The notes under the pieces are model-generated. The model made no database searches. It saw only the letters and a list, made by a program, of their open reading frames with translations, and was not told where the DNA came from. From an uncultured Elusimicrobia bacterium (GTDB lineage: Bacteria > Elusimicrobiota > Elusimicrobia > 2-01-FULL-59-12), in contig OY969767.1 of NCBI GenBank assembly GCA_963702895.1, forward strand, positions 2,592,001 through 2,656,000: a stretch of DNA of 64,000 nt, in the 5' to 3' direction. A program made the position numbers and the translations under genes. Positions 1 through 64,000 of this stretch are shown here, one piece after another. Positions within the stretch are counted from its first letter, which is position 1; each line of letters opens with the position of its first letter.

Positions 1-1
1 G

Positions 2-811
2 ACCAACCTCGATCAAGAACTGTTCAGAAAGTTCCGCCTCGAGCCGACCCATGCGTCTCTTGAAATCTCCGGGCTTAAGCCAGCGTATCCCTTTTTCATC
101 AACGGTGTCGTCACGATTGGCGAGGGGCTCCGGCATGGCCAATACGGCATCATCGCCTATTCGGGCAAACGGGAGATTTTCCGACAGGTCCCGCTCGTGG
201 ATGTGGTCAAGCCCACGGTCGGCAGGACGGGAACCATTCATAAAGTCGAGGCTCCCGAGAAAGCCCACCGACCGGGCGATGCTCTCGATCTGCTCATCGC
301 GGGGAGTGCCTATGCCCCCGACGTGGCGTCTCTATTGACGCTTCGTATCTCCCCTTTCGCTATGGGGGACGCCAAGATCACCTATGTGTCCGCCGGGCTC
401 TTGCAGGCGTCGCTGAGGATCCCTTCTGAGGCGCCGGTCGGCATTTATGATGTGAGTGTTTTAGCCCAGGGCAAGCTCTTGCATGAGCAGCGCAGTGTCT
501 TTGGGATTGTTCCACCCAACTGGCTGGGCGCAGTCAAATCGGTCGGTGCGCTGATGGCGGGCCAAACCGGACAAATCACCATTCTCGGGAGGGATATCAC
601 CGAGGATTACGCTGCGCGGCTGCGGCTGGGCGCGGACACCGAAGGTTTAACGATCTCGAACCTGCGCAGGCAAAGCCCTACGGCGCTGATCGCTGACATC
701 CGTGTGGCCCCGGATGTCGCTCCCGGAGACTACATCATTCATGTCTTGGAGGGTGATCGTGAGCTCAAGATCCCGCGTGGGAACATCGTCAAGGTGACAG
801 GCTCCCCCTGA
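2..811 (+). CDS. Ig-like/IPT-repeat protein, 5' truncated by the window edge
   Basis: Frame is open from nt 2 to the stop at 811. Repeated beta-rich units (IPSEAPVGIYDVSV; VAPDVAPGDYIIHV). Confidence 0.65.
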   Translation, partial: TNLDQELFRKFRLEPTHASLEISGLKPAYPFFINGVVTIGEGLRHGQYGIIAYSGKREIFRQVPLVDVVKPTVGRTGTIHKVEAPEKAHRPGDALDLLIAGSAYAPDVASLLTLRISPFAMGDAKITYVSAGLLQASLRIPSEAPVGIYDVSVLAQGKLLHEQRSVFGIVPPNWLGAVKSVGALMAGQTGQITILGRDITEDYAARLRLGADTEGLTISNLRRQSPTALIADIRVAPDVAPGDYIIHVLEGDRELKIPRGNIVKVTGSP

Positions 812-1214
812 AGGCTCCGAACCGCGTGAGCGGCCAGAAGCGGCGCGTGAGAACACCCACGATTTCGGCGCGGGGGACGGGACCCCACCGCCGACTGTCC
901 AGACTGTCATCGCGAGCGTCCCCCAGAACGCAATAGACGCCTTCTCCCAAAGTCCAATCGTAATCAGGCATGGGTTGAAGGTATGTCGCGGCCTCAATAT
1001 AAGGTTCATCAACGTGCTTCCCATCGACCAGAACCCTGCCAGCCCGAAGCGCGACGTGTTCGCAGGGCAGGCCGAGCACGCGCTTCACAGATAGACCCGA
1101 CTTCTTGATGAGGACGATTTCCCCGCGTCGCAAGGGCGCGCGCTGGAGGGCCCAGAACACATCTCCGGGCTTGAGGGCGGGCAACATGCTTCGTCCGCGA
1201 ACGCGGACGAGCAT
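789..1214 (-). CDS. sodX: Signal peptidase I-like (S26) protease, probable NiSOD maturation protease
   Basis: GRSMLPAL..GD catalytic Ser, VKRV Lys, GDARDDSLDSR motif. Lies 3 nt downstream of sodN. Confidence 0.85.
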   Translation of the reverse strand: MLVRVRGRSMLPALKPGDVFWALQRAPLRRGEIVLIKKSGLSVKRVLGLPCEHVALRAGRVLVDGKHVDEPYIEAATYLQPMPDYDWTLGEGVYCVLGDARDDSLDSRRWGPVPRAEIVGVLTRRFWPLTRFGAFRGSLSP

Positions 1215-1217
1215 GGA

Positions 1218-1667
1218 TTACTTCTTGGCCGCGGCGACGGCCTTGTGGAACATGTCCGCGATGCGTGCGACGGCGATTTGGAGCTCTTCGGCTTTGGCCA
1301 GGTCGACGTTTTGCTTGCAGTAGGACAGGAGCTTGGCCGTGTTCCAGAAAGTGTTGTGCAGCTCAGGGAACATCTCGAGATGTTGCGGTTTAAAAAAGTC
1401 TGTCCAGAGAATGAGGATCTCGGTTTTGCAGAGGCGTGCGTGCTCTTCCTTCACCTGCACCATGCGCGTGACCGTATTTTCGTAGGCACGCTGCTCTTCT
1501 GGTTTCGCGCTGGCGGCAGGCACAGGCAAATCCATGATCTTTTTGGTCAAGGAAAGGACCGTCTTGGCCGCGATTTGCGCGGAAGCCGGGTCATACACAC
1601 CACAAGGGACGTCACAATGCGCATCAACCGTCTCTACGGTGAACCAACGGGCCATGTGCTTGAGCAT
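1218..1667 (-). CDS. sodN: Nickel superoxide dismutase precursor
   Basis: Ni-hook HCDVPCGVYDP after a short propeptide; ILWTDFFK motif. ATG at 1667 is preceded by AGGAG. Confidence 0.95.
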   Translation of the reverse strand: MLKHMARWFTVETVDAHCDVPCGVYDPASAQIAAKTVLSLTKKIMDLPVPAASAKPEEQRAYENTVTRMVQVKEEHARLCKTEILILWTDFFKPQHLEMFPELHNTFWNTAKLLSYCKQNVDLAKAEELQIAVARIADMFHKAVAAAKK

Positions 1668-1886
1668 AAAGGTCTCCTTTTTCTTGGTTTTGACGAACTC
1701 ATTATATACCGGTTTTGGGTGTGCTTTTAGCGCCATCGGCCGGATTTTCAAGGCCAGCGGGCAAACGTCTTTTTCGTCAGAGATGATGGCCCTGCAAATT
1801 CATCCAAGTTCACATCTCTTAACTTCCCGTGACCTCGCGTAAACGGCATTGCATTCGGCGGCTGGGCAAGCTATCTAGAGAGTGCT

Positions 1887-2375
1887 ATGTGGAAGCTCTG
1901 GGTTCTTGTTGCGGTGATCTCCTTCCTTGGCGCCCCTTCGCAAGCCGCCAGAGACGCGTCCTGTGGAACGAACCAAACCAAAGTGATCGAGGCCCGAGCG
2001 CAGTGCGTCGACAAGGGAGGTATTAGCATTGGCGCCGAGAGTGAAGGGGACCCCCGATTGGCCTGCCTGGAAAGCAAAACCGTTCAGAGCCGATGCGGCC
2101 AGGATGGGAGCCTCGCTCGCTTGCGGGCGTTCCAGCGCTGGCTGAAGCAGGTGAAAGAGTTTGAGGCGTTATGCTCCTCCGGTGGAGGATCTTTTTCCTA
2201 TGAGGATCCTCATTTCGTTGAGCCTTCCAATGAATCCTATTGCCGCCAGGCTGTGCCAAGAGCGAGTTCCAACATGTTCGAAGAAACCTTGTGTAATTTC
2301 GAAAGCGCCTGCCCGCCGGTCAAAGTCTCTTGTGAGCACGCTTGTTCGGAAACACCCGTCGCTTCTTTATTCTAA
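1887..2375 (+). CDS. Secreted cysteine-rich hypothetical protein
   Basis: Signal peptide (MWKLWVLVAVISFLGAPSQA) and 10 Cys. Confidence 0.7.
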   Translation: MWKLWVLVAVISFLGAPSQAARDASCGTNQTKVIEARAQCVDKGGISIGAESEGDPRLACLESKTVQSRCGQDGSLARLRAFQRWLKQVKEFEALCSSGGGSFSYEDPHFVEPSNESYCRQAVPRASSNMFEETLCNFESACPPVKVSCEHACSETPVASLF

Positions 2376-3646
2376 GGAATGCGGGAAGAGGAAGCTTTGA
2401 TGGGGTGGGGGCTTGCCGCCGTCAGCTCTTGGGCAATGAAGGACGCTCCGATGACTTGTTTGGTCGAGTCCAGGATGGGGGCCACGCGAACAAAAGCTCG
2501 TACGGAGCGCCCATTTTTGGCCTGATGGACGGTCTCAAAAGGCATGATGCGCTCACCCTTGCGTAAGCGCATGAGATTGAGAATCATCTCGGTTTTGCCA
2601 ACTCCATCGGTTAGGATTTCGATGGGACTCCCCTTCACTTCTTCTGCCGAATAACCGTAGAGCCTTTGCGCGCCTTTGTTCCAGCTCAGAATTTTACCCT
2701 CTAAATTATGGCTGATGATCGCATCCCCTGAGGATTCGACGAGAGCGGCGAGGTGATAGACAAGATTTTCTGAGCGCGCAAGCACTTGGATGAGCCGCCC
2801 CACGGCCTGGGAGAGTCGCCCCACCTCATCCGATGCCCAATGATCTGGAACGCGCGAGAGATCCCCCGTTGAGGCGGCCTCAACAGACTGCAAGATGTCC
2901 ACCAGCGGCTTGGCAATCTCCGTGCGGGTTCGCACATGCGCCATGAAGGCGAGCCCCCCCGCCCCAAACAACAGGAAGGTCATCAGGATGGGATACAGGA
3001 TGGCCCTCGGCGACGCTTCGGTGACTTGTTGACCGGCCCCCAGCGCTTTTTCCAAGGACTCTTTCCTGCTCACAAAGCGCTCATACGCTTGCTGAGCTTG
3101 ACTTTCGGCCCGCTGAACCGTGCTCGCCTGCTGCTTGTACTCCTCGATTTGCGCGCGCGGCAGATCGATTTTGCGGCGGGAGCGCTGCACCAGAAGTTCC
3201 AACGAAGCGTCCAGCGTCTGTGTTGCCATGGCCAGAGATTTCCTTGCCAGGGTGGTCTCGAGCTCTGCCTCGAGCAAATTGACAGAGGCGTCTCGCAAAG
3301 ACTGATGGGCCAGTTGGAGATTGGCCGCCGCTTCCTTATTGCCATCCTGGGTGAGCTGGGCGCTCAGCTTAGCAACGAGTTCGCTCACCTGCTTGCCTTC
3401 GTCCTTGACCCGTTCCAGCGATTTGGCGTCATGGGTCTGCCGGTAAGAACACAGCGCGGCATAGATTCCCTGAATGTGCATTTTGGCGTCCAGAAGGGTG
3501 TCCGGCGCCGCAGGCGAGGGATTCACGGAAGAGCGGAACGCAAGCCAAAAGAGGACCCCGATCGCTGAAAACAGAGTGCCGGCAAAACACAGGGACCAGC
3601 GGGACTTGCTCAGAATAGAGCGCGATTGATGGAGTGGTTTTCTCAC
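2372..3646 (-). CDS. Membrane sensor with HAMP and PAS domains, no output domain
   Basis: Two TM segments, HAMP (KPL...GDLS...DEVGRLSQA), PAS (LVESSGDAII...WNKGAQRLYGY). Confidence 0.85.
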   Translation of the reverse strand: MRKPLHQSRSILSKSRWSLCFAGTLFSAIGVLFWLAFRSSVNPSPAAPDTLLDAKMHIQGIYAALCSYRQTHDAKSLERVKDEGKQVSELVAKLSAQLTQDGNKEAAANLQLAHQSLRDASVNLLEAELETTLARKSLAMATQTLDASLELLVQRSRRKIDLPRAQIEEYKQQASTVQRAESQAQQAYERFVSRKESLEKALGAGQQVTEASPRAILYPILMTFLLFGAGGLAFMAHVRTRTEIAKPLVDILQSVEAASTGDLSRVPDHWASDEVGRLSQAVGRLIQVLARSENLVYHLAALVESSGDAIISHNLEGKILSWNKGAQRLYGYSAEEVKGSPIEILTDGVGKTEMILNLMRLRKGERIMPFETVHQAKNGRSVRAFVRVAPILDSTKQVIGASFIAQELTAASPHPIKASSSRIP

Positions 3647-3748
3647 GCCCTATACCTAACAAGCTCAAAGAGTCGGTTCAACAATTATTTACATGGGAGA
3701 CGCTATGCGAATATTCGTGTCGATAAATAGATGCTATTGTGACGTAAA

Positions 3749-4105
3749 TTATTGGTCAAGCAATTCGTTAATTATGCGGACGAGCTGGGGTGGGTCTACG
3801 GGCTTGGTGAGAACGCGGTTTACGGATGCCTCGCAGGGCGGTATATCATGACTTTGCTGGCCGGTCAGCAGGATGACTTTTAACTTTGGACAGAGGCGCC
3901 GTAACTCGAATGCCAGCTGATTGCCTTGGGTGTCGGGCAGGCTGTAATCCAGAATGGCCAAATCCACGGACTTCCGGCCAATCTGTTCTTTGGCCGAGGC
4001 GGCCGAATCGGCCTTCGTGATCAGAAAACCCGCATCCTCCAGCACGTCCGCGGCGGTTTCGAGGATGTTCGGGTCATCATCGACAAGGAGGACCGAGATC
4101 GCCAC
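3749..4105 (-). CDS. Single-domain response regulator
   Basis: VLLVDDD, ILDYSLPD, LLTG, TKP. GTG start just after the upstream stop. Confidence 0.9.
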   Translation of the reverse strand: MAISVLLVDDDPNILETAADVLEDAGFLITKADSAASAKEQIGRKSVDLAILDYSLPDTQGNQLAFELRRLCPKLKVILLTGQQSHDIPPCEASVNRVLTKPVDPPQLVRIINELLDQ

Positions 4106-4109
4106 CGGT

Positions 4110-5522
4110 TTATTTCCGATTCTTCTTTGCGGGGGCTCGAATGGCCCGCAGTGCGACATCCGCGCCAGGCACTTTTTCTTCCCGGGCGCGCTGGAGCGCG
4201 GGGATGGCGGGGCGCGCCCGGGTCCCCAGGTGCATCAGGACGTGGGCCGCGCGACTGCGAACGTCGATGTCTTTGTCTTGCTGGACCAGATGCATCATCG
4301 AATAGACTACGGCTTCGTCGAAAAGACCGACCAGCCCTAAAACATTCTCCGCGCAGAGGGCCGTGTCATCATCGCGCCTTAAATCGCCTATTAAGAGGGC
4401 GGTGGAGACGCGGTCCCACGCGCCTGATTCAATAAGGGTTCCGGCGGCCCGGCAGCGCACGCCCGGATCGACGTCCCTTTGTGCGCGAGCGACCTTCAGC
4501 AGAATCTCTGGCGAGCTCTGCCCGCTTCGTCGGAGCGCTTCGAGGCCCAATCGACGAACCTGGGGCTCCTGATCGCGCATCATCCTTAAAATCAAGGGAA
4601 GAGACTTACGTCCGTGCGAGACATTTTTCCTGAGGGTCTTTGCCGCTTCCAGACGCACAGCGGGCAGGCTGGCATGAAGCGCACCGCCTAAGACGGTTTC
4701 AGGGTTTGCTTCTGGTGTTTGGGGGAGCTCCAACGCTTTCGCAAGGGAGTCGCGCGTGTTGTGATCGGGATCGCGGCTTAGCGCCGTCAAGACAGCCTGG
4801 ATGGTCTCGGGCGTTCGGACGCCGGAGAGCGCGAGCACATGGGCCGCTTTACGCCGGACTTCGACAGACCCGCTCTCGAGAAGTTCGATCACCGCGGGAT
4901 GAACGCTCGGGACCCCTGAAGCAAGCGAAGCCAGGGCTTCCTCAAAGCAACCCGGCGTAACGTCCTGCTGCTTAAGATACCCCAACAGAAGAGGCACCGC
5001 CTCCTTCGCGACGGGCCCCATTTTCCCTATGGAGATGGCGGATTCGCAGCGAACCGTTTCGCGCGGGTCTTGAAGAGACCGTAAAAGAGAGGGGAGCTGC
5101 TGCGCGTCGGGCGCGCCAATTTCCGAGAGGGCTACGCGCGCGGCCTGCGCCACGTCCTTTTCTTTAGCGCTGACGCACTGAAGAAGAAATGGAATCGCTT
5201 GCTGGGCGGAAGGGCCGATGAGGGCGAGCGAAATGGCCGCCCATTTCTTCTCAAAGGCATTGTCTTGCTGCAAGGCGGGGATGAGCTTGCTGGCGACACT
5301 CCTTTTCCGGTCCGCGTCGAGCCCGAGGAGCTCCTGCTGGGCCCGTTTCCGAATGGGCTCATTCTGGGACACGAGCCTCTGCTCAATGGGGACGGTGCTG
5401 CGGAAGAGATAGTCATTGCCAGCGATAATCCAGACGAGAGCAACCAGGACACCGAGCTGCAGCAAGGCAAATCCGATAAAACGCTTGGTAATGAGACGAG
5501 ACGAAGAAGCGAGAGGGCTCAA
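4110..5522 (-). CDS. Membrane-anchored HEAT-repeat protein
   Basis: N-terminal TM, then repeated VR..AA..L..IGP.A..A(I/V)P.L units. Confidence 0.85.
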   Translation of the reverse strand: MSPLASSSRLITKRFIGFALLQLGVLVALVWIIAGNDYLFRSTVPIEQRLVSQNEPIRKRAQQELLGLDADRKRSVASKLIPALQQDNAFEKKWAAISLALIGPSAQQAIPFLLQCVSAKEKDVAQAARVALSEIGAPDAQQLPSLLRSLQDPRETVRCESAISIGKMGPVAKEAVPLLLGYLKQQDVTPGCFEEALASLASGVPSVHPAVIELLESGSVEVRRKAAHVLALSGVRTPETIQAVLTALSRDPDHNTRDSLAKALELPQTPEANPETVLGGALHASLPAVRLEAAKTLRKNVSHGRKSLPLILRMMRDQEPQVRRLGLEALRRSGQSSPEILLKVARAQRDVDPGVRCRAAGTLIESGAWDRVSTALLIGDLRRDDDTALCAENVLGLVGLFDEAVVYSMMHLVQQDKDIDVRSRAAHVLMHLGTRARPAIPALQRAREEKVPGADVALRAIRAPAKKNRK

Positions 5523-5525
5523 GGG

Positions 5526-6122
5526 CTATTCGGGTCTTGCGGCTTTGGATACGCGTTCGATTTGTGCAGCGTAGAGCTCCTTGCCCACATAGCGAACGAT
5601 GAGCTCATCGTTGTAGCCCAGCTCATCGATGCCGATCGCTTTCCCATTGTCAACGATCAGACTGCTGGGATCGTAAGTGAGTTCGATATTGAAGCCGCCC
5701 TCGACCACCAGGCGGAGGGTTCTTGGATCATAACTTTTTGAGAGAAGTTTTCCTCGCACCTCATTGAGTCTCAAGCGCTGCGTCATGGGCGTTAAAACGC
5801 CCGTCTTAGGGGCTGGCTTAGGGGTCGCTTTCGCGGGTTGTTCCGCCGGGGAAACGGGCGGCGCGGTTTCTTGGTGCGGGATTGGATCCACTTCCTTTGT
5901 GGTGGTCGTCGATGCTTCTATTTCGGGCTCTTCGATGGGCTTGTCTGTCTTGGCGGACGGTGCCCAGCGGTCAGCGTCTGCGGAAGCGTCGCGTGCTGCG
6001 GCTTTGTCCACCTCCCGCGTGGAGTCCTCGACCTCCGGCGGTTTCTTTTCGAGAGCGGATGCCGCAAGAGCCGCCCAAGGGCTCAGCAAGAGGCCCCCCA
6101 TGATCAACCAGATTTTTTTCAT
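5526..6122 (-). CDS. Secreted hypothetical protein with Pro/Ala/Thr-rich linker and C-terminal beta domain
   Basis: Signal peptide, low-complexity linker, beta-rich C-terminus. Confidence 0.7.
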   Translation of the reverse strand: MKKIWLIMGGLLLSPWAALAASALEKKPPEVEDSTREVDKAAARDASADADRWAPSAKTDKPIEEPEIEASTTTTKEVDPIPHQETAPPVSPAEQPAKATPKPAPKTGVLTPMTQRLRLNEVRGKLLSKSYDPRTLRLVVEGGFNIELTYDPSSLIVDNGKAIGIDELGYNDELIVRYVGKELYAAQIERVSKAARPE

Positions 6123-6164
6123 ATTAAGACGTCTTAGGCTTCTTATCAGAAACCTCTCTTTTTA

Positions 6165-6560
6165 TCAAGTATTTCTTGATTCCCGGCGCCTTAGAATGGC
6201 GGCGATGCGGGCTGCGAGTTCCTGTGGATCAAAGGGTTTCACGAGATAATCATCGGCTCCTGCGGAGAGAACTTCCACTTTTTCCCTCGGTTGACCTTTG
6301 GCGGTGAGAAAGAGAAACGGCACGTCGTTCTGCTCCGCCCGAAGGCGGCGGCAAAACGTCAATCCATCAACGCGCGGCATGACCACATCGCAAACGATGA
6401 TATGGGGCTGAAAATCCGCGATCGCTTCATGGGCCGCCTGACCATCGCAAGCGGTTTTCACGTTGTATCCCTGGCGCTCCAGACGTAACGTGAGAAGCTC
6501 CACGATCATGGGGTCATCGTCGACGAGCAGCAGCCGCCATGGCGAAGCGCCCGGAGGCAT
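6165..6560 (-). CDS. Single-domain response regulator (OmpR-like receiver)
   Basis: LLVDDD, DVVMP, FLTAK, GADDYLVKPF. No DNA-binding domain. Confidence 0.9.
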   Translation of the reverse strand: MPPGASPWRLLLVDDDPMIVELLTLRLERQGYNVKTACDGQAAHEAIADFQPHIIVCDVVMPRVDGLTFCRRLRAEQNDVPFLFLTAKGQPREKVEVLSAGADDYLVKPFDPQELAARIAAILRRRESRNT

Positions 6561-8026
6561 CAGCTTTCCTCCGATGAAAAGACCTTCTTGAAATAATCGG
6601 CTTCCTGCGCGGCATCTTCTGGAAATGCGGTCACGCTGTAAGTGAGAGACGCTCCTGATCGCTGGAGCCGCCGGGCGAGGTCTTTTCTGGCCGTTTCCAG
6701 CACGTGGTTGGCGATCCTCTCCGCCTCGCGCTTGACCGTGCTTTGCAACCCGACATAGAGGGCATCAACGTCTCTGACCACAAGATCGCTCATGCGTCCC
6801 GTAGAACGCCGCACCAAGTTCTCGAGCTCGCTCAAGAGCCCCGCCATCTCGAGGCTCTCTTTCGAATCCTCCCCTTGTAATTGGAAAGTCACGGCGGAGA
6901 GGCTCCCGCCCCGCCTTGCCACATCATGAAAAAGCGTCGAGAGTTGTTCAAGAAAGACGGTCCGTCCTGATTGCCTTGGCAGAGCAAACACGATGCGGGA
7001 GCCTTGGCCAGCCCCGCCACTTTCTGCCCAAATACGACCCTTATGAAGTTCGACAATGCCGCGCGAGATGGACAGCCCAAGCCCTGTACCTTTTTCGCCC
7101 GTAAAGGAGGCGTGCCCCAACTGCTCAAATTTCACAAAGATCTTCTCCAGGTCCTGCTGGGAGATGCCGATGCCGGTGTCCGAAACGCAGCACACCGCCT
7201 CGTTGGGGTGACTGATGATTTCAATCTGAATATGCCCCTTTTCCGTGTATTTGAAGGAATTGCCCACCAGGTTGGTGACGACTTGGACAATTCGGTCGCG
7301 GTCGGCATAGACGCTCACGGGCCCTGCGGGCGTTGTGACACGGAGGTCGATCCTGCGATCTTCTGAGAGCGCCTGAAAGGCGCTCGCGACATCGCGCGCG
7401 ATCGCACTCATATCGAGACGCTGGCGCTTCAGTGTGATTTTCCCGGATTCGATCTTGGAGATGTCTAAGAGGTCGTCGATCATCCTCCCCATGCGCTCAA
7501 TGCCTGAGAGCGCCAGCGTCAAAGCGCGCTTCTGGGCCTCATTGATTTCTCCTCTTAGGCCTTCCGAGACCTGAGAGATCCCTTCACGAATCACCGTCAT
7601 GGGCGTGCGAAGCTCGTGCGAGACATTCGTGACAAACTCCTGCTGCAGGTTCTGGAGGCGCTTGCGTTCCTCGATATCGTGAAAAAGCAGGCAGGCCAGT
7701 TCCCGGTCATCGGGCTTGACCCGATAGGCGACGATGTCCACTTGGACGGCGCGCCCCGTTCCGGACTGCACTTGGAACTCGAAGGCGAAATGACCACTCG
7801 TGCGGATTTCTTTCCAAAGCTCCTTCCATAGAACGGGGACCATTTCCGGCGCGATGTGAAAGATGTCCAGACGGAAGAGCTGCTCGGGGCTCTGGCCGAG
7901 CGTCCGCAAGGCGCTCTCGTTGGCGAAGAGGGCATGCCCCTCCGTATCGAGACATAAGAGGCCCTCTGAGGTTTTCTCCGCCACGAAATGAGAGAGGGCC
8001 ATTTTTTCTTGCGCGGAAAGGGTCAT
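6560..8026 (-). CDS. PAS-domain histidine kinase with degenerate GGDEF-like C-terminus
   Basis: H-box SHELRTP, N-box NLVGNSFKY, DTGIG, GTGLGL. ATG overlaps the upstream stop (ATGA). Confidence 0.92.
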   Translation of the reverse strand: MTLSAQEKMALSHFVAEKTSEGLLCLDTEGHALFANESALRTLGQSPEQLFRLDIFHIAPEMVPVLWKELWKEIRTSGHFAFEFQVQSGTGRAVQVDIVAYRVKPDDRELACLLFHDIEERKRLQNLQQEFVTNVSHELRTPMTVIREGISQVSEGLRGEINEAQKRALTLALSGIERMGRMIDDLLDISKIESGKITLKRQRLDMSAIARDVASAFQALSEDRRIDLRVTTPAGPVSVYADRDRIVQVVTNLVGNSFKYTEKGHIQIEIISHPNEAVCCVSDTGIGISQQDLEKIFVKFEQLGHASFTGEKGTGLGLSISRGIVELHKGRIWAESGGAGQGSRIVFALPRQSGRTVFLEQLSTLFHDVARRGGSLSAVTFQLQGEDSKESLEMAGLLSELENLVRRSTGRMSDLVVRDVDALYVGLQSTVKREAERIANHVLETARKDLARRLQRSGASLTYSVTAFPEDAAQEADYFKKVFSSEES

Positions 8027-8406
8027 GGGGTCAGGCTTTTGGGTTTCCTTGATAAATACCGGCGAGCCAGCTGCATCAATTCCTTGGGGTCCCAGGGTTT
8101 GGTGAGATAGGCGTCTGCTCCGCACGCTTTCCCATATTCTTCCTGCAGCGGCTGGGAGCATCCGGTCAGGATGATGATAGGGATGGCCTTGGTGCGTCTT
8201 TCGGCTTTGAGTGTTCTGCACAACTCCCAGCCATCGATCTTCGGGATTCGAATGTCCAGCAGGATGAGATCGGGTTTTCGGAGGGCTTGGAGGAACCCGT
8301 CGTCCCCATCGTGGGCTTCGACGACTTCGTAGCCAGCCTTGGTAAAACGAAAGCGCAGCATTTCAAGGGCATGCGGATCATCCTCGATCAAAAGGATTTT
8401 AGCCAT
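8023..8406 (-). CDS. Single-domain response regulator
   Basis: ILLIEDD, LLDIRIP, ILTG, YLTKPW. Confidence 0.92.
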   Translation of the reverse strand: MAKILLIEDDPHALEMLRFRFTKAGYEVVEAHDGDDGFLQALRKPDLILLDIRIPKIDGWELCRTLKAERRTKAIPIIILTGCSQPLQEEYGKACGADAYLTKPWDPKELMQLARRYLSRKPKSLTP

Positions 8407-8415
8407 GGCTTCCCT

Positions 8416-8444
8416 AATATAGGGCGGGCCCCGGCGATTTTCAA
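8416..8444 (-). promoter_or_regulatory. Sigma70-type promoter of the RR-HK-RR operon
   Basis: TTGAAA-17 nt-TATATT, 9 nt upstream of ATG 8406. Confidence 0.55.
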
Positions 8445-8450
8445 GGCCAT

Positions 8451-9194
8451 TTATTGCTGGGATGGGCCCACAAAAGCTTCGCGGCTGATGCGGAGATTGT
8501 CAAAGACGGCCTTCGAATTGGCTTTGGTGAAAATTCCCAACTGCCCTGGCCTGACGTGGCCTTTCGTTGCCCCGCCCATCACAAGCTGTTTATCCAAGAC
8601 CACGGTGTAGTTCTGGTGGGTAAACACCATGCGAAGATCGTGCCATGTGTAAGGAGTGATGATCACGCCCCGACGATCGACAATTTTACGCTTGCCGCGC
8701 TTCACCCGATAGAGCGTACAGGCGTCTTCTCGTGAGCTGGCTTCGAGAGCGAGGTAATTTTTAGAGTCCTCGTACAGGTAGAGGATCCCGATGGTCTGGT
8801 CATCATCGGTCGAAAGCGTTTTGAAGAACACGGCGACCTCCCCGTGCTCGAGCCGACTCTCCGCCAGCAAGACAATCGCAGCGTGATCTCCAGGGTTGGC
8901 GCTGCCGCTTTGCGCCAGAACATGGGGCCGCGAAGGGGCATCGCGAGCTTCCTTGATTTCCCATTGGGCCTCCGGAGCTTCGCCGAGCGCGGCGATGGTA
9001 AAACGGGGAGGGGGAGGACCGGGGCGTTCTTGGTCAAAATTGAACACCGTCATGGGGGCTGGGAGAGCGTTCTTCGGCAGAGCCGACTCTTCGACGAGCT
9101 TGTATTCTCGCCCCATGGCAAGCGATGCGCAAAGGCCTGCCACAAGCGCGAGTCCGAACGAAGGAAGAGAGACCTTAACTCTTTTTTCTGTCAT
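8451..9194 (-). CDS. Secreted beta-sandwich protein (DUF1080/concanavalin-like)
   Basis: Signal peptide; WHDLRMVF...VLD and G.LGIFTKA...FDNLRI patterns. Confidence 0.7.
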   Translation of the reverse strand: MTEKRVKVSLPSFGLALVAGLCASLAMGREYKLVEESALPKNALPAPMTVFNFDQERPGPPPPRFTIAALGEAPEAQWEIKEARDAPSRPHVLAQSGSANPGDHAAIVLLAESRLEHGEVAVFFKTLSTDDDQTIGILYLYEDSKNYLALEASSREDACTLYRVKRGKRKIVDRRGVIITPYTWHDLRMVFTHQNYTVVLDKQLVMGGATKGHVRPGQLGIFTKANSKAVFDNLRISREAFVGPSQQ

Positions 9195-10503
9195 GGATTA
9201 GGTAGAAAGGAATACAGGCCGCCATCATGCCGATGCCGCCGAGGGCGGCGTTTCGGTCGTTGCGGATTTCGTGAAAGACCATCCAAAGAACCGTCACAAT
9301 GAAAAGAAAGGGTAGCACAGGATACCCCCAGGCCTTGTAGGGGCGCGGTAAATCAGGCTGGGTCCTGCGCAAATGATAGAGAGCGCTCACGGTGACGGCA
9401 TTGATGAGAAGGCTTGGGACGGTCACATAGTCGTCCAGTAGCCTGTAGAAATGGGAATGGTCAAGCCCGCCCCAGAGCGCAAGCACAGCCGCCCAGAGGG
9501 TGATAAAGAGAATGGCATTGGACGGCGTCCGAAAGCGTGGATGCACAGCGCCAAACAAAGGCATAAGATCGCCTCGCTCGGCCATCGCAAAGGGAATGCG
9601 CGGCGCCGTCAAGAGGGTTGCATTCAGACATCCCAGAATAGAAAAGGCAATAAAGAATGAAACTCCGTTGGCGATCGTGGGAGAAAACATCCTGCTTGCC
9701 GCTTCCTTGGCGATGGCAATCACCCCTCGCATCTCCCCGGACGGCATGGCGTAGAGATAAACCACGTTGAGCAAGAGATAAAGGACCGCCGTGAGAAGAA
9801 CGCCGCTCAAAAGGGAAACCGGTATGGTGCGTTCGGGGTTCTTGACTTCACTGCCCACGTACACGGTGGCATTCCAGCCGCTATAAGTGTACATGATGGG
9901 GATGAGCGCCATGGCGAGGCCCTCGAGGAGGGGAGGGGAGGACCCTGGGGCCAGACGGAAGAGGGGCTCTGCATTCGAGAGGCTGCCTTGGCCCAGAGCT
10001 GCGCCTATGGCGGCAAAGCCAAGGATCGCGACAACTTTGATGGTCGTAATGGCGTCAACAACACCCGCACCCACTTTGACCCCGAGATAATTGAGCGCTC
10101 CAAAGAAAAGGATCAATCCAACCGCGGTGATTTGGACATAAAGCGGATTTTGGATGCCTGCGTATTTCGTAAACCCGACCGCCAGAATAGCAATGGTGCC
10201 GGACTGGGTGATAAACGTCGCGGACCACCCATAAAGAAATCCCCAAAAAGGGCCGTAGGCCTCACGCAAGAATTGGTAATTCCCCCCGGCTCGGGGGTAG
10301 GCCGCGCCGAGCTCCGCGTAAGAAAGCGCCCCAGCCAACGCCAGCATGGCCCCTAGGACCCAAGCGAGGAGAACCCAGCCGCTGGTCGGCAAGAGCGTGG
10401 AAATGCGGCCTGGCGTCGTAAATATACCCACGCCAATCATGTTGCCGATCACGAGCATCGTGCAGGAAAAGAGGCCCAAAGCTCTACGTAACTCGTAACT
10501 CAA
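9175..10503 (-). CDS. APC-family amino acid permease
   Basis: GNMIGVGIF, YAELGAAYPRAGG, YSGW; many TM helices. Confidence 0.93.
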   Translation of the reverse strand: MSYELRRALGLFSCTMLVIGNMIGVGIFTTPGRISTLLPTSGWVLLAWVLGAMLALAGALSYAELGAAYPRAGGNYQFLREAYGPFWGFLYGWSATFITQSGTIAILAVGFTKYAGIQNPLYVQITAVGLILFFGALNYLGVKVGAGVVDAITTIKVVAILGFAAIGAALGQGSLSNAEPLFRLAPGSSPPLLEGLAMALIPIMYTYSGWNATVYVGSEVKNPERTIPVSLLSGVLLTAVLYLLLNVVYLYAMPSGEMRGVIAIAKEAASRMFSPTIANGVSFFIAFSILGCLNATLLTAPRIPFAMAERGDLMPLFGAVHPRFRTPSNAILFITLWAAVLALWGGLDHSHFYRLLDDYVTVPSLLINAVTVSALYHLRRTQPDLPRPYKAWGYPVLPFLFIVTVLWMVFHEIRNDRNAALGGIGMMAACIPFYLIHDRKKS

Positions 10504-10565
10504 TGTTTACGCTCCGTTCATATCTCTGTAACAGGCTCGCGCTACACTCTTCTTAGGAGAGCCCC

Positions 10566-10658
10566 ATGAACTTCTTCGCTCTTACAGGACTGTGGATTGG
10601 CGTGGGCCTTGTGGCGCTAGGGTTTTCCCTCGCCAGCAACCTTCTCCACCTAAAATAA
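10566..10658 (+). CDS. 30-aa single-TM small protein (absent from the ORF track)
   Basis: AGGAGAGCCCC-ATG; translates to MNFFALTGLWIGVGLVALGFSLASNLLHLK; followed by a terminator hairpin. Confidence 0.6.
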   Translation: MNFFALTGLWIGVGLVALGFSLASNLLHLK

Positions 10659-10685
10659 TCCCAACGACCCTTCTTAACGAATGAA

Positions 10686-10718
10686 GCGGTCGCCAGACGC
10701 ATGGCGACCGCCTTCTTT
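10686..10718 (+). terminator. Intrinsic terminator
   Basis: GCGGTCGCCA-GACGCA-TGGCGACCGC (10-bp stem), then CTTCTTT. Confidence 0.65.
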
Positions 10719-10795
10719 ATATTAAAACTGGTCAATTATTGGAACTGAAAACCACATCTCTATCGTTCTAAGGACCTCTGGCCTTCCAAGGCAAT

Positions 10796-10822
10796 AAAAA
10801 AACCCGGCGTTCTCATGCCGGG
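10796..10822 (-). terminator. Intrinsic terminator
   Basis: Minus strand CCCGGC-ATGAGAAC-GCCGGG followed by T7. Confidence 0.7.
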
Positions 10823-11115
10823 ATCTCTAAAACCAGGGGTCTATGAATTTCGAATGACAGATTGAGTTTAACAGGACTCGGTCCACTCGACAAGGCCCAA
10901 GATAGGCCTAAAGATTGAGATCTTCAAAAAGACTGATGCTGAATGAAAATATGAAAATTTACACAGCGATGAGGGCTCTGGGGCTCGCTGGCCAGCCATA
11001 CTCGTCCTTGGGGAGTCCATAGGTCGGTGGCCGGTAGAGCTCTTCCAGAGAACGAGAGATGAAATTCCCCTCGTAGAGGTCATTTCGGACAAAAAACGCA
11101 TTGGCACCACGGCTT

Positions 11116-11550
11116 TCACATCCCGCGGTTGATGTTTTCCGCGGTCACAAAAGCTTGCTTGATGTGCAGCGGAGGGTTCGGCGCAGGGTCCATCAGAAGG
11201 CCAGTCCATCCCTGTTTTTCCATAAGGAGCCGCGTATTGCGCTCCGCCCCGTCTTCCACACCAAACTCCACCGCATACTTAGGCCCTGGCCCCAGGCGCC
11301 GGAGAATGGCCTGGAGAATGCCATCTTCTCCATGCTGTGAATACCACTTCGCTTCAAAGCGCGAGAGGTCCCCAAGCGGGCCCAAGCGTACGGCGGGGAG
11401 AAGGATGCGGCACCGGAGTCTCTGGAGCGCCTCGATCGCTGCTCTGGCGATGAGCAACAGGGACCATATCCCAGAGCCACGCCGAACTCGCGCTTTCATG
11501 AAATGACGGATGTGGTTCATCATGGCGGAAAAGAGAGCCGCAAGGCCCAA
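11116..11550 (-). pseudogene. Truncated FkbM-like methyltransferase fragment
   Basis: YSQHGEDGIL, VEFGVEDG..NT, GWTGLLMD, FVTAENIN, then stop. The C-terminal DLLSIDIDG-type half was not found. Confidence 0.65.
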
Positions 11551-11575
11551 GCTCTATGGCGCGACACCCAGGGGG

Positions 11576-14074
11576 CTATTTCTTTAAGGGCAATTCTTCT
11601 TGTTTATCTTCTTCGTCTTCGGTGGCGAGCGGCGTGATGGCCGCGAGCTTGTCTTCCTGCTCCTGGCGAACGAGGCGAACACCCTGGGCATTGCGGCCAA
11701 TGATCGAAACTTCTTTGGCGGCCAGGCGTATGCTCATGCCTTTTTCTGTCATCAGCATGACGTCGTCGCCATCGTTCGCCTTAATGAGGCCTACCACAGG
11801 GCCGTTGCGGTCGGTGGTCTTAATATTGATCACACCATGGCCGCCGCGGGACTGCAATCGGTATTCGTCGATGTCGGTGCGTTTGCCGAAGCCGTGTTCG
11901 GTCGCAATTAAAATGGTGTCTTTGGCTCCGACCGCTTCCATGCCTACCACGCGGTCGCTCTTGCCCAGCTTGATGCCGCGCACCCCCATGCCCGCTCGGC
12001 CAATGGGGCGTACATCCTCTTCCTTAAAGCGGATGGCCAGACCTTCGCGCGTGCCAATAATAATTTGAGACTTACCATCGGTATGCTTGACGCCGATCAG
12101 GCTGTCGCCTTCATCGAGCCTAATCGCGATAATGCCGCCGCGGCGGGGGTTGGCAAATTCCGTGAGTGGAGTTTTTTTGACCGTGCCATGCATCGTGCCC
12201 ATGAAGAGGAAATCCTCTTTATTGTCCTTTGGCTCAAAGGAGTCAACTGGGATGGCCGCCGTGATTTTTTCTCCCTGTTCCGAGAGTTGAATGAAATTGG
12301 CGATGGACTTGCCCTTGGACGCGCGCCCCGCTTCGGGGATCTCATAGACCCGCGTCCAGTAGACCCGACCCTTGTTCGTAAACAGGAGCAGATAAGCGAG
12401 GGTGTTCGTCACAAAGAGTTGTTCAACATAATCCTCTTCGCGCGTGGTCATGCCCGTAACACCCTTGCCGCCGCGCCGCTGGGCGCGGTAAGCGGTCACG
12501 GGCAAGCGCTTGACATAGCCCGCATGCGAGAAGGTCACCACCACCTCTTCATGGGCCACGAGGTCCTCGATCTCCATCTCTTCGGCGGCGGCTGTGATCT
12601 TCGTGCGGCGCTCATCCCCATATTTTTCGTTGAGTTCCTTGAGCTCGGCTTGAATGATGGCCAGCACCTTGCGGGCATCCGCCAGGATCCCCTGGAGGCG
12701 CGCGATGGTTTTGAGGAGCTCCTCATATTCGTCTTCGATCTTCTTGCGCTCAAGGCCCGTGAGCTGCTGCAAGCGCATGTCGAGGATGGCCTGGGCCTGG
12801 ATGCGCGTCAGGCTAAAGTTTTCCATCAGACGCAGCCGCGCGGCATCGGTGTCTTTGGACTCACGGATGGTCTTGATGATCTTATCGAGATGGTCGAGGG
12901 CGATTTTCAAGCCCTCCAGTATGTGGGCGCGCGCCTCGGCCCGGGCCAGCTCATACTTCGTGCGGCGGACCACGACTTCTTTGCGGTGCTCGACGTACCA
13001 GTGGATCATTTCCCGCATCGAAAGGACCTTGGGTTTCCCGCTCACCAAAGCCAGCATGATCACGCCAAAGGAAGTCTGAAGGGCCGTGTGCTTGAAAAGT
13101 TGGTTGAGGACGATCTGGGCGTTCCCTTCGCGCTTGATTTCGATCACGACGCGGATGCCGTCGCGGTCCGATTCGTCTCGAATGTCAGAGATGTCATCGA
13201 CCCTCTTGTCCCGCACAAGGTTCGCGATGGACTCAATAAGAGAGGTCTTGTTCACCTGGTAGGGTATTTCGTTGATGATGATGGCCTGCCTGCCGCCGCG
13301 GATGTCCTCGATTTCGGTCTTGGCGCGAATCACCACGGACCCGCGGCCCGTCTCGAAGTAGTCCTTGATGCCTTGGCGGCCCATGAGGAAGCCCGCGGTT
13401 GGGAAGTCTGGCCCCTTGATAATCTTGAGGAGCTCGGCCGTCGTGATCTCGGGGTTTTCGATGTAGGCGGCAATGCCGTTACAGACCTCCGAAAGATTAT
13501 GCGGCGGCATGTTGGTCGCCATGCCTACGGCGATGCCGGCCGATCCATTCACCAAGAGATTGGGGAGCTTGGCGGGGAGCACCAAGGGCTCGGTCATCGA
13601 GCCGTCGTAGTTGGGCCCATAAGCGACCGTTTCTTTATCGATATCGCCGAGCACTTCATCGGCAATCGCGCCCAGGCGCACCTCGGTGTAGCGCATGGCG
13701 GCGGGCGGGTCCCCGTCGACCGAGCCGAAATTCCCCTGACCGTCGACAAGCGTATAGCGAAGCGAAAAGTCTTGCACCATGCGGACCATGGCATCATAGA
13801 CCGCGACATCTCCATGAGGATGGAATTTACCCAAGACGTCTCCGACCACGCGTGCGCTTTTCTTATAAGCGGAGCGGTGGGTAAGCCCCATCTCCTTCAT
13901 GGCAAAAAGGATCCGGCGATGCACAGGCTTAAAGCCGTCTCGCACGTCGGGCAAGGCGCGGCCCACGATCACGCTCATCGCGTAATTGATATAGGACGAC
14001 TTCATCTCGTCTTCGATGTTCCGCGGGATGATCCGGTCGCTGGGTTCGGGCGGGAGTGTGGGTGTTTGGGCCAT
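11576..14074 (-). CDS. gyrA: DNA gyrase subunit A
   Basis: [21 protein letters not shown] catalytic Tyr, GyrA box QRRGGKG. Confidence 0.99.
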
Positions 14075-14077
14075 ACG

Positions 14078-16860
<2,783 letters not shown>

Positions 16861-16862
16861 TC

Positions 16863-17972
16863 CTACACCCTCATCGGCATAATGACGGAGAGCATGTCGG
16901 CATCGCCGACAGGCCGGATGACGCCGGGGTTTAAGGCCGTGGACAGTTCGAGCCAGACCTGGCTGGCATCCGAGTTTTTGAGGACATCCAGAACAAACTG
17001 TGGATTGAAGGCGATCTCAAGACCCGGCCCTGTGTAGTCGACAGGCAGCTCATCTTCCACTTCCACGCGCCCTTGGGCCGCCCCTTTGGCGCGAAGTTTG
17101 CCGTTTTCTAGCGAAAAGCGAACCGCGCCTCCGCGGTCCCCTGATCCTAACGCAGCGCGCTGGGTCATCATGAGAAGATCTTTGGCCGCGAGTTGGACTT
17201 TGGTTTCAGAGGATTTAGGGATTACCTGCTCATAATTCGGGAAGTTACCATCAATGAGTCTGGAGATGACGATGGTTTCTCCTATTTTGAAAGCGACTTG
17301 ATTTTCTGTAACACTCACCTTGATCGTATCCGTCCCCAGCCCCTCCGAGACAAGCAAGCGCTCCACCTCTCGGATCGCTTTCGAGGGGATAATCACGGCA
17401 ATCACCATTTTCTTCTCCTGCACCGGAGAGGCTTTATAGGCGAGCCGGCGCCCATCGGTGGCCACCATACGCGCCGTCCCCTTATCCAGCATAAAGAATA
17501 CGCCGTTGAGAATATAACGCGTCTCATCTGTGGAGGCCGCATAAGCCGTCTTTCGAATCATCTCAAGGAGTGTTTTTGCTTCTATCGTGACGGCATGATC
17601 TTCTGGGAACTCTGGCAAAACCGGGAAGTCTTCTTTGGGAAGCCCCAAAAGGACACATCGCGTCTTCCCGGACTTCAACTCCATCCGTGTGCCCTCTTCT
17701 GTAACGATACGAATTTCCTGATTTTCTGGAAGTGTTTTGACAAAATCGCAAAAGGTGCGCGCCGGAATGGTTAAGGCTCCTTCTTTTACGATTTCTGCTT
17801 TAATCAGACAGCGAACGCCCACCTCAAGATCCGTCGCCGCGAGTTTAAGTTGGTTGGTTTTAGTCTCAATTAAAATATTTGAAAGGACGGGGAGTGTGCT
17901 TTTGGAAGAAACGGCAGACTGGACAATTTGTATGCCTTTGAGGAGCTCCGCTTTTGAGCAAACGATCTGCAT
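16863..17972 (-). CDS. dnaN: DNA polymerase III beta clamp
   Basis: LPVLSNILI, ATDLE, ATDGRRLA, SRLIDGNFPNY, VIMPMRV. Confidence 0.98.
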   Translation of the reverse strand: MQIVCSKAELLKGIQIVQSAVSSKSTLPVLSNILIETKTNQLKLAATDLEVGVRCLIKAEIVKEGALTIPARTFCDFVKTLPENQEIRIVTEEGTRMELKSGKTRCVLLGLPKEDFPVLPEFPEDHAVTIEAKTLLEMIRKTAYAASTDETRYILNGVFFMLDKGTARMVATDGRRLAYKASPVQEKKMVIAVIIPSKAIREVERLLVSEGLGTDTIKVSVTENQVAFKIGETIVISRLIDGNFPNYEQVIPKSSETKVQLAAKDLLMMTQRAALGSGDRGGAVRFSLENGKLRAKGAAQGRVEVEDELPVDYTGPGLEIAFNPQFVLDVLKNSDASQVWLELSTALNPGVIRPVGDADMLSVIMPMRV

Positions 17973-18005
17973 AGAAGTTTTAAGGACGTTCTCAGTTGTT
18001 ACCAT

Positions 18006-18194
18006 ATTGTATTAAAAATCGTAGTAGTATCCGTAGGGAGTTGGATAGTGGGTATAACCTCTGGCGCCGATCGAAAAAAGCACAACATCAAAAACTTCCA
18101 ACATCCCATGCATGAAGAACATCCTACGAACAACCCTGCTAATTTATCCCCACAATCCACACCAGGGAACCTTATCCACGCCACTTAGGACTTA
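18006..18194. other. Probable replication origin (oriC)
   Basis: dnaA-dnaN intergenic region. DnaA-box-like TTATCCACG (18172-18180), TTATCCCCA (18144-18152), CAATCCACA (18153-18161) and minus-strand TTATACCCA (18049-18057), followed by TAC trios and an AT tract. Confidence 0.8.
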
Positions 18195-19565
18195 TTAAGA
18201 TTTTGTTCCTGAGCGGATCTCTTGAATGATCTTGTTCACGAGGGCTGTAAAAAAAGGGTCCTGCTCCAGGCGGCTCTTCACTTTTTGGGTCGCGTGCATG
18301 ACCGTGGTGTGATCTTTCCCGCCAAAACATTCACCGATCTGCGTGGTGGACATATCGGTTAGCGTTCGGGTCAGGTACATCGCGATCTGGCGCGGGAAAG
18401 CGATGGCGTCTGTACGCCGCTTGGACCGCATGTCGTGAAGTTCCAGATGATAATGATGGGCTACCACTTCCTGAATCTTTTCAATGGAAACTGGGGCCGC
18501 CGCGTCTTCGCGGGCCATCACGTCACGCAGCACCGCCATCGCAGAGTCCACGGTCAGAGGGATGCCGGTCAGCGACGCATGAGCCACCACGCGCGTCAAA
18601 GACCCTTCTAGCTCCCGGATGTTGGAGCGAATGTGGCTTGCCAGAAAGAGCAACACATCATCCGGCACAAAAAGACTCTCCGCTTCCGCCTTATCACGCA
18701 AGATCGCGATGCGCGTCTCAAGCTCCGGCGCCTGGATGTCCGCCACGACCCCCCATTCAAAGCGGGTGATCAGACGCTCCTGTAGGGTAGGGATCTCCTT
18801 CGGAGGCCGGTCGCTTGTGATCACGATCTGTTTACGGGAGTCATAGAGGGTATTAAAGGTATAGAAAAACTCTTCCTGGGAACTTTCCTTATTAACGAGG
18901 AACTGAATATCATCAATCAGGAGGCAATCAAGCCCACGGTATTTCTGGCGGAACTGATTCATCTTCTCAAATCGAAGCGAATCGATAAATTCATTGATAA
19001 ATTTCTCAGAGGAAGTGTAGAGCACGCGCGCGCGGGGGTTGGCCTGCAAGATGTGATGGCCAATCGCATGCATCAAATGGGTTTTCCCAAGCCCCACCCC
19101 ACCATAGAGGAAGAGAGGGTTGTAGGCCTTGCCAGGGTCCTTCGCGACAGCCTGGGAAGCGGCTTGGGCAAATCGGTTCGAGTGGCCTACCACAAAGGTG
19201 TCAAACGTATAGCGGGAGTTTAAGTACGTTTCGATGGAAGGCCCCGCAGGCGCGGAGGTCGTTACGGAGGCAGGCGCCGGGACTGATGCTGGCGACTGGA
19301 GGAGCTCCTCGACCGGTCGAAGGACGGTAAAGGAGAGGGCAATGGACTGGCCAGAGCGCTCTTTTAAAAGGGTCTCAATATTAGATTGGTAATGATCGCG
19401 CAGCCAATCCGCGAAGAAGGTGTTCGGGACCTGAACAACCAGACGTCCCCCTTCCAAAGAGATGGCTTTTACGGGTCGAAACCACAAATCGAACGATTCG
19501 TCGTTCATTTGCGGCTTCAAAACGGACAAGACATCTTCCCACAAATTCTCTACGACTACAGTCAT
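18195..19565 (-). CDS. dnaA: Chromosomal replication initiator DnaA
   Basis: YNPLFLYGGVGLGKTHL, LIDDIQF, GGKDHTTV. GGAG upstream of ATG 19565. Confidence 0.99.
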   Translation of the reverse strand: MTVVVENLWEDVLSVLKPQMNDESFDLWFRPVKAISLEGGRLVVQVPNTFFADWLRDHYQSNIETLLKERSGQSIALSFTVLRPVEELLQSPASVPAPASVTTSAPAGPSIETYLNSRYTFDTFVVGHSNRFAQAASQAVAKDPGKAYNPLFLYGGVGLGKTHLMHAIGHHILQANPRARVLYTSSEKFINEFIDSLRFEKMNQFRQKYRGLDCLLIDDIQFLVNKESSQEEFFYTFNTLYDSRKQIVITSDRPPKEIPTLQERLITRFEWGVVADIQAPELETRIAILRDKAEAESLFVPDDVLLFLASHIRSNIRELEGSLTRVVAHASLTGIPLTVDSAMAVLRDVMAREDAAAPVSIEKIQEVVAHHYHLELHDMRSKRRTDAIAFPRQIAMYLTRTLTDMSTTQIGECFGGKDHTTVMHATQKVKSRLEQDPFFTALVNKIIQEIRSGTKS

Positions 19566-19609
19566 GTAAAACTCACTCCATCCGGGAATAGAACAGGAAG
19601 GACGTAAAA

Positions 19610-20470
19610 TTAATCGCGCCGTATTGTAGACGTTGGCGTACGGGTTGTCAAATCTGTTTCTCGACGGAAAATGGACCAAGGAACAGCCAATCGCGCGTAA
19701 TCCGCAAGGCCAATGGTTTCAGCGCGCAGACTTGGACGGATGCCGTGCAGAGCCAGCCATTTTTCAACTTCGGCGCGCTGGCAGCCGCAATGAAAAGCGA
19801 GGCTGTTGGCAATCGTTTTACGGCGGTGCGCGAACGCCCCATGGGCAAGATCAAAAAAGGCGGCCACGCCTTCATGGCCTATCAGAGGTTTTGTTTTTCG
19901 GCGCAGGCGAATGACGCTGGAGCTAACCCGCGGCGGCGGCAGGAACGCTCCAGGTTTCACCGCACAGACCATTTCCGTGTCCGCGAAGAGCTGGACCGCC
20001 AGGGTCAGGATCCCATAGTCGCGCGATCCTTCCCGGGCAACGATGCGTTCCGCGACTTCGCGCTGGATGAGAAACACGCCGATCTGCCACCCTGGCCAAG
20101 CCATAATCTTTTCAAAGATGGGAGACGTGATGGAATACGGCAGGTTCCCCAGGACCTTCAGCGGCCTCCCCGGCGCGTGAGGCAGAGCAGGATCTTGTGC
20201 CAGGACGGCCAGGTCCACCTTCAAGATATCGGCGTGAATAATTTGGACCCCAGGAGTGCCTTCCAGCCGTTTTTGCAGGCCTGACGCGAGCGCCTCATCA
20301 AGCTCTACAGCGATCAGGCGGCCTACGCGCTCAGAAAGAGGGAGGGTGAGGACCCCTTTGCCAGGGCCGATTTCCAGCGCGGCGTCTTCTCTCGAAAGTT
20401 CAGCCGCCGCCAGGATGCTGTTCACCACCTTGGGGTCGCGAAGGAAATGCTGGCCGAGCCGTTGTCTCAC
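19610..20470 (-). CDS. rsmA: 16S rRNA adenine dimethyltransferase
   Basis: LGQHFL, EIGPGKG, GNLPY, F.PPP.V.S, F.HRRKTI.N. Confidence 0.96.
   Translation of the reverse strand: MRQRLGQHFLRDPKVVNSILAAAELSREDAALEIGPGKGVLTLPLSERVGRLIAVELDEALASGLQKRLEGTPGVQIIHADILKVDLAVLAQDPALPHAPGRPLKVLGNLPYSITSPIFEKIMAWPGWQIGVFLIQREVAERIVAREGSRDYGILTLAVQLFADTEMVCAVKPGAFLPPPRVSSSVIRLRRKTKPLIGHEGVAAFFDLAHGAFAHRRKTIANSLAFHCGCQRAEVEKWLALHGIRPSLRAETIGLADYARLAVPWSIFRRETDLTTRTPTSTIRRD
19623..19651 (-). promoter_or_regulatory. Sigma70 promoter for dnaA inside the rsmA 3' end
   Basis: TTGACA-17 nt-TACAAT. Confidence 0.75.
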
Positions 20471-21354
20471 AACACCAGGGGCATGCGACTCGTGCCTTTG
20501 GAGTATTGAGCGGCGAGCAGGATCGCCTCGACCATCGGGCGGGCATCTGCTTTGCCTTTCCCGGCGATATCGTAGGCGGTGCCGTGACCTGGAGAAGTCC
20601 TTATAAAGGGAAGACCAAGCGTCACATTGACCAAGCTCTCAGCCGCGTAAAGTTTGAGCGGAATCATGCCCTGGTCGTGATAGGCGGCCAGCGCCATGTC
20701 ATAGCGCCCCTGCGCCATGCGAACAAAGGCCGTATCCGATGGGACAGGACCCGCGACAGGGATCCCTTTTCTCTTCAGCAGCACCATGGCCGGTCTATAC
20801 AACGAGCGCTCTTCTTTGCCCAGGATCCCGCCGTCTCCCGCGTGCGGGTTCACGCCGCAAGCGACCAGGCGCGGCCGATCGATCGCGGCATGGGCCCTCA
20901 GAAAGCGATAGCCTAGCTCAGCGGCACGGACAATCAGCCTGGAGCTCAAATTCCTTGAGACCTCTCGGAGCGGGAGGTGTCGGGTGAGGAGGATGGCGCG
21001 CATCTTTTTCGAGACCATCAGCATGGCATAGTCTCGGGAGCCACTTTCCTGGGCCAGCCATTCCGTGTGCCCCGGGAAGCCATGTCCAGCTAATTGAAAG
21101 GCCTCTTTGGAAACAGGAGCGGTGACGAGGGCCCTGGCTTGACCGCTTCTCACAAGATCCAATCCACGGCGAAGGGCCTCCAGGGCGACTCGCCCGCCTT
21201 CGCGTGACGGACGCCCCATTTTGACGCGAATGGAGCGTCCCAGGATAACAGGGATGCAAAGGCGGTGAACCCGTGGATCACGCAGAGCCTTGGCGATGAT
21301 CTCAGGTCCAATTCCGGCAGGGTCTCCCAGCGTGATGGCGATGGTGGGCTTCAT
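20467..21354 (-). CDS. pdxA: 4-hydroxythreonine-4-phosphate dehydrogenase
   Basis: GDPAGIGPE, GHTE, NPHAG, YHDQG, RTSP.HGTAYDIAG. Confidence 0.95.
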   Translation of the reverse strand: MKPTIAITLGDPAGIGPEIIAKALRDPRVHRLCIPVILGRSIRVKMGRPSREGGRVALEALRRGLDLVRSGQARALVTAPVSKEAFQLAGHGFPGHTEWLAQESGSRDYAMLMVSKKMRAILLTRHLPLREVSRNLSSRLIVRAAELGYRFLRAHAAIDRPRLVACGVNPHAGDGGILGKEERSLYRPAMVLLKRKGIPVAGPVPSDTAFVRMAQGRYDMALAAYHDQGMIPLKLYAAESLVNVTLGLPFIRTSPGHGTAYDIAGKGKADARPMVEAILLAAQYSKGTSRMPLVL

Positions 21355-21365
21355 GAAAGATGGGT

Positions 21366-21447
21366 GTGATTAAGTAATGAAGTGATTGGGCGATTCAGAG
21401 GAGAGGTCCCATCCCCTAATCACGAAATCACCCAATCGCCGAATAAC
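21366..21447. repeat. Inverted octamer-tandem hairpin (intergenic)
   Basis: GTGATTAA GTAATGAA GTGATTGG GCGATTCA ... CTAATCAC GAAATCAC CCAATCGC CGAATAAC. Confidence 0.7.
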
Positions 21448-21450
21448 GTC

Positions 21451-22506
21451 CTAGTCGAAGCTGTTGATTTTAATGTCGGCTTTGGAGCGTAGTTCCTTGA
21501 CATAGGACTCAAAGCGCTTAGCGCCGCGCTGCTGGAAGAGATACTCACGCAAATCATCTTTGACGTCCTCCAGCGACATCTTGGTAGCGGCCTTTTTCTC
21601 CTGGACTTGAATGATGTGATAGCCAAAGTCCGTGGCGACGATATCCGACACTTGGCCCACCTCCAGGGCAAAGGCGGCCTTGTCAAACGCCGGCACCATA
21701 TCACCACGAGAGAAATAGCCGAGATCGCCGCCACGCTGCTTGGATCCAGGATCCTCGGAGTATTTCTTGGCCAGATCAGCAAAATCCTCGCCTTTTTTGA
21801 GACGCGACTGGACATCCTTGATTTTCTTGATGGCCTCTTCCTTTTCTGCCGTAGAGGCACCGGGGGGCACACGAATGAGGACGTGGCGCGCGCGCGCCCT
21901 CTCCGTAAAGCGGCGCTCCATGGCCTTGGCGAGCTGTTTGAGCTCCTCAATTTCGCTTGGCGTATGATTGCCGGGGATGGGCTTGTCCTTCAGGATAGCG
22001 ACGAGCGTCTCATAGAGGGACGTGATTTCTTCTTCAGAAGGAGGCGTGACCTTCGCTTTGACTTCTTGGTCAATGAGCTTGATCGTCGCCAGCTGTTCCT
22101 GGAGATGCTTGCGGAACTCTTCGTTCGTCATCCCCTCTTTTTCGAGCTCTTTATTGAATTCCTGTTCTGTGGCAAAGCGCCCACGGACCTTTTTCACGCC
22201 ATCATCCACCTCGAGTTGGCTCACCCGGATGCCCTTCTTTTTGGATTCCTCCACCAGCAGGCGGTCATCGATCATCTGATCAAGAATCCGCTTTTTGATG
22301 TCGGCAATGCGCTCCGGCGTCTGTTCGGCCGGGGGGGTGCCTTTCTTGAACTGCTCAAGGATTGGAGCGGCGTTCTTCTCAAATTCGGAGAGCATGATGC
22401 CTTGGGCGTTAACCGTCGCAAGCGTTCGGTCCAGGACTTTCGCCTGAGCAGGCAGGCCGCCAAAGATGAGACAAAGAAGGCTGACAGTTAGACAATTATT
22501 TTTCAT
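21451..22506 (-). CDS. surA: SurA-like periplasmic parvulin PPIase/chaperone
   Basis: Signal peptide, VLDRTLATVN, ARHVLI, FADLAKKYSED, GGDLG, FGYHII. Sits in surA-pdxA-rsmA synteny. Confidence 0.8.
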   Translation of the reverse strand: MKNNCLTVSLLCLIFGGLPAQAKVLDRTLATVNAQGIMLSEFEKNAAPILEQFKKGTPPAEQTPERIADIKKRILDQMIDDRLLVEESKKKGIRVSQLEVDDGVKKVRGRFATEQEFNKELEKEGMTNEEFRKHLQEQLATIKLIDQEVKAKVTPPSEEEITSLYETLVAILKDKPIPGNHTPSEIEELKQLAKAMERRFTERARARHVLIRVPPGASTAEKEEAIKKIKDVQSRLKKGEDFADLAKKYSEDPGSKQRGGDLGYFSRGDMVPAFDKAAFALEVGQVSDIVATDFGYHIIQVQEKKAATKMSLEDVKDDLREYLFQQRGAKRFESYVKELRSKADIKINSFD

Positions 22507-23386
22507 GACGTTTGGTTTCCTCCAGCGATAGGCGCAACATCGCCCGCTCGTCCACCTGAACCCCTAATAGCGCTTGCTGCTTGTCAACCCATGCGTCAAA
22601 CTTCGAGCGCTCCAGTTTAGCCCGAATCTCCTCCTTGACCTCCGCCAAAGGCTGAGCAGGCAGGGCTTTTTCTCCAAGCTTCTTAATGATATGAAATCCG
22701 AACTGTGTCTTGACGATCCCGGAAACCGCTCCGACCTTGAGCTTAAAAACCGCGTCTTCGAATTCCGGGACAAGGGCCCCTCGCCGGAAAGGGCTCAGTT
22801 TCCCCCCGCGCACAGCCGTGGCCGGGTCTTTGGACATTTGCTTGGCAACACGCTCAAACGACTCTTGGGCCCGCAAGCGGGCCATCGCTTTGCGCGCGTC
22901 GCCTTCCGAACTCAGGAGAATATGGCTGGCCGTGATCTCGACGGGCTTGGCATATTCATCCAAGCGCTCGTTGTAATATTTTTCCACCTCTGTGTCCGAA
23001 ACGGCCAGGTCTGTTGTTCTGAGGCGTCGCAGGACGCTATCGATCTGAAGCGTGTCCTGGTAGTCGCGTAAACGCTGCGCGGCATCTTTCTTATAGTTCG
23101 CCAAGGCCTGTCGATAAGCCGGTTCCTTGGGGATGCCCAATTTTGCCGATTCAGCGAGGAGCACTTTCTCGCGAATGAGGAGATTCAGAAATTGTCGGCG
23201 GCCGTCCGCGGTAGCGGCGTATTGCCGATAGGCAGCGGGAGCCTCATCGAGTCGAGAGCGCAAGTCATCCTCCGTTATGGGAAGAGCTCCGACCCTCGCG
23301 AGCGAAGGCTTTTCCGAACGCTGGCAGGCGCCCGAGAAAAACCCCGATACAACAAAGAAAAGGATCCAAAAGACGGCCTGATTCAT
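22496..23386 (-). CDS. PpiC/PrsA-type parvulin PPIase, probable lipoprotein
   Basis: Lipobox-like SGAC, ASHILL, GGKL, TQFGFHII. Confidence 0.9.
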   Translation of the reverse strand: MNQAVFWILFFVVSGFFSGACQRSEKPSLARVGALPITEDDLRSRLDEAPAAYRQYAATADGRRQFLNLLIREKVLLAESAKLGIPKEPAYRQALANYKKDAAQRLRDYQDTLQIDSVLRRLRTTDLAVSDTEVEKYYNERLDEYAKPVEITASHILLSSEGDARKAMARLRAQESFERVAKQMSKDPATAVRGGKLSPFRRGALVPEFEDAVFKLKVGAVSGIVKTQFGFHIIKKLGEKALPAQPLAEVKEEIRAKLERSKFDAWVDKQQALLGVQVDERAMLRLSLEETKRHEK

Positions 23387-23650
23387 GTCCGGGACTATAT
23401 CAAATTGAGCCGTAGACGATAATAACCATTTTGCGCGCCCATGAACCCCCCCCTTCGTTGTCCAGGGCGGAGGGAGCAGCGGGAGCGGCCCGCTTTCTCA
23501 CACAGCCAGGCGTAGCTGAAGAAGCACTTGAGCGCCGGCTAAAAGGGAAAGCTCGCCCGGCTGGAGTGACCATCAGCCAATGGTCTAGAATAAGTCTTGC
23601 AAGAGCCTTGGGGATGAAGGCTCGAATTCCAGAGGTTCAAGGAGAGCGTG

Positions 23651-24472
23651 ATGAGACAGTGGCTGGGGCCTTTCCTTCCGGCGGAGCATGGAGCTTGGGG
23701 TGTCTGGTTTTCTTCCCTTCTGTTAGGGGTCTTGGCTGTCGGTTTTCATATCGTGGCCACCCCGTCGATTTTACTTGCTTCGCTGGGCTTGCTTCTTCTT
23801 CGCAATCCCGTTTTGCGGTGGATGCGTTCCGGACCGTTGCGGTCCCCCGGGACCAGTCTCAGAACATTCCCTTGGGCCGGGTGGATTTTCTGTGTGACAC
23901 TCATCGGCCTGGGAGCGATTCCGCTCCTTTGGCTGCAACGCTGGTTCCTGTGCGTTCCGGCCCTGATCGCGGGGGTTGCGCTCGTGGTGGAAGCGCGATC
24001 ACGCAAATCGGACCCGCGCTCACGGATGGTCACAGAAGTGTTGAATAGCCTCGCGGTCTCTTCGGTCGCTCCGGCCACGGCCTATGCCGCCAGCGGCACA
24101 CTCGGCTGGATTGAGCTCACTCTGTGGGTTCTCTGTGCTCTTTACTTTGGCGTGACGACCCTGGATGTGCGTTGGAGAGTCTTGCGTCTTTACCAGAATC
24201 AAAGCCTGGCCCCAGCGGAACGGGTCGAGCAAGCAGGTCGGGAACGTTTCGTCGCGGCAGGCATAGGCATTGCCGTGGCACTCCTCTATGGGATATGGGC
24301 ACCGGTCTCAGGAGCGCTCTTCTTGTCCTTCGTCCCCCGGGCCCTTCGGTTCTTCCGCGCTGTCGGTCCAGGCCAAGTGCTGCCACGGGGAATCCGACGG
24401 CTGGGTTGGCAAGAAGTCATGCATTCCTTGCTCTTCGTTGTGATGAGTGCGGCCCTCATCCGCTGGTCGTAA
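23651..24472 (+). CDS. YwiC-like membrane protein
   Basis: LP.EHGAW N-terminal motif, RRLGWQE C-terminal motif, multiple TMs. Confidence 0.8.
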   Translation: MRQWLGPFLPAEHGAWGVWFSSLLLGVLAVGFHIVATPSILLASLGLLLLRNPVLRWMRSGPLRSPGTSLRTFPWAGWIFCVTLIGLGAIPLLWLQRWFLCVPALIAGVALVVEARSRKSDPRSRMVTEVLNSLAVSSVAPATAYAASGTLGWIELTLWVLCALYFGVTTLDVRWRVLRLYQNQSLAPAERVEQAGRERFVAAGIGIAVALLYGIWAPVSGALFLSFVPRALRFFRAVGPGQVLPRGIRRLGWQEVMHSLLFVVMSAALIRWS

Positions 24473-24490
24473 CCATTGTTTCCTTATGGA

Positions 24491-27400
24491 TTAGCGGAGT
24501 GATCCAAACAGGTCCCGGAGATAACGCAGTGGACCGCTGGATTCATAGGCTTGTCGTTCGAGGATCAGCGTAAAAGGAGGGCCCGGTTTAAAGCGTAAGC
24601 CGGAACGCTCCTGGGCGAGTTGCACCAGACGCGCGGGAGCAAGCGGTGTATTTTGGAGAAACCTGATCTCAAGCGAGGAAGGTTTCTGGACAATGCCATC
24701 AATACCCAGATCTCGGGCCGCCATGCGGAGCTCGGAGACTTCCAAAAGCGTTTGCGCTTCGTTCGGGAGAGAACCAAAGCGGTCTTCGAGCTCCCCTTTG
24801 ACCGCGGAAAGCGCTTCGGAGCCCATTGCGGACACCAGTTTCTTGTAGAAAAGGACGCGCAATTCTTCGCTGGGCATGTATTCCGCTGGCAAAAAGGCAT
24901 GCACGGAGAGGTCCAGGCTGGGGAATCGCACAGGCGGAGGCGCGACCTCCCCTTTGAGACGCGACATTTCTTCCTGCAGGAGTTGAGCGTAGAGATCGAG
25001 ACCCACGGCGGCAATGTGGCCATGCTGCTGCTGTCCTAAAAGGTTGCCCGCGCCACGGATCTCCATGTCGCGCACGGCCAGTCGGTAGCCGCTGCCCAGC
25101 TCCGTAAACTCCCGCAGCGCTTCAAGGCGGGCCCTCGCCTCCTGAGTGAGCGGGACCGACGGCGAATAGAACAGGTAACAGAACGCCTTTTGCCGTTCTC
25201 GTCCCACGCGGCCCCTGAGCTGATAGAGTTGGGAGAGGCCAAAGTCTTCCGCTTCCTCGACGATCAAGGTGTTCGCCGATGGGATGTCGATGCCGGACTC
25301 GATGATCGTGGTGGCCAGTAAGACCTCGTGTTTTCGGTGCGTGAACTCCCACATCACTTTTTCGATCGCGGGGCCCGCCATCTGCCCATGCACGACCCCG
25401 ATGGAGACCCCCGGGAGGAGCTGTTTGAGGAAATGCAGTCGCGTATGAAGAGACTGCACGCGGTTGTGAACGTAAAAAACCTGGCCTTTGCGTTCCAGCT
25501 CCTTTTGGATGGCCTGGAACACCACCGCATCCTCGTAGGGGCCGACATGTGTCGTAATAGGGAGGCGTCCTACAGGCGGTGACTCAATGATGGAAAGCTC
25601 CCGCATGCCGGACAAGGCAAACGAAAGCGTTCGGGGGATGGGGGTCGCCGTTAGGGTCAGGACATCCAGGCGCTCCCGCAGTTTTTTGATCTGCTCCTTA
25701 TGCTTGACGCCAAAGCGGTGCTCCTCATCGATGATCAAAAGCCCCAGATCATGAAACAGCACATCCTTTTGCAGCAGCTTATGGGTCCCCACCACAATGT
25801 CCAAGGCCCCTGAGACAAGCGCGGCGAGCGTCTCCTTTTCCTCTTTGGCGGACTGAAAGCGCGAAAGCATCCCAATACGCGCAGGGTAGTCGGCGAAGCG
25901 CTCGGTAAAGGTCCGGAAGTGCTGCTCGGCAAGGATCGTTGTCGGCACGAGCACCGCGACCTGCTTGGAGTCCGTGATCGCCTTCATGGAAGCGCGCATC
26001 GCGACTTCCGTTTTGCCGTATCCCACGTCTCCCAGGATGAGGCGATCCATCGGCTTGGTGGACTCCATATCCGCTTTGACTTCCGCAATGGCCCTCGCTT
26101 GGTCCAGGGTCTCTTCATAAAGGAAAGAGCTGGCAAATTCCTGCTCCAAGTGCGAATCCGCGGGGAAGGCATGGCCCGGCAGCGCTGCCCGCGCGGCATG
26201 AAGCTTGAGAAGGTCCCGCGCCAACTCCTGGATGCTTTCTTTGACGCGGGCTTTCACGCGTTCCCAGCTGGACGTATCGAGCGATGAGAGTCGAGGCGAA
26301 CCTCCTTCCGAACCGGAATACTTTTGGACTTGTTTAAAGTCGTACAAAGGGACATAGAGACGGTCGCCCTTCGCGTATTCAAGCTTGAGGTATTCTGCAT
26401 CGTGTCCACCGGCATGCAGGAGCTCAAGGCCGCGGTAGCGGCCAATCCCGTAATACTCATGCACCGCGTAATCGCCGGGGCGTAAGTCCTGGATTTCTCG
26501 GAGCGCTCCACCGCCTTTAAATTTCGGGAGACGCGGGCGGTGGCGATAGCGACCGAAAATCTCGGAGTTGGTCACGACGAAAAGTCTCGCGTCTTGGGCC
26601 CCGCGTCTTGCATCCGAAGACAGACTCGAGACTTTGGATTCGGGACGCGAGACAAAAAATCCAGAACGGAGCGGCCCTACGAGAAACTCCATACCCTTCG
26701 TGCCATGCGAGCCCAAGCGTTCTTCCAGAAGCTCCTGGAGGCGCTCGCTTTCGCCGGCGTTGTGGCTGAAGAAGAGGACCCTGCGATGATCCGCTACCGC
26801 TTTGCGCGCCTCTTGCGCGGCGAGTTCGATACCGGACACAAGACCCGTCGTGGACTTGAATCCCAAGTCCATTGCACCGGGAGGCGGCAGCCCGCGGTAA
26901 ATGATCGTACCGGCGAGCGGGCGAGTCGGCGAGCCGGCGCGAGGCGATTCCGTTATGTCGCCGGTCCGCCGATTCGCCGATCCGCCGTCCCGGGGATCGA
27001 TCTCGTCCCAAAACCACACCACTCCCTCCGGGACGAATTCGGCGAGATGACCGGCAGGCTTGTTTTCCTTGAACGGGAAAAGCTTTTGTGGCCCGAGGTA
27101 GACTTCAGACCGCTGAGTACCCGGGCTGAAAGTTCGGACTGATTCGAGCGTATCACCATCAAAAAGAAGCCGCCAGGGCTTCTCTATGGAGGAGGGCCAG
27201 ATATCGACCACCTCGCCACGGACGGCGATCTCCCCTTCCATTTCCACCATATCGGTCCGGGAGTAACCCCCTTGAGCGAGTCTCTCAAGGAGTTGTGTCC
27301 GCGGATAGAGTTGACCCGGGCGCAGTTCCAGCGTCAAGCCTTGGAGCTGCGTTGGTGTGTAGACCTGTTTTTCAAAAGAGCCCTGGGAACAAAGAAGAAT

Positions 27401-27712
27401 CGCATGTTTTTCTTGCGCCCATTGCCCCAGCGCCGCAATGCGTGCGGCTTCATCCAGTTCAGGCAGGTAAATGACAGGGGAGCGCTCCGTTGCCGGCAAG
27501 AGCGAATCCCAAGCTTCGATGTCCGCAGAAAGTCCCTCGGCTTCCAAGTCCTCCGTTGTGATGACGACAACGGATTGACGCAGCGCTCGGGCGAGCGTCG
27601 AAAGGAAATACCCTTTGCTTCCGGCGGGAAGGCCTGAGAGGTGGAGCGGCCCGCTTTCGCGCAGATCGGAGAGAAGGGATGGAGGGATCCAGCAAGGATC
27701 GACGGCACTCAT
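24491..27712 (-). CDS. mfd: Transcription-repair coupling factor
   Basis: VHEYYGIG, GDVGYGKT, DEEHRFGV, QLRGRVGR, EIRGAGNLLG, TRCF domain. Confidence 0.97.
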   Translation of the reverse strand: MSAVDPCWIPPSLLSDLRESGPLHLSGLPAGSKGYFLSTLARALRQSVVVITTEDLEAEGLSADIEAWDSLLPATERSPVIYLPELDEAARIAALGQWAQEKHAILLCSQGSFEKQVYTPTQLQGLTLELRPGQLYPRTQLLERLAQGGYSRTDMVEMEGEIAVRGEVVDIWPSSIEKPWRLLFDGDTLESVRTFSPGTQRSEVYLGPQKLFPFKENKPAGHLAEFVPEGVVWFWDEIDPRDGGSANRRTGDITESPRAGSPTRPLAGTIIYRGLPPPGAMDLGFKSTTGLVSGIELAAQEARKAVADHRRVLFFSHNAGESERLQELLEERLGSHGTKGMEFLVGPLRSGFFVSRPESKVSSLSSDARRGAQDARLFVVTNSEIFGRYRHRPRLPKFKGGGALREIQDLRPGDYAVHEYYGIGRYRGLELLHAGGHDAEYLKLEYAKGDRLYVPLYDFKQVQKYSGSEGGSPRLSSLDTSSWERVKARVKESIQELARDLLKLHAARAALPGHAFPADSHLEQEFASSFLYEETLDQARAIAEVKADMESTKPMDRLILGDVGYGKTEVAMRASMKAITDSKQVAVLVPTTILAEQHFRTFTERFADYPARIGMLSRFQSAKEEKETLAALVSGALDIVVGTHKLLQKDVLFHDLGLLIIDEEHRFGVKHKEQIKKLRERLDVLTLTATPIPRTLSFALSGMRELSIIESPPVGRLPITTHVGPYEDAVVFQAIQKELERKGQVFYVHNRVQSLHTRLHFLKQLLPGVSIGVVHGQMAGPAIEKVMWEFTHRKHEVLLATTIIESGIDIPSANTLIVEEAEDFGLSQLYQLRGRVGRERQKAFCYLFYSPSVPLTQEARARLEALREFTELGSGYRLAVRDMEIRGAGNLLGQQQHGHIAAVGLDLYAQLLQEEMSRLKGEVAPPPVRFPSLDLSVHAFLPAEYMPSEELRVLFYKKLVSAMGSEALSAVKGELEDRFGSLPNEAQTLLEVSELRMAARDLGIDGIVQKPSSLEIRFLQNTPLAPARLVQLAQERSGLRFKPGPPFTLILERQAYESSGPLRYLRDLFGSLR
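26584..26653. repeat. In-frame inverted heptamer-tandem hairpin in mfd
   Basis: Perfect terminal IR GTCTCGCGTC/GACGCGAGAC with 7-nt periodicity. Confidence 0.7.
26910..26989. repeat. In-frame inverted octamer-tandem hairpin in mfd
   Basis: CCGGCGAG CGGGCGAG TCGGCGAG CCGGCGCG ... TCGCCGGT CCGCCGAT TCGCCGAT CCGCCGTC. Confidence 0.75.
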
Positions 27713-29340
27713 CGACTGAGCTTCAAAACGCGTAAATCGGCAACACGGACGCGGTCGGGACTGTCCGTGCCTGCGGCCGCAAAGATATACCGGGCAGGCT
27801 CTGGCTCCATCGGAAGACAGGAAAAGAAAGCTTCACCTTTCACATTGGTGATCGCTGTCCCTTGCCGCTCGCCAAAGCCAATGGGGCTAAAACAGCCGTA
27901 ATACACTTTCCGTTTGTCGATCGGATGACGGGACCCATCCTGAACGCGGACCACGAATTCCAACGTCCCATTTTTGGGGGTCGAGGACCGGGGTTCGACG
28001 CTGATGGATTCTTGGGGAACTCCCGCAAGAAATGAAATCTCCTTGGCGGCGAGGACCGACTCGTTTTTGTCGAACGCCTGCAGCATCACGCTCTGGCGAC
28101 TTTTCGCCAGTTTAGGAAGTTTGATAAATCCCTGGAACCAGCCGCGCCTTGAGCCGTCCAGAAGCGCCCAATCACCGTGATTGAGGCTATAGCGCACAGA
28201 CTTGACCTTCTCAGACGTGGTGACCTGGATGCTGATCGGCCCCTCAATCGGATATGAGTGGTTTGCCTTCGGCTCGATGGGAATCAAATGGTGGTACGTG
28301 GTGACGTCGCGATAAATTTGTCGGGGCACGCCGTTCATGTCCTGAGGGCTATCGGTCGGGATGCCCAAGATGCCGTTCCATTCCCAGGGTTCGTTGTCAT
28401 GAACGTCTGGATCTTTGGGGTAGTGCCAGGTATCAATCCAAGACACGAGCACACCCCCCTGCGCATGGCCTTCCACAAGAGCGCGCAGGCTCTCCAGATC
28501 TTTGAGGCTTTGATCGTATTCGCTCAGGCCTCCGTGGCCGCCGAAGGCCGTTTGGCTCGCTTCTGAGACGGCGTAGCCCCCCGTTTCCCCGATGATCAAA
28601 GGCTTGCTTTGAGCTGCGCTGTCCGCAAACCAGCGCGTCATGCCCGCCATCCCCATCGCCTGCACAAGCGACTTTGGCCAAAAGCCGAATAGGTTCATCG
28701 TGACAAAATCGAAATGCTGGTGGTCCATGAAAGCCAGCGGCGGCCAGCTGTCCATCGAGACAGGGCGCGGGTCGATCTCTTGGACCGCGCGCTTGAGACG
28801 CCGGAAAAATTGCTCGGTCTCCCCCACCCCTGTTTCAAGAACAGCTTGCGGCGCAGGCTCGGTCATAAGCAGGTAGCCCAGCACATTGTCAGCGCTCTTC
28901 GATTGCTCCGCCACCCCGCGCGCCTGCGCGATGGCGCTTTGCTGGTTGTGGGGATCGGAAAAGTCCTGTTTAGGGTCTAGCCAAACCCCTTGCAGCACCA
29001 TCAGACCATGGGCTTTGGCGAGCGAGAGCTCATCCGGTCCTAGGGCATCCCAGGTCCGCACGACATTGAAGTGGGCTTTCTTGATACGCTCGAAATCCAT
29101 TTTCGTGTAACGGTAATTGGTGTCGGTGTAGGACACGCCCGGACGCTGATGCGGTCGCCAGGGCGCATAGCCCACGCCTCGCACGAAGAAGGGCTCGCCG
29201 TCAACATAAAACCGGCCCTCACGGATTTCAACGCGACTTGATCCGAGCACGAGCGAAGAGTGAAGGGCGAAGAGGAATAGGAGCAGAACCCAACGAGCGC
29301 CCTTCGCCCTTCTCCCTTCTGCTGAAATGCGTCTGTTCAT
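27709..29340 (-). CDS. Secreted glycoside hydrolase (GH-A clan TIM barrel plus Ig-like domains)
   Basis: VDGEPFFVRGVGY, FNVVRTW, putative catalytic TEP and IGETG, E..WNGI. Confidence 0.75.
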   Translation of the reverse strand: MNRRISAEGRRAKGARWVLLLFLFALHSSLVLGSSRVEIREGRFYVDGEPFFVRGVGYAPWRPHQRPGVSYTDTNYRYTKMDFERIKKAHFNVVRTWDALGPDELSLAKAHGLMVLQGVWLDPKQDFSDPHNQQSAIAQARGVAEQSKSADNVLGYLLMTEPAPQAVLETGVGETEQFFRRLKRAVQEIDPRPVSMDSWPPLAFMDHQHFDFVTMNLFGFWPKSLVQAMGMAGMTRWFADSAAQSKPLIIGETGGYAVSEASQTAFGGHGGLSEYDQSLKDLESLRALVEGHAQGGVLVSWIDTWHYPKDPDVHDNEPWEWNGILGIPTDSPQDMNGVPRQIYRDVTTYHHLIPIEPKANHSYPIEGPISIQVTTSEKVKSVRYSLNHGDWALLDGSRRGWFQGFIKLPKLAKSRQSVMLQAFDKNESVLAAKEISFLAGVPQESISVEPRSSTPKNGTLEFVVRVQDGSRHPIDKRKVYYGCFSPIGFGERQGTAITNVKGEAFFSCLPMEPEPARYIFAAAGTDSPDRVRVADLRVLKLSR

Positions 29341-29933
29341 TTTTTTCTCATGAGCAGGCTGTAGCTCTTTGGCTTTCGGGGGCCTTCGAACACCCCTTCC
29401 CGTAGCTTGAGGATATGAAATCCTGGGCGAAAGAGCTCCTCCAGCTCTTGTCGCGAAAAACGGAAGGGACCTTCGGTCCCCGGCTCTTGGTCACTAAAGA
29501 CTCTCAGCCCATAGAGACCTCCCGCGCGAAGGACACGCTTGACTTCGGCGATCGCCTGGGGACGATCTTCCGGCGACAGGACATGAAAACACCCACGGTC
29601 ATAAGCGAAGTCAATGAACTGATCTTCTACAGGAATTTGTCGGATGTCGCCGATTTGGAAAAACCCAAAGACGCCCGCTGCAGAAGCGGTTTCGCGCGCC
29701 AAGGCGATCGCTGCGGGACTGATATCGATACCGATGACGTTAAAGCCCTGCTGGATCAAGTAGACGGCATCATGACCGGGACCCGTTCCCATATCCAAGG
29801 CCTGGCCCACCGGGATCTCGCCGGAACGGACCCAGCGGACCAAGTCCGGGTCCGGCCCTCCGGAGTTCCACGGCAAATCCCCAGGAGGGGTTTTAAGATA
29901 CACATCCTCCCAATGCTCGTCGTTAAAAGGCAC
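29337..29933 (-). CDS. Class I SAM methyltransferase (TPMT-like)
   Basis: W...Y.....PW, LDMGTGPG, GIDIS, YDRGCFH. Confidence 0.88.
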   Translation of the reverse strand: MPFNDEHWEDVYLKTPPGDLPWNSGGPDPDLVRWVRSGEIPVGQALDMGTGPGHDAVYLIQQGFNVIGIDISPAAIALARETASAAGVFGFFQIGDIRQIPVEDQFIDFAYDRGCFHVLSPEDRPQAIAEVKRVLRAGGLYGLRVFSDQEPGTEGPFRFSRQELEELFRPGFHILKLREGVFEGPRKPKSYSLLMRKK

Positions 29934-30348
29934 GGCGGTGTTCCTGATAGATGCATTTGTTCATCACCACCTGGAGGCCGGCAGATCGCGCCCGGTTCGC
30001 GGCTGCATTATGAACAATGCCTTGCTGCATCCAAATCACTTTGGCCTTCTTGGCGATCGCTTCCTCCACAATGGCAGGTACGGCGGACGGCTCCCGGAAG
30101 AGGTCGACAATATCGACGGGCTCGGGGATCTCGCTTAAGCTTTTGTAGCACTTGTCTCCCAGGATTTCAGTATGCCCAGGGTTCACCGGGATCACTTTGT
30201 AGCCGTGTTCCTTGAGATAAATCGAAATCCAATGCGACGGCCGCTCAGGCTTCAGTGACGCGCCAATCACCGCGATCACTCTCGATTCTCGGAGGATCCT
30301 TGCGATCTCTTCGGGAGCCGCGTTTTCTTTCGGGAATTCACATTCCAT
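29923..30348 (-). CDS. CoA-binding protein (YccU-like)
   Basis: IAVIGAS.KPERPS, PVNP, VDIVDLFR, WMQQG, VMNKC. Confidence 0.9.
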   Translation of the reverse strand: MECEFPKENAAPEEIARILRESRVIAVIGASLKPERPSHWISIYLKEHGYKVIPVNPGHTEILGDKCYKSLSEIPEPVDIVDLFREPSAVPAIVEEAIAKKAKVIWMQQGIVHNAAANRARSAGLQVVMNKCIYQEHRRAF

Positions 30349-30365
30349 ACGAAATTCTTTCAAGT

Positions 30366-30501
30366 CAGAATAAACAGACGGCGGAATAGACGGACGTCAG
30401 AAAAACCGACACAGCGGCCATCATGAATCGAATCCTGCCTCCAGGCATTTCCGCCTCTTGTATAGCCCGCCGTCCGCTTTTTCTGCCCCCCGTCTTTTCT
30501 G
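30366..30501. repeat. Degenerate inverted 8/16-nt tandem hairpin (intergenic)
   Basis: Left arm CAGAATAAACAGACGG CGGAATAGACGGACGT CAGAAAAA; right arm on the minus strand reads CAGAAAAGACGGGGGG CAGAAAAAGCGGACGG. Confidence 0.55.
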
Positions 30502-30504
30502 TGG

Positions 30505-31902
30505 TCACTTGAATGTTAATTTTACCGCGGTTTCGATGTGGGGTGTGTGCGGGAATAAATCCACCGGCTGAATTTCCTGAGCCCAATAACCGCCTTTCGT
30601 CAGAACGCCAAGATCCCGGGCGAGGGTCGCGGGGTCGCAGGAGACGTAAACGAGGGGAGAGGGGCGAAGGGCGACGAGCGACTTCAGAACCGAAGGCGTG
30701 CAGCCGGAGCGCGGCGGATCGACCACGACCGCCAGAGGCCTTCGGTCGTGAGCAAGGCCTCCCAGGAAGGCCTCCGCGGACTTCGCGATAAAGCGGGCGT
30801 TATCAATGTTGTTAAGCTCGGCATTCATTTCGGCATCACGGAAGGCTGCCGGGAATTCCTCCACTCCGCCGACCTCCTGAAAGCCGTCGGCGAGCCACAA
30901 AGCGATGGTTCCAACGCCGGTGTAGAGGTCCAGGAGCCGCTCGCCGCGCCCCGCCATCCCTTGGATCACGTTATAGAGGATCTCCGCCTGCGGGCTGTTC
31001 ACCTGGAAGAAGGCGCCCGGCGAGAGCCGAAAGCGCAGCCTCCCGAGCCGCTCTTCCAAATAATCCTGGCCATGAATCTTTCGCCACTGGCTTCCGAGGA
31101 TCACGTTCGTGCGAGCGGGCTGGATGTTCTGGTGAATGGCGACGAGGTTAGGACATTCTCGAATAAGGACTGGGATGATCTCTCTTTCTTTGGCAAAAGA
31201 AGGGTCGCGCGTGACCAGGATGAGCATAGCCTTGCCGTCCTGGGACGTGCGAAGCAGAAGGTGCCGGATCCATCCAAGATGCCGTTTGGGATCATAGGCA
31301 TGCACGCCCAGCTTTTTGAACAGCTCCAGCGTTCGTTGGATGATCTTCACTGACAGCTCCGACTGCACCAGACAATCCTCGACGGGCACGATGTCATGCG
31401 ACCCTTCGCTGTAGAAGCCGGAAATGAGCGCCTGCCCGTTCCAGCCCACGGGTTGCTGCACCTTGTTGCGATAACGCCAGGGATCTTTCATGCCCAAAAC
31501 AGGCTTGACGGTGATGCCGGAGAGTCCCCCCAGGCGCTCCAGGGTTTCCTGAACAATGGCTCTCTTGGCTTCCAGCTGGGAGGGGTAGGGCAGGTGTTGC
31601 CAGGAGCAACCGCCGCACCAAAGACCAGGGACGACAGATGAGGAGCCAGAGATGACGGACGAGGAACCGGGAACACGAAAGTGATAAGGGCAAGGAGGGT
31701 CGACTCGCGCGCCGGAGGACTCCGTGATTTTTAGAATGCGCGCGCGCGCGAAACGTTTGCGGAGGTCTGTGATCTGCGCTTCGAGGGTGTCGCCGGGAGC
31801 CGCGTAGGGGACAAAGACAACCCTTCCTTCCGTGCGGGCAACACCTTCCCCCCCGCTCGACAAGCGCTCAATACGAAGACGTATGCGTTCACCTTGACGC
31901 AT
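30505..31902 (-). CDS. rlmD: 23S rRNA (uracil-C5)-methyltransferase
   Basis: TRAM domain, CGGC, YRNK, FFQVN, VDPPRSG, YVSCDPATLARD, DLFPHTPHIE. Confidence 0.95.
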   Translation of the reverse strand: MRQGERIRLRIERLSSGGEGVARTEGRVVFVPYAAPGDTLEAQITDLRKRFARARILKITESSGARVDPPCPYHFRVPGSSSVISGSSSVVPGLWCGGCSWQHLPYPSQLEAKRAIVQETLERLGGLSGITVKPVLGMKDPWRYRNKVQQPVGWNGQALISGFYSEGSHDIVPVEDCLVQSELSVKIIQRTLELFKKLGVHAYDPKRHLGWIRHLLLRTSQDGKAMLILVTRDPSFAKEREIIPVLIRECPNLVAIHQNIQPARTNVILGSQWRKIHGQDYLEERLGRLRFRLSPGAFFQVNSPQAEILYNVIQGMAGRGERLLDLYTGVGTIALWLADGFQEVGGVEEFPAAFRDAEMNAELNNIDNARFIAKSAEAFLGGLAHDRRPLAVVVDPPRSGCTPSVLKSLVALRPSPLVYVSCDPATLARDLGVLTKGGYWAQEIQPVDLFPHTPHIETAVKLTFK

Positions 31903-31929
31903 TCGTCTATTCTACTTATGAAGAGGACG

Positions 31930-32355
31930 TTAGGAGATTTTTGGGGGTTCCGGCTGGATCACTTTCAGGGTTTCTTCGACGTCGGGTTTCAGGCTGCTTT
32001 GAGGATATTTCTCGAGGAATGCTTTAAGCGTGGCGCTGGCCTGGGCCGTCTTGCCGGCGCGAGCTTCTTCAACGGCCATTCGAAACATCTTCACTTCTTC
32101 AATCGACACGGGGGCTTGGGTCTCTTTCCCCTTCCAATAGAGCTGCTTCGATACGGGGCCCTGCTTGGAGCCGCGCAGGCCTGCGACGCTAGAACCTGAG
32201 GAGCTGGGTTGATTGGCCCGCCGCGCGATGTGGTCGAGCTTCGTCTGCAATTCTTCCAGATAGGCGGCGCCTTGCGGGGCGGGACGAGCGTCTTCCGCGC
32301 GGGCGCACGGCACGATCGCCCATAAACCAAGAACAAGAGCAGCGAAAACTTTCAT
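31930..32355 (-). CDS. Secreted hypothetical protein with TPR-like C-terminus
   Basis: Signal peptide; A...LKAFLEKYPQS motif. GGAGG upstream. Confidence 0.75.
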   Translation of the reverse strand: MKVFAALVLGLWAIVPCARAEDARPAPQGAAYLEELQTKLDHIARRANQPSSSGSSVAGLRGSKQGPVSKQLYWKGKETQAPVSIEEVKMFRMAVEEARAGKTAQASATLKAFLEKYPQSSLKPDVEETLKVIQPEPPKIS

Positions 32356-32371
32356 AAAAGCCTCCGAGGGT

Positions 32372-32557
32372 TTAGATTCTGTGGATCAGGTAACCAGCAC
32401 AGCACACGACAAGGGCCGCACCGAGGATGATAAAGACGGGGACAGAGCCTTTGCTTTTGACTTTCTTCCATGTGAGCATGCCTCGGTAAACCGTCACAGC
32501 GCCCCAGAGAATTCCCGCACTTGCGAACATCAGATCTCTCGTTTCACTGGGTCCCAT
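32372..32557 (-). CDS. Small two-TM hypothetical protein
   Basis: Two hydrophobic segments joined by a Lys-rich loop. Confidence 0.55.
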   Translation of the reverse strand: MGPSETRDLMFASAGILWGAVTVYRGMLTWKKVKSKGSVPVFIILGAALVVCCAGYLIHRI

Positions 32558-32610
32558 GTTAGGGCGAGTTTAACCTGCGTCCCAGACGACCGCAAGGGAA
32601 TTTATCGTCG

Positions 32611-32844
32611 ATGGAGAAATTTTACGACTTGTTGAGTCTACTCGGCCGGCCGGTCCCCGCACTCCACATGCTCGAGCGACAAGCACTCATAGGGTTTTTC
32701 GATGGCATAACTCACGGAGCTCGAAATTTCACGAAAAATGGAGAGGACGACCGCCTTCACCCGGTCTCCATCTTGAAAGGGCTTTCCACATTTGGCGCAG
32801 GACTGCTTCATGATTTATGGCGTATTATAACCCTCTTTTTCTAA
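32611..32844 (+). CDS. Small hypothetical protein
   Basis: 77-aa ORF that fills the gap; overlaps the mtgA 3' end by 30 nt. Confidence 0.35.
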   Translation: MEKFYDLLSLLGRPVPALHMLERQALIGFFDGITHGARNFTKNGEDDRLHPVSILKGLSTFGAGLLHDLWRIITLFF

Positions 32845-33495
32845 ACGCTCCATCACGCGGCTGCGGCGCTCAGCCAAGAAGGGCTTTTCGCTAAAGGGGC
32901 TCCACTTTCTTGGGCTCGGCAGGATAGAAGCCAGCGCGGCCGCTTCCCAGGGCGCGATCTCGGAAGATGACTTCCAGCAGTAATACTGGGAAGCCGCCTC
33001 AACACCGTAAATGCCGGGCCCCCACTCCGCCAGATTCAAATAGAGCTCCAGAATGCGTCTTTTGGGCAAGAGAGCTTCCAGATAAAGCGTCAGCACCGCC
33101 TCCTTAAGCTTCCGAAGGATCGACTTTCTTGGGCGCAAGTAGAGGGTCCGGGCCAGCTGCTGCGTAATCGTACTACCACCATAAACGTATCGTCTTTTGA
33201 GCCAGTTTCTTTCAAATGCTATGCGGATTTGTTCCAGATCAAATCCATGATGTTGGTAGAACCGATCATCTTCCGCAATGACAATCGCGTGGACAAGGGC
33301 TGGCGAGATCTCACGTAAGGGCTTCCACGACAACACAGGCGTAAACTTCCGTCCTCGTTTCCTGGCCTCGGCCCTGCGTAATTCTATTAAGGAAGTCGTG
33401 CGGGGATTTTGGGTCTTGAGGTCAAAAACGCGGTAGGGCCAAAAGAGGTAGAGCAGAAACACGGCAAGAGCAAGTTTCGCGAAACGGCGGATCAC
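32815..33495 (-). CDS. mtgA: Monofunctional peptidoglycan transglycosylase
   Basis: AEDDRFYQHHGFD, GGSTITQQLAR, RKLKE, ILELYLN, GIYGVEAAS. Confidence 0.93.
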   Translation of the reverse strand: MIRRFAKLALAVFLLYLFWPYRVFDLKTQNPRTTSLIELRRAEARKRGRKFTPVLSWKPLREISPALVHAIVIAEDDRFYQHHGFDLEQIRIAFERNWLKRRYVYGGSTITQQLARTLYLRPRKSILRKLKEAVLTLYLEALLPKRRILELYLNLAEWGPGIYGVEAASQYYCWKSSSEIAPWEAAALASILPSPRKWSPFSEKPFLAERRSRVMERLEKEGYNTP

Positions 33496-33499
33496 AGGT

Positions 33500-34459
33500 T
33501 CATTGTATAAGCGAAGCAGGTGTTTTCGTCCAGGCGCCCTGCAGGAGTTTGCGCGCCTTATGAAGGCGCGACATGACCGTCCCTTCCGGGATACGCATCT
33601 TCCGTGCGATATGTTCATAAGAAAGACCTTTGAGGCAATAGAGTTCGAGGACCTTTCGGTAAGGCTGTGGGATTTGTCCCAACGTTTCTAAGGCCTGTTG
33701 TCCCATCTCTTTGGCAGCCAGCATATTCTCCTCTGGCTCTTGCTGATCAAGAAGCGGAAGGATCTGTTCCGCTTTTGTTTCCAGAAGAGCTTCCAAGGAG
33801 AGGGGCAGCGGCTTTCGGTAGGCGGCCATATATTCATTCATCGCAATTCGGTAGATCCATGTAAAAAAGCCTGCTTCGCCGCGAAATTCCGGCAGACGAT
33901 CGAGGGCCGTTTCCAGTGTGTGGGAGATGACATCCTCCAGATGCGTTTCGTTGCGAATGGCGCTGCCGAGGCTTTCCACCAATCGTTTTCGGTATTTCTG
34001 GATGAGCACATCAAACGCCGAGCGATTCCCCGCGACAGCGGCTTGGATCAATTTATATTCGGCGCTCATCGGTCCATTCCAGGGGCAGGTATTCTCTTCC
34101 AGATGGTAGAGCACGCGGTCTAAGAGCTGTGCCGGGTTGAGAGGTTTGGCGATATAGTCACTGGCCCCGCAGGAAAAGCCGTGCAGCCATTCCTCCGGGC
34201 GACGCCTGACGGTGAGCATGATGATGGGGAGCTCCTCTGCCCCGTAGTCTTTTCGCGCCTGCGCGCAAAAATCATAGCCGCTCATATCGGGCAGATTAAT
34301 GTCGAGAAGAATGGCCCCGGGTTTCCGCTCGCGCAGAAGCGCGAGCCCTTGGGCCCCGGTCTCGACCGTGCTCACCAGGAGCCTGGCCCGTCCCAGGATA
34401 CGCCGGAGGAGCAATTGATAGTCTTCCTCATCTTCCACACACAAGACCGTTCGGTTCAT
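33500..34459 (-). CDS. Receiver domain fused to ECF-type sigma factor
   Basis: REC (VEDE, LLDINLPD, MLT, YIAKP), sigma2 (FRGEAGFFTWIYRIAMN), sigma4 (SYEHIARKMRIPEGTVMSRLHKAR). AGGAG RBS. Confidence 0.9.
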   Translation of the reverse strand: MNRTVLCVEDEEDYQLLLRRILGRARLLVSTVETGAQGLALLRERKPGAILLDINLPDMSGYDFCAQARKDYGAEELPIIMLTVRRRPEEWLHGFSCGASDYIAKPLNPAQLLDRVLYHLEENTCPWNGPMSAEYKLIQAAVAGNRSAFDVLIQKYRKRLVESLGSAIRNETHLEDVISHTLETALDRLPEFRGEAGFFTWIYRIAMNEYMAAYRKPLPLSLEALLETKAEQILPLLDQQEPEENMLAAKEMGQQALETLGQIPQPYRKVLELYCLKGLSYEHIARKMRIPEGTVMSRLHKARKLLQGAWTKTPASLIQ

Positions 34460-34460
34460 G

Positions 34461-35927
34461 TCAGACTCTCCTTCGGCTGTCGTCATGAGGAGCGCTTTCA
34501 AGACTCGTGATGGCAGGAAGCGTAAACGAAAAGCAGCTGCCCTCTCCGGGACGGCTGGCCACACGGAGCGTGCCGCGATGCTCTTCGATCAAAAGCCGGC
34601 AGATGGCCAGGCCAAGGCCTGTCCCTTTCGGTCCCTTGACGGCCGCACGGGCCGATTTCACCTGCTCAAACTTGTCAAAAATCTTTTTCTGATCTTCAGG
34701 CGAGATCCCAAGGCCGCTGTCTTTGACCCAAACGCACAGTTGGCCCTCTTTCGGAAGGTGCTCGAGGCCGAGCTCGATCATGCCCCCGTCTGGAGTGAAC
34801 TTGATAGCGTTGGACAGGAGGTTGATGAGGACCTGGCGGACCTTGTTGCTGTCCGCCCAGGCTTTTGGCAGGGCCCCGCGGGGGACGCGAACGCGCGCGA
34901 GGAGAGACCTTTCGTCCAATTTCGGCGCGTAGAACGACAGAACCTCTTGAACAAGCTCATCCAACGCGAAGGCTTGGCAATCCAGGACCATTTTGCCGCG
35001 CTCAAGCGCTGCCACATCCAGCAAGTCGTTCACGAAACGCGTGAGACGCTGAGCATTCGCTTGAAGGCGACCGATATAGAGTGGCCAGGACTCTTGGTTT
35101 GTGCCCTCCCGGACTTCCTCGTCCATCAGGTTCAAGAAGGACTCCATCGCGCTCAAGGGGGAGCGCAGTTCATGCGTGACCGCCGATACAAAGTCTTCTT
35201 TCATCGCGTCGAGCTGCTGAAGATCGTTGGCCATGGACTGAAAGGATCTGGAAAGAAGCCCCAACTCGTCCGCGCGAAGCGTCGCCTGGAGGGGTTCGAT
35301 CTGATAGATCCCCTTGCCCACGTGTCCCGAGGCTTGCGCCAAAGCTTCGATCGGTCTTGTCCAGGAGCGCGCCAGTCCAAACGACACCAGCACGCCGATG
35401 GCCACCGCGCCGAGCGCGATCAACTCGAGGCGCTCTTGGAGCCCGGCCAAGCGTGCGCCCATCAGGGCCTGAAGTTTCTCTTCCGAGAAGCCTGCCGAGA
35501 CGTTGGCGACGCACTGTCCCCCGAGATGGACGGCTTGCGTGAGCACGAGGATGGCGTTGCGCCCGTCATGCTCGCTGGCCGAGGATCTCTCCGAGCTCAG
35601 ACCGCTCCTGGGAGGGAGGACGCTGCCTATTTGATGGGGTTCGGAATGGGCCAGGATTTCACCGCGGGGGCTCACCACGCTCAGACTCGTGATGGCGGGG
35701 TTCCATTTCTGTATCCATCGCGTGTACTTCACCAGCAACAGGTCATCGTTGGTCAAAAATGACTCGCGGGCAATATGCGCGACATTCTGCACCAGCGCGC
35801 GGCGCTCCTTCTCTGCTTCCGCACGAAACGTGCGGCTCTCGGCAAGGTAGAAAGTGCCGCACAGGGCCATGGTGGTGCCGGCCAGAAGGCCGGAGACCGT
35901 CAAGGAGAGTTTAGGGAAAAGCTTCAT
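34461..35927 (-). CDS. HAMP-domain sensor histidine kinase
   Basis: Two TMs, HAMP (DELGLLSRSF), THELRSP, NLLSNAIKF, DSGLG, GTGLGL. Confidence 0.93.
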   Translation of the reverse strand: MKLFPKLSLTVSGLLAGTTMALCGTFYLAESRTFRAEAEKERRALVQNVAHIARESFLTNDDLLLVKYTRWIQKWNPAITSLSVVSPRGEILAHSEPHQIGSVLPPRSGLSSERSSASEHDGRNAILVLTQAVHLGGQCVANVSAGFSEEKLQALMGARLAGLQERLELIALGAVAIGVLVSFGLARSWTRPIEALAQASGHVGKGIYQIEPLQATLRADELGLLSRSFQSMANDLQQLDAMKEDFVSAVTHELRSPLSAMESFLNLMDEEVREGTNQESWPLYIGRLQANAQRLTRFVNDLLDVAALERGKMVLDCQAFALDELVQEVLSFYAPKLDERSLLARVRVPRGALPKAWADSNKVRQVLINLLSNAIKFTPDGGMIELGLEHLPKEGQLCVWVKDSGLGISPEDQKKIFDKFEQVKSARAAVKGPKGTGLGLAICRLLIEEHRGTLRVASRPGEGSCFSFTLPAITSLESAPHDDSRRRV

Positions 35928-37209
35928 CGCGAGGCTCTTCCTCTCTCCGAAGCGCAATTTCCTTTTGGACTTTGCCCAGGGCGAGTTTCGCTTTTTCATG
36001 ACCGGGGTTCATGCGCGCCGTGATGCGCCACTCTCTCATCGCCTCATCAAGTTTCCCGCTCGCGTAGGCGATGAGCCCTGCTTCGTAGTGCAACTGCGCG
36101 GCTTTTGGATCATGAAGCCGACGCCTCTCGGCGGTCGCCATCGCAAGATAGGCGTGAGCCCCTGGATGTGAAGGGTCAAGACGCAAGACGTCCTCAAAGG
36201 CCTCCTGGGCTTGAGCGAAAAGCCGGTGGTCCAGGGCGCCAAGCCCCTCCTGCAGCCTGCTTTCGATCGCTCGCCTTTTCTTTTCCCCGAGCCTGGCCGC
36301 GCGGTCTTTCTCCAGCGCGGCTTCCGTTTGCACCAGGTAGTAGCCCAATTGGGGATAACCGGGTTCTTGAATGGCGATCTTCCTGAATTCTTCCAGTGCG
36401 CTCGGGAAGCGTTTCTGCTGGAAATGATGGACCCCGCTGTCGAAAAGACCCTTCAGGTCCTCCAGGCGCTTGAGCTCATCGCAATGCCGACGCGCAAGGG
36501 TTTCGTAGGCCGGGACGCGCAGCAGCTTCATATGACGTTCGGCTTCAGCAGGGGCATCGCTTTGCGTAATGAGCGTCCGCAGTTTTGTCCACGCGGACAG
36601 TGCCGCGGCATAATCCGCCTGGCCGTAGGCATAGAACCCTTCCACCGCGTAGCGCTCCATGATCGACATCCCCGCGTTGCCATCCAGAGCATGCCGCATC
36701 TGACTTTGTAGCTCGCTCAGCTCCCTTTGGGCTTCTGGAAACGAGCCTTCTTCCGAAAGCACCTTCAGGAGAATGTCGGCAGCCGAAAGGAGTCGCCCCG
36801 CTTGGCGCTCCAGTCGCGCCTCTTCGCAAGCCGAAAGCCACTTCGATTTTTGTGCCCGCTCCGCAGCGCTTGATGTCTCTTGAAAAGCTTGGGCCAAGGG
36901 TTCGAGGTTTTCGTCACGCTGCCGAGCGAAGCTCGTGGCCTCATTTAAGATCTGGAGCCGGTGCTCGCGGAGGAGGCCCTGGCGCTCCGCTTCCATTTGG
37001 CGCGTTGTCAGCGTCACGTAGGCGTGGGCTTCCGCGTTGGAGGGGTCGCTTTGAAGCACCTCGAGAAAATCCGCCATCGCCTCTGACCATCGGCGCGCTT
37101 GAAAGGAGGCAATGCCGCTCTCCAGGCTTGCCGAGCAGTACTGAGAAGAAGCCGGGATGGCCACGATCAAAACCAGGGGGACAATCGATCGAGCGCCTTG
37201 GCGGTTCAT
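35911..37209 (-). CDS. Exported TPR-repeat protein
   Basis: Hydrophobic N-terminus; TPR motifs (EVLQSDPSNAEA, VLRLDPSHPGA, MNPGHEKA). Confidence 0.85.
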   Translation of the reverse strand: MNRQGARSIVPLVLIVAIPASSQYCSASLESGIASFQARRWSEAMADFLEVLQSDPSNAEAHAYVTLTTRQMEAERQGLLREHRLQILNEATSFARQRDENLEPLAQAFQETSSAAERAQKSKWLSACEEARLERQAGRLLSAADILLKVLSEEGSFPEAQRELSELQSQMRHALDGNAGMSIMERYAVEGFYAYGQADYAAALSAWTKLRTLITQSDAPAEAERHMKLLRVPAYETLARRHCDELKRLEDLKGLFDSGVHHFQQKRFPSALEEFRKIAIQEPGYPQLGYYLVQTEAALEKDRAARLGEKKRRAIESRLQEGLGALDHRLFAQAQEAFEDVLRLDPSHPGAHAYLAMATAERRRLHDPKAAQLHYEAGLIAYASGKLDEAMREWRITARMNPGHEKAKLALGKVQKEIALRREEEPRDEAFP

Positions 37210-38654
37210 CGAATCACCATGAGCTTTCCCGTCTTTCTGTCTACGGAGGAGCTCACCTCCCAGAGGTAAACGCCGGAGGCAACAGGATCGCCGTGAACCG
37301 TTTTCACGTCCCAGACCTCCTGTGCCAAGGACCCTCCCAGGTCGGTGTGGTGAAGTTCACGAACGAGCTCACCCGAGAGGGTGAATATTTTGATGTGACA
37401 CTCCGAAGGAAGGTTGCTGAAGGTGATGCCTCCCGTTTCTGTGCCTGTCTGGGCGGGCCCCGGCCCTGCCTGTGGTCCATGAGGACGCCAGGGCACCGGG
37501 AACGCGTAACTCTCCGAAGCGTTGCCATCGGGGCTGCCCATGAGGGCAAAGACAGAAAAGCGGGTGATGGGGGCAGAGACACTTTGGCTGTCGCCCCGAA
37601 AACGGCTTTCGGGGATTTTGACCCAGAGCTTGTGCTCTTCATCGAGCGCCCAGAGCGAAAGCGTCTGTGGCCGTATGAGGGCGGGTAAAACGCTGGGGCT
37701 CGAGCCCAGGCCGTAGCTCATGATGAGCTCTGCCGTCTGGGAGAGGGGTCCTAAACCGTCTCCTTGCGCGTTGCAGGCTGTGATTTCCTGAATTGAGACA
37801 GGAACGCGGTAGGCCCCGCCGGATCTGGCCGCCTTTTCATTGGCTTCCTGAATCAGCCCGGGGTCGATGCGTAAGGGGTTGTTGATCGGGTCCCTCGCCA
37901 GCAAGATGACGGAAAAATCAGAGAGTGATTGACTGGGGATGTGAAGAAAGGTCACAGCAGAGGCAGGCCACGTGGTTCCGAGAGCGCCCTCGGGCACAAT
38001 GGGGTTCAGAACAACATTGTTGAGGTGGGGGTCGAGCAGCGTTGAGAAGGAAATGTGCACGTCCTGATCGAGCGGCTCGCCGTCTACGCTTCGAATCTGC
38101 GGGGAGAGATGAACATCGTAGAGCGTGTTCCCCATCCAGGCCTGCCCAGGGCTGATCGTGATGGTGCGGGTCTCCGGATCGTGAGAGACCCTGATCGGTG
38201 CCGTGGCGCTCCCGGGAAGGCCAGCATGGTCTCGGAGAAGACTTACTTGGAGTCCTGAAGCAAGAGACGCATCGTCCAGTTGATCTGAAAACACCAGAGT
38301 GACAGGGGCGTCCAGCGCAACGCCCACCTGCCACCCATCCTGGTAAAAGGATTTTTGACCTGGCAAGCCCACGCGCGCCGAAAGCACGGTAAGCGGCATG
38401 CCGCTTCCGAACCCGCCCGCCAGATACCCGGACAAGAGCGTATAAGGTGGCGCGCTTACGAGCGTTGCCGCTGCTGGCTCGCCCCAGGCAAATCTAAGGC
38501 TAAAGTCTCCGCTCGCCATCGCGGAGGAGCCGGTTGCTCCCTGGAGGTCTTTCGTGAGGACCAAGGTCCCGCCCGTCGCGGGGCCGGCATGCGCCAGCCC
38601 GCCCAAGAGCGCCAGCAGGAAAACGCTAAGGAGTTGTCGCCTTAAGCTTTTCAT
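37206..38654 (-). CDS. Secreted Ig-like (Big_5/SbsA-like) protein with T9SS-CTD/FlgD-like C-terminal domain
   Basis: Signal peptide, VTLVFS..LD, TLYDV, and C-terminal FPVPW...ITF.NL..IKIFTLSGELVR..WD..G..VASGVY..KTGKLMVIR. Confidence 0.8.
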   Translation of the reverse strand: MKSLRRQLLSVFLLALLGGLAHAGPATGGTLVLTKDLQGATGSSAMASGDFSLRFAWGEPAAATLVSAPPYTLLSGYLAGGFGSGMPLTVLSARVGLPGQKSFYQDGWQVGVALDAPVTLVFSDQLDDASLASGLQVSLLRDHAGLPGSATAPIRVSHDPETRTITISPGQAWMGNTLYDVHLSPQIRSVDGEPLDQDVHISFSTLLDPHLNNVVLNPIVPEGALGTTWPASAVTFLHIPSQSLSDFSVILLARDPINNPLRIDPGLIQEANEKAARSGGAYRVPVSIQEITACNAQGDGLGPLSQTAELIMSYGLGSSPSVLPALIRPQTLSLWALDEEHKLWVKIPESRFRGDSQSVSAPITRFSVFALMGSPDGNASESYAFPVPWRPHGPQAGPGPAQTGTETGGITFSNLPSECHIKIFTLSGELVRELHHTDLGGSLAQEVWDVKTVHGDPVASGVYLWEVSSSVDRKTGKLMVIR

Positions 38655-39745
38655 GGGTCTCCTTCATCATGCGCAGCGCGTCAGGGTGTGTCGGGTCGAT
38701 TTCCAGGGACTTGTTGAATTCCACAAGGGCCTCCGCGTAACGCCCTCTCCGCAGTTCCCGCATGCCTTGAAGGTAGGCCGTCTGTGCCAAGACCACGGGA
38801 TCAGGAGGCGTGATACCAAAACGGAGGGTCAGTCCTGCCTTGTGGGTTTGCCCAAGGTCCCCCGCGTCGGCAAAGGCATAGTCCACTTGCAGGGTGCGAA
38901 ATTTTATGCCCGCGCCAAGGCGCAAGCCTGTCCCCACGTCCGCGCGAGAGGTGTAACCAGCCCGTAGAATCAGCAAGCGCAAAGAGGAAAGTTTCAAGGC
39001 CTGCCCCCGTGGAGGTTTTTCCTGCCTGGGGTTGTTCGCCGTCAAGGGTGAGCGTGAGTTTTTCGCCCAGCCACACCCCGGTCCAGGAAAGGCCGCCAAC
39101 CAAAGCCCGAGGGAGAGGGAACGACTCCTGGTCAAATTTCAAGGACGAACCCATGTTTTTGAGCGCAAGCCCCAGCGTGAGCCCTTCGAAAGTCTGACTA
39201 TGCCGTCGCCCGGGGCTATAAAGGAGGCCTATGTCGATGGCCAGCGCATGGGCCGAAATGGAATCCAAACGCTCCTCGATCCATTTTGCCGTTCCACCCA
39301 GCGAAAGCTCCGACCCCATCCTTCGGTTGCTGAAGAGGGTCCTCGCGTAACTTAGAGCTAGGGCCGTGTCGCTTGCGCTCACTTCTCCCGTGGCCTCTCC
39401 GACAGCGTCAAAGGCCTCAAAAGAGCCCGTACCCAAATGAGTCAGGGATCCTGCCAGGGTTCCCCACCGGGCGGAGGGGTGGGCATAAGCGACATAGTCC
39501 GATCGCATGTCCAGGGCGAGTTCCGCATGCACAAAGCCAGCTTCTCTGGATTGGAGTCTGGCCAGTCCCGCGGGGTTCCAATAGGTGGCGTAAACGTCAT
39601 CCGCAAGACCCACTTGGGCCTCCCCCATGCCGATGCCCCGGGGACTGGCACCCAGTCTGAGAAATTGGGCGGATGAGGTGCCGGGGTCTGAGGCCAGCGC
39701 CGCCCCAGGCCAAAGGGTCCATAGCAAGAGAAGGAAGCGTTTCAT
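38626..39745 (-). pseudogene. PorV/PorQ-like outer-membrane beta-barrel with C-terminal TPR, split by a 1-nt frameshift near 38992-38994
   Basis: FLRLGASPRGIGMGEA..YWNPAGL in the first frame; LRAGY..G.G..VDYAF...DLGQTH in the second. Removing one A in CTTGAAACTT joins the frames. Confidence 0.8.
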
Positions 39746-39896
39746 CAAGGACCCCTATCCCTTAGAGGAGTTTGGCCAGGAAATATTCATTCCTCCGTCG
39801 ACGAATTGATTTTTAGCGGTGGTCACCCCTTAACGTTACGGTATTGCCGCAAGCTGGGGCATGGGGCGTTAGGGGAAAAATGCTGCCCCTAAAGAC

Positions 39897-40475
39897 CTAT
39901 GGAAAGACTGGGCTGGCCTGGGGTTCCTGCTGGAGGTATGTATGGACGAGAAGCGAGAAGGAGGGAGCGATCTCCGCCATGATGGTGATTTTCGTATACG
40001 CGACGATGTCGGCGTGGTTGATACGAACGATGGGGCACTCGCCATCTGACGTGGTGCGGTTAAAATCAAAGCCAATGGGATCAACCTCGCCAGAGCTCGG
40101 GCGCGCAAATTGAGCGTAGCCGTTCTTGAGAAGAACTTCCGAAAGCACCCGATCATGGATCATGGCCATGCCCATTTCATGATAAAGCGTTCGGCCGGTG
40201 TTGGCGAGGAGGGTGAGGTCTCCTACATCAAAGGCAGGGAAAATATAGCGCGTGACGAGAGACCTATAAGAAGGCGGGAGCTTTCGCTGGAGCGCGTCTT
40301 CCAAGGACTCAATCCAATTGATGCGATCAAAACGCTGAATGGTCCAGTCATAGTAGAGCCCGAACTCCGCGCCACCCCCGCGCAAGGGATGAGGAACATC
40401 TTCTTCCCGAATACGACGACGCGGCGTATTATTGACTTTTCTGACGAAGGCATCGACGACATCATCCACTTCCAT
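39897..40475 (-). CDS. SMI1/KNR4 (SUKH)-like protein
   Basis: LEDALQRKLPPSYRSL, DPIGFD, CPIVRINH, IAPSF. Confidence 0.7.
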   Translation of the reverse strand: MEVDDVVDAFVRKVNNTPRRRIREEDVPHPLRGGGAEFGLYYDWTIQRFDRINWIESLEDALQRKLPPSYRSLVTRYIFPAFDVGDLTLLANTGRTLYHEMGMAMIHDRVLSEVLLKNGYAQFARPSSGEVDPIGFDFNRTTSDGECPIVRINHADIVAYTKITIMAEIAPSFSLLVHTYLQQEPQASPVFP

Positions 40476-40610
40476 GCCTTATTTCCCCCTCCGCGCATTT
40501 GGCGACTCTGAAATTTTAGGGAAACTTGATGGAATCTTCTATAGAGCGGAAGATTCGAAATAGAAGGCCAAAAGACCCAGCCCTTCTCTAGGACTCGGCG
40601 ACCCTGCTGG

Positions 40611-41995
40611 GAGCTTTAGTCAAATGTGATGGAAATCGATCGGCGCCCCTTTGGTCGAAAGTCTCTTAGGCCGCTACCTCCAGCTTCTCTCGTTCGACGA
40701 ATAATCCCATCACCAATTCCGGCTTCTCAATCGGCTTCCAGAATTGCGCCAGGCGTTCAATGATTTTGTAGACGAACGCTACTCCCGTGCGAGATTTCTG
40801 AAACCGCCGCACAACGCGAGTTCGCAATCGGACCCCCGCGAAGACCGACTCGATCGGATTGCTCGTCTTTAAATGCACCCAGTGCTCCTTCGGAAAGTCG
40901 AAGTAGCGCAGCAAGGCGTCATGGTCCTTCCGGATACAAGCCGCCGCCTTCGGGTAGCGAATCTCCAGGTCCTCGGCTAACAAGGCCAGGTGATTCTCCG
41001 CGTCTTCTCGACGCTCCGCCTGATACGCTACGCGCAGACGGTTGAGCACCTCCTCTTGCTTGGCCTTCGGCACTTTATCCACGACGTTGCGCATCTTGTG
41101 CTTCCAGCACCGTTGATCTTTGGCGGTCGGATAGACCTCCGCCACCGCCTCCCAGAGCCCACCCATCCCATCGCCGATAACCAAGAGCGGAGCGGGCATT
41201 CCACGCTCCGCCACCCCTCGCCAGATTTCCTTCCAGGAATCCCGGCTCTCCCGGTAGCCTTCCATCAGAGCAATCAGCTCTTTCTTCCCATCGGCATTCA
41301 CGCCAACCAACACTAAAAGCGCCGTATTCTCTTTCTCCAGCCCGGCCTTCAAGTACACGCCGTCCGCCCAGACATAGGCGTAACGCGTTTCGGATAAGTC
41401 CCGGCGGCTGAAGGTGGCCAGGTCCGATTGAAACTTCGCCGATAAACGCAGGATCGTGCTGGCTGATAAGGTGGCTCCATCCCCGATCAGTGCTCGCATC
41501 GCCGGCTCAAAGTCCCGGCTCGAGAGCCCCTCCAGGTACAGCCGCCGGAATAACTCCTCGACACCCTCGGTTCGCCGCTGGTACGGACGCAAGATGCTCG
41601 ACTCAAACTCGCCCCCGTCGACTTGCGGCACCGAGAGCTTTAAACCTGCTCCCAAAACTGTCACCTTCCGCTCCCGGGTTCCGTTGCGATAGCCTTTCTC
41701 CAGGCTCTTCGCCCGCTCATAGCGCCGCCGCTCCAGATACATCGTCACTTCTTCCTCCAGGGCTTCCACCAGCATTTTGCGCGCTCCCTCTCGGGCCAGA
41801 TAATCCAGCATGCTCTCTTTGTGTTCGCAGCCTTTCACGTTTACAATGGTCTTCATAACGGCGTCTCCTTTTCGTTTATTGTCCGCTTGAACGGACAGGT
41901 TTGTTTGGTTCAACGAAAGGGTACGCCGTTATCTATTCCTAAGGCAAATCCTTCCTTGCCTCAGAACCTATTTCCAGCACTTTTGATGGTAACTC
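40611..41995 (-). mobile_element. IS256-family insertion sequence
   Basis: Imperfect terminal IRs (GAGCTTTAGTCAAATGTGATGGAAAT / GAGTTACCATCAAAAGTGCTGGAAAT) and a perfect 9-bp DR CCCTGCTGG at 40602-40610 and 41996-42004. Confidence 0.93.
40666..41856 (-). CDS. IS256-family (Mutator) DDE transposase
   Basis: GYRNG, YLEGLSSRD, WADG, IGDG, QRCWKH, TSNPIES. AAGGAG RBS. Confidence 0.96.
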   Translation of the reverse strand: MKTIVNVKGCEHKESMLDYLAREGARKMLVEALEEEVTMYLERRRYERAKSLEKGYRNGTRERKVTVLGAGLKLSVPQVDGGEFESSILRPYQRRTEGVEELFRRLYLEGLSSRDFEPAMRALIGDGATLSASTILRLSAKFQSDLATFSRRDLSETRYAYVWADGVYLKAGLEKENTALLVLVGVNADGKKELIALMEGYRESRDSWKEIWRGVAERGMPAPLLVIGDGMGGLWEAVAEVYPTAKDQRCWKHKMRNVVDKVPKAKQEEVLNRLRVAYQAERREDAENHLALLAEDLEIRYPKAAACIRKDHDALLRYFDFPKEHWVHLKTSNPIESVFAGVRLRTRVVRRFQKSRTGVAFVYKIIERLAQFWKPIEKPELVMGLFVEREKLEVAA

Positions 41996-42016
41996 CCCTG
42001 CTGGCGCGTCGACCCG

Positions 42017-42025
42017 TGTTATAAT
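42017..42025 (+). promoter_or_regulatory. Extended -10 promoter upstream of the tRNA locus
   Basis: TG-T-TATAAT. Confidence 0.5.
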
Positions 42026-42089
42026 GACACCCTTCTTCGCTCACGAAGAAACCGCTGAGCTTAAAGCGGAGAATGAAGACGCAGCGCGT

Positions 42090-42136
42090 GCCCTCGTCGT
42101 CTCGCGGTTAGGACGCCGCCCTCTCAAGGCAGAGAT
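42090..42136 (+). pseudogene. tRNA-Glu 5' fragment, copy 1 (no T arm)
   Basis: GCCCTCGTCGTCTCGCGGTTAGGACGCCGCCCTCTCAAGGCAGAGAT, nearly identical to the 5' part of the intact tRNA. Confidence 0.8.
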
Positions 42137-42173
42137 TGGGGCTTGGAGTAGTAAGATTTTGTTGGTCATTTGT

Positions 42174-42268
42174 GCCCTCATCGTCTAGCGCCCGCCACTA
42201 CATCGGAGCGGGCGTCCGCCGAGGCTTAGTGGCGGACGGTTTAGGACGCTGCCCTCTCAAGGCAGAGA
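42174..42268 (+). pseudogene. tRNA-Glu 5' fragment, copy 2, with a 48-nt D-loop insertion
   Basis: GCCCTCATCGTCTAGCG [42191-42238] GTTTAGGACGCTGCCCTCTCAAGGCAGAGA. Confidence 0.8.
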
Positions 42269-42285
42269 ATGAGGATGCTGCGCGT

Positions 42286-42359
42286 GCCCTCATCGTCTAG
42301 CGGTTCAGGACGCTGCCCTCTCAAGGCAGAGATCACGGGTTCGAATCCCGTTGGGGGCA
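42286..42359 (+). tRNA. tRNA-Glu (anticodon CTC), CCA not encoded
   Basis: Acceptor GCCCTCA/TGGGGGC, anticodon arm CTGCC-CTCTCAA-GGCAG, T arm ACGGG-TTCGAAT-CCCGT. Confidence 0.95.
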
Positions 42360-42487
42360 CGCGCAGCACACCTCTTGAACGGGTTCGTCCGCCACACGTC
42401 CGGCGGGCGAGCGCCTGTCGTGTGGCGCTCTCCGCCACTCCATCTTCGGCGCGCCCGCCAGGGGCTTCAAGGATCAAGAGACGTGCT

Positions 42488-43177
42488 TTAGCTCATCGAC
42501 CGCTTGTCGCCAGTTCGGAAAAAGGGAAGCCGCGCCCCTCGGACCCGTCGCGGCCTGGAGGCCCCGCCAGGGTTAACGGATCCTGGTTCTGTGTTCCGAA
42601 GAATCAAGGCCCCAGCCCCTACGGTGGTTTCTGCGCCCAAGGTGAGGCCATTCCCGATAGCTGAATTGATCCCCAGAAAACAGTACGGCCCAACCTCGAC
42701 TCGTCCAGCGATGACAACATGCGAACTCACAAACGTGTGGTCCCCAATCACCGTGTGATGGCCTATATGATTTCCACTCCAAAGGGTCACATCGTTCCCG
42801 ATGCAAACGTACGGCTGGATGGTGTTATGTTCCAGGACCAGGCAATTGTCCCCCAAAGTGGCCGTATCGCTGACCACGGCGTCGGGACTCACAAAATTGG
42901 CTAAGAGGTACCCTTTCGCTTTGGCCGCGGCATACTTGGTGGCGCGGAGCATGTTTCGTTGGGTGTAGGACAACGCCACAAACATCGCATGCGAGGCTGG
43001 AGGAAATCGACTCTCCACATCCTCAAAGGCTACGACGGGGCAATCATGCCACACAGAACGGTCGAGATACGGCCGATCAACCGTAAAGGCGACAACTTTA
43101 TATGGCGAGGCGCGGCTGAAATAGTAATGGGCCAACTCCGCAATATCAGAGGCGCCAAAGATCACGAGATTCTTCAT
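42488..43177 (-). CDS. Sugar acyltransferase (NeuD/PglD-like, hexapeptide repeats)
   Basis: LVIFGAS N-terminal domain, NHIGHH, left-handed beta-helix repeats. Confidence 0.88.
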   Translation of the reverse strand: MKNLVIFGASDIAELAHYYFSRASPYKVVAFTVDRPYLDRSVWHDCPVVAFEDVESRFPPASHAMFVALSYTQRNMLRATKYAAAKAKGYLLANFVSPDAVVSDTATLGDNCLVLEHNTIQPYVCIGNDVTLWSGNHIGHHTVIGDHTFVSSHVVIAGRVEVGPYCFLGINSAIGNGLTLGAETTVGAGALILRNTEPGSVNPGGASRPRRVRGARLPFFRTGDKRSMS

Positions 43178-43842
43178 GGTATGTCCTTTCGTATCAGTAG
43201 CGTCATCTCATAAAGCCCGTAATCCTGGAGGAGGGCAACGTGTCGGCTGTAGCGCGCAGCCTGGTCCAGGAGCCATGCGGGATCGGCGTAAAAGAGATCC
43301 TTCCTCCGCCGCGCTGGATCGGAACAACGAGAAAGCACGTTAAGGGCAACCCCTTTCCGCCCGATACGGTTCATCTCAGAGAGCACGTGAAGAACGTAAC
43401 GACGCCAGAAGTCGATACGGAAATCCATCTTGACGTTCAGGATGCCGCTGGCGAGGCAATACTCGCCAGGCTTGATATTTGCAAGGGATCGGATCCAGCG
43501 GAAATGCGCCTTGGCCGATTGGTTATGCAGGCGTTGGCTTACTCGAATCATCGGTTGGCACAGATCGTAGCCGGTGTATCGCTGAAGGTTGGGAAAGTGT
43601 CGTCTAAGATACGGGTACAGCGCTCCATACCCGCAACCCAGATCAACCACCTGAAAGGAACGCCCGGCTGGAAGAAGCTTGGCCAACTGCTTGAAGCGCA
43701 AGATCTGTGAGGCTTCGCCATTCCAGTCAACTCCCCGTGGTGTCGGACCGTGGGACTGGAGAGTCTTGGCATAATAGGCACCGATGCTTTTGTTGATGGC
43801 AGCATAAGGACGCATGGTCTTAGATGTTGATGGTTTCATCAA
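43174..43842 (-). CDS. Class I SAM methyltransferase
   Basis: G.TPRGVDW, QILRF, DLGCGYG, ASGILN. Confidence 0.85.
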   Translation of the reverse strand: MMKPSTSKTMRPYAAINKSIGAYYAKTLQSHGPTPRGVDWNGEASQILRFKQLAKLLPAGRSFQVVDLGCGYGALYPYLRRHFPNLQRYTGYDLCQPMIRVSQRLHNQSAKAHFRWIRSLANIKPGEYCLASGILNVKMDFRIDFWRRYVLHVLSEMNRIGRKGVALNVLSRCSDPARRRKDLFYADPAWLLDQAARYSRHVALLQDYGLYEMTLLIRKDIP

Positions 43843-44758
43843 TGATGAAAAGAGGGCGGTCCTTGATCTGGTAGAAAATGCGGTTGATATAGACTCCCAG
43901 GATGCCTAGGCTAATGAGAATTAACCCCCCTAGAAGGAGCAGTGTCGCCATGAGGCTTGACCAGCCAATCGGCAAGCCTGGCCGCGAGATTTTATAGTAG
44001 ACAATGCGCCCCAAAAAGGCGAAAGAGGCCACCGCGGAAAGAATCCCGATGTGAATGGACCAGCGGAGAAGCATATCGGATTGAGCGATCAGCCCATCGA
44101 CACCTAAGCGGAACAACTTGCTGAACGAGTAAGAAGACTCCCCATGGGGACGAGGATATCGAGACACAGGGACGCGCGCTGTCCGAAAGCCCAGGCAGCG
44201 GATGAGGATCAGGTAGTGACGGTGCGCTTCTTTATATTGAAGAAATGCTTGAACCGCTTTGCGTGACAAGACTGAGAAACATCCGGTCGACAACCCATCC
44301 TCGCAACCCGTGAGGCATTGAATTAACGAGTGGTAGAACCAGGACATCAGGCGACGCCACCAGGAGGGATCTTCTTTGGTGACCGAGGCGTAGACAATGT
44401 CGTAACCCTCCTCCGCTTTCCGATAAAGCTTTTCGATCTCTTCGGGAGCATCCTGTAGATCGCAGTCCATTACCACGACCCACTGGCCAGACGCCAATCC
44501 GAGGCCCGCCGTGAGGGCGGCATGTTGCCCAAAATTGCGGCTGAGACGCACCCCTTTCACATGGACATCACGCTGCGCCAGCGCATGGACGATCTCCCAG
44601 GAACCGTCCTGGCTGCGGTCATCCACCAGAATGATTTCGTAGGACTTCTGCAGGGAATTCAAACTTCGCGTGAGGCGCTCATGGAGGGGATGAAGGCAAT
44701 CCTTCGCCTGATAAACGGGGATCACGACGGACAATTTGGGATGTTCAGCGTTCATCAT
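43820..44758 (-). CDS. GT2 polyprenyl-phosphate glycosyltransferase (ArnC/GtrB-like)
   Basis: SVVIPVY, VDD.S.DGS, SRNFGQH.A, MDCDLQD, two C-terminal TMs. Confidence 0.92.
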   Translation of the reverse strand: MMNAEHPKLSVVIPVYQAKDCLHPLHERLTRSLNSLQKSYEIILVDDRSQDGSWEIVHALAQRDVHVKGVRLSRNFGQHAALTAGLGLASGQWVVVMDCDLQDAPEEIEKLYRKAEEGYDIVYASVTKEDPSWWRRLMSWFYHSLIQCLTGCEDGLSTGCFSVLSRKAVQAFLQYKEAHRHYLILIRCLGFRTARVPVSRYPRPHGESSYSFSKLFRLGVDGLIAQSDMLLRWSIHIGILSAVASFAFLGRIVYYKISRPGLPIGWSSLMATLLLLGGLILISLGILGVYINRIFYQIKDRPLFIIDETINI

Positions 44759-45882
44759 AAAGCGTTCATGGTTCGAATCACAGCATCCTGCGCGTTGCGG
44801 GTCATGTCGTTGTATAACGGCAGCCGCAGAAGGCGTTCGTGGACACTTTCGGTGACGGGCAATGAACCGGCACGACACCCATACTGTTTTCCCATCTTGG
44901 AAAGGTGCAACGGGTAATAATGGGTGACCGCATTGATCCCACAGCGACTGCACATATCCAGTGCCCTGTTGCGAGCCCGGACGGACTCAAACAATACATA
45001 AAACGAATGATAGTTCGATACACAATCAGCAGGAATCCTTGGCAAACGCAGTCGCCCGCGGCCTTCCTGAGGTTCCAATGCCGCGGCGTACCGCTGATAG
45101 AGCCGCTTCCGCCGCGCGAGGATGTGCTCAAACCGTTCGAGTTGCGCCCACAGGTAGGCAGCTTGAAGTTCTGAAGGCACATAGGAAGATCCAATATCGA
45201 CCCAGGAATATCGCGACACTTCTCCGCGGTTGTAGGCAGAACGGTTCGTTCCCTTTTGACGGATGATTTCTGCACGCTCGATCAATCTTAAGCTGTTGAT
45301 AGCCAGGGCGCCGCCTTCGCCGCAATGCCAGTTTTTAGTTTCGTGAAAGCTAAATGCGCTTTCGAGGCCAAAACTGCCCGCGGCTTTCCCGCAGAACTGT
45401 GAACCCAACGCCTGGGCAGCGTCTTCCACGAGCGCGATCCTTGCCTGACGCGCCACTCGTTGGATGACATCCATTTGACAGGGGACGCCGGCGTAATGAA
45501 CCACCACCACGGCCTTCGTGCGTCGCGTGAGGAGGGGCTCCAACTCTCGTTCATCGATATTGAGTGTATCCGGACGGATGTCGACGAACACCGGCTTGGC
45601 CCCTCGTAGGACGACGGCGTTTGCTGTGGAGGGAAAGGTAAAGGAAGGCAACAGAACCTCATCTCCAGGACCGATGTTCAGGAGCATAAAAGCCAATTCC
45701 AGCGCATGAGTCCCGGAGGAAACCAGAAGTGTTTTTGGACAGTCGAGCCGTTGCGCCAGCCACTGAGCGCAGCGGTTCGTGTAGAACCCGTCACCGGAGA
45801 GGTGCGCCCGGCGGCCGACAGCATCGCTGATATAGCGCAGTTCACGCCCGCTCAAGTGTGGTTTATTAAACGGGACTTTCAC
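44755..45882 (-). CDS. wecE: dTDP-4-amino-4,6-dideoxygalactose transaminase (DegT family)
   Basis: VPFNKP, LSGDG, VEDAAQA, FSFHETKN, GEGG, KGTNR, W.DIGSSY. Confidence 0.88.
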   Translation of the reverse strand: MKVPFNKPHLSGRELRYISDAVGRRAHLSGDGFYTNRCAQWLAQRLDCPKTLLVSSGTHALELAFMLLNIGPGDEVLLPSFTFPSTANAVVLRGAKPVFVDIRPDTLNIDERELEPLLTRRTKAVVVVHYAGVPCQMDVIQRVARQARIALVEDAAQALGSQFCGKAAGSFGLESAFSFHETKNWHCGEGGALAINSLRLIERAEIIRQKGTNRSAYNRGEVSRYSWVDIGSSYVPSELQAAYLWAQLERFEHILARRKRLYQRYAAALEPQEGRGRLRLPRIPADCVSNYHSFYVLFESVRARNRALDMCSRCGINAVTHYYPLHLSKMGKQYGCRAGSLPVTESVHERLLRLPLYNDMTRNAQDAVIRTMNAL

Positions 45883-46781
45883 GGTTTGCCCACGGCCCAG
45901 CCAATGCCATCGCGTCCATACCCATTGCCATTGTAGAGCATGTGCCATCGACCCGCCTGCACGAACACACAGGGGTAAGCCGTCATCTGGGAATCCCATC
46001 CCTGAGGGGAAACGTCCAATTCGGTCACGGGGGAACGAGACCACCTCAGGCCATCATAAGATTCGGCATAGTGAATGCGATAGGCCGAACCCCGGCTGCA
46101 AAACCACATACGATACAGAGACCCCTCCTTGATCACACAAGGGCGGCCAAGGGCATATTCTGCCGGTGATGCAAAATCGATTGCGATGATCCCCGATCGC
46201 TTCCAGACCAAGCCGTCAGAGGACTCTGCGTACTTGATGTGATAGCGGGGAGTCTTGGGATCCACCCACCCAACGAAAGAAACATACCACATTCTCCACA
46301 AACCGTTTTCGATCAAGATGGAAGGAGAAGCTGTCCCATGGGGATCCTGGGATGTCGGATCCAAGAGAGGATCGGGCTTCCAGCGCTCGAATGTATGACC
46401 TCCGTCGCGGCTGATGGCGAGGCCGACCGAAAGCTGAAAGGCCACATGACGAGGAAGGGACCATCCCGTATAATAAAGGTACAGCGAGTCCCTCTGGGGA
46501 ACCAGGCAAGACACGCTGACGCCAGATTCATCGAACCGGCCCGGCTCTCCAAGATCCATGACCGGGCTGCTGGCCCGTCGAAGGACTTTGGCTTCCGGTG
46601 CGAAAACGACCTCCGCCCACGCCACACGGCTCCTGTTTTCGACATCCCTTGACGAGAAATAGATCCGACGGATGCGCTCCTGAGAAGAAATTGGGGCGAG
46701 CGCTGCCAGAACCGCGTGGCTGGCCGACCACGTGTTGCTGGGATCAGGCTTGATCAAGAGACCTTTTTTAATCCACCGCAT
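45879..46781 (-). CDS. Five-bladed beta-propeller glycosidase-like protein
   Basis: Repeated LAIS.DGG..F, YAES.DG..W, MWY/MWF/MLY blades. Confidence 0.75.
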   Translation of the reverse strand: MRWIKKGLLIKPDPSNTWSASHAVLAALAPISSQERIRRIYFSSRDVENRSRVAWAEVVFAPEAKVLRRASSPVMDLGEPGRFDESGVSVSCLVPQRDSLYLYYTGWSLPRHVAFQLSVGLAISRDGGHTFERWKPDPLLDPTSQDPHGTASPSILIENGLWRMWYVSFVGWVDPKTPRYHIKYAESSDGLVWKRSGIIAIDFASPAEYALGRPCVIKEGSLYRMWFCSRGSAYRIHYAESYDGLRWSRSPVTELDVSPQGWDSQMTAYPCVFVQAGRWHMLYNGNGYGRDGIGWAVGKP

Positions 46782-47502
46782 CGCGATCTCCGTGCCGGGT
46801 GGAAAGACTCTTCATGTAGCGACGCGCATTCGGTCCTTCGTGGACGAGAAGATCCAGTATGGATACGTGATGTTCAAATTTCCCGTGCAATTGCTGATAC
46901 GGTTGATACCCATCGTAGTTCATGAACGCGAGTTCAATGCCAGTCTTCTTGAAGAGCGGCTCGTCGAGATAGGCTTGGGCCGAAGGGCCGGAGAGGTAGC
47001 GTGTAGCTCCAACGGCCAGACAAAGATCCACCAATCGCTGTGTTTTCTGACTCGATATACCCTGAAAATCCATAGACCACCGGACCGGAGTCTGGATTCC
47101 CAGGTAGCCGCAAATCGCCCGGATGAAGCAGTGGTTGATCCGACTGAGCGATCGCTCCTGTAAATTCAAATACAAAGGTTTAAAGACAGCTTCGATTTCT
47201 CGAAAATGGGCCGCGCGCGCATAAGAGGCCTGAAGAGCTTTCCAATGCGACGCTGCCCATGAGAGGTCGCTGACCACAACATCACAGATCCGCTGTTGGC
47301 GACGACCTTTGGTATATACAGGAATCGTCAAGTAGTGCAGGCCCTGGTGAGTCTTGATGACATTGCGATTTCGCCAGTCCCGGACGGTATATTGAACGTC
47401 GTCCAGCAAGATAAACTCGTCGGCCAGACGAATGAGGTCGAAATATCCCTTCCAAGGGATATAGCTGGACTGTAAAATGACAGCAGTTTTCATAACCGAC
47501 AT
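46768..47502 (-). CDS. WbqC-family protein
   Basis: ILQSSYIPWKGYF, DDVQY...WRNRN, YLSGPSA, SILDLL. Confidence 0.9.
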   Translation of the reverse strand: MSVMKTAVILQSSYIPWKGYFDLIRLADEFILLDDVQYTVRDWRNRNVIKTHQGLHYLTIPVYTKGRRQQRICDVVVSDLSWAASHWKALQASYARAAHFREIEAVFKPLYLNLQERSLSRINHCFIRAICGYLGIQTPVRWSMDFQGISSQKTQRLVDLCLAVGATRYLSGPSAQAYLDEPLFKKTGIELAFMNYDGYQPYQQLHGKFEHHVSILDLLVHEGPNARRYMKSLSTRHGDRDAVD

Positions 47503-47534
47503 GGCGGCGATGACTTGTTGAGAGGGGATTATAC

Positions 47535-49610
47535 TTGAAAGGTGCCACGAACGAGGCTCCGTCTAACGCGATAAGCCTTACGCCTTTTTTCTTGGTCACA
47601 CTATTCTTGTTGCTGCTGTGGCAAGTGGTGACGACCTCGCTCTACGGTCTCGTATCCCATAGCCCGCCAACGAGCTTGGCCGAGCGCGCACAGGATAAAT
47701 GGCTTCAAATGCTCCTGCTGTGCTCCTCCCTCAGTCTTCCCCTGCTCGTACGATCACTTCATGCCCGTGCAGCCAGTCTGATGAATCAGCCGTGGTGGGA
47801 ATGGGGATGTGCGCTGGCCCTTGTGATCACAGCAGCCCTGCTTTTTGGCCCATGGCTTCCCGTTTTTGGGATGGCCATCGGTGTCTTGATGGTGAGATCC
47901 GCGCCCCAGGAACGGATTCGGTCCCCGCGGAGAAATCTTGTTCAGGCCTTCCTATGGATCGTCACCGCGGTCGCGATTCTTTGGTTTGCCCAGCAAAGAA
48001 ATTTCATGCCGCGAATCGATCTCTATGAGGATGGTCCTCGTTTAGGGTTGGCTCAAGCGTTCCTTCTGCATCAACAGCCGTCCCGAGACTTCGCCCTTCA
48101 TTACGGTATCCTCCAAGAGGTTGTCAAGCCTCTTCTCGCGTTTCGGATATGGGAAACGACTTATGAAGCTTACCTGAGGATGAACTCCTGGCTTTCGGCT
48201 CTGTCCACTCTTGGGCTTTTCGCCATCGCGTCTGTGCTGATGCGATCTCGTCTGCTGTTGGTTCTCCTGGGCATGGGGATATGCTGGAGAGGCAATCTCG
48301 TGATCCCCGACCGAGTGTGGCCGGTCGTGTGGGTGATCTTCTGTGCAGCCTATGGGTGGATCCATGGTCAGCGCCGGTGGTTCGTCGCTGCCGGTGTCGG
48401 ACAGGCCTTAGCACTGCTCTACAGTTTGGAAATTGGGATGACGTTGTCGCTAGGTCTCCTCGTGTTCTTGGGGATGACCATCATGGAATCGCGACATCGC
48501 GAAACAAGGCAACAAGAGCTGTCCTGGCTCTGGCCATGGATCTGTGGATTGTTCGCGGTCATGGCCATCTTCTTCTGTTACTTGATCGTAATCGGCGGGT
48601 GGCAGGAGTGGATCGAGGACACCCTTCGAACCATGCTTCAGAGATCAGCATCATGGTCGGAAGGATTGAGTAGCCGACATTTTCGATTTCCCTGGCGGAA
48701 ACCAATCTATCAATTCGATTCGTATGTCTATATTCATCATATTCCGTTGTTAGTCGTCGCCGTACTATCCTATTGCTGGACCTTTCCAAGCGTCGGGCGC
48801 CCCTCCGGCCAGCGGATGGGCGTGGTCGCTTTATCTTGCATCCTCTTCACCAGTTACTTCACCTACATTGGGCGGTCTGACTATACTCATTGGCTCGTGG
48901 CGAGCCCGCTCGTCCTTCCTTTGGCTGCGATTATCATGGACCGGCTGCTCGAGAGGCTTCGGTGTCTCGGGCCGTACTCCCTGCGTGCGCGCACGTCTAC
49001 GGCGGCCTGGTTGGTCGGCCTTGGTTTGCCCTTAATTGTTGTGATCGGAGGCAATCAATCAGCACTTTCATTTTTGGCGAATGGAACGCCTCTTCAAGCG
49101 AGTACATTCACCCATCGACAGACCCTGCCGGTCACCATGCCTGTTCGTTGGGGCCATGTTGACGGGCCCGAAGAAGAACTTCGGGACATCGCACGGATCG
49201 TGAGCCGAATCCGCTCGCTCGTCCCTCCGGATGGCTACCTCTTTGATTTCTCGCGCAAAGGTGTTATTTATTTCTTATGCGAGCGTCGCAATCCCACCCG
49301 CTTCGTATCCGTGGATACACCGCTTATCTATCCTGAGCTGAACGCTGTCTGCCTTCGGGATCTCGAAAAGCGCCGCCCAGAAGTAATCCTGACACAGCAA
49401 CATGGACAGGGCCTGGAGTGCCTGGTCAATCTTGAGCCGTTATGCGGATTCATCCGAGAGCGCTACGTCCTTTTTGAGCAGATAGGACAATGGGGGATCT
49501 GGGTGCCGCAAACATTTCTTCCGGGGCAGCATCCATCAACTCAAAGGCCCCCGAAGCTCTCAGACGCGGGAATTGGGAAGAAAAAACAATATCACCCAGT
49601 CAGCTCTTGA
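47535..49610 (+). CDS. Multi-pass membrane protein, possibly a GT-C glycosyltransferase (start uncertain)
   Basis: Many TMs, DLYEDG loop, P.RDF..HYG, soluble C-terminus (YFL.ERRNPTRF). Confidence 0.65.
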   Translation: MKGATNEAPSNAISLTPFFLVTLFLLLLWQVVTTSLYGLVSHSPPTSLAERAQDKWLQMLLLCSSLSLPLLVRSLHARAASLMNQPWWEWGCALALVITAALLFGPWLPVFGMAIGVLMVRSAPQERIRSPRRNLVQAFLWIVTAVAILWFAQQRNFMPRIDLYEDGPRLGLAQAFLLHQQPSRDFALHYGILQEVVKPLLAFRIWETTYEAYLRMNSWLSALSTLGLFAIASVLMRSRLLLVLLGMGICWRGNLVIPDRVWPVVWVIFCAAYGWIHGQRRWFVAAGVGQALALLYSLEIGMTLSLGLLVFLGMTIMESRHRETRQQELSWLWPWICGLFAVMAIFFCYLIVIGGWQEWIEDTLRTMLQRSASWSEGLSSRHFRFPWRKPIYQFDSYVYIHHIPLLVVAVLSYCWTFPSVGRPSGQRMGVVALSCILFTSYFTYIGRSDYTHWLVASPLVLPLAAIIMDRLLERLRCLGPYSLRARTSTAAWLVGLGLPLIVVIGGNQSALSFLANGTPLQASTFTHRQTLPVTMPVRWGHVDGPEEELRDIARIVSRIRSLVPPDGYLFDFSRKGVIYFLCERRNPTRFVSVDTPLIYPELNAVCLRDLEKRRPEVILTQQHGQGLECLVNLEPLCGFIRERYVLFEQIGQWGIWVPQTFLPGQHPSTQRPPKLSDAGIGKKKQYHPVSS

Positions 49611-51204
49611 CCTTCGAGGCTGCTTCGTAGACCACGCGGCCATTGGTTAGCTGGAAAGCCTTGGTCAGTCGAAAACCAGACCACATTTGGCGGAGGGAGC
49701 CCACCGGCAAGGCATATTTTGCTTCTAGGGCGAGCTGGGCGTTGGAATCAAAGAAATCATCCAATACATAGACCCTTCTGCCTCTCCTTATGTCTCGCCA
49801 CAAAGCGGTCTCGAAACGCTCAAGGGATGTTTCCCGAAATGCGAAAAGTAGTCCTTCGAGGGATCCACCGCTCAACTCAGGGAAGAAATAGGGCATGAGC
49901 ACCCCGATATCAGGCACAGCGCCAGCCTGCGCTGCAACGAACGTGTCCCCTGGCTGGAGTCGGGCTCTGAGCTCTTTGAGCGCCATGTAACCTTGATTAT
50001 GGGTAATCGTGGATGCGTGGGCGATAGGTCCTGTCAAGTTCCACAAGAAGATGGCGCTCGCCACCATGGCCTGCCCGTAGAGAAATACTTTGGATCGGCA
50101 CAAAAGCAGGAGCAATGCTACTGTCCATGGGATCAATGCATGAAGGTGAAAGCCGACCTGAGCCGGGCTCCAAAGCACGACGAAGGACTCGCACAACATA
50201 CCCCAGAGCACAAGCGCGACGATCAGACTCTCGTGTTGAATCCACGTCTGTCTGCGCTTCCAAAGCGCTTGCCCAAGAAGGGCCAGGAACATGACGGGGA
50301 TCACCATAGAAAAGAGTCCTGCTGCGGCTCCCGAGGGATGAGCGATAAAAGAGCCCTTCCATCCTGCCCAGAGGCCTTGGAGACCTCCGAGCGCAGAGGT
50401 GGACCAGAATCCCGGATAGCGGGGCATGTGGGAGGTCTCGTAGGAAGCGTAGCCGATCGCCCAGCGCAGAAAGGACTGAGTCGTTTCTGGACGGATCACC
50501 CAGATGAAGATGGTCCCGTAGCTGAGGAGGAGCCCCGCCGAGACCAACGAAAGATATAGCACGGCCGAGCCCCAGTCGTTCGGAACCCTTGAAAGAGAAG
50601 CGCGCTTTCGAAAGAGCGCCAGCCATAGGGCGATGGCGAGAATATGAAAGAACGCCATCCCGTGCATCAGGATATAGAGTAAAGAGAGGAACGATACGGT
50701 CACAACTTGGCTTCTCCGCAGGGGGTTGCCATGATCAAGACTCAAGAGATTAACGATCAAAAGAGCGGCACAAGCTGCAGAAGCCCCGACCGCACGACCA
50801 TCCACCGCAAAATGCCACATACTGTAGCAGCTGCCAAGGAAGAACACCGACACCAAGGCCGGCATGGTGCGGGCTTTACCGGAAAGTCCATAAAAGAGAA
50901 ACGCAAGGGCAGAAGCCATGAGCAGAGAATTCAGTCTTGCGAGTGAATAGATGGCCAAGCCCTCATAACCCAAGAGCCTCTCGAGCTGATAGTAGAGAAC
51001 TCCAAGGGAGGGATAAAGGGGATGGTTCGGGTGAAACCAACGAATCGGTTCTTGACGCTCACAAGCGATGGCGTTCGTGATGGCGTCAAAGGAGAAGATC
51101 TGATTGGTTGTGGTCAGGTAGACAAAGAGCGCTCCAGCAAAAACAACGATGGAAACGATTGCGCGATACCGGGGACTCATCACGCGAGCATCACAGGCGT
51201 CCAT
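49600..51204 (-). CDS. Multi-pass membrane protein, DUF2723/GT-C-like
   Basis: VYL.T...SFD....HPNHPLY motif and multiple TMs. Confidence 0.7.
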   Translation of the reverse strand: MDACDARVMSPRYRAIVSIVVFAGALFVYLTTTNQIFSFDAITNAIACERQEPIRWFHPNHPLYPSLGVLYYQLERLLGYEGLAIYSLARLNSLLMASALAFLFYGLSGKARTMPALVSVFFLGSCYSMWHFAVDGRAVGASAACAALLIVNLLSLDHGNPLRRSQVVTVSFLSLLYILMHGMAFFHILAIALWLALFRKRASLSRVPNDWGSAVLYLSLVSAGLLLSYGTIFIWVIRPETTQSFLRWAIGYASYETSHMPRYPGFWSTSALGGLQGLWAGWKGSFIAHPSGAAAGLFSMVIPVMFLALLGQALWKRRQTWIQHESLIVALVLWGMLCESFVVLWSPAQVGFHLHALIPWTVALLLLLCRSKVFLYGQAMVASAIFLWNLTGPIAHASTITHNQGYMALKELRARLQPGDTFVAAQAGAVPDIGVLMPYFFPELSGGSLEGLLFAFRETSLERFETALWRDIRRGRRVYVLDDFFDSNAQLALEAKYALPVGSLRQMWSGFRLTKAFQLTNGRVVYEAASKVKS

Positions 51205-51213
51205 AGAGAGGAT

Positions 51214-52239
51214 TTATTCTTTACGAACTGTATCGAGGAGTGGGTCGTCCTTTATTTCCTGAGGGGTTTCGGTCGAGGCGATCAGCTTTTCTTCAAAGCG
51301 AGTGAGGCGCTTTTCCGCCTCGCCGAAGCGGGTCTGCGCATTGGCAATATGCATGCCGACTTTACGAAAATCATCCGTAAACCTCTCCAGCTCCTGTTTC
51401 AGCCTTCCGAGGTGACTCATGATCTCAAGCGCTCTCTCCTCAATCTTGAGCCCACGAAACCCTTGAGCCAGCGTCAAAAGATAGGCGTAAAAGGAATTCG
51501 GCGAGACCGGCATGACTTGTTTTGACGTCGCGTAGGAGTAGAGCGCCTTTTCTCCGTCTTCGTCATCTCCTTTGATGATGGTTTCGTAATAGACGTTTTC
51601 GGCCGGGATGTACATGAGCGCGAACGGGAAGGTGCCCTCGTCAGTCTGGATATAGCGGTTATGGATGTCATCAATGTGCTTCTTGATGTCCCGGGCGAAC
51701 TCTTTGCGCGCCAGCTTTCGCTGGTCATCCGATTCCGCTTCCAGCATCCGTTTGAAATTTTCCAGCGGGAACTTCGCGTCCACGGAAACCATCCCTTCTT
51801 TGAAGCGAATCACGGCGTCGACAATGGTTCCGCCCTTAAAGTGATGCTGCAGGCTGTAATGTTCCGGTGGGAGTATTTCGCGCAGAAGGTTCTCCAAGAG
51901 AACTTCCCCCATGCCGCCCCGGAGTTTGGGTGGGCGCAAGATATCCTGAAGCGAAGAAACGTCTTTTACGATGGCCTGAATTTGGAGATTAGACTCCGAG
52001 AGCTGGCCCAGCTGATTGCGCAAGTCACCGTAGAGCCGCGCAGCATTGTCCAAGCGCTGGTTGATAGTTCCTGTGTTTTGTGAGAGACTCTGGGACATCT
52101 GGTCTCTCAGCGCATTCATTTCTCTTTGAATCATATTCAGGATCAAACTGCCGGCATCCGTCCTGCGGTTTTGCTGATACAAAAACCAGACAAGCAAGCC
52201 GGATAAGATCAAGAGGAGAGAGACAAGAAATTCAATCAT
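51214..52239 (-). CDS. rmuC: DNA recombination protein RmuC
   Basis: N-terminal TM and coiled coil, RGGMGE..LE, VDAKFPL, MYIPAE..Y, SPNS. Confidence 0.92.
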   Translation of the reverse strand: MIEFLVSLLLILSGLLVWFLYQQNRRTDAGSLILNMIQREMNALRDQMSQSLSQNTGTINQRLDNAARLYGDLRNQLGQLSESNLQIQAIVKDVSSLQDILRPPKLRGGMGEVLLENLLREILPPEHYSLQHHFKGGTIVDAVIRFKEGMVSVDAKFPLENFKRMLEAESDDQRKLARKEFARDIKKHIDDIHNRYIQTDEGTFPFALMYIPAENVYYETIIKGDDEDGEKALYSYATSKQVMPVSPNSFYAYLLTLAQGFRGLKIEERALEIMSHLGRLKQELERFTDDFRKVGMHIANAQTRFGEAEKRLTRFEEKLIASTETPQEIKDDPLLDTVRKE

Positions 52240-52274
52240 TTCAGCTGTATTCTATTAAAATCGAGCGAACCGTG

Positions 52275-53906
52275 ATGAGCAACCGAACCATAGCCCTCGT
52301 TTTGATCAGTCTTCATGCCTGTCTTGCTCTCCATGCGTCCTGGAATGTATCTCCGGCGTGGGATGAGATCATCTACCCCGCTGCGGGGTACGATCTGTTG
52401 GTCAGCGGTCATGTTCGCACCAGTCTCGATCATCCCCCGCTGGGGAAAGCGCTCCTGGCTCTGCCGCTATTTCTTGAAAAGAATTCCATCAAAAGTCCGC
52501 CAGGTGGCAAGGATGCCGTAGAGCCCTTTCGCTTTGGGTTCGACTTTGTGCACAACAACCGACTGCCTGCACGAAGGCTTCTCTTTCTCTCCCGCCTCAC
52601 TAATGTTCTGTTCTCCTGCCTGCTCGCTTGGATGATCTTCTTGGCGGGTCGGTCTCGGTGGGGTGATCGGGCGGGTCTTCTGGCGCTGACGTTTTACGCG
52701 TTTCTTCCCGCCGCCTTAGCGCGTGCTTCCATGGGTCTTTTGGAGATGACGCTCGCTGTCTTTATGATGGCCTCTTGTATCGGTTTTGTTCGCTGGGAAG
52801 AACGAAGGCATCCTTGGGCTGTTGCTCTCTGGGGGATTTTCTGGCTGTGTGCCGTTCTGACGAAAGCGACGGCGTGGATTTTATTGCCAGGATTTCTATG
52901 GGTCAGTCGTCGGAAGGTCGCCACCTTGGGCGTGACGGCTACAGTGTTGCTCATGGCCGAACTCATCATGCGATATCTCGGACAATCTTATTTCGGTGCC
53001 GAGATGATCTCCCGTGGACTGAGCGCTCCTCAGGCATCCATGCCCATTTATTTCGCTGGCCGTGTCTGGGAACATCCGCTGCCCTTCCATTTACTGATCG
53101 CATGGCTCATCAAGACGCCTTTGTCGCTGGTGATTCTGGCAGCGGTTGGGTTTGCTGTGTCTTGTCACCGTAGACGCGCAGACCCTCTCCTTCAGATGGG
53201 GATTGCTTCAGCAGGGATGTACTTGTTTCTCACGATCGCGTTCCGCTCCCGCTATGTGACCACTTCGCATCTATTCTGGTTTCACCCTTTTGCCTGCCTG
53301 GCGATTGGAAGTTTACTGGATTCAGCGGCAGGCGTGAAATGGCGCTCATGGATGATCATCCTGGCTGTTGTGATGGCAGGTGAATGTTTCTGGGTCCATC
53401 CGCACTATCTTTCCTACTTTAATGCGTTGGTCGGAGGGTCCAGCCATGGCTATCACTGGCTGGATGATTCCGATCAGGATTGGGGTCAAGGGCTCCCCGC
53501 TTTAGCAAGTTGGATGAGGCAAGAGAATCTGACACAGGTCCTCTTGGGTTACGCGGGAGCAGGGGATCCTCGTGTGTACGGAATTCCTTATCAAGATGTC
53601 CTATCCCCGGCTTTGGTCACTGCCGTCTATCGTGGAGTCATCTTTCCAGAGTGGAGGGGGCGCGTTTGCCTTGCCTTGGGAACGAAAGTCGTACAAACAG
53701 AGCGGCCCCTACTCGAGTGGCTTCTGCTTCGTCGCAAGCCCACAAAAATTGTCGGACATACTTTTTTGATTTATGACCTCACGGGAGATCGCGAGGCTTT
53801 GGAATGGCTGATATGGTTTTATAAATTCACTCGACGACCTCATCATGCGGTTGCGCTACATGCCTTAAGAGGAACTCTCCGCTCTGAGCCGCCAAAGTCC
53901 TTTTAG
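52275..53906 (+). CDS. ArnT/PMT-family (GT-C) glycosyltransferase
   Basis: SPAWDE..Y, DHPPLGK, R..NV, TK.TA, YLSYFN, DSDQDWGQ. Confidence 0.85.
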   Translation: MSNRTIALVLISLHACLALHASWNVSPAWDEIIYPAAGYDLLVSGHVRTSLDHPPLGKALLALPLFLEKNSIKSPPGGKDAVEPFRFGFDFVHNNRLPARRLLFLSRLTNVLFSCLLAWMIFLAGRSRWGDRAGLLALTFYAFLPAALARASMGLLEMTLAVFMMASCIGFVRWEERRHPWAVALWGIFWLCAVLTKATAWILLPGFLWVSRRKVATLGVTATVLLMAELIMRYLGQSYFGAEMISRGLSAPQASMPIYFAGRVWEHPLPFHLLIAWLIKTPLSLVILAAVGFAVSCHRRRADPLLQMGIASAGMYLFLTIAFRSRYVTTSHLFWFHPFACLAIGSLLDSAAGVKWRSWMIILAVVMAGECFWVHPHYLSYFNALVGGSSHGYHWLDDSDQDWGQGLPALASWMRQENLTQVLLGYAGAGDPRVYGIPYQDVLSPALVTAVYRGVIFPEWRGRVCLALGTKVVQTERPLLEWLLLRRKPTKIVGHTFLIYDLTGDREALEWLIWFYKFTRRPHHAVALHALRGTLRSEPPKSF

Positions 53907-54569
53907 AAATTGAATCATGACTTGTAAGGTAAGTTTGCTGTGGCCCTGGTGACGATCCTTGAAGATAAAGGGATGCTCGCTCACTTTCTCCGGCCGCCCC
54001 CTTTCATAGAACTCAAGCAATATCTTATATCCTTGCGGGTTTAAGCGGTGCTTGCATTGCTCATAGGCGGAGCGAGGGATGACAAAATAGCCGCTCATGG
54101 GGTCTGAGAGGGACGTCCGGAGAACAGCTCTCGTCAGAATTGTGGCAACATTGCTGAAAAGGCGTCGATGCCATGGCCATCGGTCAGCGCCCCCTCCTGG
54201 GATACGTCTGGACGCAACCGCGAGGGCTGCTCCCGATTCAACGGCTTGGACCATCTGCGGGAGTATCCGTTCATCATGCGAGAGGTCAGCGTCCATCACA
54301 GCCAGAATATCACCCTTCGAAACCCGCATGCCTTCGAGGACGGCTGCGCTCAGACCTCGTTCATGCGTGCGCACCACCAACCGAATCCTGCGGTTGGTCG
54401 CTGCCAAGGACCGCACGATCGAGGCCGTCTCATCCGGGGAGTTGTCGTCCACAACAATGATTTCAAAATCCGATCCACGGAGAGCATCCTGAGCAGACTG
54501 CAAGAAGGCCGCAATATTAAGGCATTCGTTGTATGTGGGGACGACGAGTGAGATGTGTGGCGACTTCAT
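53865..54569 (-). CDS. Polyprenol monophosphomannose synthase-like GT2
   Basis: VPTYNE, VDDNSPD.T, RGLS.AV, MDADLSH, DPMSGYF, GYKILLE. Confidence 0.9.
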   Translation of the reverse strand: MKSPHISLVVPTYNECLNIAAFLQSAQDALRGSDFEIIVVDDNSPDETASIVRSLAATNRRIRLVVRTHERGLSAAVLEGMRVSKGDILAVMDADLSHDERILPQMVQAVESGAALAVASRRIPGGGADRWPWHRRLFSNVATILTRAVLRTSLSDPMSGYFVIPRSAYEQCKHRLNPQGYKILLEFYERGRPEKVSEHPFIFKDRHQGHSKLTLQVMIQFLKGLWRLRAESSS

Positions 54570-55306
54570 GGGCGCCTTGTGTTCTTCAACAACTGCAAGT
54601 AAGCCATAATGGTCCTGACAGTTTGAATTTTGCTTTGTCCGCCGCGGTTCTCATAATGGAGCACAAAAGGAATTTCCCCCGCTTTGACCGCTTGACGACA
54701 CACTTTGATGAACAGCTCTGCACCGCCCGGGAACCCTGTTTGCTCGATGAGGCGAACGCCATATCTTTTGTAAGCCTCTTGTAGCACAGCTACACGATAA
54801 GCCCTAAACCCATTCGTATAACAACGAACCTCGCCAATGGGTCTGAGACGTCGAAAGAGCCCGTTTACAATAGAGCTCATCACGCGCCTCTTGAAAGGCA
54901 CGCCGCTCATCTGGCCGCCCGGCGCCCAATACGAAGCGGTGGCGACGTCAAAGCCATCCTGGATCATGTCCACGAGTTTGGGGATGTATTCCGGGCGGTG
55001 CGTATTGTCCGCATCCAGTGAAACAACGATGTCCGCAGGGCTCGCATTTTGGATCACCCAGAGGAATCCAGTTTTTAACGCGGCCCCGTATCCCTGATTG
55101 GCGGGATGACGCAAAAGCTGCATCGGCCAAGCCTTCGCCCAGGCTGCCGCGAGCGAGGGTGTCGCGTCCGTGGATCCATCATCCACCAGAACAATCCGGT
55201 AAGGCATCACGCTTCGCAGGGTATCCCCGAGATCTGGTAGGAGTTTTGAGAGCGCATCTGCTTCATTGAGCGCGGGTAAAAGGACGTAGAGGGTTTGGGT
55301 CTCCAT
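54566..55306 (-). CDS. GT2 glycosyltransferase (DPM-like)
   Basis: LPALNE, VDDGSTD.T, NQGYG.A, LDADNTH. Confidence 0.9.
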   Translation of the reverse strand: METQTLYVLLPALNEADALSKLLPDLGDTLRSVMPYRIVLVDDGSTDATPSLAAAWAKAWPMQLLRHPANQGYGAALKTGFLWVIQNASPADIVVSLDADNTHRPEYIPKLVDMIQDGFDVATASYWAPGGQMSGVPFKRRVMSSIVNGLFRRLRPIGEVRCYTNGFRAYRVAVLQEAYKRYGVRLIEQTGFPGGAELFIKVCRQAVKAGEIPFVLHYENRGGQSKIQTVRTIMAYLQLLKNTRRP

Positions 55307-55701
55307 CAGGGGATCAATCTTAGTGCACCCCAAGCGCCCAACGTGTCGATACCGACATCCAAGGCGGAGGCCGCCCTGCCCGGGACAAAAGATTGATGGA
55401 GCTCATCGGAACAAGCGTAGAGAAAAGTCAGGGCAAGCGACCAGACGAAGATCTTCTTCTGCGGCCAAGGAGCACTTCCGGTGAGCGCACGCGCCAGCAA
55501 GAGCGCCAGAACCCCGAAAACGAACACATGGGCGAATTTCCTGAAGATGATGTCATACCAGGCTCTTGTGATCCGTAGATCGGGGATGCTCGAAAAGAAG
55601 AAGATGACGCCAGCCCAGAGAAGCACGGGGAGCCAGAGCGCAACGGCGACACGGAGACGCGGAGATGTGGAGACAAGAATCGAGGGGATTCTCCGCGTCA
55701 C
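55306..55701 (-). CDS. VanZ-family membrane protein
   Basis: W..VIFFFSS, RKFAH...FGVL, YA.SDELHQSFVPGR. Confidence 0.88.
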   Translation of the reverse strand: MTRRIPSILVSTSPRLRVAVALWLPVLLWAGVIFFFSSIPDLRITRAWYDIIFRKFAHVFVFGVLALLLARALTGSAPWPQKKIFVWSLALTFLYACSDELHQSFVPGRAASALDVGIDTLGAWGALRLIP

Positions 55702-55728
55702 CGCGTCTCCCCGTCGCCGCGTCGTCGT
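55643..55728. repeat. Inverted octamer-tandem hairpin across the deacetylase/VanZ junction
   Basis: ACGGCGAC ACGGAGAC GCGGAGAT GTGGAGAC ... TTCTCCGC GTCACCGC GTCTCCCC GTCGCCGC GTCGTCGT. Confidence 0.75.
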
Positions 55729-56444
55729 GTAAAGTCTTGATAGGCCGGATACCATCTCTGGGCTTTGCAAAGGATCTCCCAGACCGTGTTTCGTGGGAAC
55801 ACGACGGCCCGCCTCAGCCGGTAGAGATTGGCGGTATGGTCCCGCGGGGCGCGGTCGGTCGCAAAAGCAGCGTCAAAGCCAGCTTCCTTCGCGAGCGTCT
55901 CGATCCGCTCGTTCGCCTCCCCGTAGGGGTAGGCCAACAACGGGACACGTTCCCCGAGGACGTCTTCCAGGATTTTTTTGGAATCGAACAGGTCCTTCCT
56001 TGCTGCATTCTCCTCAAGTTTTGTGAGATGGGCGTGATGACAAGAGTGCGCGCCCACTCCCATGCCCGCCCTTCTCCATGTTCGCAGCTGCTCTTGGTTC
56101 ATGAGTCGGGCCTTGCCGTTGTCCCAGACGTTACGCGCCTCGCCGGGCACTGCAAAAACGGTCGCGGTGAAGCCAAAGTCTTGAAGAACAGGAAGCCCTA
56201 AGGTCAACACTTCCTCATAGCCATCATCGAAAGTGATCGCGATGGTTTTGCGCCCCACACGCCTCCCATGGCGCTTGAGCTCCGCGGCATAGTCTTCGAG
56301 ACGCACGGTGGAATACCCGAGCCAGCCCAGCCAAAGAAGATGCCTCCGGAACTGCTCTTGGCTGACGGCAATGCGCTTGGGGTCGGCGTCTTTTGTGGGC
56401 CGTCCCGGCAGGAGGCGGTGGTAAGTCAGGATGGGCAGATACAT
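55698..56444 (-). CDS. Polysaccharide deacetylase (CE4)
   Basis: PILTYHR, ITFDDGY, AHSCHH, AYPYG. Confidence 0.92.
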   Translation of the reverse strand: MYLPILTYHRLLPGRPTKDADPKRIAVSQEQFRRHLLWLGWLGYSTVRLEDYAAELKRHGRRVGRKTIAITFDDGYEEVLTLGLPVLQDFGFTATVFAVPGEARNVWDNGKARLMNQEQLRTWRRAGMGVGAHSCHHAHLTKLEENAARKDLFDSKKILEDVLGERVPLLAYPYGEANERIETLAKEAGFDAAFATDRAPRDHTANLYRLRRAVVFPRNTVWEILCKAQRWYPAYQDFTRRRGDGETR

Positions 56445-57511
56445 TAGCCTATGGCTTTCTCGTAGACCGCCTCGACTTGGGAGGCGATTGCCATTAAATC
56501 GTAATATTTTTCGACAAAGTCACGGGAGCTTCGTCCCAGTTCTTGTTCTCCCAGACGCAGCCCAAGAATTTCGCGCAGTCCCTGTTCAAGCTTCGTGGAA
56601 TCAAAATCTGGAGGGTCGAGATGGTCCCCCAAATTGCTTCGCAAAGCGATGGGCCATGACTCCGGTTTGCACAAACCGAGGACTCCGCCTTCCCCCATCA
56701 TCACGACGGGCCGCCCCAAAGCCATGCATTCCAGGGCGGACCTGCCGGCGGCGAGCGCACCGTCCGAATTGCGGATGAGCGTGTCCAGGTCTTGGACAAA
56801 ACCCATGCTTTCAATCGTGGAAGGGGCAATTCTGCTTTGCGCGATCGACAGCCGCGCGGAGAAGGCCGCCCGCCGCGCGAAGGGGACCATCCCCACGATT
56901 TTGTAGTGAGCCGGAGGCAGGCGATGGACCATGTTCTCAAGCGCATCAACAAAAAACTCAAAGGTTTTCCATCGCCCGCCGCTGAGCCTGCCAATGAGCA
57001 AAACATCTTTCACATTGGGGGTCTGTCGCACGGACACCACCAGGCCCCGAAGGTCGATACCATTGCGGATGAGGTGGATTTTGCTGGCGGGCTGGGGAAA
57101 ATGCATGCGCAAGTGGCCGACGATGGCTTCATCGATCGCGATGGTTTGGTCCCCAAGGCACGGGAAATGTTTTGAAAAGACATGAACAGGCAACGGTTGA
57201 TGGATCGTCGTGACATGTGGAATGCCTGTGACTTTGGCCGCCTGGGCCGCGACCCAGTGGGATCTTCGGGAGTGGGAATGGACCAGCTCAATCCCATGCT
57301 TGCGAATAAAGGAGACCACCCTCCAAGTGTTCACAACCCCCATCGGGAAGGCCTTCCTGTCGATGGGCATGGACGTGTAGGCTTGGCCGTGATGAAGTTG
57401 GTCCGAAATCCAGAAAATCTCGTGCTTCCCTTGCCAGGCTTTGGCGAGCGCGACGGAATAGGTCTCCGATCCTGAGGGCTCGAGGCATGAAAGAAGAAAG
57501 AGGACTCTCAC
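56444..57511 (-). CDS. GT4-like glycosyltransferase
   Basis: SGSETY, VHSHSR, HVTTIH, IRNGID, GRSALE.MA.GRPVV. Confidence 0.85.
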   Translation of the reverse strand: MRVLFLLSCLEPSGSETYSVALAKAWQGKHEIFWISDQLHHGQAYTSMPIDRKAFPMGVVNTWRVVSFIRKHGIELVHSHSRRSHWVAAQAAKVTGIPHVTTIHQPLPVHVFSKHFPCLGDQTIAIDEAIVGHLRMHFPQPASKIHLIRNGIDLRGLVVSVRQTPNVKDVLLIGRLSGGRWKTFEFFVDALENMVHRLPPAHYKIVGMVPFARRAAFSARLSIAQSRIAPSTIESMGFVQDLDTLIRNSDGALAAGRSALECMALGRPVVMMGEGGVLGLCKPESWPIALRSNLGDHLDPPDFDSTKLEQGLREILGLRLGEQELGRSSRDFVEKYYDLMAIASQVEAVYEKAIG

Positions 57512-59328
57512 GGTTTGATAAAGGCCTTGATCCCGTTCACAATAGCATTGGCAAAATTCTTTTGGAACGGAGGGTCAAAGAGTAGAACTTCCTGCTCCGG
57601 GACGATGAGGTAAGCCTGCTCGGTCAGCACCGCTGGCATCTGAGTCATTCGGCAGATGGCTAAATCGGCGTAAAACAGTCCCCGGTCCGGAAGAATCGCG
57701 GCGTGCTTGCGGTAGCCCGCGTGGATCGCTTCGGCCAGGGCCCTGCTTTGCGGCTGGTAGAAATAGACGCTCGAGCCATTGTTCCAGACGGGATTTTCAC
57801 TCAAACCAGAGGAATTGCAGTGGATGCTGATGAAGAGTCTTGCGTTATTCTTCCAGGCGAGGCGCGGCCGCTCGTAGATCGAAACTTCCGTATCCAGACT
57901 TCGGACCAAAAAAGGCTTCGCTCCAGAAGCTTCGAGCGTGTTCATCAGCACTTTGGCGATGGCAAGATTCGCGTCTTTTTCCAATGTCCCGTGCGGACCG
58001 ACGGCCCCGTAATCCGACCCTCCATGACCCGGGTCCACCGCGATGATCATGTCGCGCAGGTTGTCGCTCTCCCATGGTTTGCGGATTTCAATGATCAAGG
58101 TCGACCCTTCATAACGGATGTCAAAGCCCCACCATTTTTTGATGCGCGGCTCGATGATCAATTGGCAGGTGTCCGGAGAGACTTGTTTCCAGCGAACGAG
58201 TTGCACCAGGGGGTCCAAAGGGTCGTAACGGATCAAATCCGTTTTATTGGCGGCACCAAAGAGCGTGAGGGTCAATGCCATCGGATCGACGGTTTGTTCC
58301 ACGCGGTAGGGGAGGACCTCTCCGAGCGGCACCGTCACGAGCGTACTGTCTTTGATGTGCGTGATCTTGATGTTGGTGAGCATGCTTTGTGGGAGAGGGG
58401 TGCCGCGGGGGAGCTCCTGGAGTGCGGATTCTTTCACCCAGCCCGCTTGTGTCGCGGAAAATCTGACGCGCCATTGGGAGCCGATTTTGCCGCTTAAAGG
58501 AACTCTCATGCCCTTATAGAGAAAAACATCATAGCCGCCGTCGATGGCTGTTCGGGCGGCGACCGTATCCTCCGTGATGATGCCGACGCGGGGGACTCCG
58601 CCCGTTTCCACCGTCAAGCGGCCTTTTGCGGTGGCGCGCTCGACCCCTTTGCGCTTGAGGGTGATCGCGATCTCCGAACGCTTCAGAGCGATATCAGACG
58701 GAATCACATAAGACCCTTCATAGATCCCTCTTCCGGGATTGCCGACTTCCGTCATGGGGACATGCTTGGCGAGGCCCTCGATCGCAAATTCTGCAACGGC
58801 CCCCGGCGAACCTTGAAAACTCACCTGCACGATGTCGCCGGGGGCGAGGAGGAGCTCCTCCGCGGGCGCAATCGACTCCCGGAGAATTTTTAAGGGAGAT
58901 TTGGGCAACTCTGAAAATGCGGGAGCGACACTAAAACGGCGCTCCAAACGCGCGGTCACGCCATCGGGCGTGAGGGCTTCTAAACGCAAGAGCATCTCCC
59001 CCGGAGTCAGCGGGACCATGGCCAGGTAACCGCCCTGGCTGTGGACGGGGAGGCTGCTGCCGTTGAGGGTGAGCGTCGAGCCCGCCACGACAGCGCCGTA
59101 AATAAAGACTTCTTTTAAGGGAGGAAGCTTCGCGCCTTCCAAGGGATGGAGGACGGTGAGCGGAGCGGAGCTTGAAAATGGGACGGCCAACGGTCCAAGG
59201 AGGGTCAGCGACTCCGCCATCGCAGGACAAGGAACTCCCGAGAGCGCTAGGAGGCCGGCAACCACCGAGTACGACGCGTGCCGGGCCAGCCCGGCGCTTC
59301 TTGCTGTGTTGGGTGATTTAGACGACGT
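57508..59328 (-). CDS. N-acetylmuramoyl-L-alanine amidase (Amidase_3), start uncertain
   Basis: VDPGHGG, EK..NL, ISIHCNS, AVLTE. Signal-peptide-like segment ending PAMA. Confidence 0.88.
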   Translation of the reverse strand, partial: TSSKSPNTARSAGLARHASYSVVAGLLALSGVPCPAMAESLTLLGPLAVPFSSSAPLTVLHPLEGAKLPPLKEVFIYGAVVAGSTLTLNGSSLPVHSQGGYLAMVPLTPGEMLLRLEALTPDGVTARLERRFSVAPAFSELPKSPLKILRESIAPAEELLLAPGDIVQVSFQGSPGAVAEFAIEGLAKHVPMTEVGNPGRGIYEGSYVIPSDIALKRSEIAITLKRKGVERATAKGRLTVETGGVPRVGIITEDTVAARTAIDGGYDVFLYKGMRVPLSGKIGSQWRVRFSATQAGWVKESALQELPRGTPLPQSMLTNIKITHIKDSTLVTVPLGEVLPYRVEQTVDPMALTLTLFGAANKTDLIRYDPLDPLVQLVRWKQVSPDTCQLIIEPRIKKWWGFDIRYEGSTLIIEIRKPWESDNLRDMIIAVDPGHGGSDYGAVGPHGTLEKDANLAIAKVLMNTLEASGAKPFLVRSLDTEVSIYERPRLAWKNNARLFISIHCNSSGLSENPVWNNGSSVYFYQPQSRALAEAIHAGYRKHAAILPDRGLFYADLAICRMTQMPAVLTEQAYLIVPEQEVLLFDPPFQKNFANAIVNGIKAFIKP

Positions 59329-60709
59329 ATCTCCCCCCTGCGTCTTTCTTGGCCATTTCTTCGAGCTCCGCTCGCTGGGTCTCAAAACCCGCGCGCCCCA
59401 TGAGAGCATGCGTGTAGATTTTGGCCAGCTCCACGCCCGGCTGGTCGAAAGCATTGATGGACAGAAGCTCTCCCATATAAGCGGTAGCCATTTCAAAGAA
59501 GAAGAAAATCTCCCCGATGGATCTTTCAGAGACTTCATCAAGGGTGAGGGTCATGTTCGGGCGTTCCGCCTTCGTGAGAGCGGACCGCGTTCCCTGTTCC
59601 TCGGCTTTGAGGAGCTCGTTGAGCGTTCGGCCACCCAGGTAATGCTTCTTGTCGATCTTGGGGATGACCACCTTCTTCCCAAAATCGTTTAAGGTCAGGA
59701 AGCAAATCACTTTATCGTAGGGCCCCTCCATATAGAGTTGCGCCTGAGAATGTTGGTCCGTGACCCCGAGGGCCTTGATGGGCGTCGGGCCCACATGCAC
59801 CACCCGTCCGCTGCGGTCGACTCGTTTACCCAGGCTCTCCGCCCAGAGCTGGCGATACCAATCAGCCATACTGTAGAGGTTCTGCGAGTAAGGCATCAGG
59901 ACCGAGAGCCTCATGCCCTTCTGATAATACAGGTATTGGATGGCGGCATAGGCCGCGGCAGGGTTCATTTTCAGAGAAGGGTTCTGGCACTTGGATCGCA
60001 TGGCCCTGGCGCCTTCCAGCAACTTTTCGACATGGACGCCTGTGAGCGCTGAGGAGACGAGGCCAACGGGGGACAAAACAGAAAATCGCCCACCCACATT
60101 GGCGGGCACAGCAAAACGGTCCATCTGTTCTCGTGCGGCCAGCTCGCGCAGGTATCCTTTTTGGGCATCGGTCGTGATCACAAAATGTTGGGAAGCTTTT
60201 TTGAGGCCGACTTTCTCCTCCACTCTCTTTCGAAAGATGAAATAGGCGGCCAGGGATTCCGCCGTGGTGCCGGATTTGGATATGACATTAAAAAGTGTTC
60301 TTCGGGGGTCCACGACAGCGGCAAGATCCGCCGCCCAGCGCGGATCCACATTGTCAAAGACGAAAAGACGAAGCCAGCCCTTTCGTGATTTCTTGTCTCC
60401 CATGTTCCAATAAGGCGATCGGAGCGCGTTTTGAATGGCAATATTGCCCAGAGCGCTGCCGCCAATGCCCAGGACCACGAGGGTGTCAAAAGAGCCCCGC
60501 TTTTTTTTGGCCCAGGACATGATTTTGCGAGCTTCATCGCTTTGGTTGGGCAGGTCGACAAACCCCAGCTTCCCAGCATCGGCCTGATGGATGACGCTTT
60601 CGTGAGCGCTTTTGAGCTTGGCCTCCATCCCATAGAGCTCCGGCTCACTCAGGCCATGAGACAAGCCAATCGAATCCACAAGACAGTTCGTGAAATTAAG
60701 CGACAACAT
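59318..60709 (-). CDS. pgi: Glucose-6-phosphate isomerase
   Basis: GIGGSALG, SKSGTT.E, GGRFSV, QLWAESLGK, DQHS, FDQPGVE. GAGGAG RBS. Confidence 0.97.
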   Translation of the reverse strand: MLSLNFTNCLVDSIGLSHGLSEPELYGMEAKLKSAHESVIHQADAGKLGFVDLPNQSDEARKIMSWAKKKRGSFDTLVVLGIGGSALGNIAIQNALRSPYWNMGDKKSRKGWLRLFVFDNVDPRWAADLAAVVDPRRTLFNVISKSGTTAESLAAYFIFRKRVEEKVGLKKASQHFVITTDAQKGYLRELAAREQMDRFAVPANVGGRFSVLSPVGLVSSALTGVHVEKLLEGARAMRSKCQNPSLKMNPAAAYAAIQYLYYQKGMRLSVLMPYSQNLYSMADWYRQLWAESLGKRVDRSGRVVHVGPTPIKALGVTDQHSQAQLYMEGPYDKVICFLTLNDFGKKVVIPKIDKKHYLGGRTLNELLKAEEQGTRSALTKAERPNMTLTLDEVSERSIGEIFFFFEMATAYMGELLSINAFDQPGVELAKIYTHALMGRAGFETQRAELEEMAKKDAGGRYVV

Positions 60710-60720
60710 GGGGATCTCCT

Positions 60721-61131
60721 CTATTTGCCAGGTGGCATTTGAACCGGTTTCTGGGAAGCCTTCCAAGCTTCGAAACCACCTGAAAGGATATATATATCTT
60801 TATAGCCGGATTGGTAAAGCAGATGCGCCGCTTTTCGGGAACGGTTATCCGTGCGACAATAGAGCAGCAGGGGTTGGGTTTTGTCCTTGGGGAGTTCCTG
60901 GCGGCGTCGCTCCAGCTCTGCCAAGGGGATCAGTCGCGCTCCAGGAATAAATCCTTTAGAGAACTCTTCGGGAGTCCTCACGTCCAGGAGCACAACCCCC
61001 ACATCGCGAAGTAGCTTCTCGGCGTCTGCAGGGTTGACGTTGTGGATCGCAGGTGCTCGCCTGGCTCCAACCAGGAGAAGCCCTGCCAAGAGAACTCCCA
61101 GGGCCCGGCTTATGTACTTGCTTTCTGGCAC
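60721..61131 (-). CDS. Rhodanese-like protein
   Basis: LDVRTPEEF..G.IPGA, YCRT.NRS, L.GG..AW. Confidence 0.88.
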   Translation of the reverse strand: MPESKYISRALGVLLAGLLLVGARRAPAIHNVNPADAEKLLRDVGVVLLDVRTPEEFSKGFIPGARLIPLAELERRRQELPKDKTQPLLLYCRTDNRSRKAAHLLYQSGYKDIYILSGGFEAWKASQKPVQMPPGK

Positions 61132-61152
61132 AGAGGGAGGAAGCGCGCTTCG

Positions 61153-62934
61153 TCAGCTTCCAAGGCGTTGAACAAACGCTGCCTGTTCTTCGCGAAGCTC
61201 CTGGGGCAGGCGCGATCCAATTTTGTCAAAGAATGCTTTTTGGTCTGCGATATCTTCCGTCCAATCCGAAGCGCTCACCTCAAGAAGCGCGCGAATGTGT
61301 TCAGGCGTGAGGTTTAAACCGGATAACGGAAGTCCCTCCGGCGTGGGAACGTATCCCATGGGCGTCTTGACCGCATGGTCCCTGCCTCCGCAGCGCTCCA
61401 GGGCCCAGAGAATCGGCCGCAGGTTTTCCCCAAAGCCCGGCCAGAGGAACTTGTTGGTCGTCCTGTCCCGACGGAACCAGTTGACATGGAAGATTTTGGG
61501 AGCTTGGGCGCCCAGACGCTTCCCCATGTCGAGCCAGTGCCGGAAATAATCTCCTACGTTGTAGCCGATGAAGGGGAGCATCGCCATCGGATCACGCCGC
61601 ACCACCCCTGTCTGGCCTACGGCTGCCGAGGTGGTCTCAGAGGCCATGGTCGCCCCCAGGTACACCCCGTGCTGCCAATCGAAACTCTCGCAAATCAGCG
61701 GAGCGACGCGAGCGCGTCGCGCGCCAAATAAGATCGCGGAGAGCGGCACGCCCTGAGGATCTTCCCAATGGGGCGAGATCGAAGGGCACTGAGCCGCAGG
61801 AGTGGTAAATCGCGCGTTGGGGTGGGCGGCCCTCTCTTGGGAAGCGGGCGTCCAATCTTCACCTTTCCAATTGATGCCGTGCGCGGGCGGCGGACCCATA
61901 TCCTCCCACCAGACGCCGCCGTCATCGGTTTTGAGAACATTCGTAAACAAAGTGTTCCTGTTGATCGTTTTCATCGCGTTGGGATTGGTTTGATCGTTGG
62001 TCCCCGGCGCTACGCCAAAGAGCCCGTATTCGGGGTTCTGGGCCCAGAGCCGACCATCCGGCCCGATGCGCAGCCACGCGATATCATCACCCACGGTCCA
62101 GACTTTATAGCCGGCAAGGGTCTTCGGTGGAATAAGCATGGCGAGGTTCGTCTTGCCGCACTGGCTGGGGAAAGCGGCGGCGATATACTCCACCTCACCC
62201 CGTGGATTTTCAATGCCCAAGATGAGCATATGCTCGGCCATCCACCCCTGCTGTTGACCCAGGTAGCTGCCGATGCGAAGCGCCAGACACTTCTTGCCGA
62301 GCAGGGCGTTGCCGCCATACGCGGAGCCGACGCTCCAGATGGTGTTATCTTCCGGGAAATGGCAGATGAAGCGGCGCTCCGGACTCAAGTCCGCTTTACC
62401 GTGAAGGCACTTCGTGAATTCTCCGGAGGTGCCCAGGTCTTGGAGCGCGATCGCTCCCATACGGGTCATGATGCGCATGTTGAGCGTGACATAGCGGCTG
62501 TCGGTGATTTGAATGCCGATTTTGCGAAAGGGAGAGCCCGCCGGCCCCATGATAAAAGGGATCACATACATCGTACGCCCTTTCATGGATCCTTGAAAGA
62601 TCGCTCCCAGCTTCTGATAGGCCTCTTGGGGATCCATCCAGTTGTTCGTGATGCCCGCGTCGTTTTTCGAGCGGGTGCAAATGAAAGTCAGTTGTTCCGT
62701 GCGCGCCACGTCGTTCAGGTCGGATCGACTCCAGTAACAGCCGGGCCACTTTTTCTCGTCCAGAGCTTCGAGCTCGCCTGAAGCGAGGCATTCTTTCGTC
62801 AAGCGGTTTTTTTCCTCTTCGGATCCGTCGCACCAATAAAGGGTGTCGGGCTGGCACAATCGTGCCATCTCGTCGACCCAAGCGACGGCTTCCTGATGCT
62901 GGATTTTGGGCCTGCTCATGGTTAATTCGTTCAT
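61153..62934 (-). CDS. pckG: Phosphoenolpyruvate carboxykinase (GTP)
   Basis: YGGNALLGKKC, WMAEHM, FPSQCGKTN, GDDIAW, HPNARF, VNWF. Confidence 0.97.
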   Translation of the reverse strand: MNELTMSRPKIQHQEAVAWVDEMARLCQPDTLYWCDGSEEEKNRLTKECLASGELEALDEKKWPGCYWSRSDLNDVARTEQLTFICTRSKNDAGITNNWMDPQEAYQKLGAIFQGSMKGRTMYVIPFIMGPAGSPFRKIGIQITDSRYVTLNMRIMTRMGAIALQDLGTSGEFTKCLHGKADLSPERRFICHFPEDNTIWSVGSAYGGNALLGKKCLALRIGSYLGQQQGWMAEHMLILGIENPRGEVEYIAAAFPSQCGKTNLAMLIPPKTLAGYKVWTVGDDIAWLRIGPDGRLWAQNPEYGLFGVAPGTNDQTNPNAMKTINRNTLFTNVLKTDDGGVWWEDMGPPPAHGINWKGEDWTPASQERAAHPNARFTTPAAQCPSISPHWEDPQGVPLSAILFGARRARVAPLICESFDWQHGVYLGATMASETTSAAVGQTGVVRRDPMAMLPFIGYNVGDYFRHWLDMGKRLGAQAPKIFHVNWFRRDRTTNKFLWPGFGENLRPILWALERCGGRDHAVKTPMGYVPTPEGLPLSGLNLTPEHIRALLEVSASDWTEDIADQKAFFDKIGSRLPQELREEQAAFVQRLGS

Positions 62935-63030
62935 CGCGCTGTCCCGGCCTTTCCTATCAATATGCTGCCTGAGGTTCTCAGGAAGTCCGGCCATTATATC
63001 AACTCTGGCGGCGGCCTCGACGGTCAAGAC

Positions 63031-64000
63031 TCACACGTCGGAAAGATTTTCGGGCGGGAACGATACGCGCACAGCGTTGAGGATGGCAAACAGATCGATG
63101 ACTTCCTGGGTGATCGCGCCCGCCACAGGCGGCAAGTAGCCAGCGGCGGCGACGAGCATTCCCGCCGCGCTCAGAAGCATCCCTCCGACCGCGGACTGCA
63201 GGGCGATTTCGCGCATCCGCTCGCTGATGTGCATGAACTCATCAACAAGGCGCAGAGAGTTTTCCATCACGACGACGCTGGCCGCCTCGCTGGTCACATC
63301 GCTGTTTTGCCCGATGGCGATGCCGACGGTTGCGGCCAGCATCGCGGGAGCGTCATTGATGCCATCGCCAATATAGAGGGTCTTGTTCTTGGCTGTTTCC
63401 TGACGGACAAGCGCAAGTTTTTCCTCCGGGCTTTTCCCCGCGTGCACCTCCTGGATCCCCACGGCTTCGGCCAGGTACTGCACCTCGGATTCCCGGTCTC
63501 CCGAGATGATCATTTGGCGATCAAAAGCATGGCGAGGGCCAAGATGGCGAATGAAGGAAGGGCTCTCCGATCGCGGCGCGTCTCGGAACCTGTAGCGTGC
63601 CGCAAGCTTCCTATCCACGAGGACAAAACACTCAAGCCCCCCATCCGGGGCAGCGCCCCCCGACGGGAGAAGGCCCATCGCGGCGATTTGCTTGCGGCCA
63701 AGGATTTGGACGTGTTTGCCTTGGAGCTTGCCTTCAAGGCCGAGTCCGGGCTTTTCGGAGATCTGCGTCACTTCGATGGGCGCCAGGCGCCTTTTTTTCG
63801 CAGCGCCCTGGATCGCGAACGCCAGCGGATGTTTGGAGTAAAGCTCAAGATTGGCCGCGAGCTCCAGGACCTCGTCACCAGAAAATCCCGGGCTCACAGA
63901 TTCCTCGACCAGCGATGGTTCACCATAGGTCAGGGTCCCCGTCTTGTCGTAGATGGCGGTACGACAGAGCTGAATTTGTTCCAGCGCAATCGGATTTTTC
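63031..64000 (-). CDS. Heavy-metal P1B-type ATPase, 5' truncated by the window edge
   Basis: DKTGTLT (nt ~63930-63950), SKHPLA, SGD, GDGINDAP. Confidence 0.92.
   Translation of the reverse strand, partial: KNPIALEQIQLCRTAIYDKTGTLTYGEPSLVEESVSPGFSGDEVLELAANLELYSKHPLAFAIQGAAKKRRLAPIEVTQISEKPGLGLEGKLQGKHVQILGRKQIAAMGLLPSGGAAPDGGLECFVLVDRKLAARYRFRDAPRSESPSFIRHLGPRHAFDRQMIISGDRESEVQYLAEAVGIQEVHAGKSPEEKLALVRQETAKNKTLYIGDGINDAPAMLAATVGIAIGQNSDVTSEAASVVVMENSLRLVDEFMHISERMREIALQSAVGGMLLSAAGMLVAAAGYLPPVAGAITQEVIDLFAILNAVRVSFPPENLSDV

Follow-up and report, generated by a model that had tools for sequence, protein, structure and literature searches.

Hairpin doublets with a mirrored-target footprint, likely very small mobile elements, in broken tRNA copies of an Elusimicrobia lineage

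How did a broken copy of a tRNA gene come to carry a pair of tiny hairpins in its D-loop, and do such hairpins move? The 64,000-nt stretch analysed here (the window) sits on a single-contig genome of 2.72 Mb (G000), and its tRNA-Glu(CTC) locus raises this question. A first-pass annotation of the locus, whose sequences and coordinates check out as written, had noted 48 extra nucleotides in one tRNA copy (copy 2), made of two hairpins in opposite orientations. Both points stand: excision of the 48 nt after TAGCG gives back the 5' half of tRNA-Glu(CTC), with GGTTT replacing GGTTC and without the tRNA 3' half, and the two hairpins are class II arms on the plus and minus strands (Table 1). The unit reported at 42388 is also real, with its outer bases unpaired and the arm ending at 42407; AGCGCCTGT, which had been taken for T-arm sequence, starts a second hairpin, and the third site is also a doublet. 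The degenerate units placed at 42431 and 42454 are present as a degenerate arm and a truncated partner. The doublets are a genuine family, 36-48 nt long and spread through the lineage, whose mirrored-target footprint is unusual. Their mobility is well supported, and they probably represent mobile elements of minimal size, lodged across the genome in defective extra copies of tRNA genes and in other repeats.

Table 1. Features of the tRNA-Glu(CTC) locus (window positions)
Feature	Position	Strand	Basis
Copy 1, empty 5' half of tRNA-Glu(CTC), D-loop CG without insert	42090..42136	+	matching empty 5' halves in G004, G005
Copy 2, tRNA-Glu 5' half with D-loop interruption	42174..42268	+	sequence comparison with G004, G005
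Copy 2, left target CG	42189..42190	+	
Copy 2, class II arm 1; stem of 6 bp, one pair mismatched; loop of 10 nt that opens with ACT and has C as its eighth base	42191..42212	+	
Copy 2, centre CG, reverse complement of the target; palindromic	42213..42214	.	
Copy 2, class II arm 2, orientation opposite to arm 1	42215..42236	-	
Copy 2, right target CG	42237..42238	+	
Intact tRNA-Glu(CTC), likely rescuing duplicate	42286..42360	+	
T-arm fragment, last letters are target CG	42380..42387	+	
Third site, class I arm 1; 8-nt loop, outer bases unpaired	42388..42407	+	
Third site, centre CG	42408..42409	.	
Third site, class I arm 2 (AGCGCCTGT at its start; T-arm in the earlier reading)	42410..42429	-	
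Further class II-like insertion, after C of right target: degenerate arm and start of truncated partner	42431..42459	+	

Within the window locus, Rfam recognised only tRNA above the gathering score, and no consensus promoter came out of a promoter scan. The best DNA fold of either window doublet is one long hairpin (z about -3); the D-loop doublet, as RNA, forms two hairpins. Sampled words of the genome were present at no more than 7% in any public sequencing run. Misassembly of the locus is argued against by the comparison of genomes, because three others carry doublets at the matching site. Further upstream, at 39897-40475, the window encodes a 192-aa protein with no Pfam match, homologues of which lie near tRNA-Glu(CTC) in G001 and G008.

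Empty and differently filled orthologous sites were found among the relatives. At the orthologous tRNA-Glu, the downstream fragment is missing in G001 and G004, and the downstream site holds blunt class II doublets in G005 and G008. The orthologous T-loop site of G007 carries class I arms only two letters from those of the window, with CA as target and TG as centre, matching the T-loop of G007 itself; only 19 of 2,346 doublet pairs are as close as these. In G004 and G005, the order is an empty 5' half, a spacer ending in TTTGT, and an intact tRNA-Glu gene. Copy 2 occupies the position of that intact gene, with the upstream TTTGT and the GGTTT D-loop common to all. Because both its position and its GGTTT D-loop match the intact gene of the relatives, copy 2 is likely, as judged from sequence, the original tRNA-Glu gene, which would have been hit and then replaced by a downstream duplicate. 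The doublets explain clusters of dead tRNA halves, and here the original gene was apparently hit and then rescued by its duplicate.

The family extends well beyond this locus. The motif of the first-pass annotation occurs 53 times in the 2.72 Mb, compared with 1 and 0 times in two 5th-order Markov simulations, and 32 of the 33 database loci with it belong to Elusimicrobiota or Elusimicrobia. A survey of 61 genomes detected class I doublets in 9, and one of 151 genomes detected class II doublets in 9, both classes being almost confined to one family of genomes; they are absent in G004 (98% complete), G009 and G010, and class I doublets were not found in viral contigs. Genome-wide there are 298 perfect arms, 108 of them within 500 nt of a tRNA gene, a zone that makes up about 1.9% of the genome; 37 of the 48 tRNA genes have an arm nearby, and D- and T-loop fragments are enriched, as had been suggested. 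None of the 298 arms lies in an intact tRNA gene and copy 2 lacks a 3' half, on which grounds a tRNA intron was rejected. Long ORFs cover 81% of the genome and contain 20 of 102 doublets (genome rows only, without the chance-looking matches at 284605, 739932 and 1565145). Other landing sites are REP-like repeats, heptamer repeats and the doublets themselves. The genome has about 150 CGTC-type REPs (e.g. 15414-15530 and 149050), whose own loops vary as AC-N-N-C-N and some of which hold nested doublets three levels deep. It also contains heptamer tandem repeats, some with doublets, and, at 2455081-2455450, a tandem array in which a tRNA-Gln 3' fragment is repeated five times in 82-nt copies, all carrying the same doublet.

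Each arm consists of two variable bases followed by CGCC or CGAC, a loop and the complement. The loops measure 8-9 nt in class I and 10-11 nt in class II, with a conserved A and C in each, and the view of a repeated non-coding micro-element with conserved stems and variable loops is supported. The proposal of a single 24-nt unit that duplicates CG is not: arms normally come as a head-to-head doublet, an arrangement seen in 95 pairs, whereas 5 pairs are reversed and 3 run in the same direction. Doublet copies with near-identical flanks were merged before counting. The three chance-looking matches named above and locus L023 were left out of the loop-diversity and polarity counts (both by class) and of the outer-base counts; L023 alone was left out of the mirror-rule, class-mixing, near-identical-pair and loop-position counts. 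No mixing of classes was seen in 141 independent doublets, genome and fetched loci pooled. Among 104 arms there are 55 distinct loops. In class I, loop positions 5, 6 and 8 are near-free; A is the most frequent base, C is seldom seen at positions 5 and 6 (4 and 9 of 138 arms), and position 2 varies between C and G. The outer bases come from a small set (TC stands in 32 of 110 class I arms), and three genomes share an odd arm of 9 nt. Class II pairs are heterotypic in polarity in 20 of 27 cases (p = 0.02), a bias that could result from selection against perfect palindromes. Solo arms are also found, in small number, indicating that arms can be separate modules. Modules reassort within REPs as well, all four allele combinations being present among 42 REP copies; the inner doublet shows almost no variation among 8 REP copies, and tandem amplification of doublets is visible.

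The footprint itself runs from a target X of 0-3 nt through a first hairpin, the reverse complement of X and a second hairpin to X again. Of 66 doublets with a 1-2 nt centre, 54 have a centre that mirrors both flanks, 8 one that mirrors a single flank, and 4 one that mirrors neither. At the CG examples first reported, a mirror and a direct copy are inseparable because CG is palindromic; the rule therefore rests on CA, C, A and CC cases, and 19 of 21 non-palindromic centres are mirrors, with none a direct repeat. CG was right as the commonest target (35 of 54 mirrored cases) and too narrow as the only one, the others being CA, C, A, CC, CCG or none. The centre is as long as the duplication, whether 0, 1, 2 or 3 nt, and 31 of 41 class II doublets are blunt. 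With tRNAs as the empty reference, 29 events were mapped, tandem copies included and with one insert entered twice because it was scored from each of two adjacent genes: a duplication of 1-2 target bases accompanies 21, 4 are blunt, and in the other 4 the hairpins take the place of the anticodon arm. Among the matches listed, one REP family provides a case of 3 nt, and a nested case of 1 nt has its empty site. One outer-base pair may accompany up to four centres (AG/CC with CG, CA, A and CC), and this, together with the G007 site, contradicts the idea that the outer bases fix the centre. Hairpins also replace the anticodon arm in spare tRNA copies (G000 1701265, 2042473, 2184257 and 817213; L235 and L239-L242).

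We propose the following mechanism, which we favour tentatively and at somewhat less than even confidence. The doublets would be non-autonomous elements that enter a cut in folded, repeat-like DNA, such as tRNA arms and REPs, probably through a trans-acting SLX1-like GIY-YIG nuclease, and their centre would be made by folding back. A staggered cut would leave 3' overhangs, and one arm would be joined to each 3' end. The arm would then fold back and be extended over the overhang, thus writing the mirror of the target; the two new tails would pair, and fill-in would complete the insertion. A tRNA gene hit in this way would survive only if duplicated, leaving dead half-copies behind. Folding back is supported by the tracking of centre length with duplication length, by the outer pair with several centres and by the CA/TG/CA site of G007. 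The modular nature of the arms is supported by the solo arms, the anticodon-arm swaps (4 of the 29 events) and the REP allele combinations. On the other side, fold-back explains blunt doublets poorly because they would have no tails to anneal. Some centres are inherited, since one lineage (G000 1963958, L017 and L036) keeps a fixed centre, AGGCCT, in three genomes, its outer ends pairing mutually and not with the centre. Near-identical doublet pairs, moreover, number 19 against 10.3 expected under the null (p = 0.03, among 2,346 pairs), and the excess lies among pairs that share a centre: 10 of the 19 do so, compared with 24% in the whole set of pairs, while the remaining 9, whose centres differ, are roughly as many as chance would give.

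Which enzyme could make the cut? Reverse transcriptase, GIY-YIG, Y1 and tyrosine-recombinase matches all lie outside the window, in agreement with the earlier observation that no dedicated mobilising enzyme is visible there. Small GIY-YIG genes number 3-8 in each of 8 doublet-positive family genomes, while each of 3 negatives has one housekeeping-type gene, these being related genomes and not independent samples. One GIY-YIG clade is linked to tRNA genes (tRNA nearby in 61 of 81 loci and, in another count, in 17 of 22) and has UPF0213 and Slx1 as its closest solved structures. By association, this SLX1-like nuclease is the leading candidate. In other lineages its neighbours include hairpin doublets of different kinds, placed at D-arm and T-loop positions as in this genome (L133, L138, L169), CG-centred doublets of unrelated sequence (L142, L144), and short hairpins that replace the tRNA-Ala anticodon arm; indeed, anticodon-arm replacements repeatedly adjoin a tRNA-Ala-linked GIY-YIG gene. 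When the genes flanking doublets were clustered, the GIY-YIG clade appeared, among the matches listed, in at least 3 genomes, with syntenic genes and small toxin-antitoxin-like pairs. A tree of 26 small GIY-YIG genes separates the tRNA-linked clade from a REP-flanked, likely Ssn-type clade, which tracks doublets equally well within the family. At E <= 1e-16, no member of the tRNA-linked clade was detected in G005 or G007, both of them, like G000 and G001, rich in doublets, and only weaker GIY-YIG matches lie by doublets there; at the same threshold it is present in 19 genomes outside the family, nearly all without these loop types. A doublet lies within about 500 nt of 3 of the 8 small GIY-YIG matches and at 3-30 kb from the remaining 5. 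To our knowledge, a GIY-YIG domain cuts DNA, and we know of no case in which it joins DNA.

Other candidates fared less well. An IS256-family (Mutator-type) element lies just upstream of the locus, at window positions 40610-41995, with ends unrelated to the doublets. The genome contains 9 copies of it, which fall into two groups by identity to the window copy (98-100% and about 87%), and it was rejected as the mover given its own ends and the distance of its 8 other copies (4-31 kb) from the nearest doublet. Tyrosine recombinases gave four matches in the genome, and the flanks of the two that were viewed contain no arms. Two structures beside the tRNA-linked GIY-YIG clade may be recorded here: a 20-nt palindrome in a tRNA-Leu D-arm fragment (L157) and a 75-nt long-stem doublet in a tRNA-Pro fragment (L172).

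Taken at its fullest, the proposal is of a wholly new mobility mechanism, in which an SLX1-like nuclease of about 80 residues would cut cloverleaf or cruciform DNA, hairpin modules of about 20 nt would be grafted on the broken ends and the mirror would arise by fold-back, giving both the 36-48 nt elements and the tRNA arm swaps in many uncultured lineages. We regard this as less likely than not, though not by a wide margin. Because the footprint can be read, empty sites are known and the candidate enzyme is small, the question can be tested in vitro.

The strongest rival, somewhat unlikely in our estimate and yet nearly as good as staggered-cut fold-back, is that the doublet travels in one piece, as a dumbbell-shaped single-strand circle with the centre plus one X, and that an inherited centre picks the target by pairing, as the guides of IS200/IS605 and REP-TnpA do. 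It covers blunt and duplicated insertions alike, and it accounts for the fixed head-to-head order, for the fixed-centre lineage and for the centre-sharing excess of near-identical pairs. Guide-based choice of the cleavage site has been shown for IS608 and a TnpA-REP (PMC8266576). However, retargeting would demand paired changes, length included, in many arm lineages, and the enzyme is hard to place: the genome has no intact Y1 transposase, the RAYT or IS200-type HUH partner suggested by the first-pass annotation being reduced to one weak match in an 89-aa open frame. Y1 genes are present in the doublet-negative G004 and G010, and no doublet was found at the 20 fetched of 32 family Y1 loci. An HUH/RAYT partner is not supported, and Y1 genes do not track the doublets.

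Passive spread is improbable. Gene conversion among tRNA fragments and REPs would carry the doublets, and template-switch correction of quasi-palindromes would add the mirror later. The reassortment of REP modules, the near-constant inner doublet in 8 REP copies and the tandem amplification would fit; the insertions at many non-homologous sites would not, and a later correction would not set the centre to the length of the duplication. It is more improbable again that an error-prone polymerase, a reverse transcriptase that mutates adenines or something like it, writes the arms anew on broken ends, the doublets being repair scars and not copies. The near-free class I loop positions, the prevalence of A and the 55 distinct loops invite this reading, and the loop variation resembles the mutation spectrum of diversity-generating retroelements. 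We rate it low because the only three reverse transcriptase matches in the genome (230277, 463860 and 1962540), near-identical and typed by eye from motifs, look group II intron-like; a diversity-generating retroelement was rejected, with no reverse transcriptase of that type with a template repeat seen. The C/G variation at loop position 2 also speaks against it, and C at positions 5-6 could be shunned simply since it would pair with the stem. Random writing of arms is likewise weakened by the fixed-centre lineage, the small set of outer bases and the odd 9-nt arm common to three genomes. Finally, the model of the first-pass annotation, in which single 22-24 nt hairpins insert independently at CG with direct duplication, is barely credible, and the data already contradict it as a general rule: although CG is the most frequent target and some arms are solo, head-to-head pairs outnumber all others 95 to 8, classes do not mix and no informative centre is direct.

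Several known systems share part of this anatomy with the doublets. REP dimers and BIMEs with RAYT are described as GC-rich hairpins of 20-40 nt, often in fixed-orientation heterodimers and some nested in palindromes (PMC3733652, PMC8266576). The doublets are like these, including the GTAG and CGTC REPs, in being short GC-rich hairpins paired in fixed orientation and nested in other palindromes. Unlike GTAG REPs with RAYT, they have no GTAG at the hairpin foot, where the arm flanks vary, and no intact Y1 gene; unlike REPs, their spacer is the mirror of the target and they insert into CGTC-type REPs; and unlike CGTC REPs, they have no constant CGTC tag, CGTC arising only when a target CG meets an outer TC. 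IS200/IS605 elements and the palindromic miniature elements derived from them likewise have two hairpin ends and possible pairing between internal sequence and target (guide: PMC8266576). In contrast, the doublets have abutting hairpins and a variable target of 0-3 nt on both sides, with no TnpA found, whereas the miniature elements use a fixed tetra- or pentanucleotide target without duplication. The terminal inverted repeats of the doublets, which form one long DNA hairpin (z about -3), recall MITEs; yet their duplication of 0-3 nt is not fixed, and their ends are not common to the adjacent IS256-family element, the only DDE family compared. Ssn nucleases, as far as the accessible text describes them, are single-domain GIY-YIG genes tied to NTS/SRM hairpin repeats and cut near the hairpin (PMC11893778). 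The combination of a single-domain GIY-YIG protein with short hairpin repeats is the same here, and a likely Ssn-type clade, flanked by REP halves, is present in the genome; the tRNA-linked clade, however, is a separate branch, and the Ssn work, in that text, shows cutting near a hairpin without insertion or a mirrored target. Mitochondrial GC clusters and double-hairpin elements share with the doublets a size of about 40 nt, GC-richness, conserved stems, variable loops and shuffled units. In the accessible parts of these reports, GC42 clusters duplicate a fixed AG and the Allomyces double-hairpin elements are without duplications (PMC4478555, PMC2800124); unlike the doublets, these elements are organellar, with no mirrored centre described there. 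In the full-text literature searched, with most subscription papers and the Ssn supplements lying outside it, no description of the element or its footprint was found, and fold-back, if true, would be a form of DNA insertion absent from that literature. As a minor observation, G000 also carries ten genes for four-helix-bundle proteins (PF05635), at 497134, 730125 and 8 further positions.
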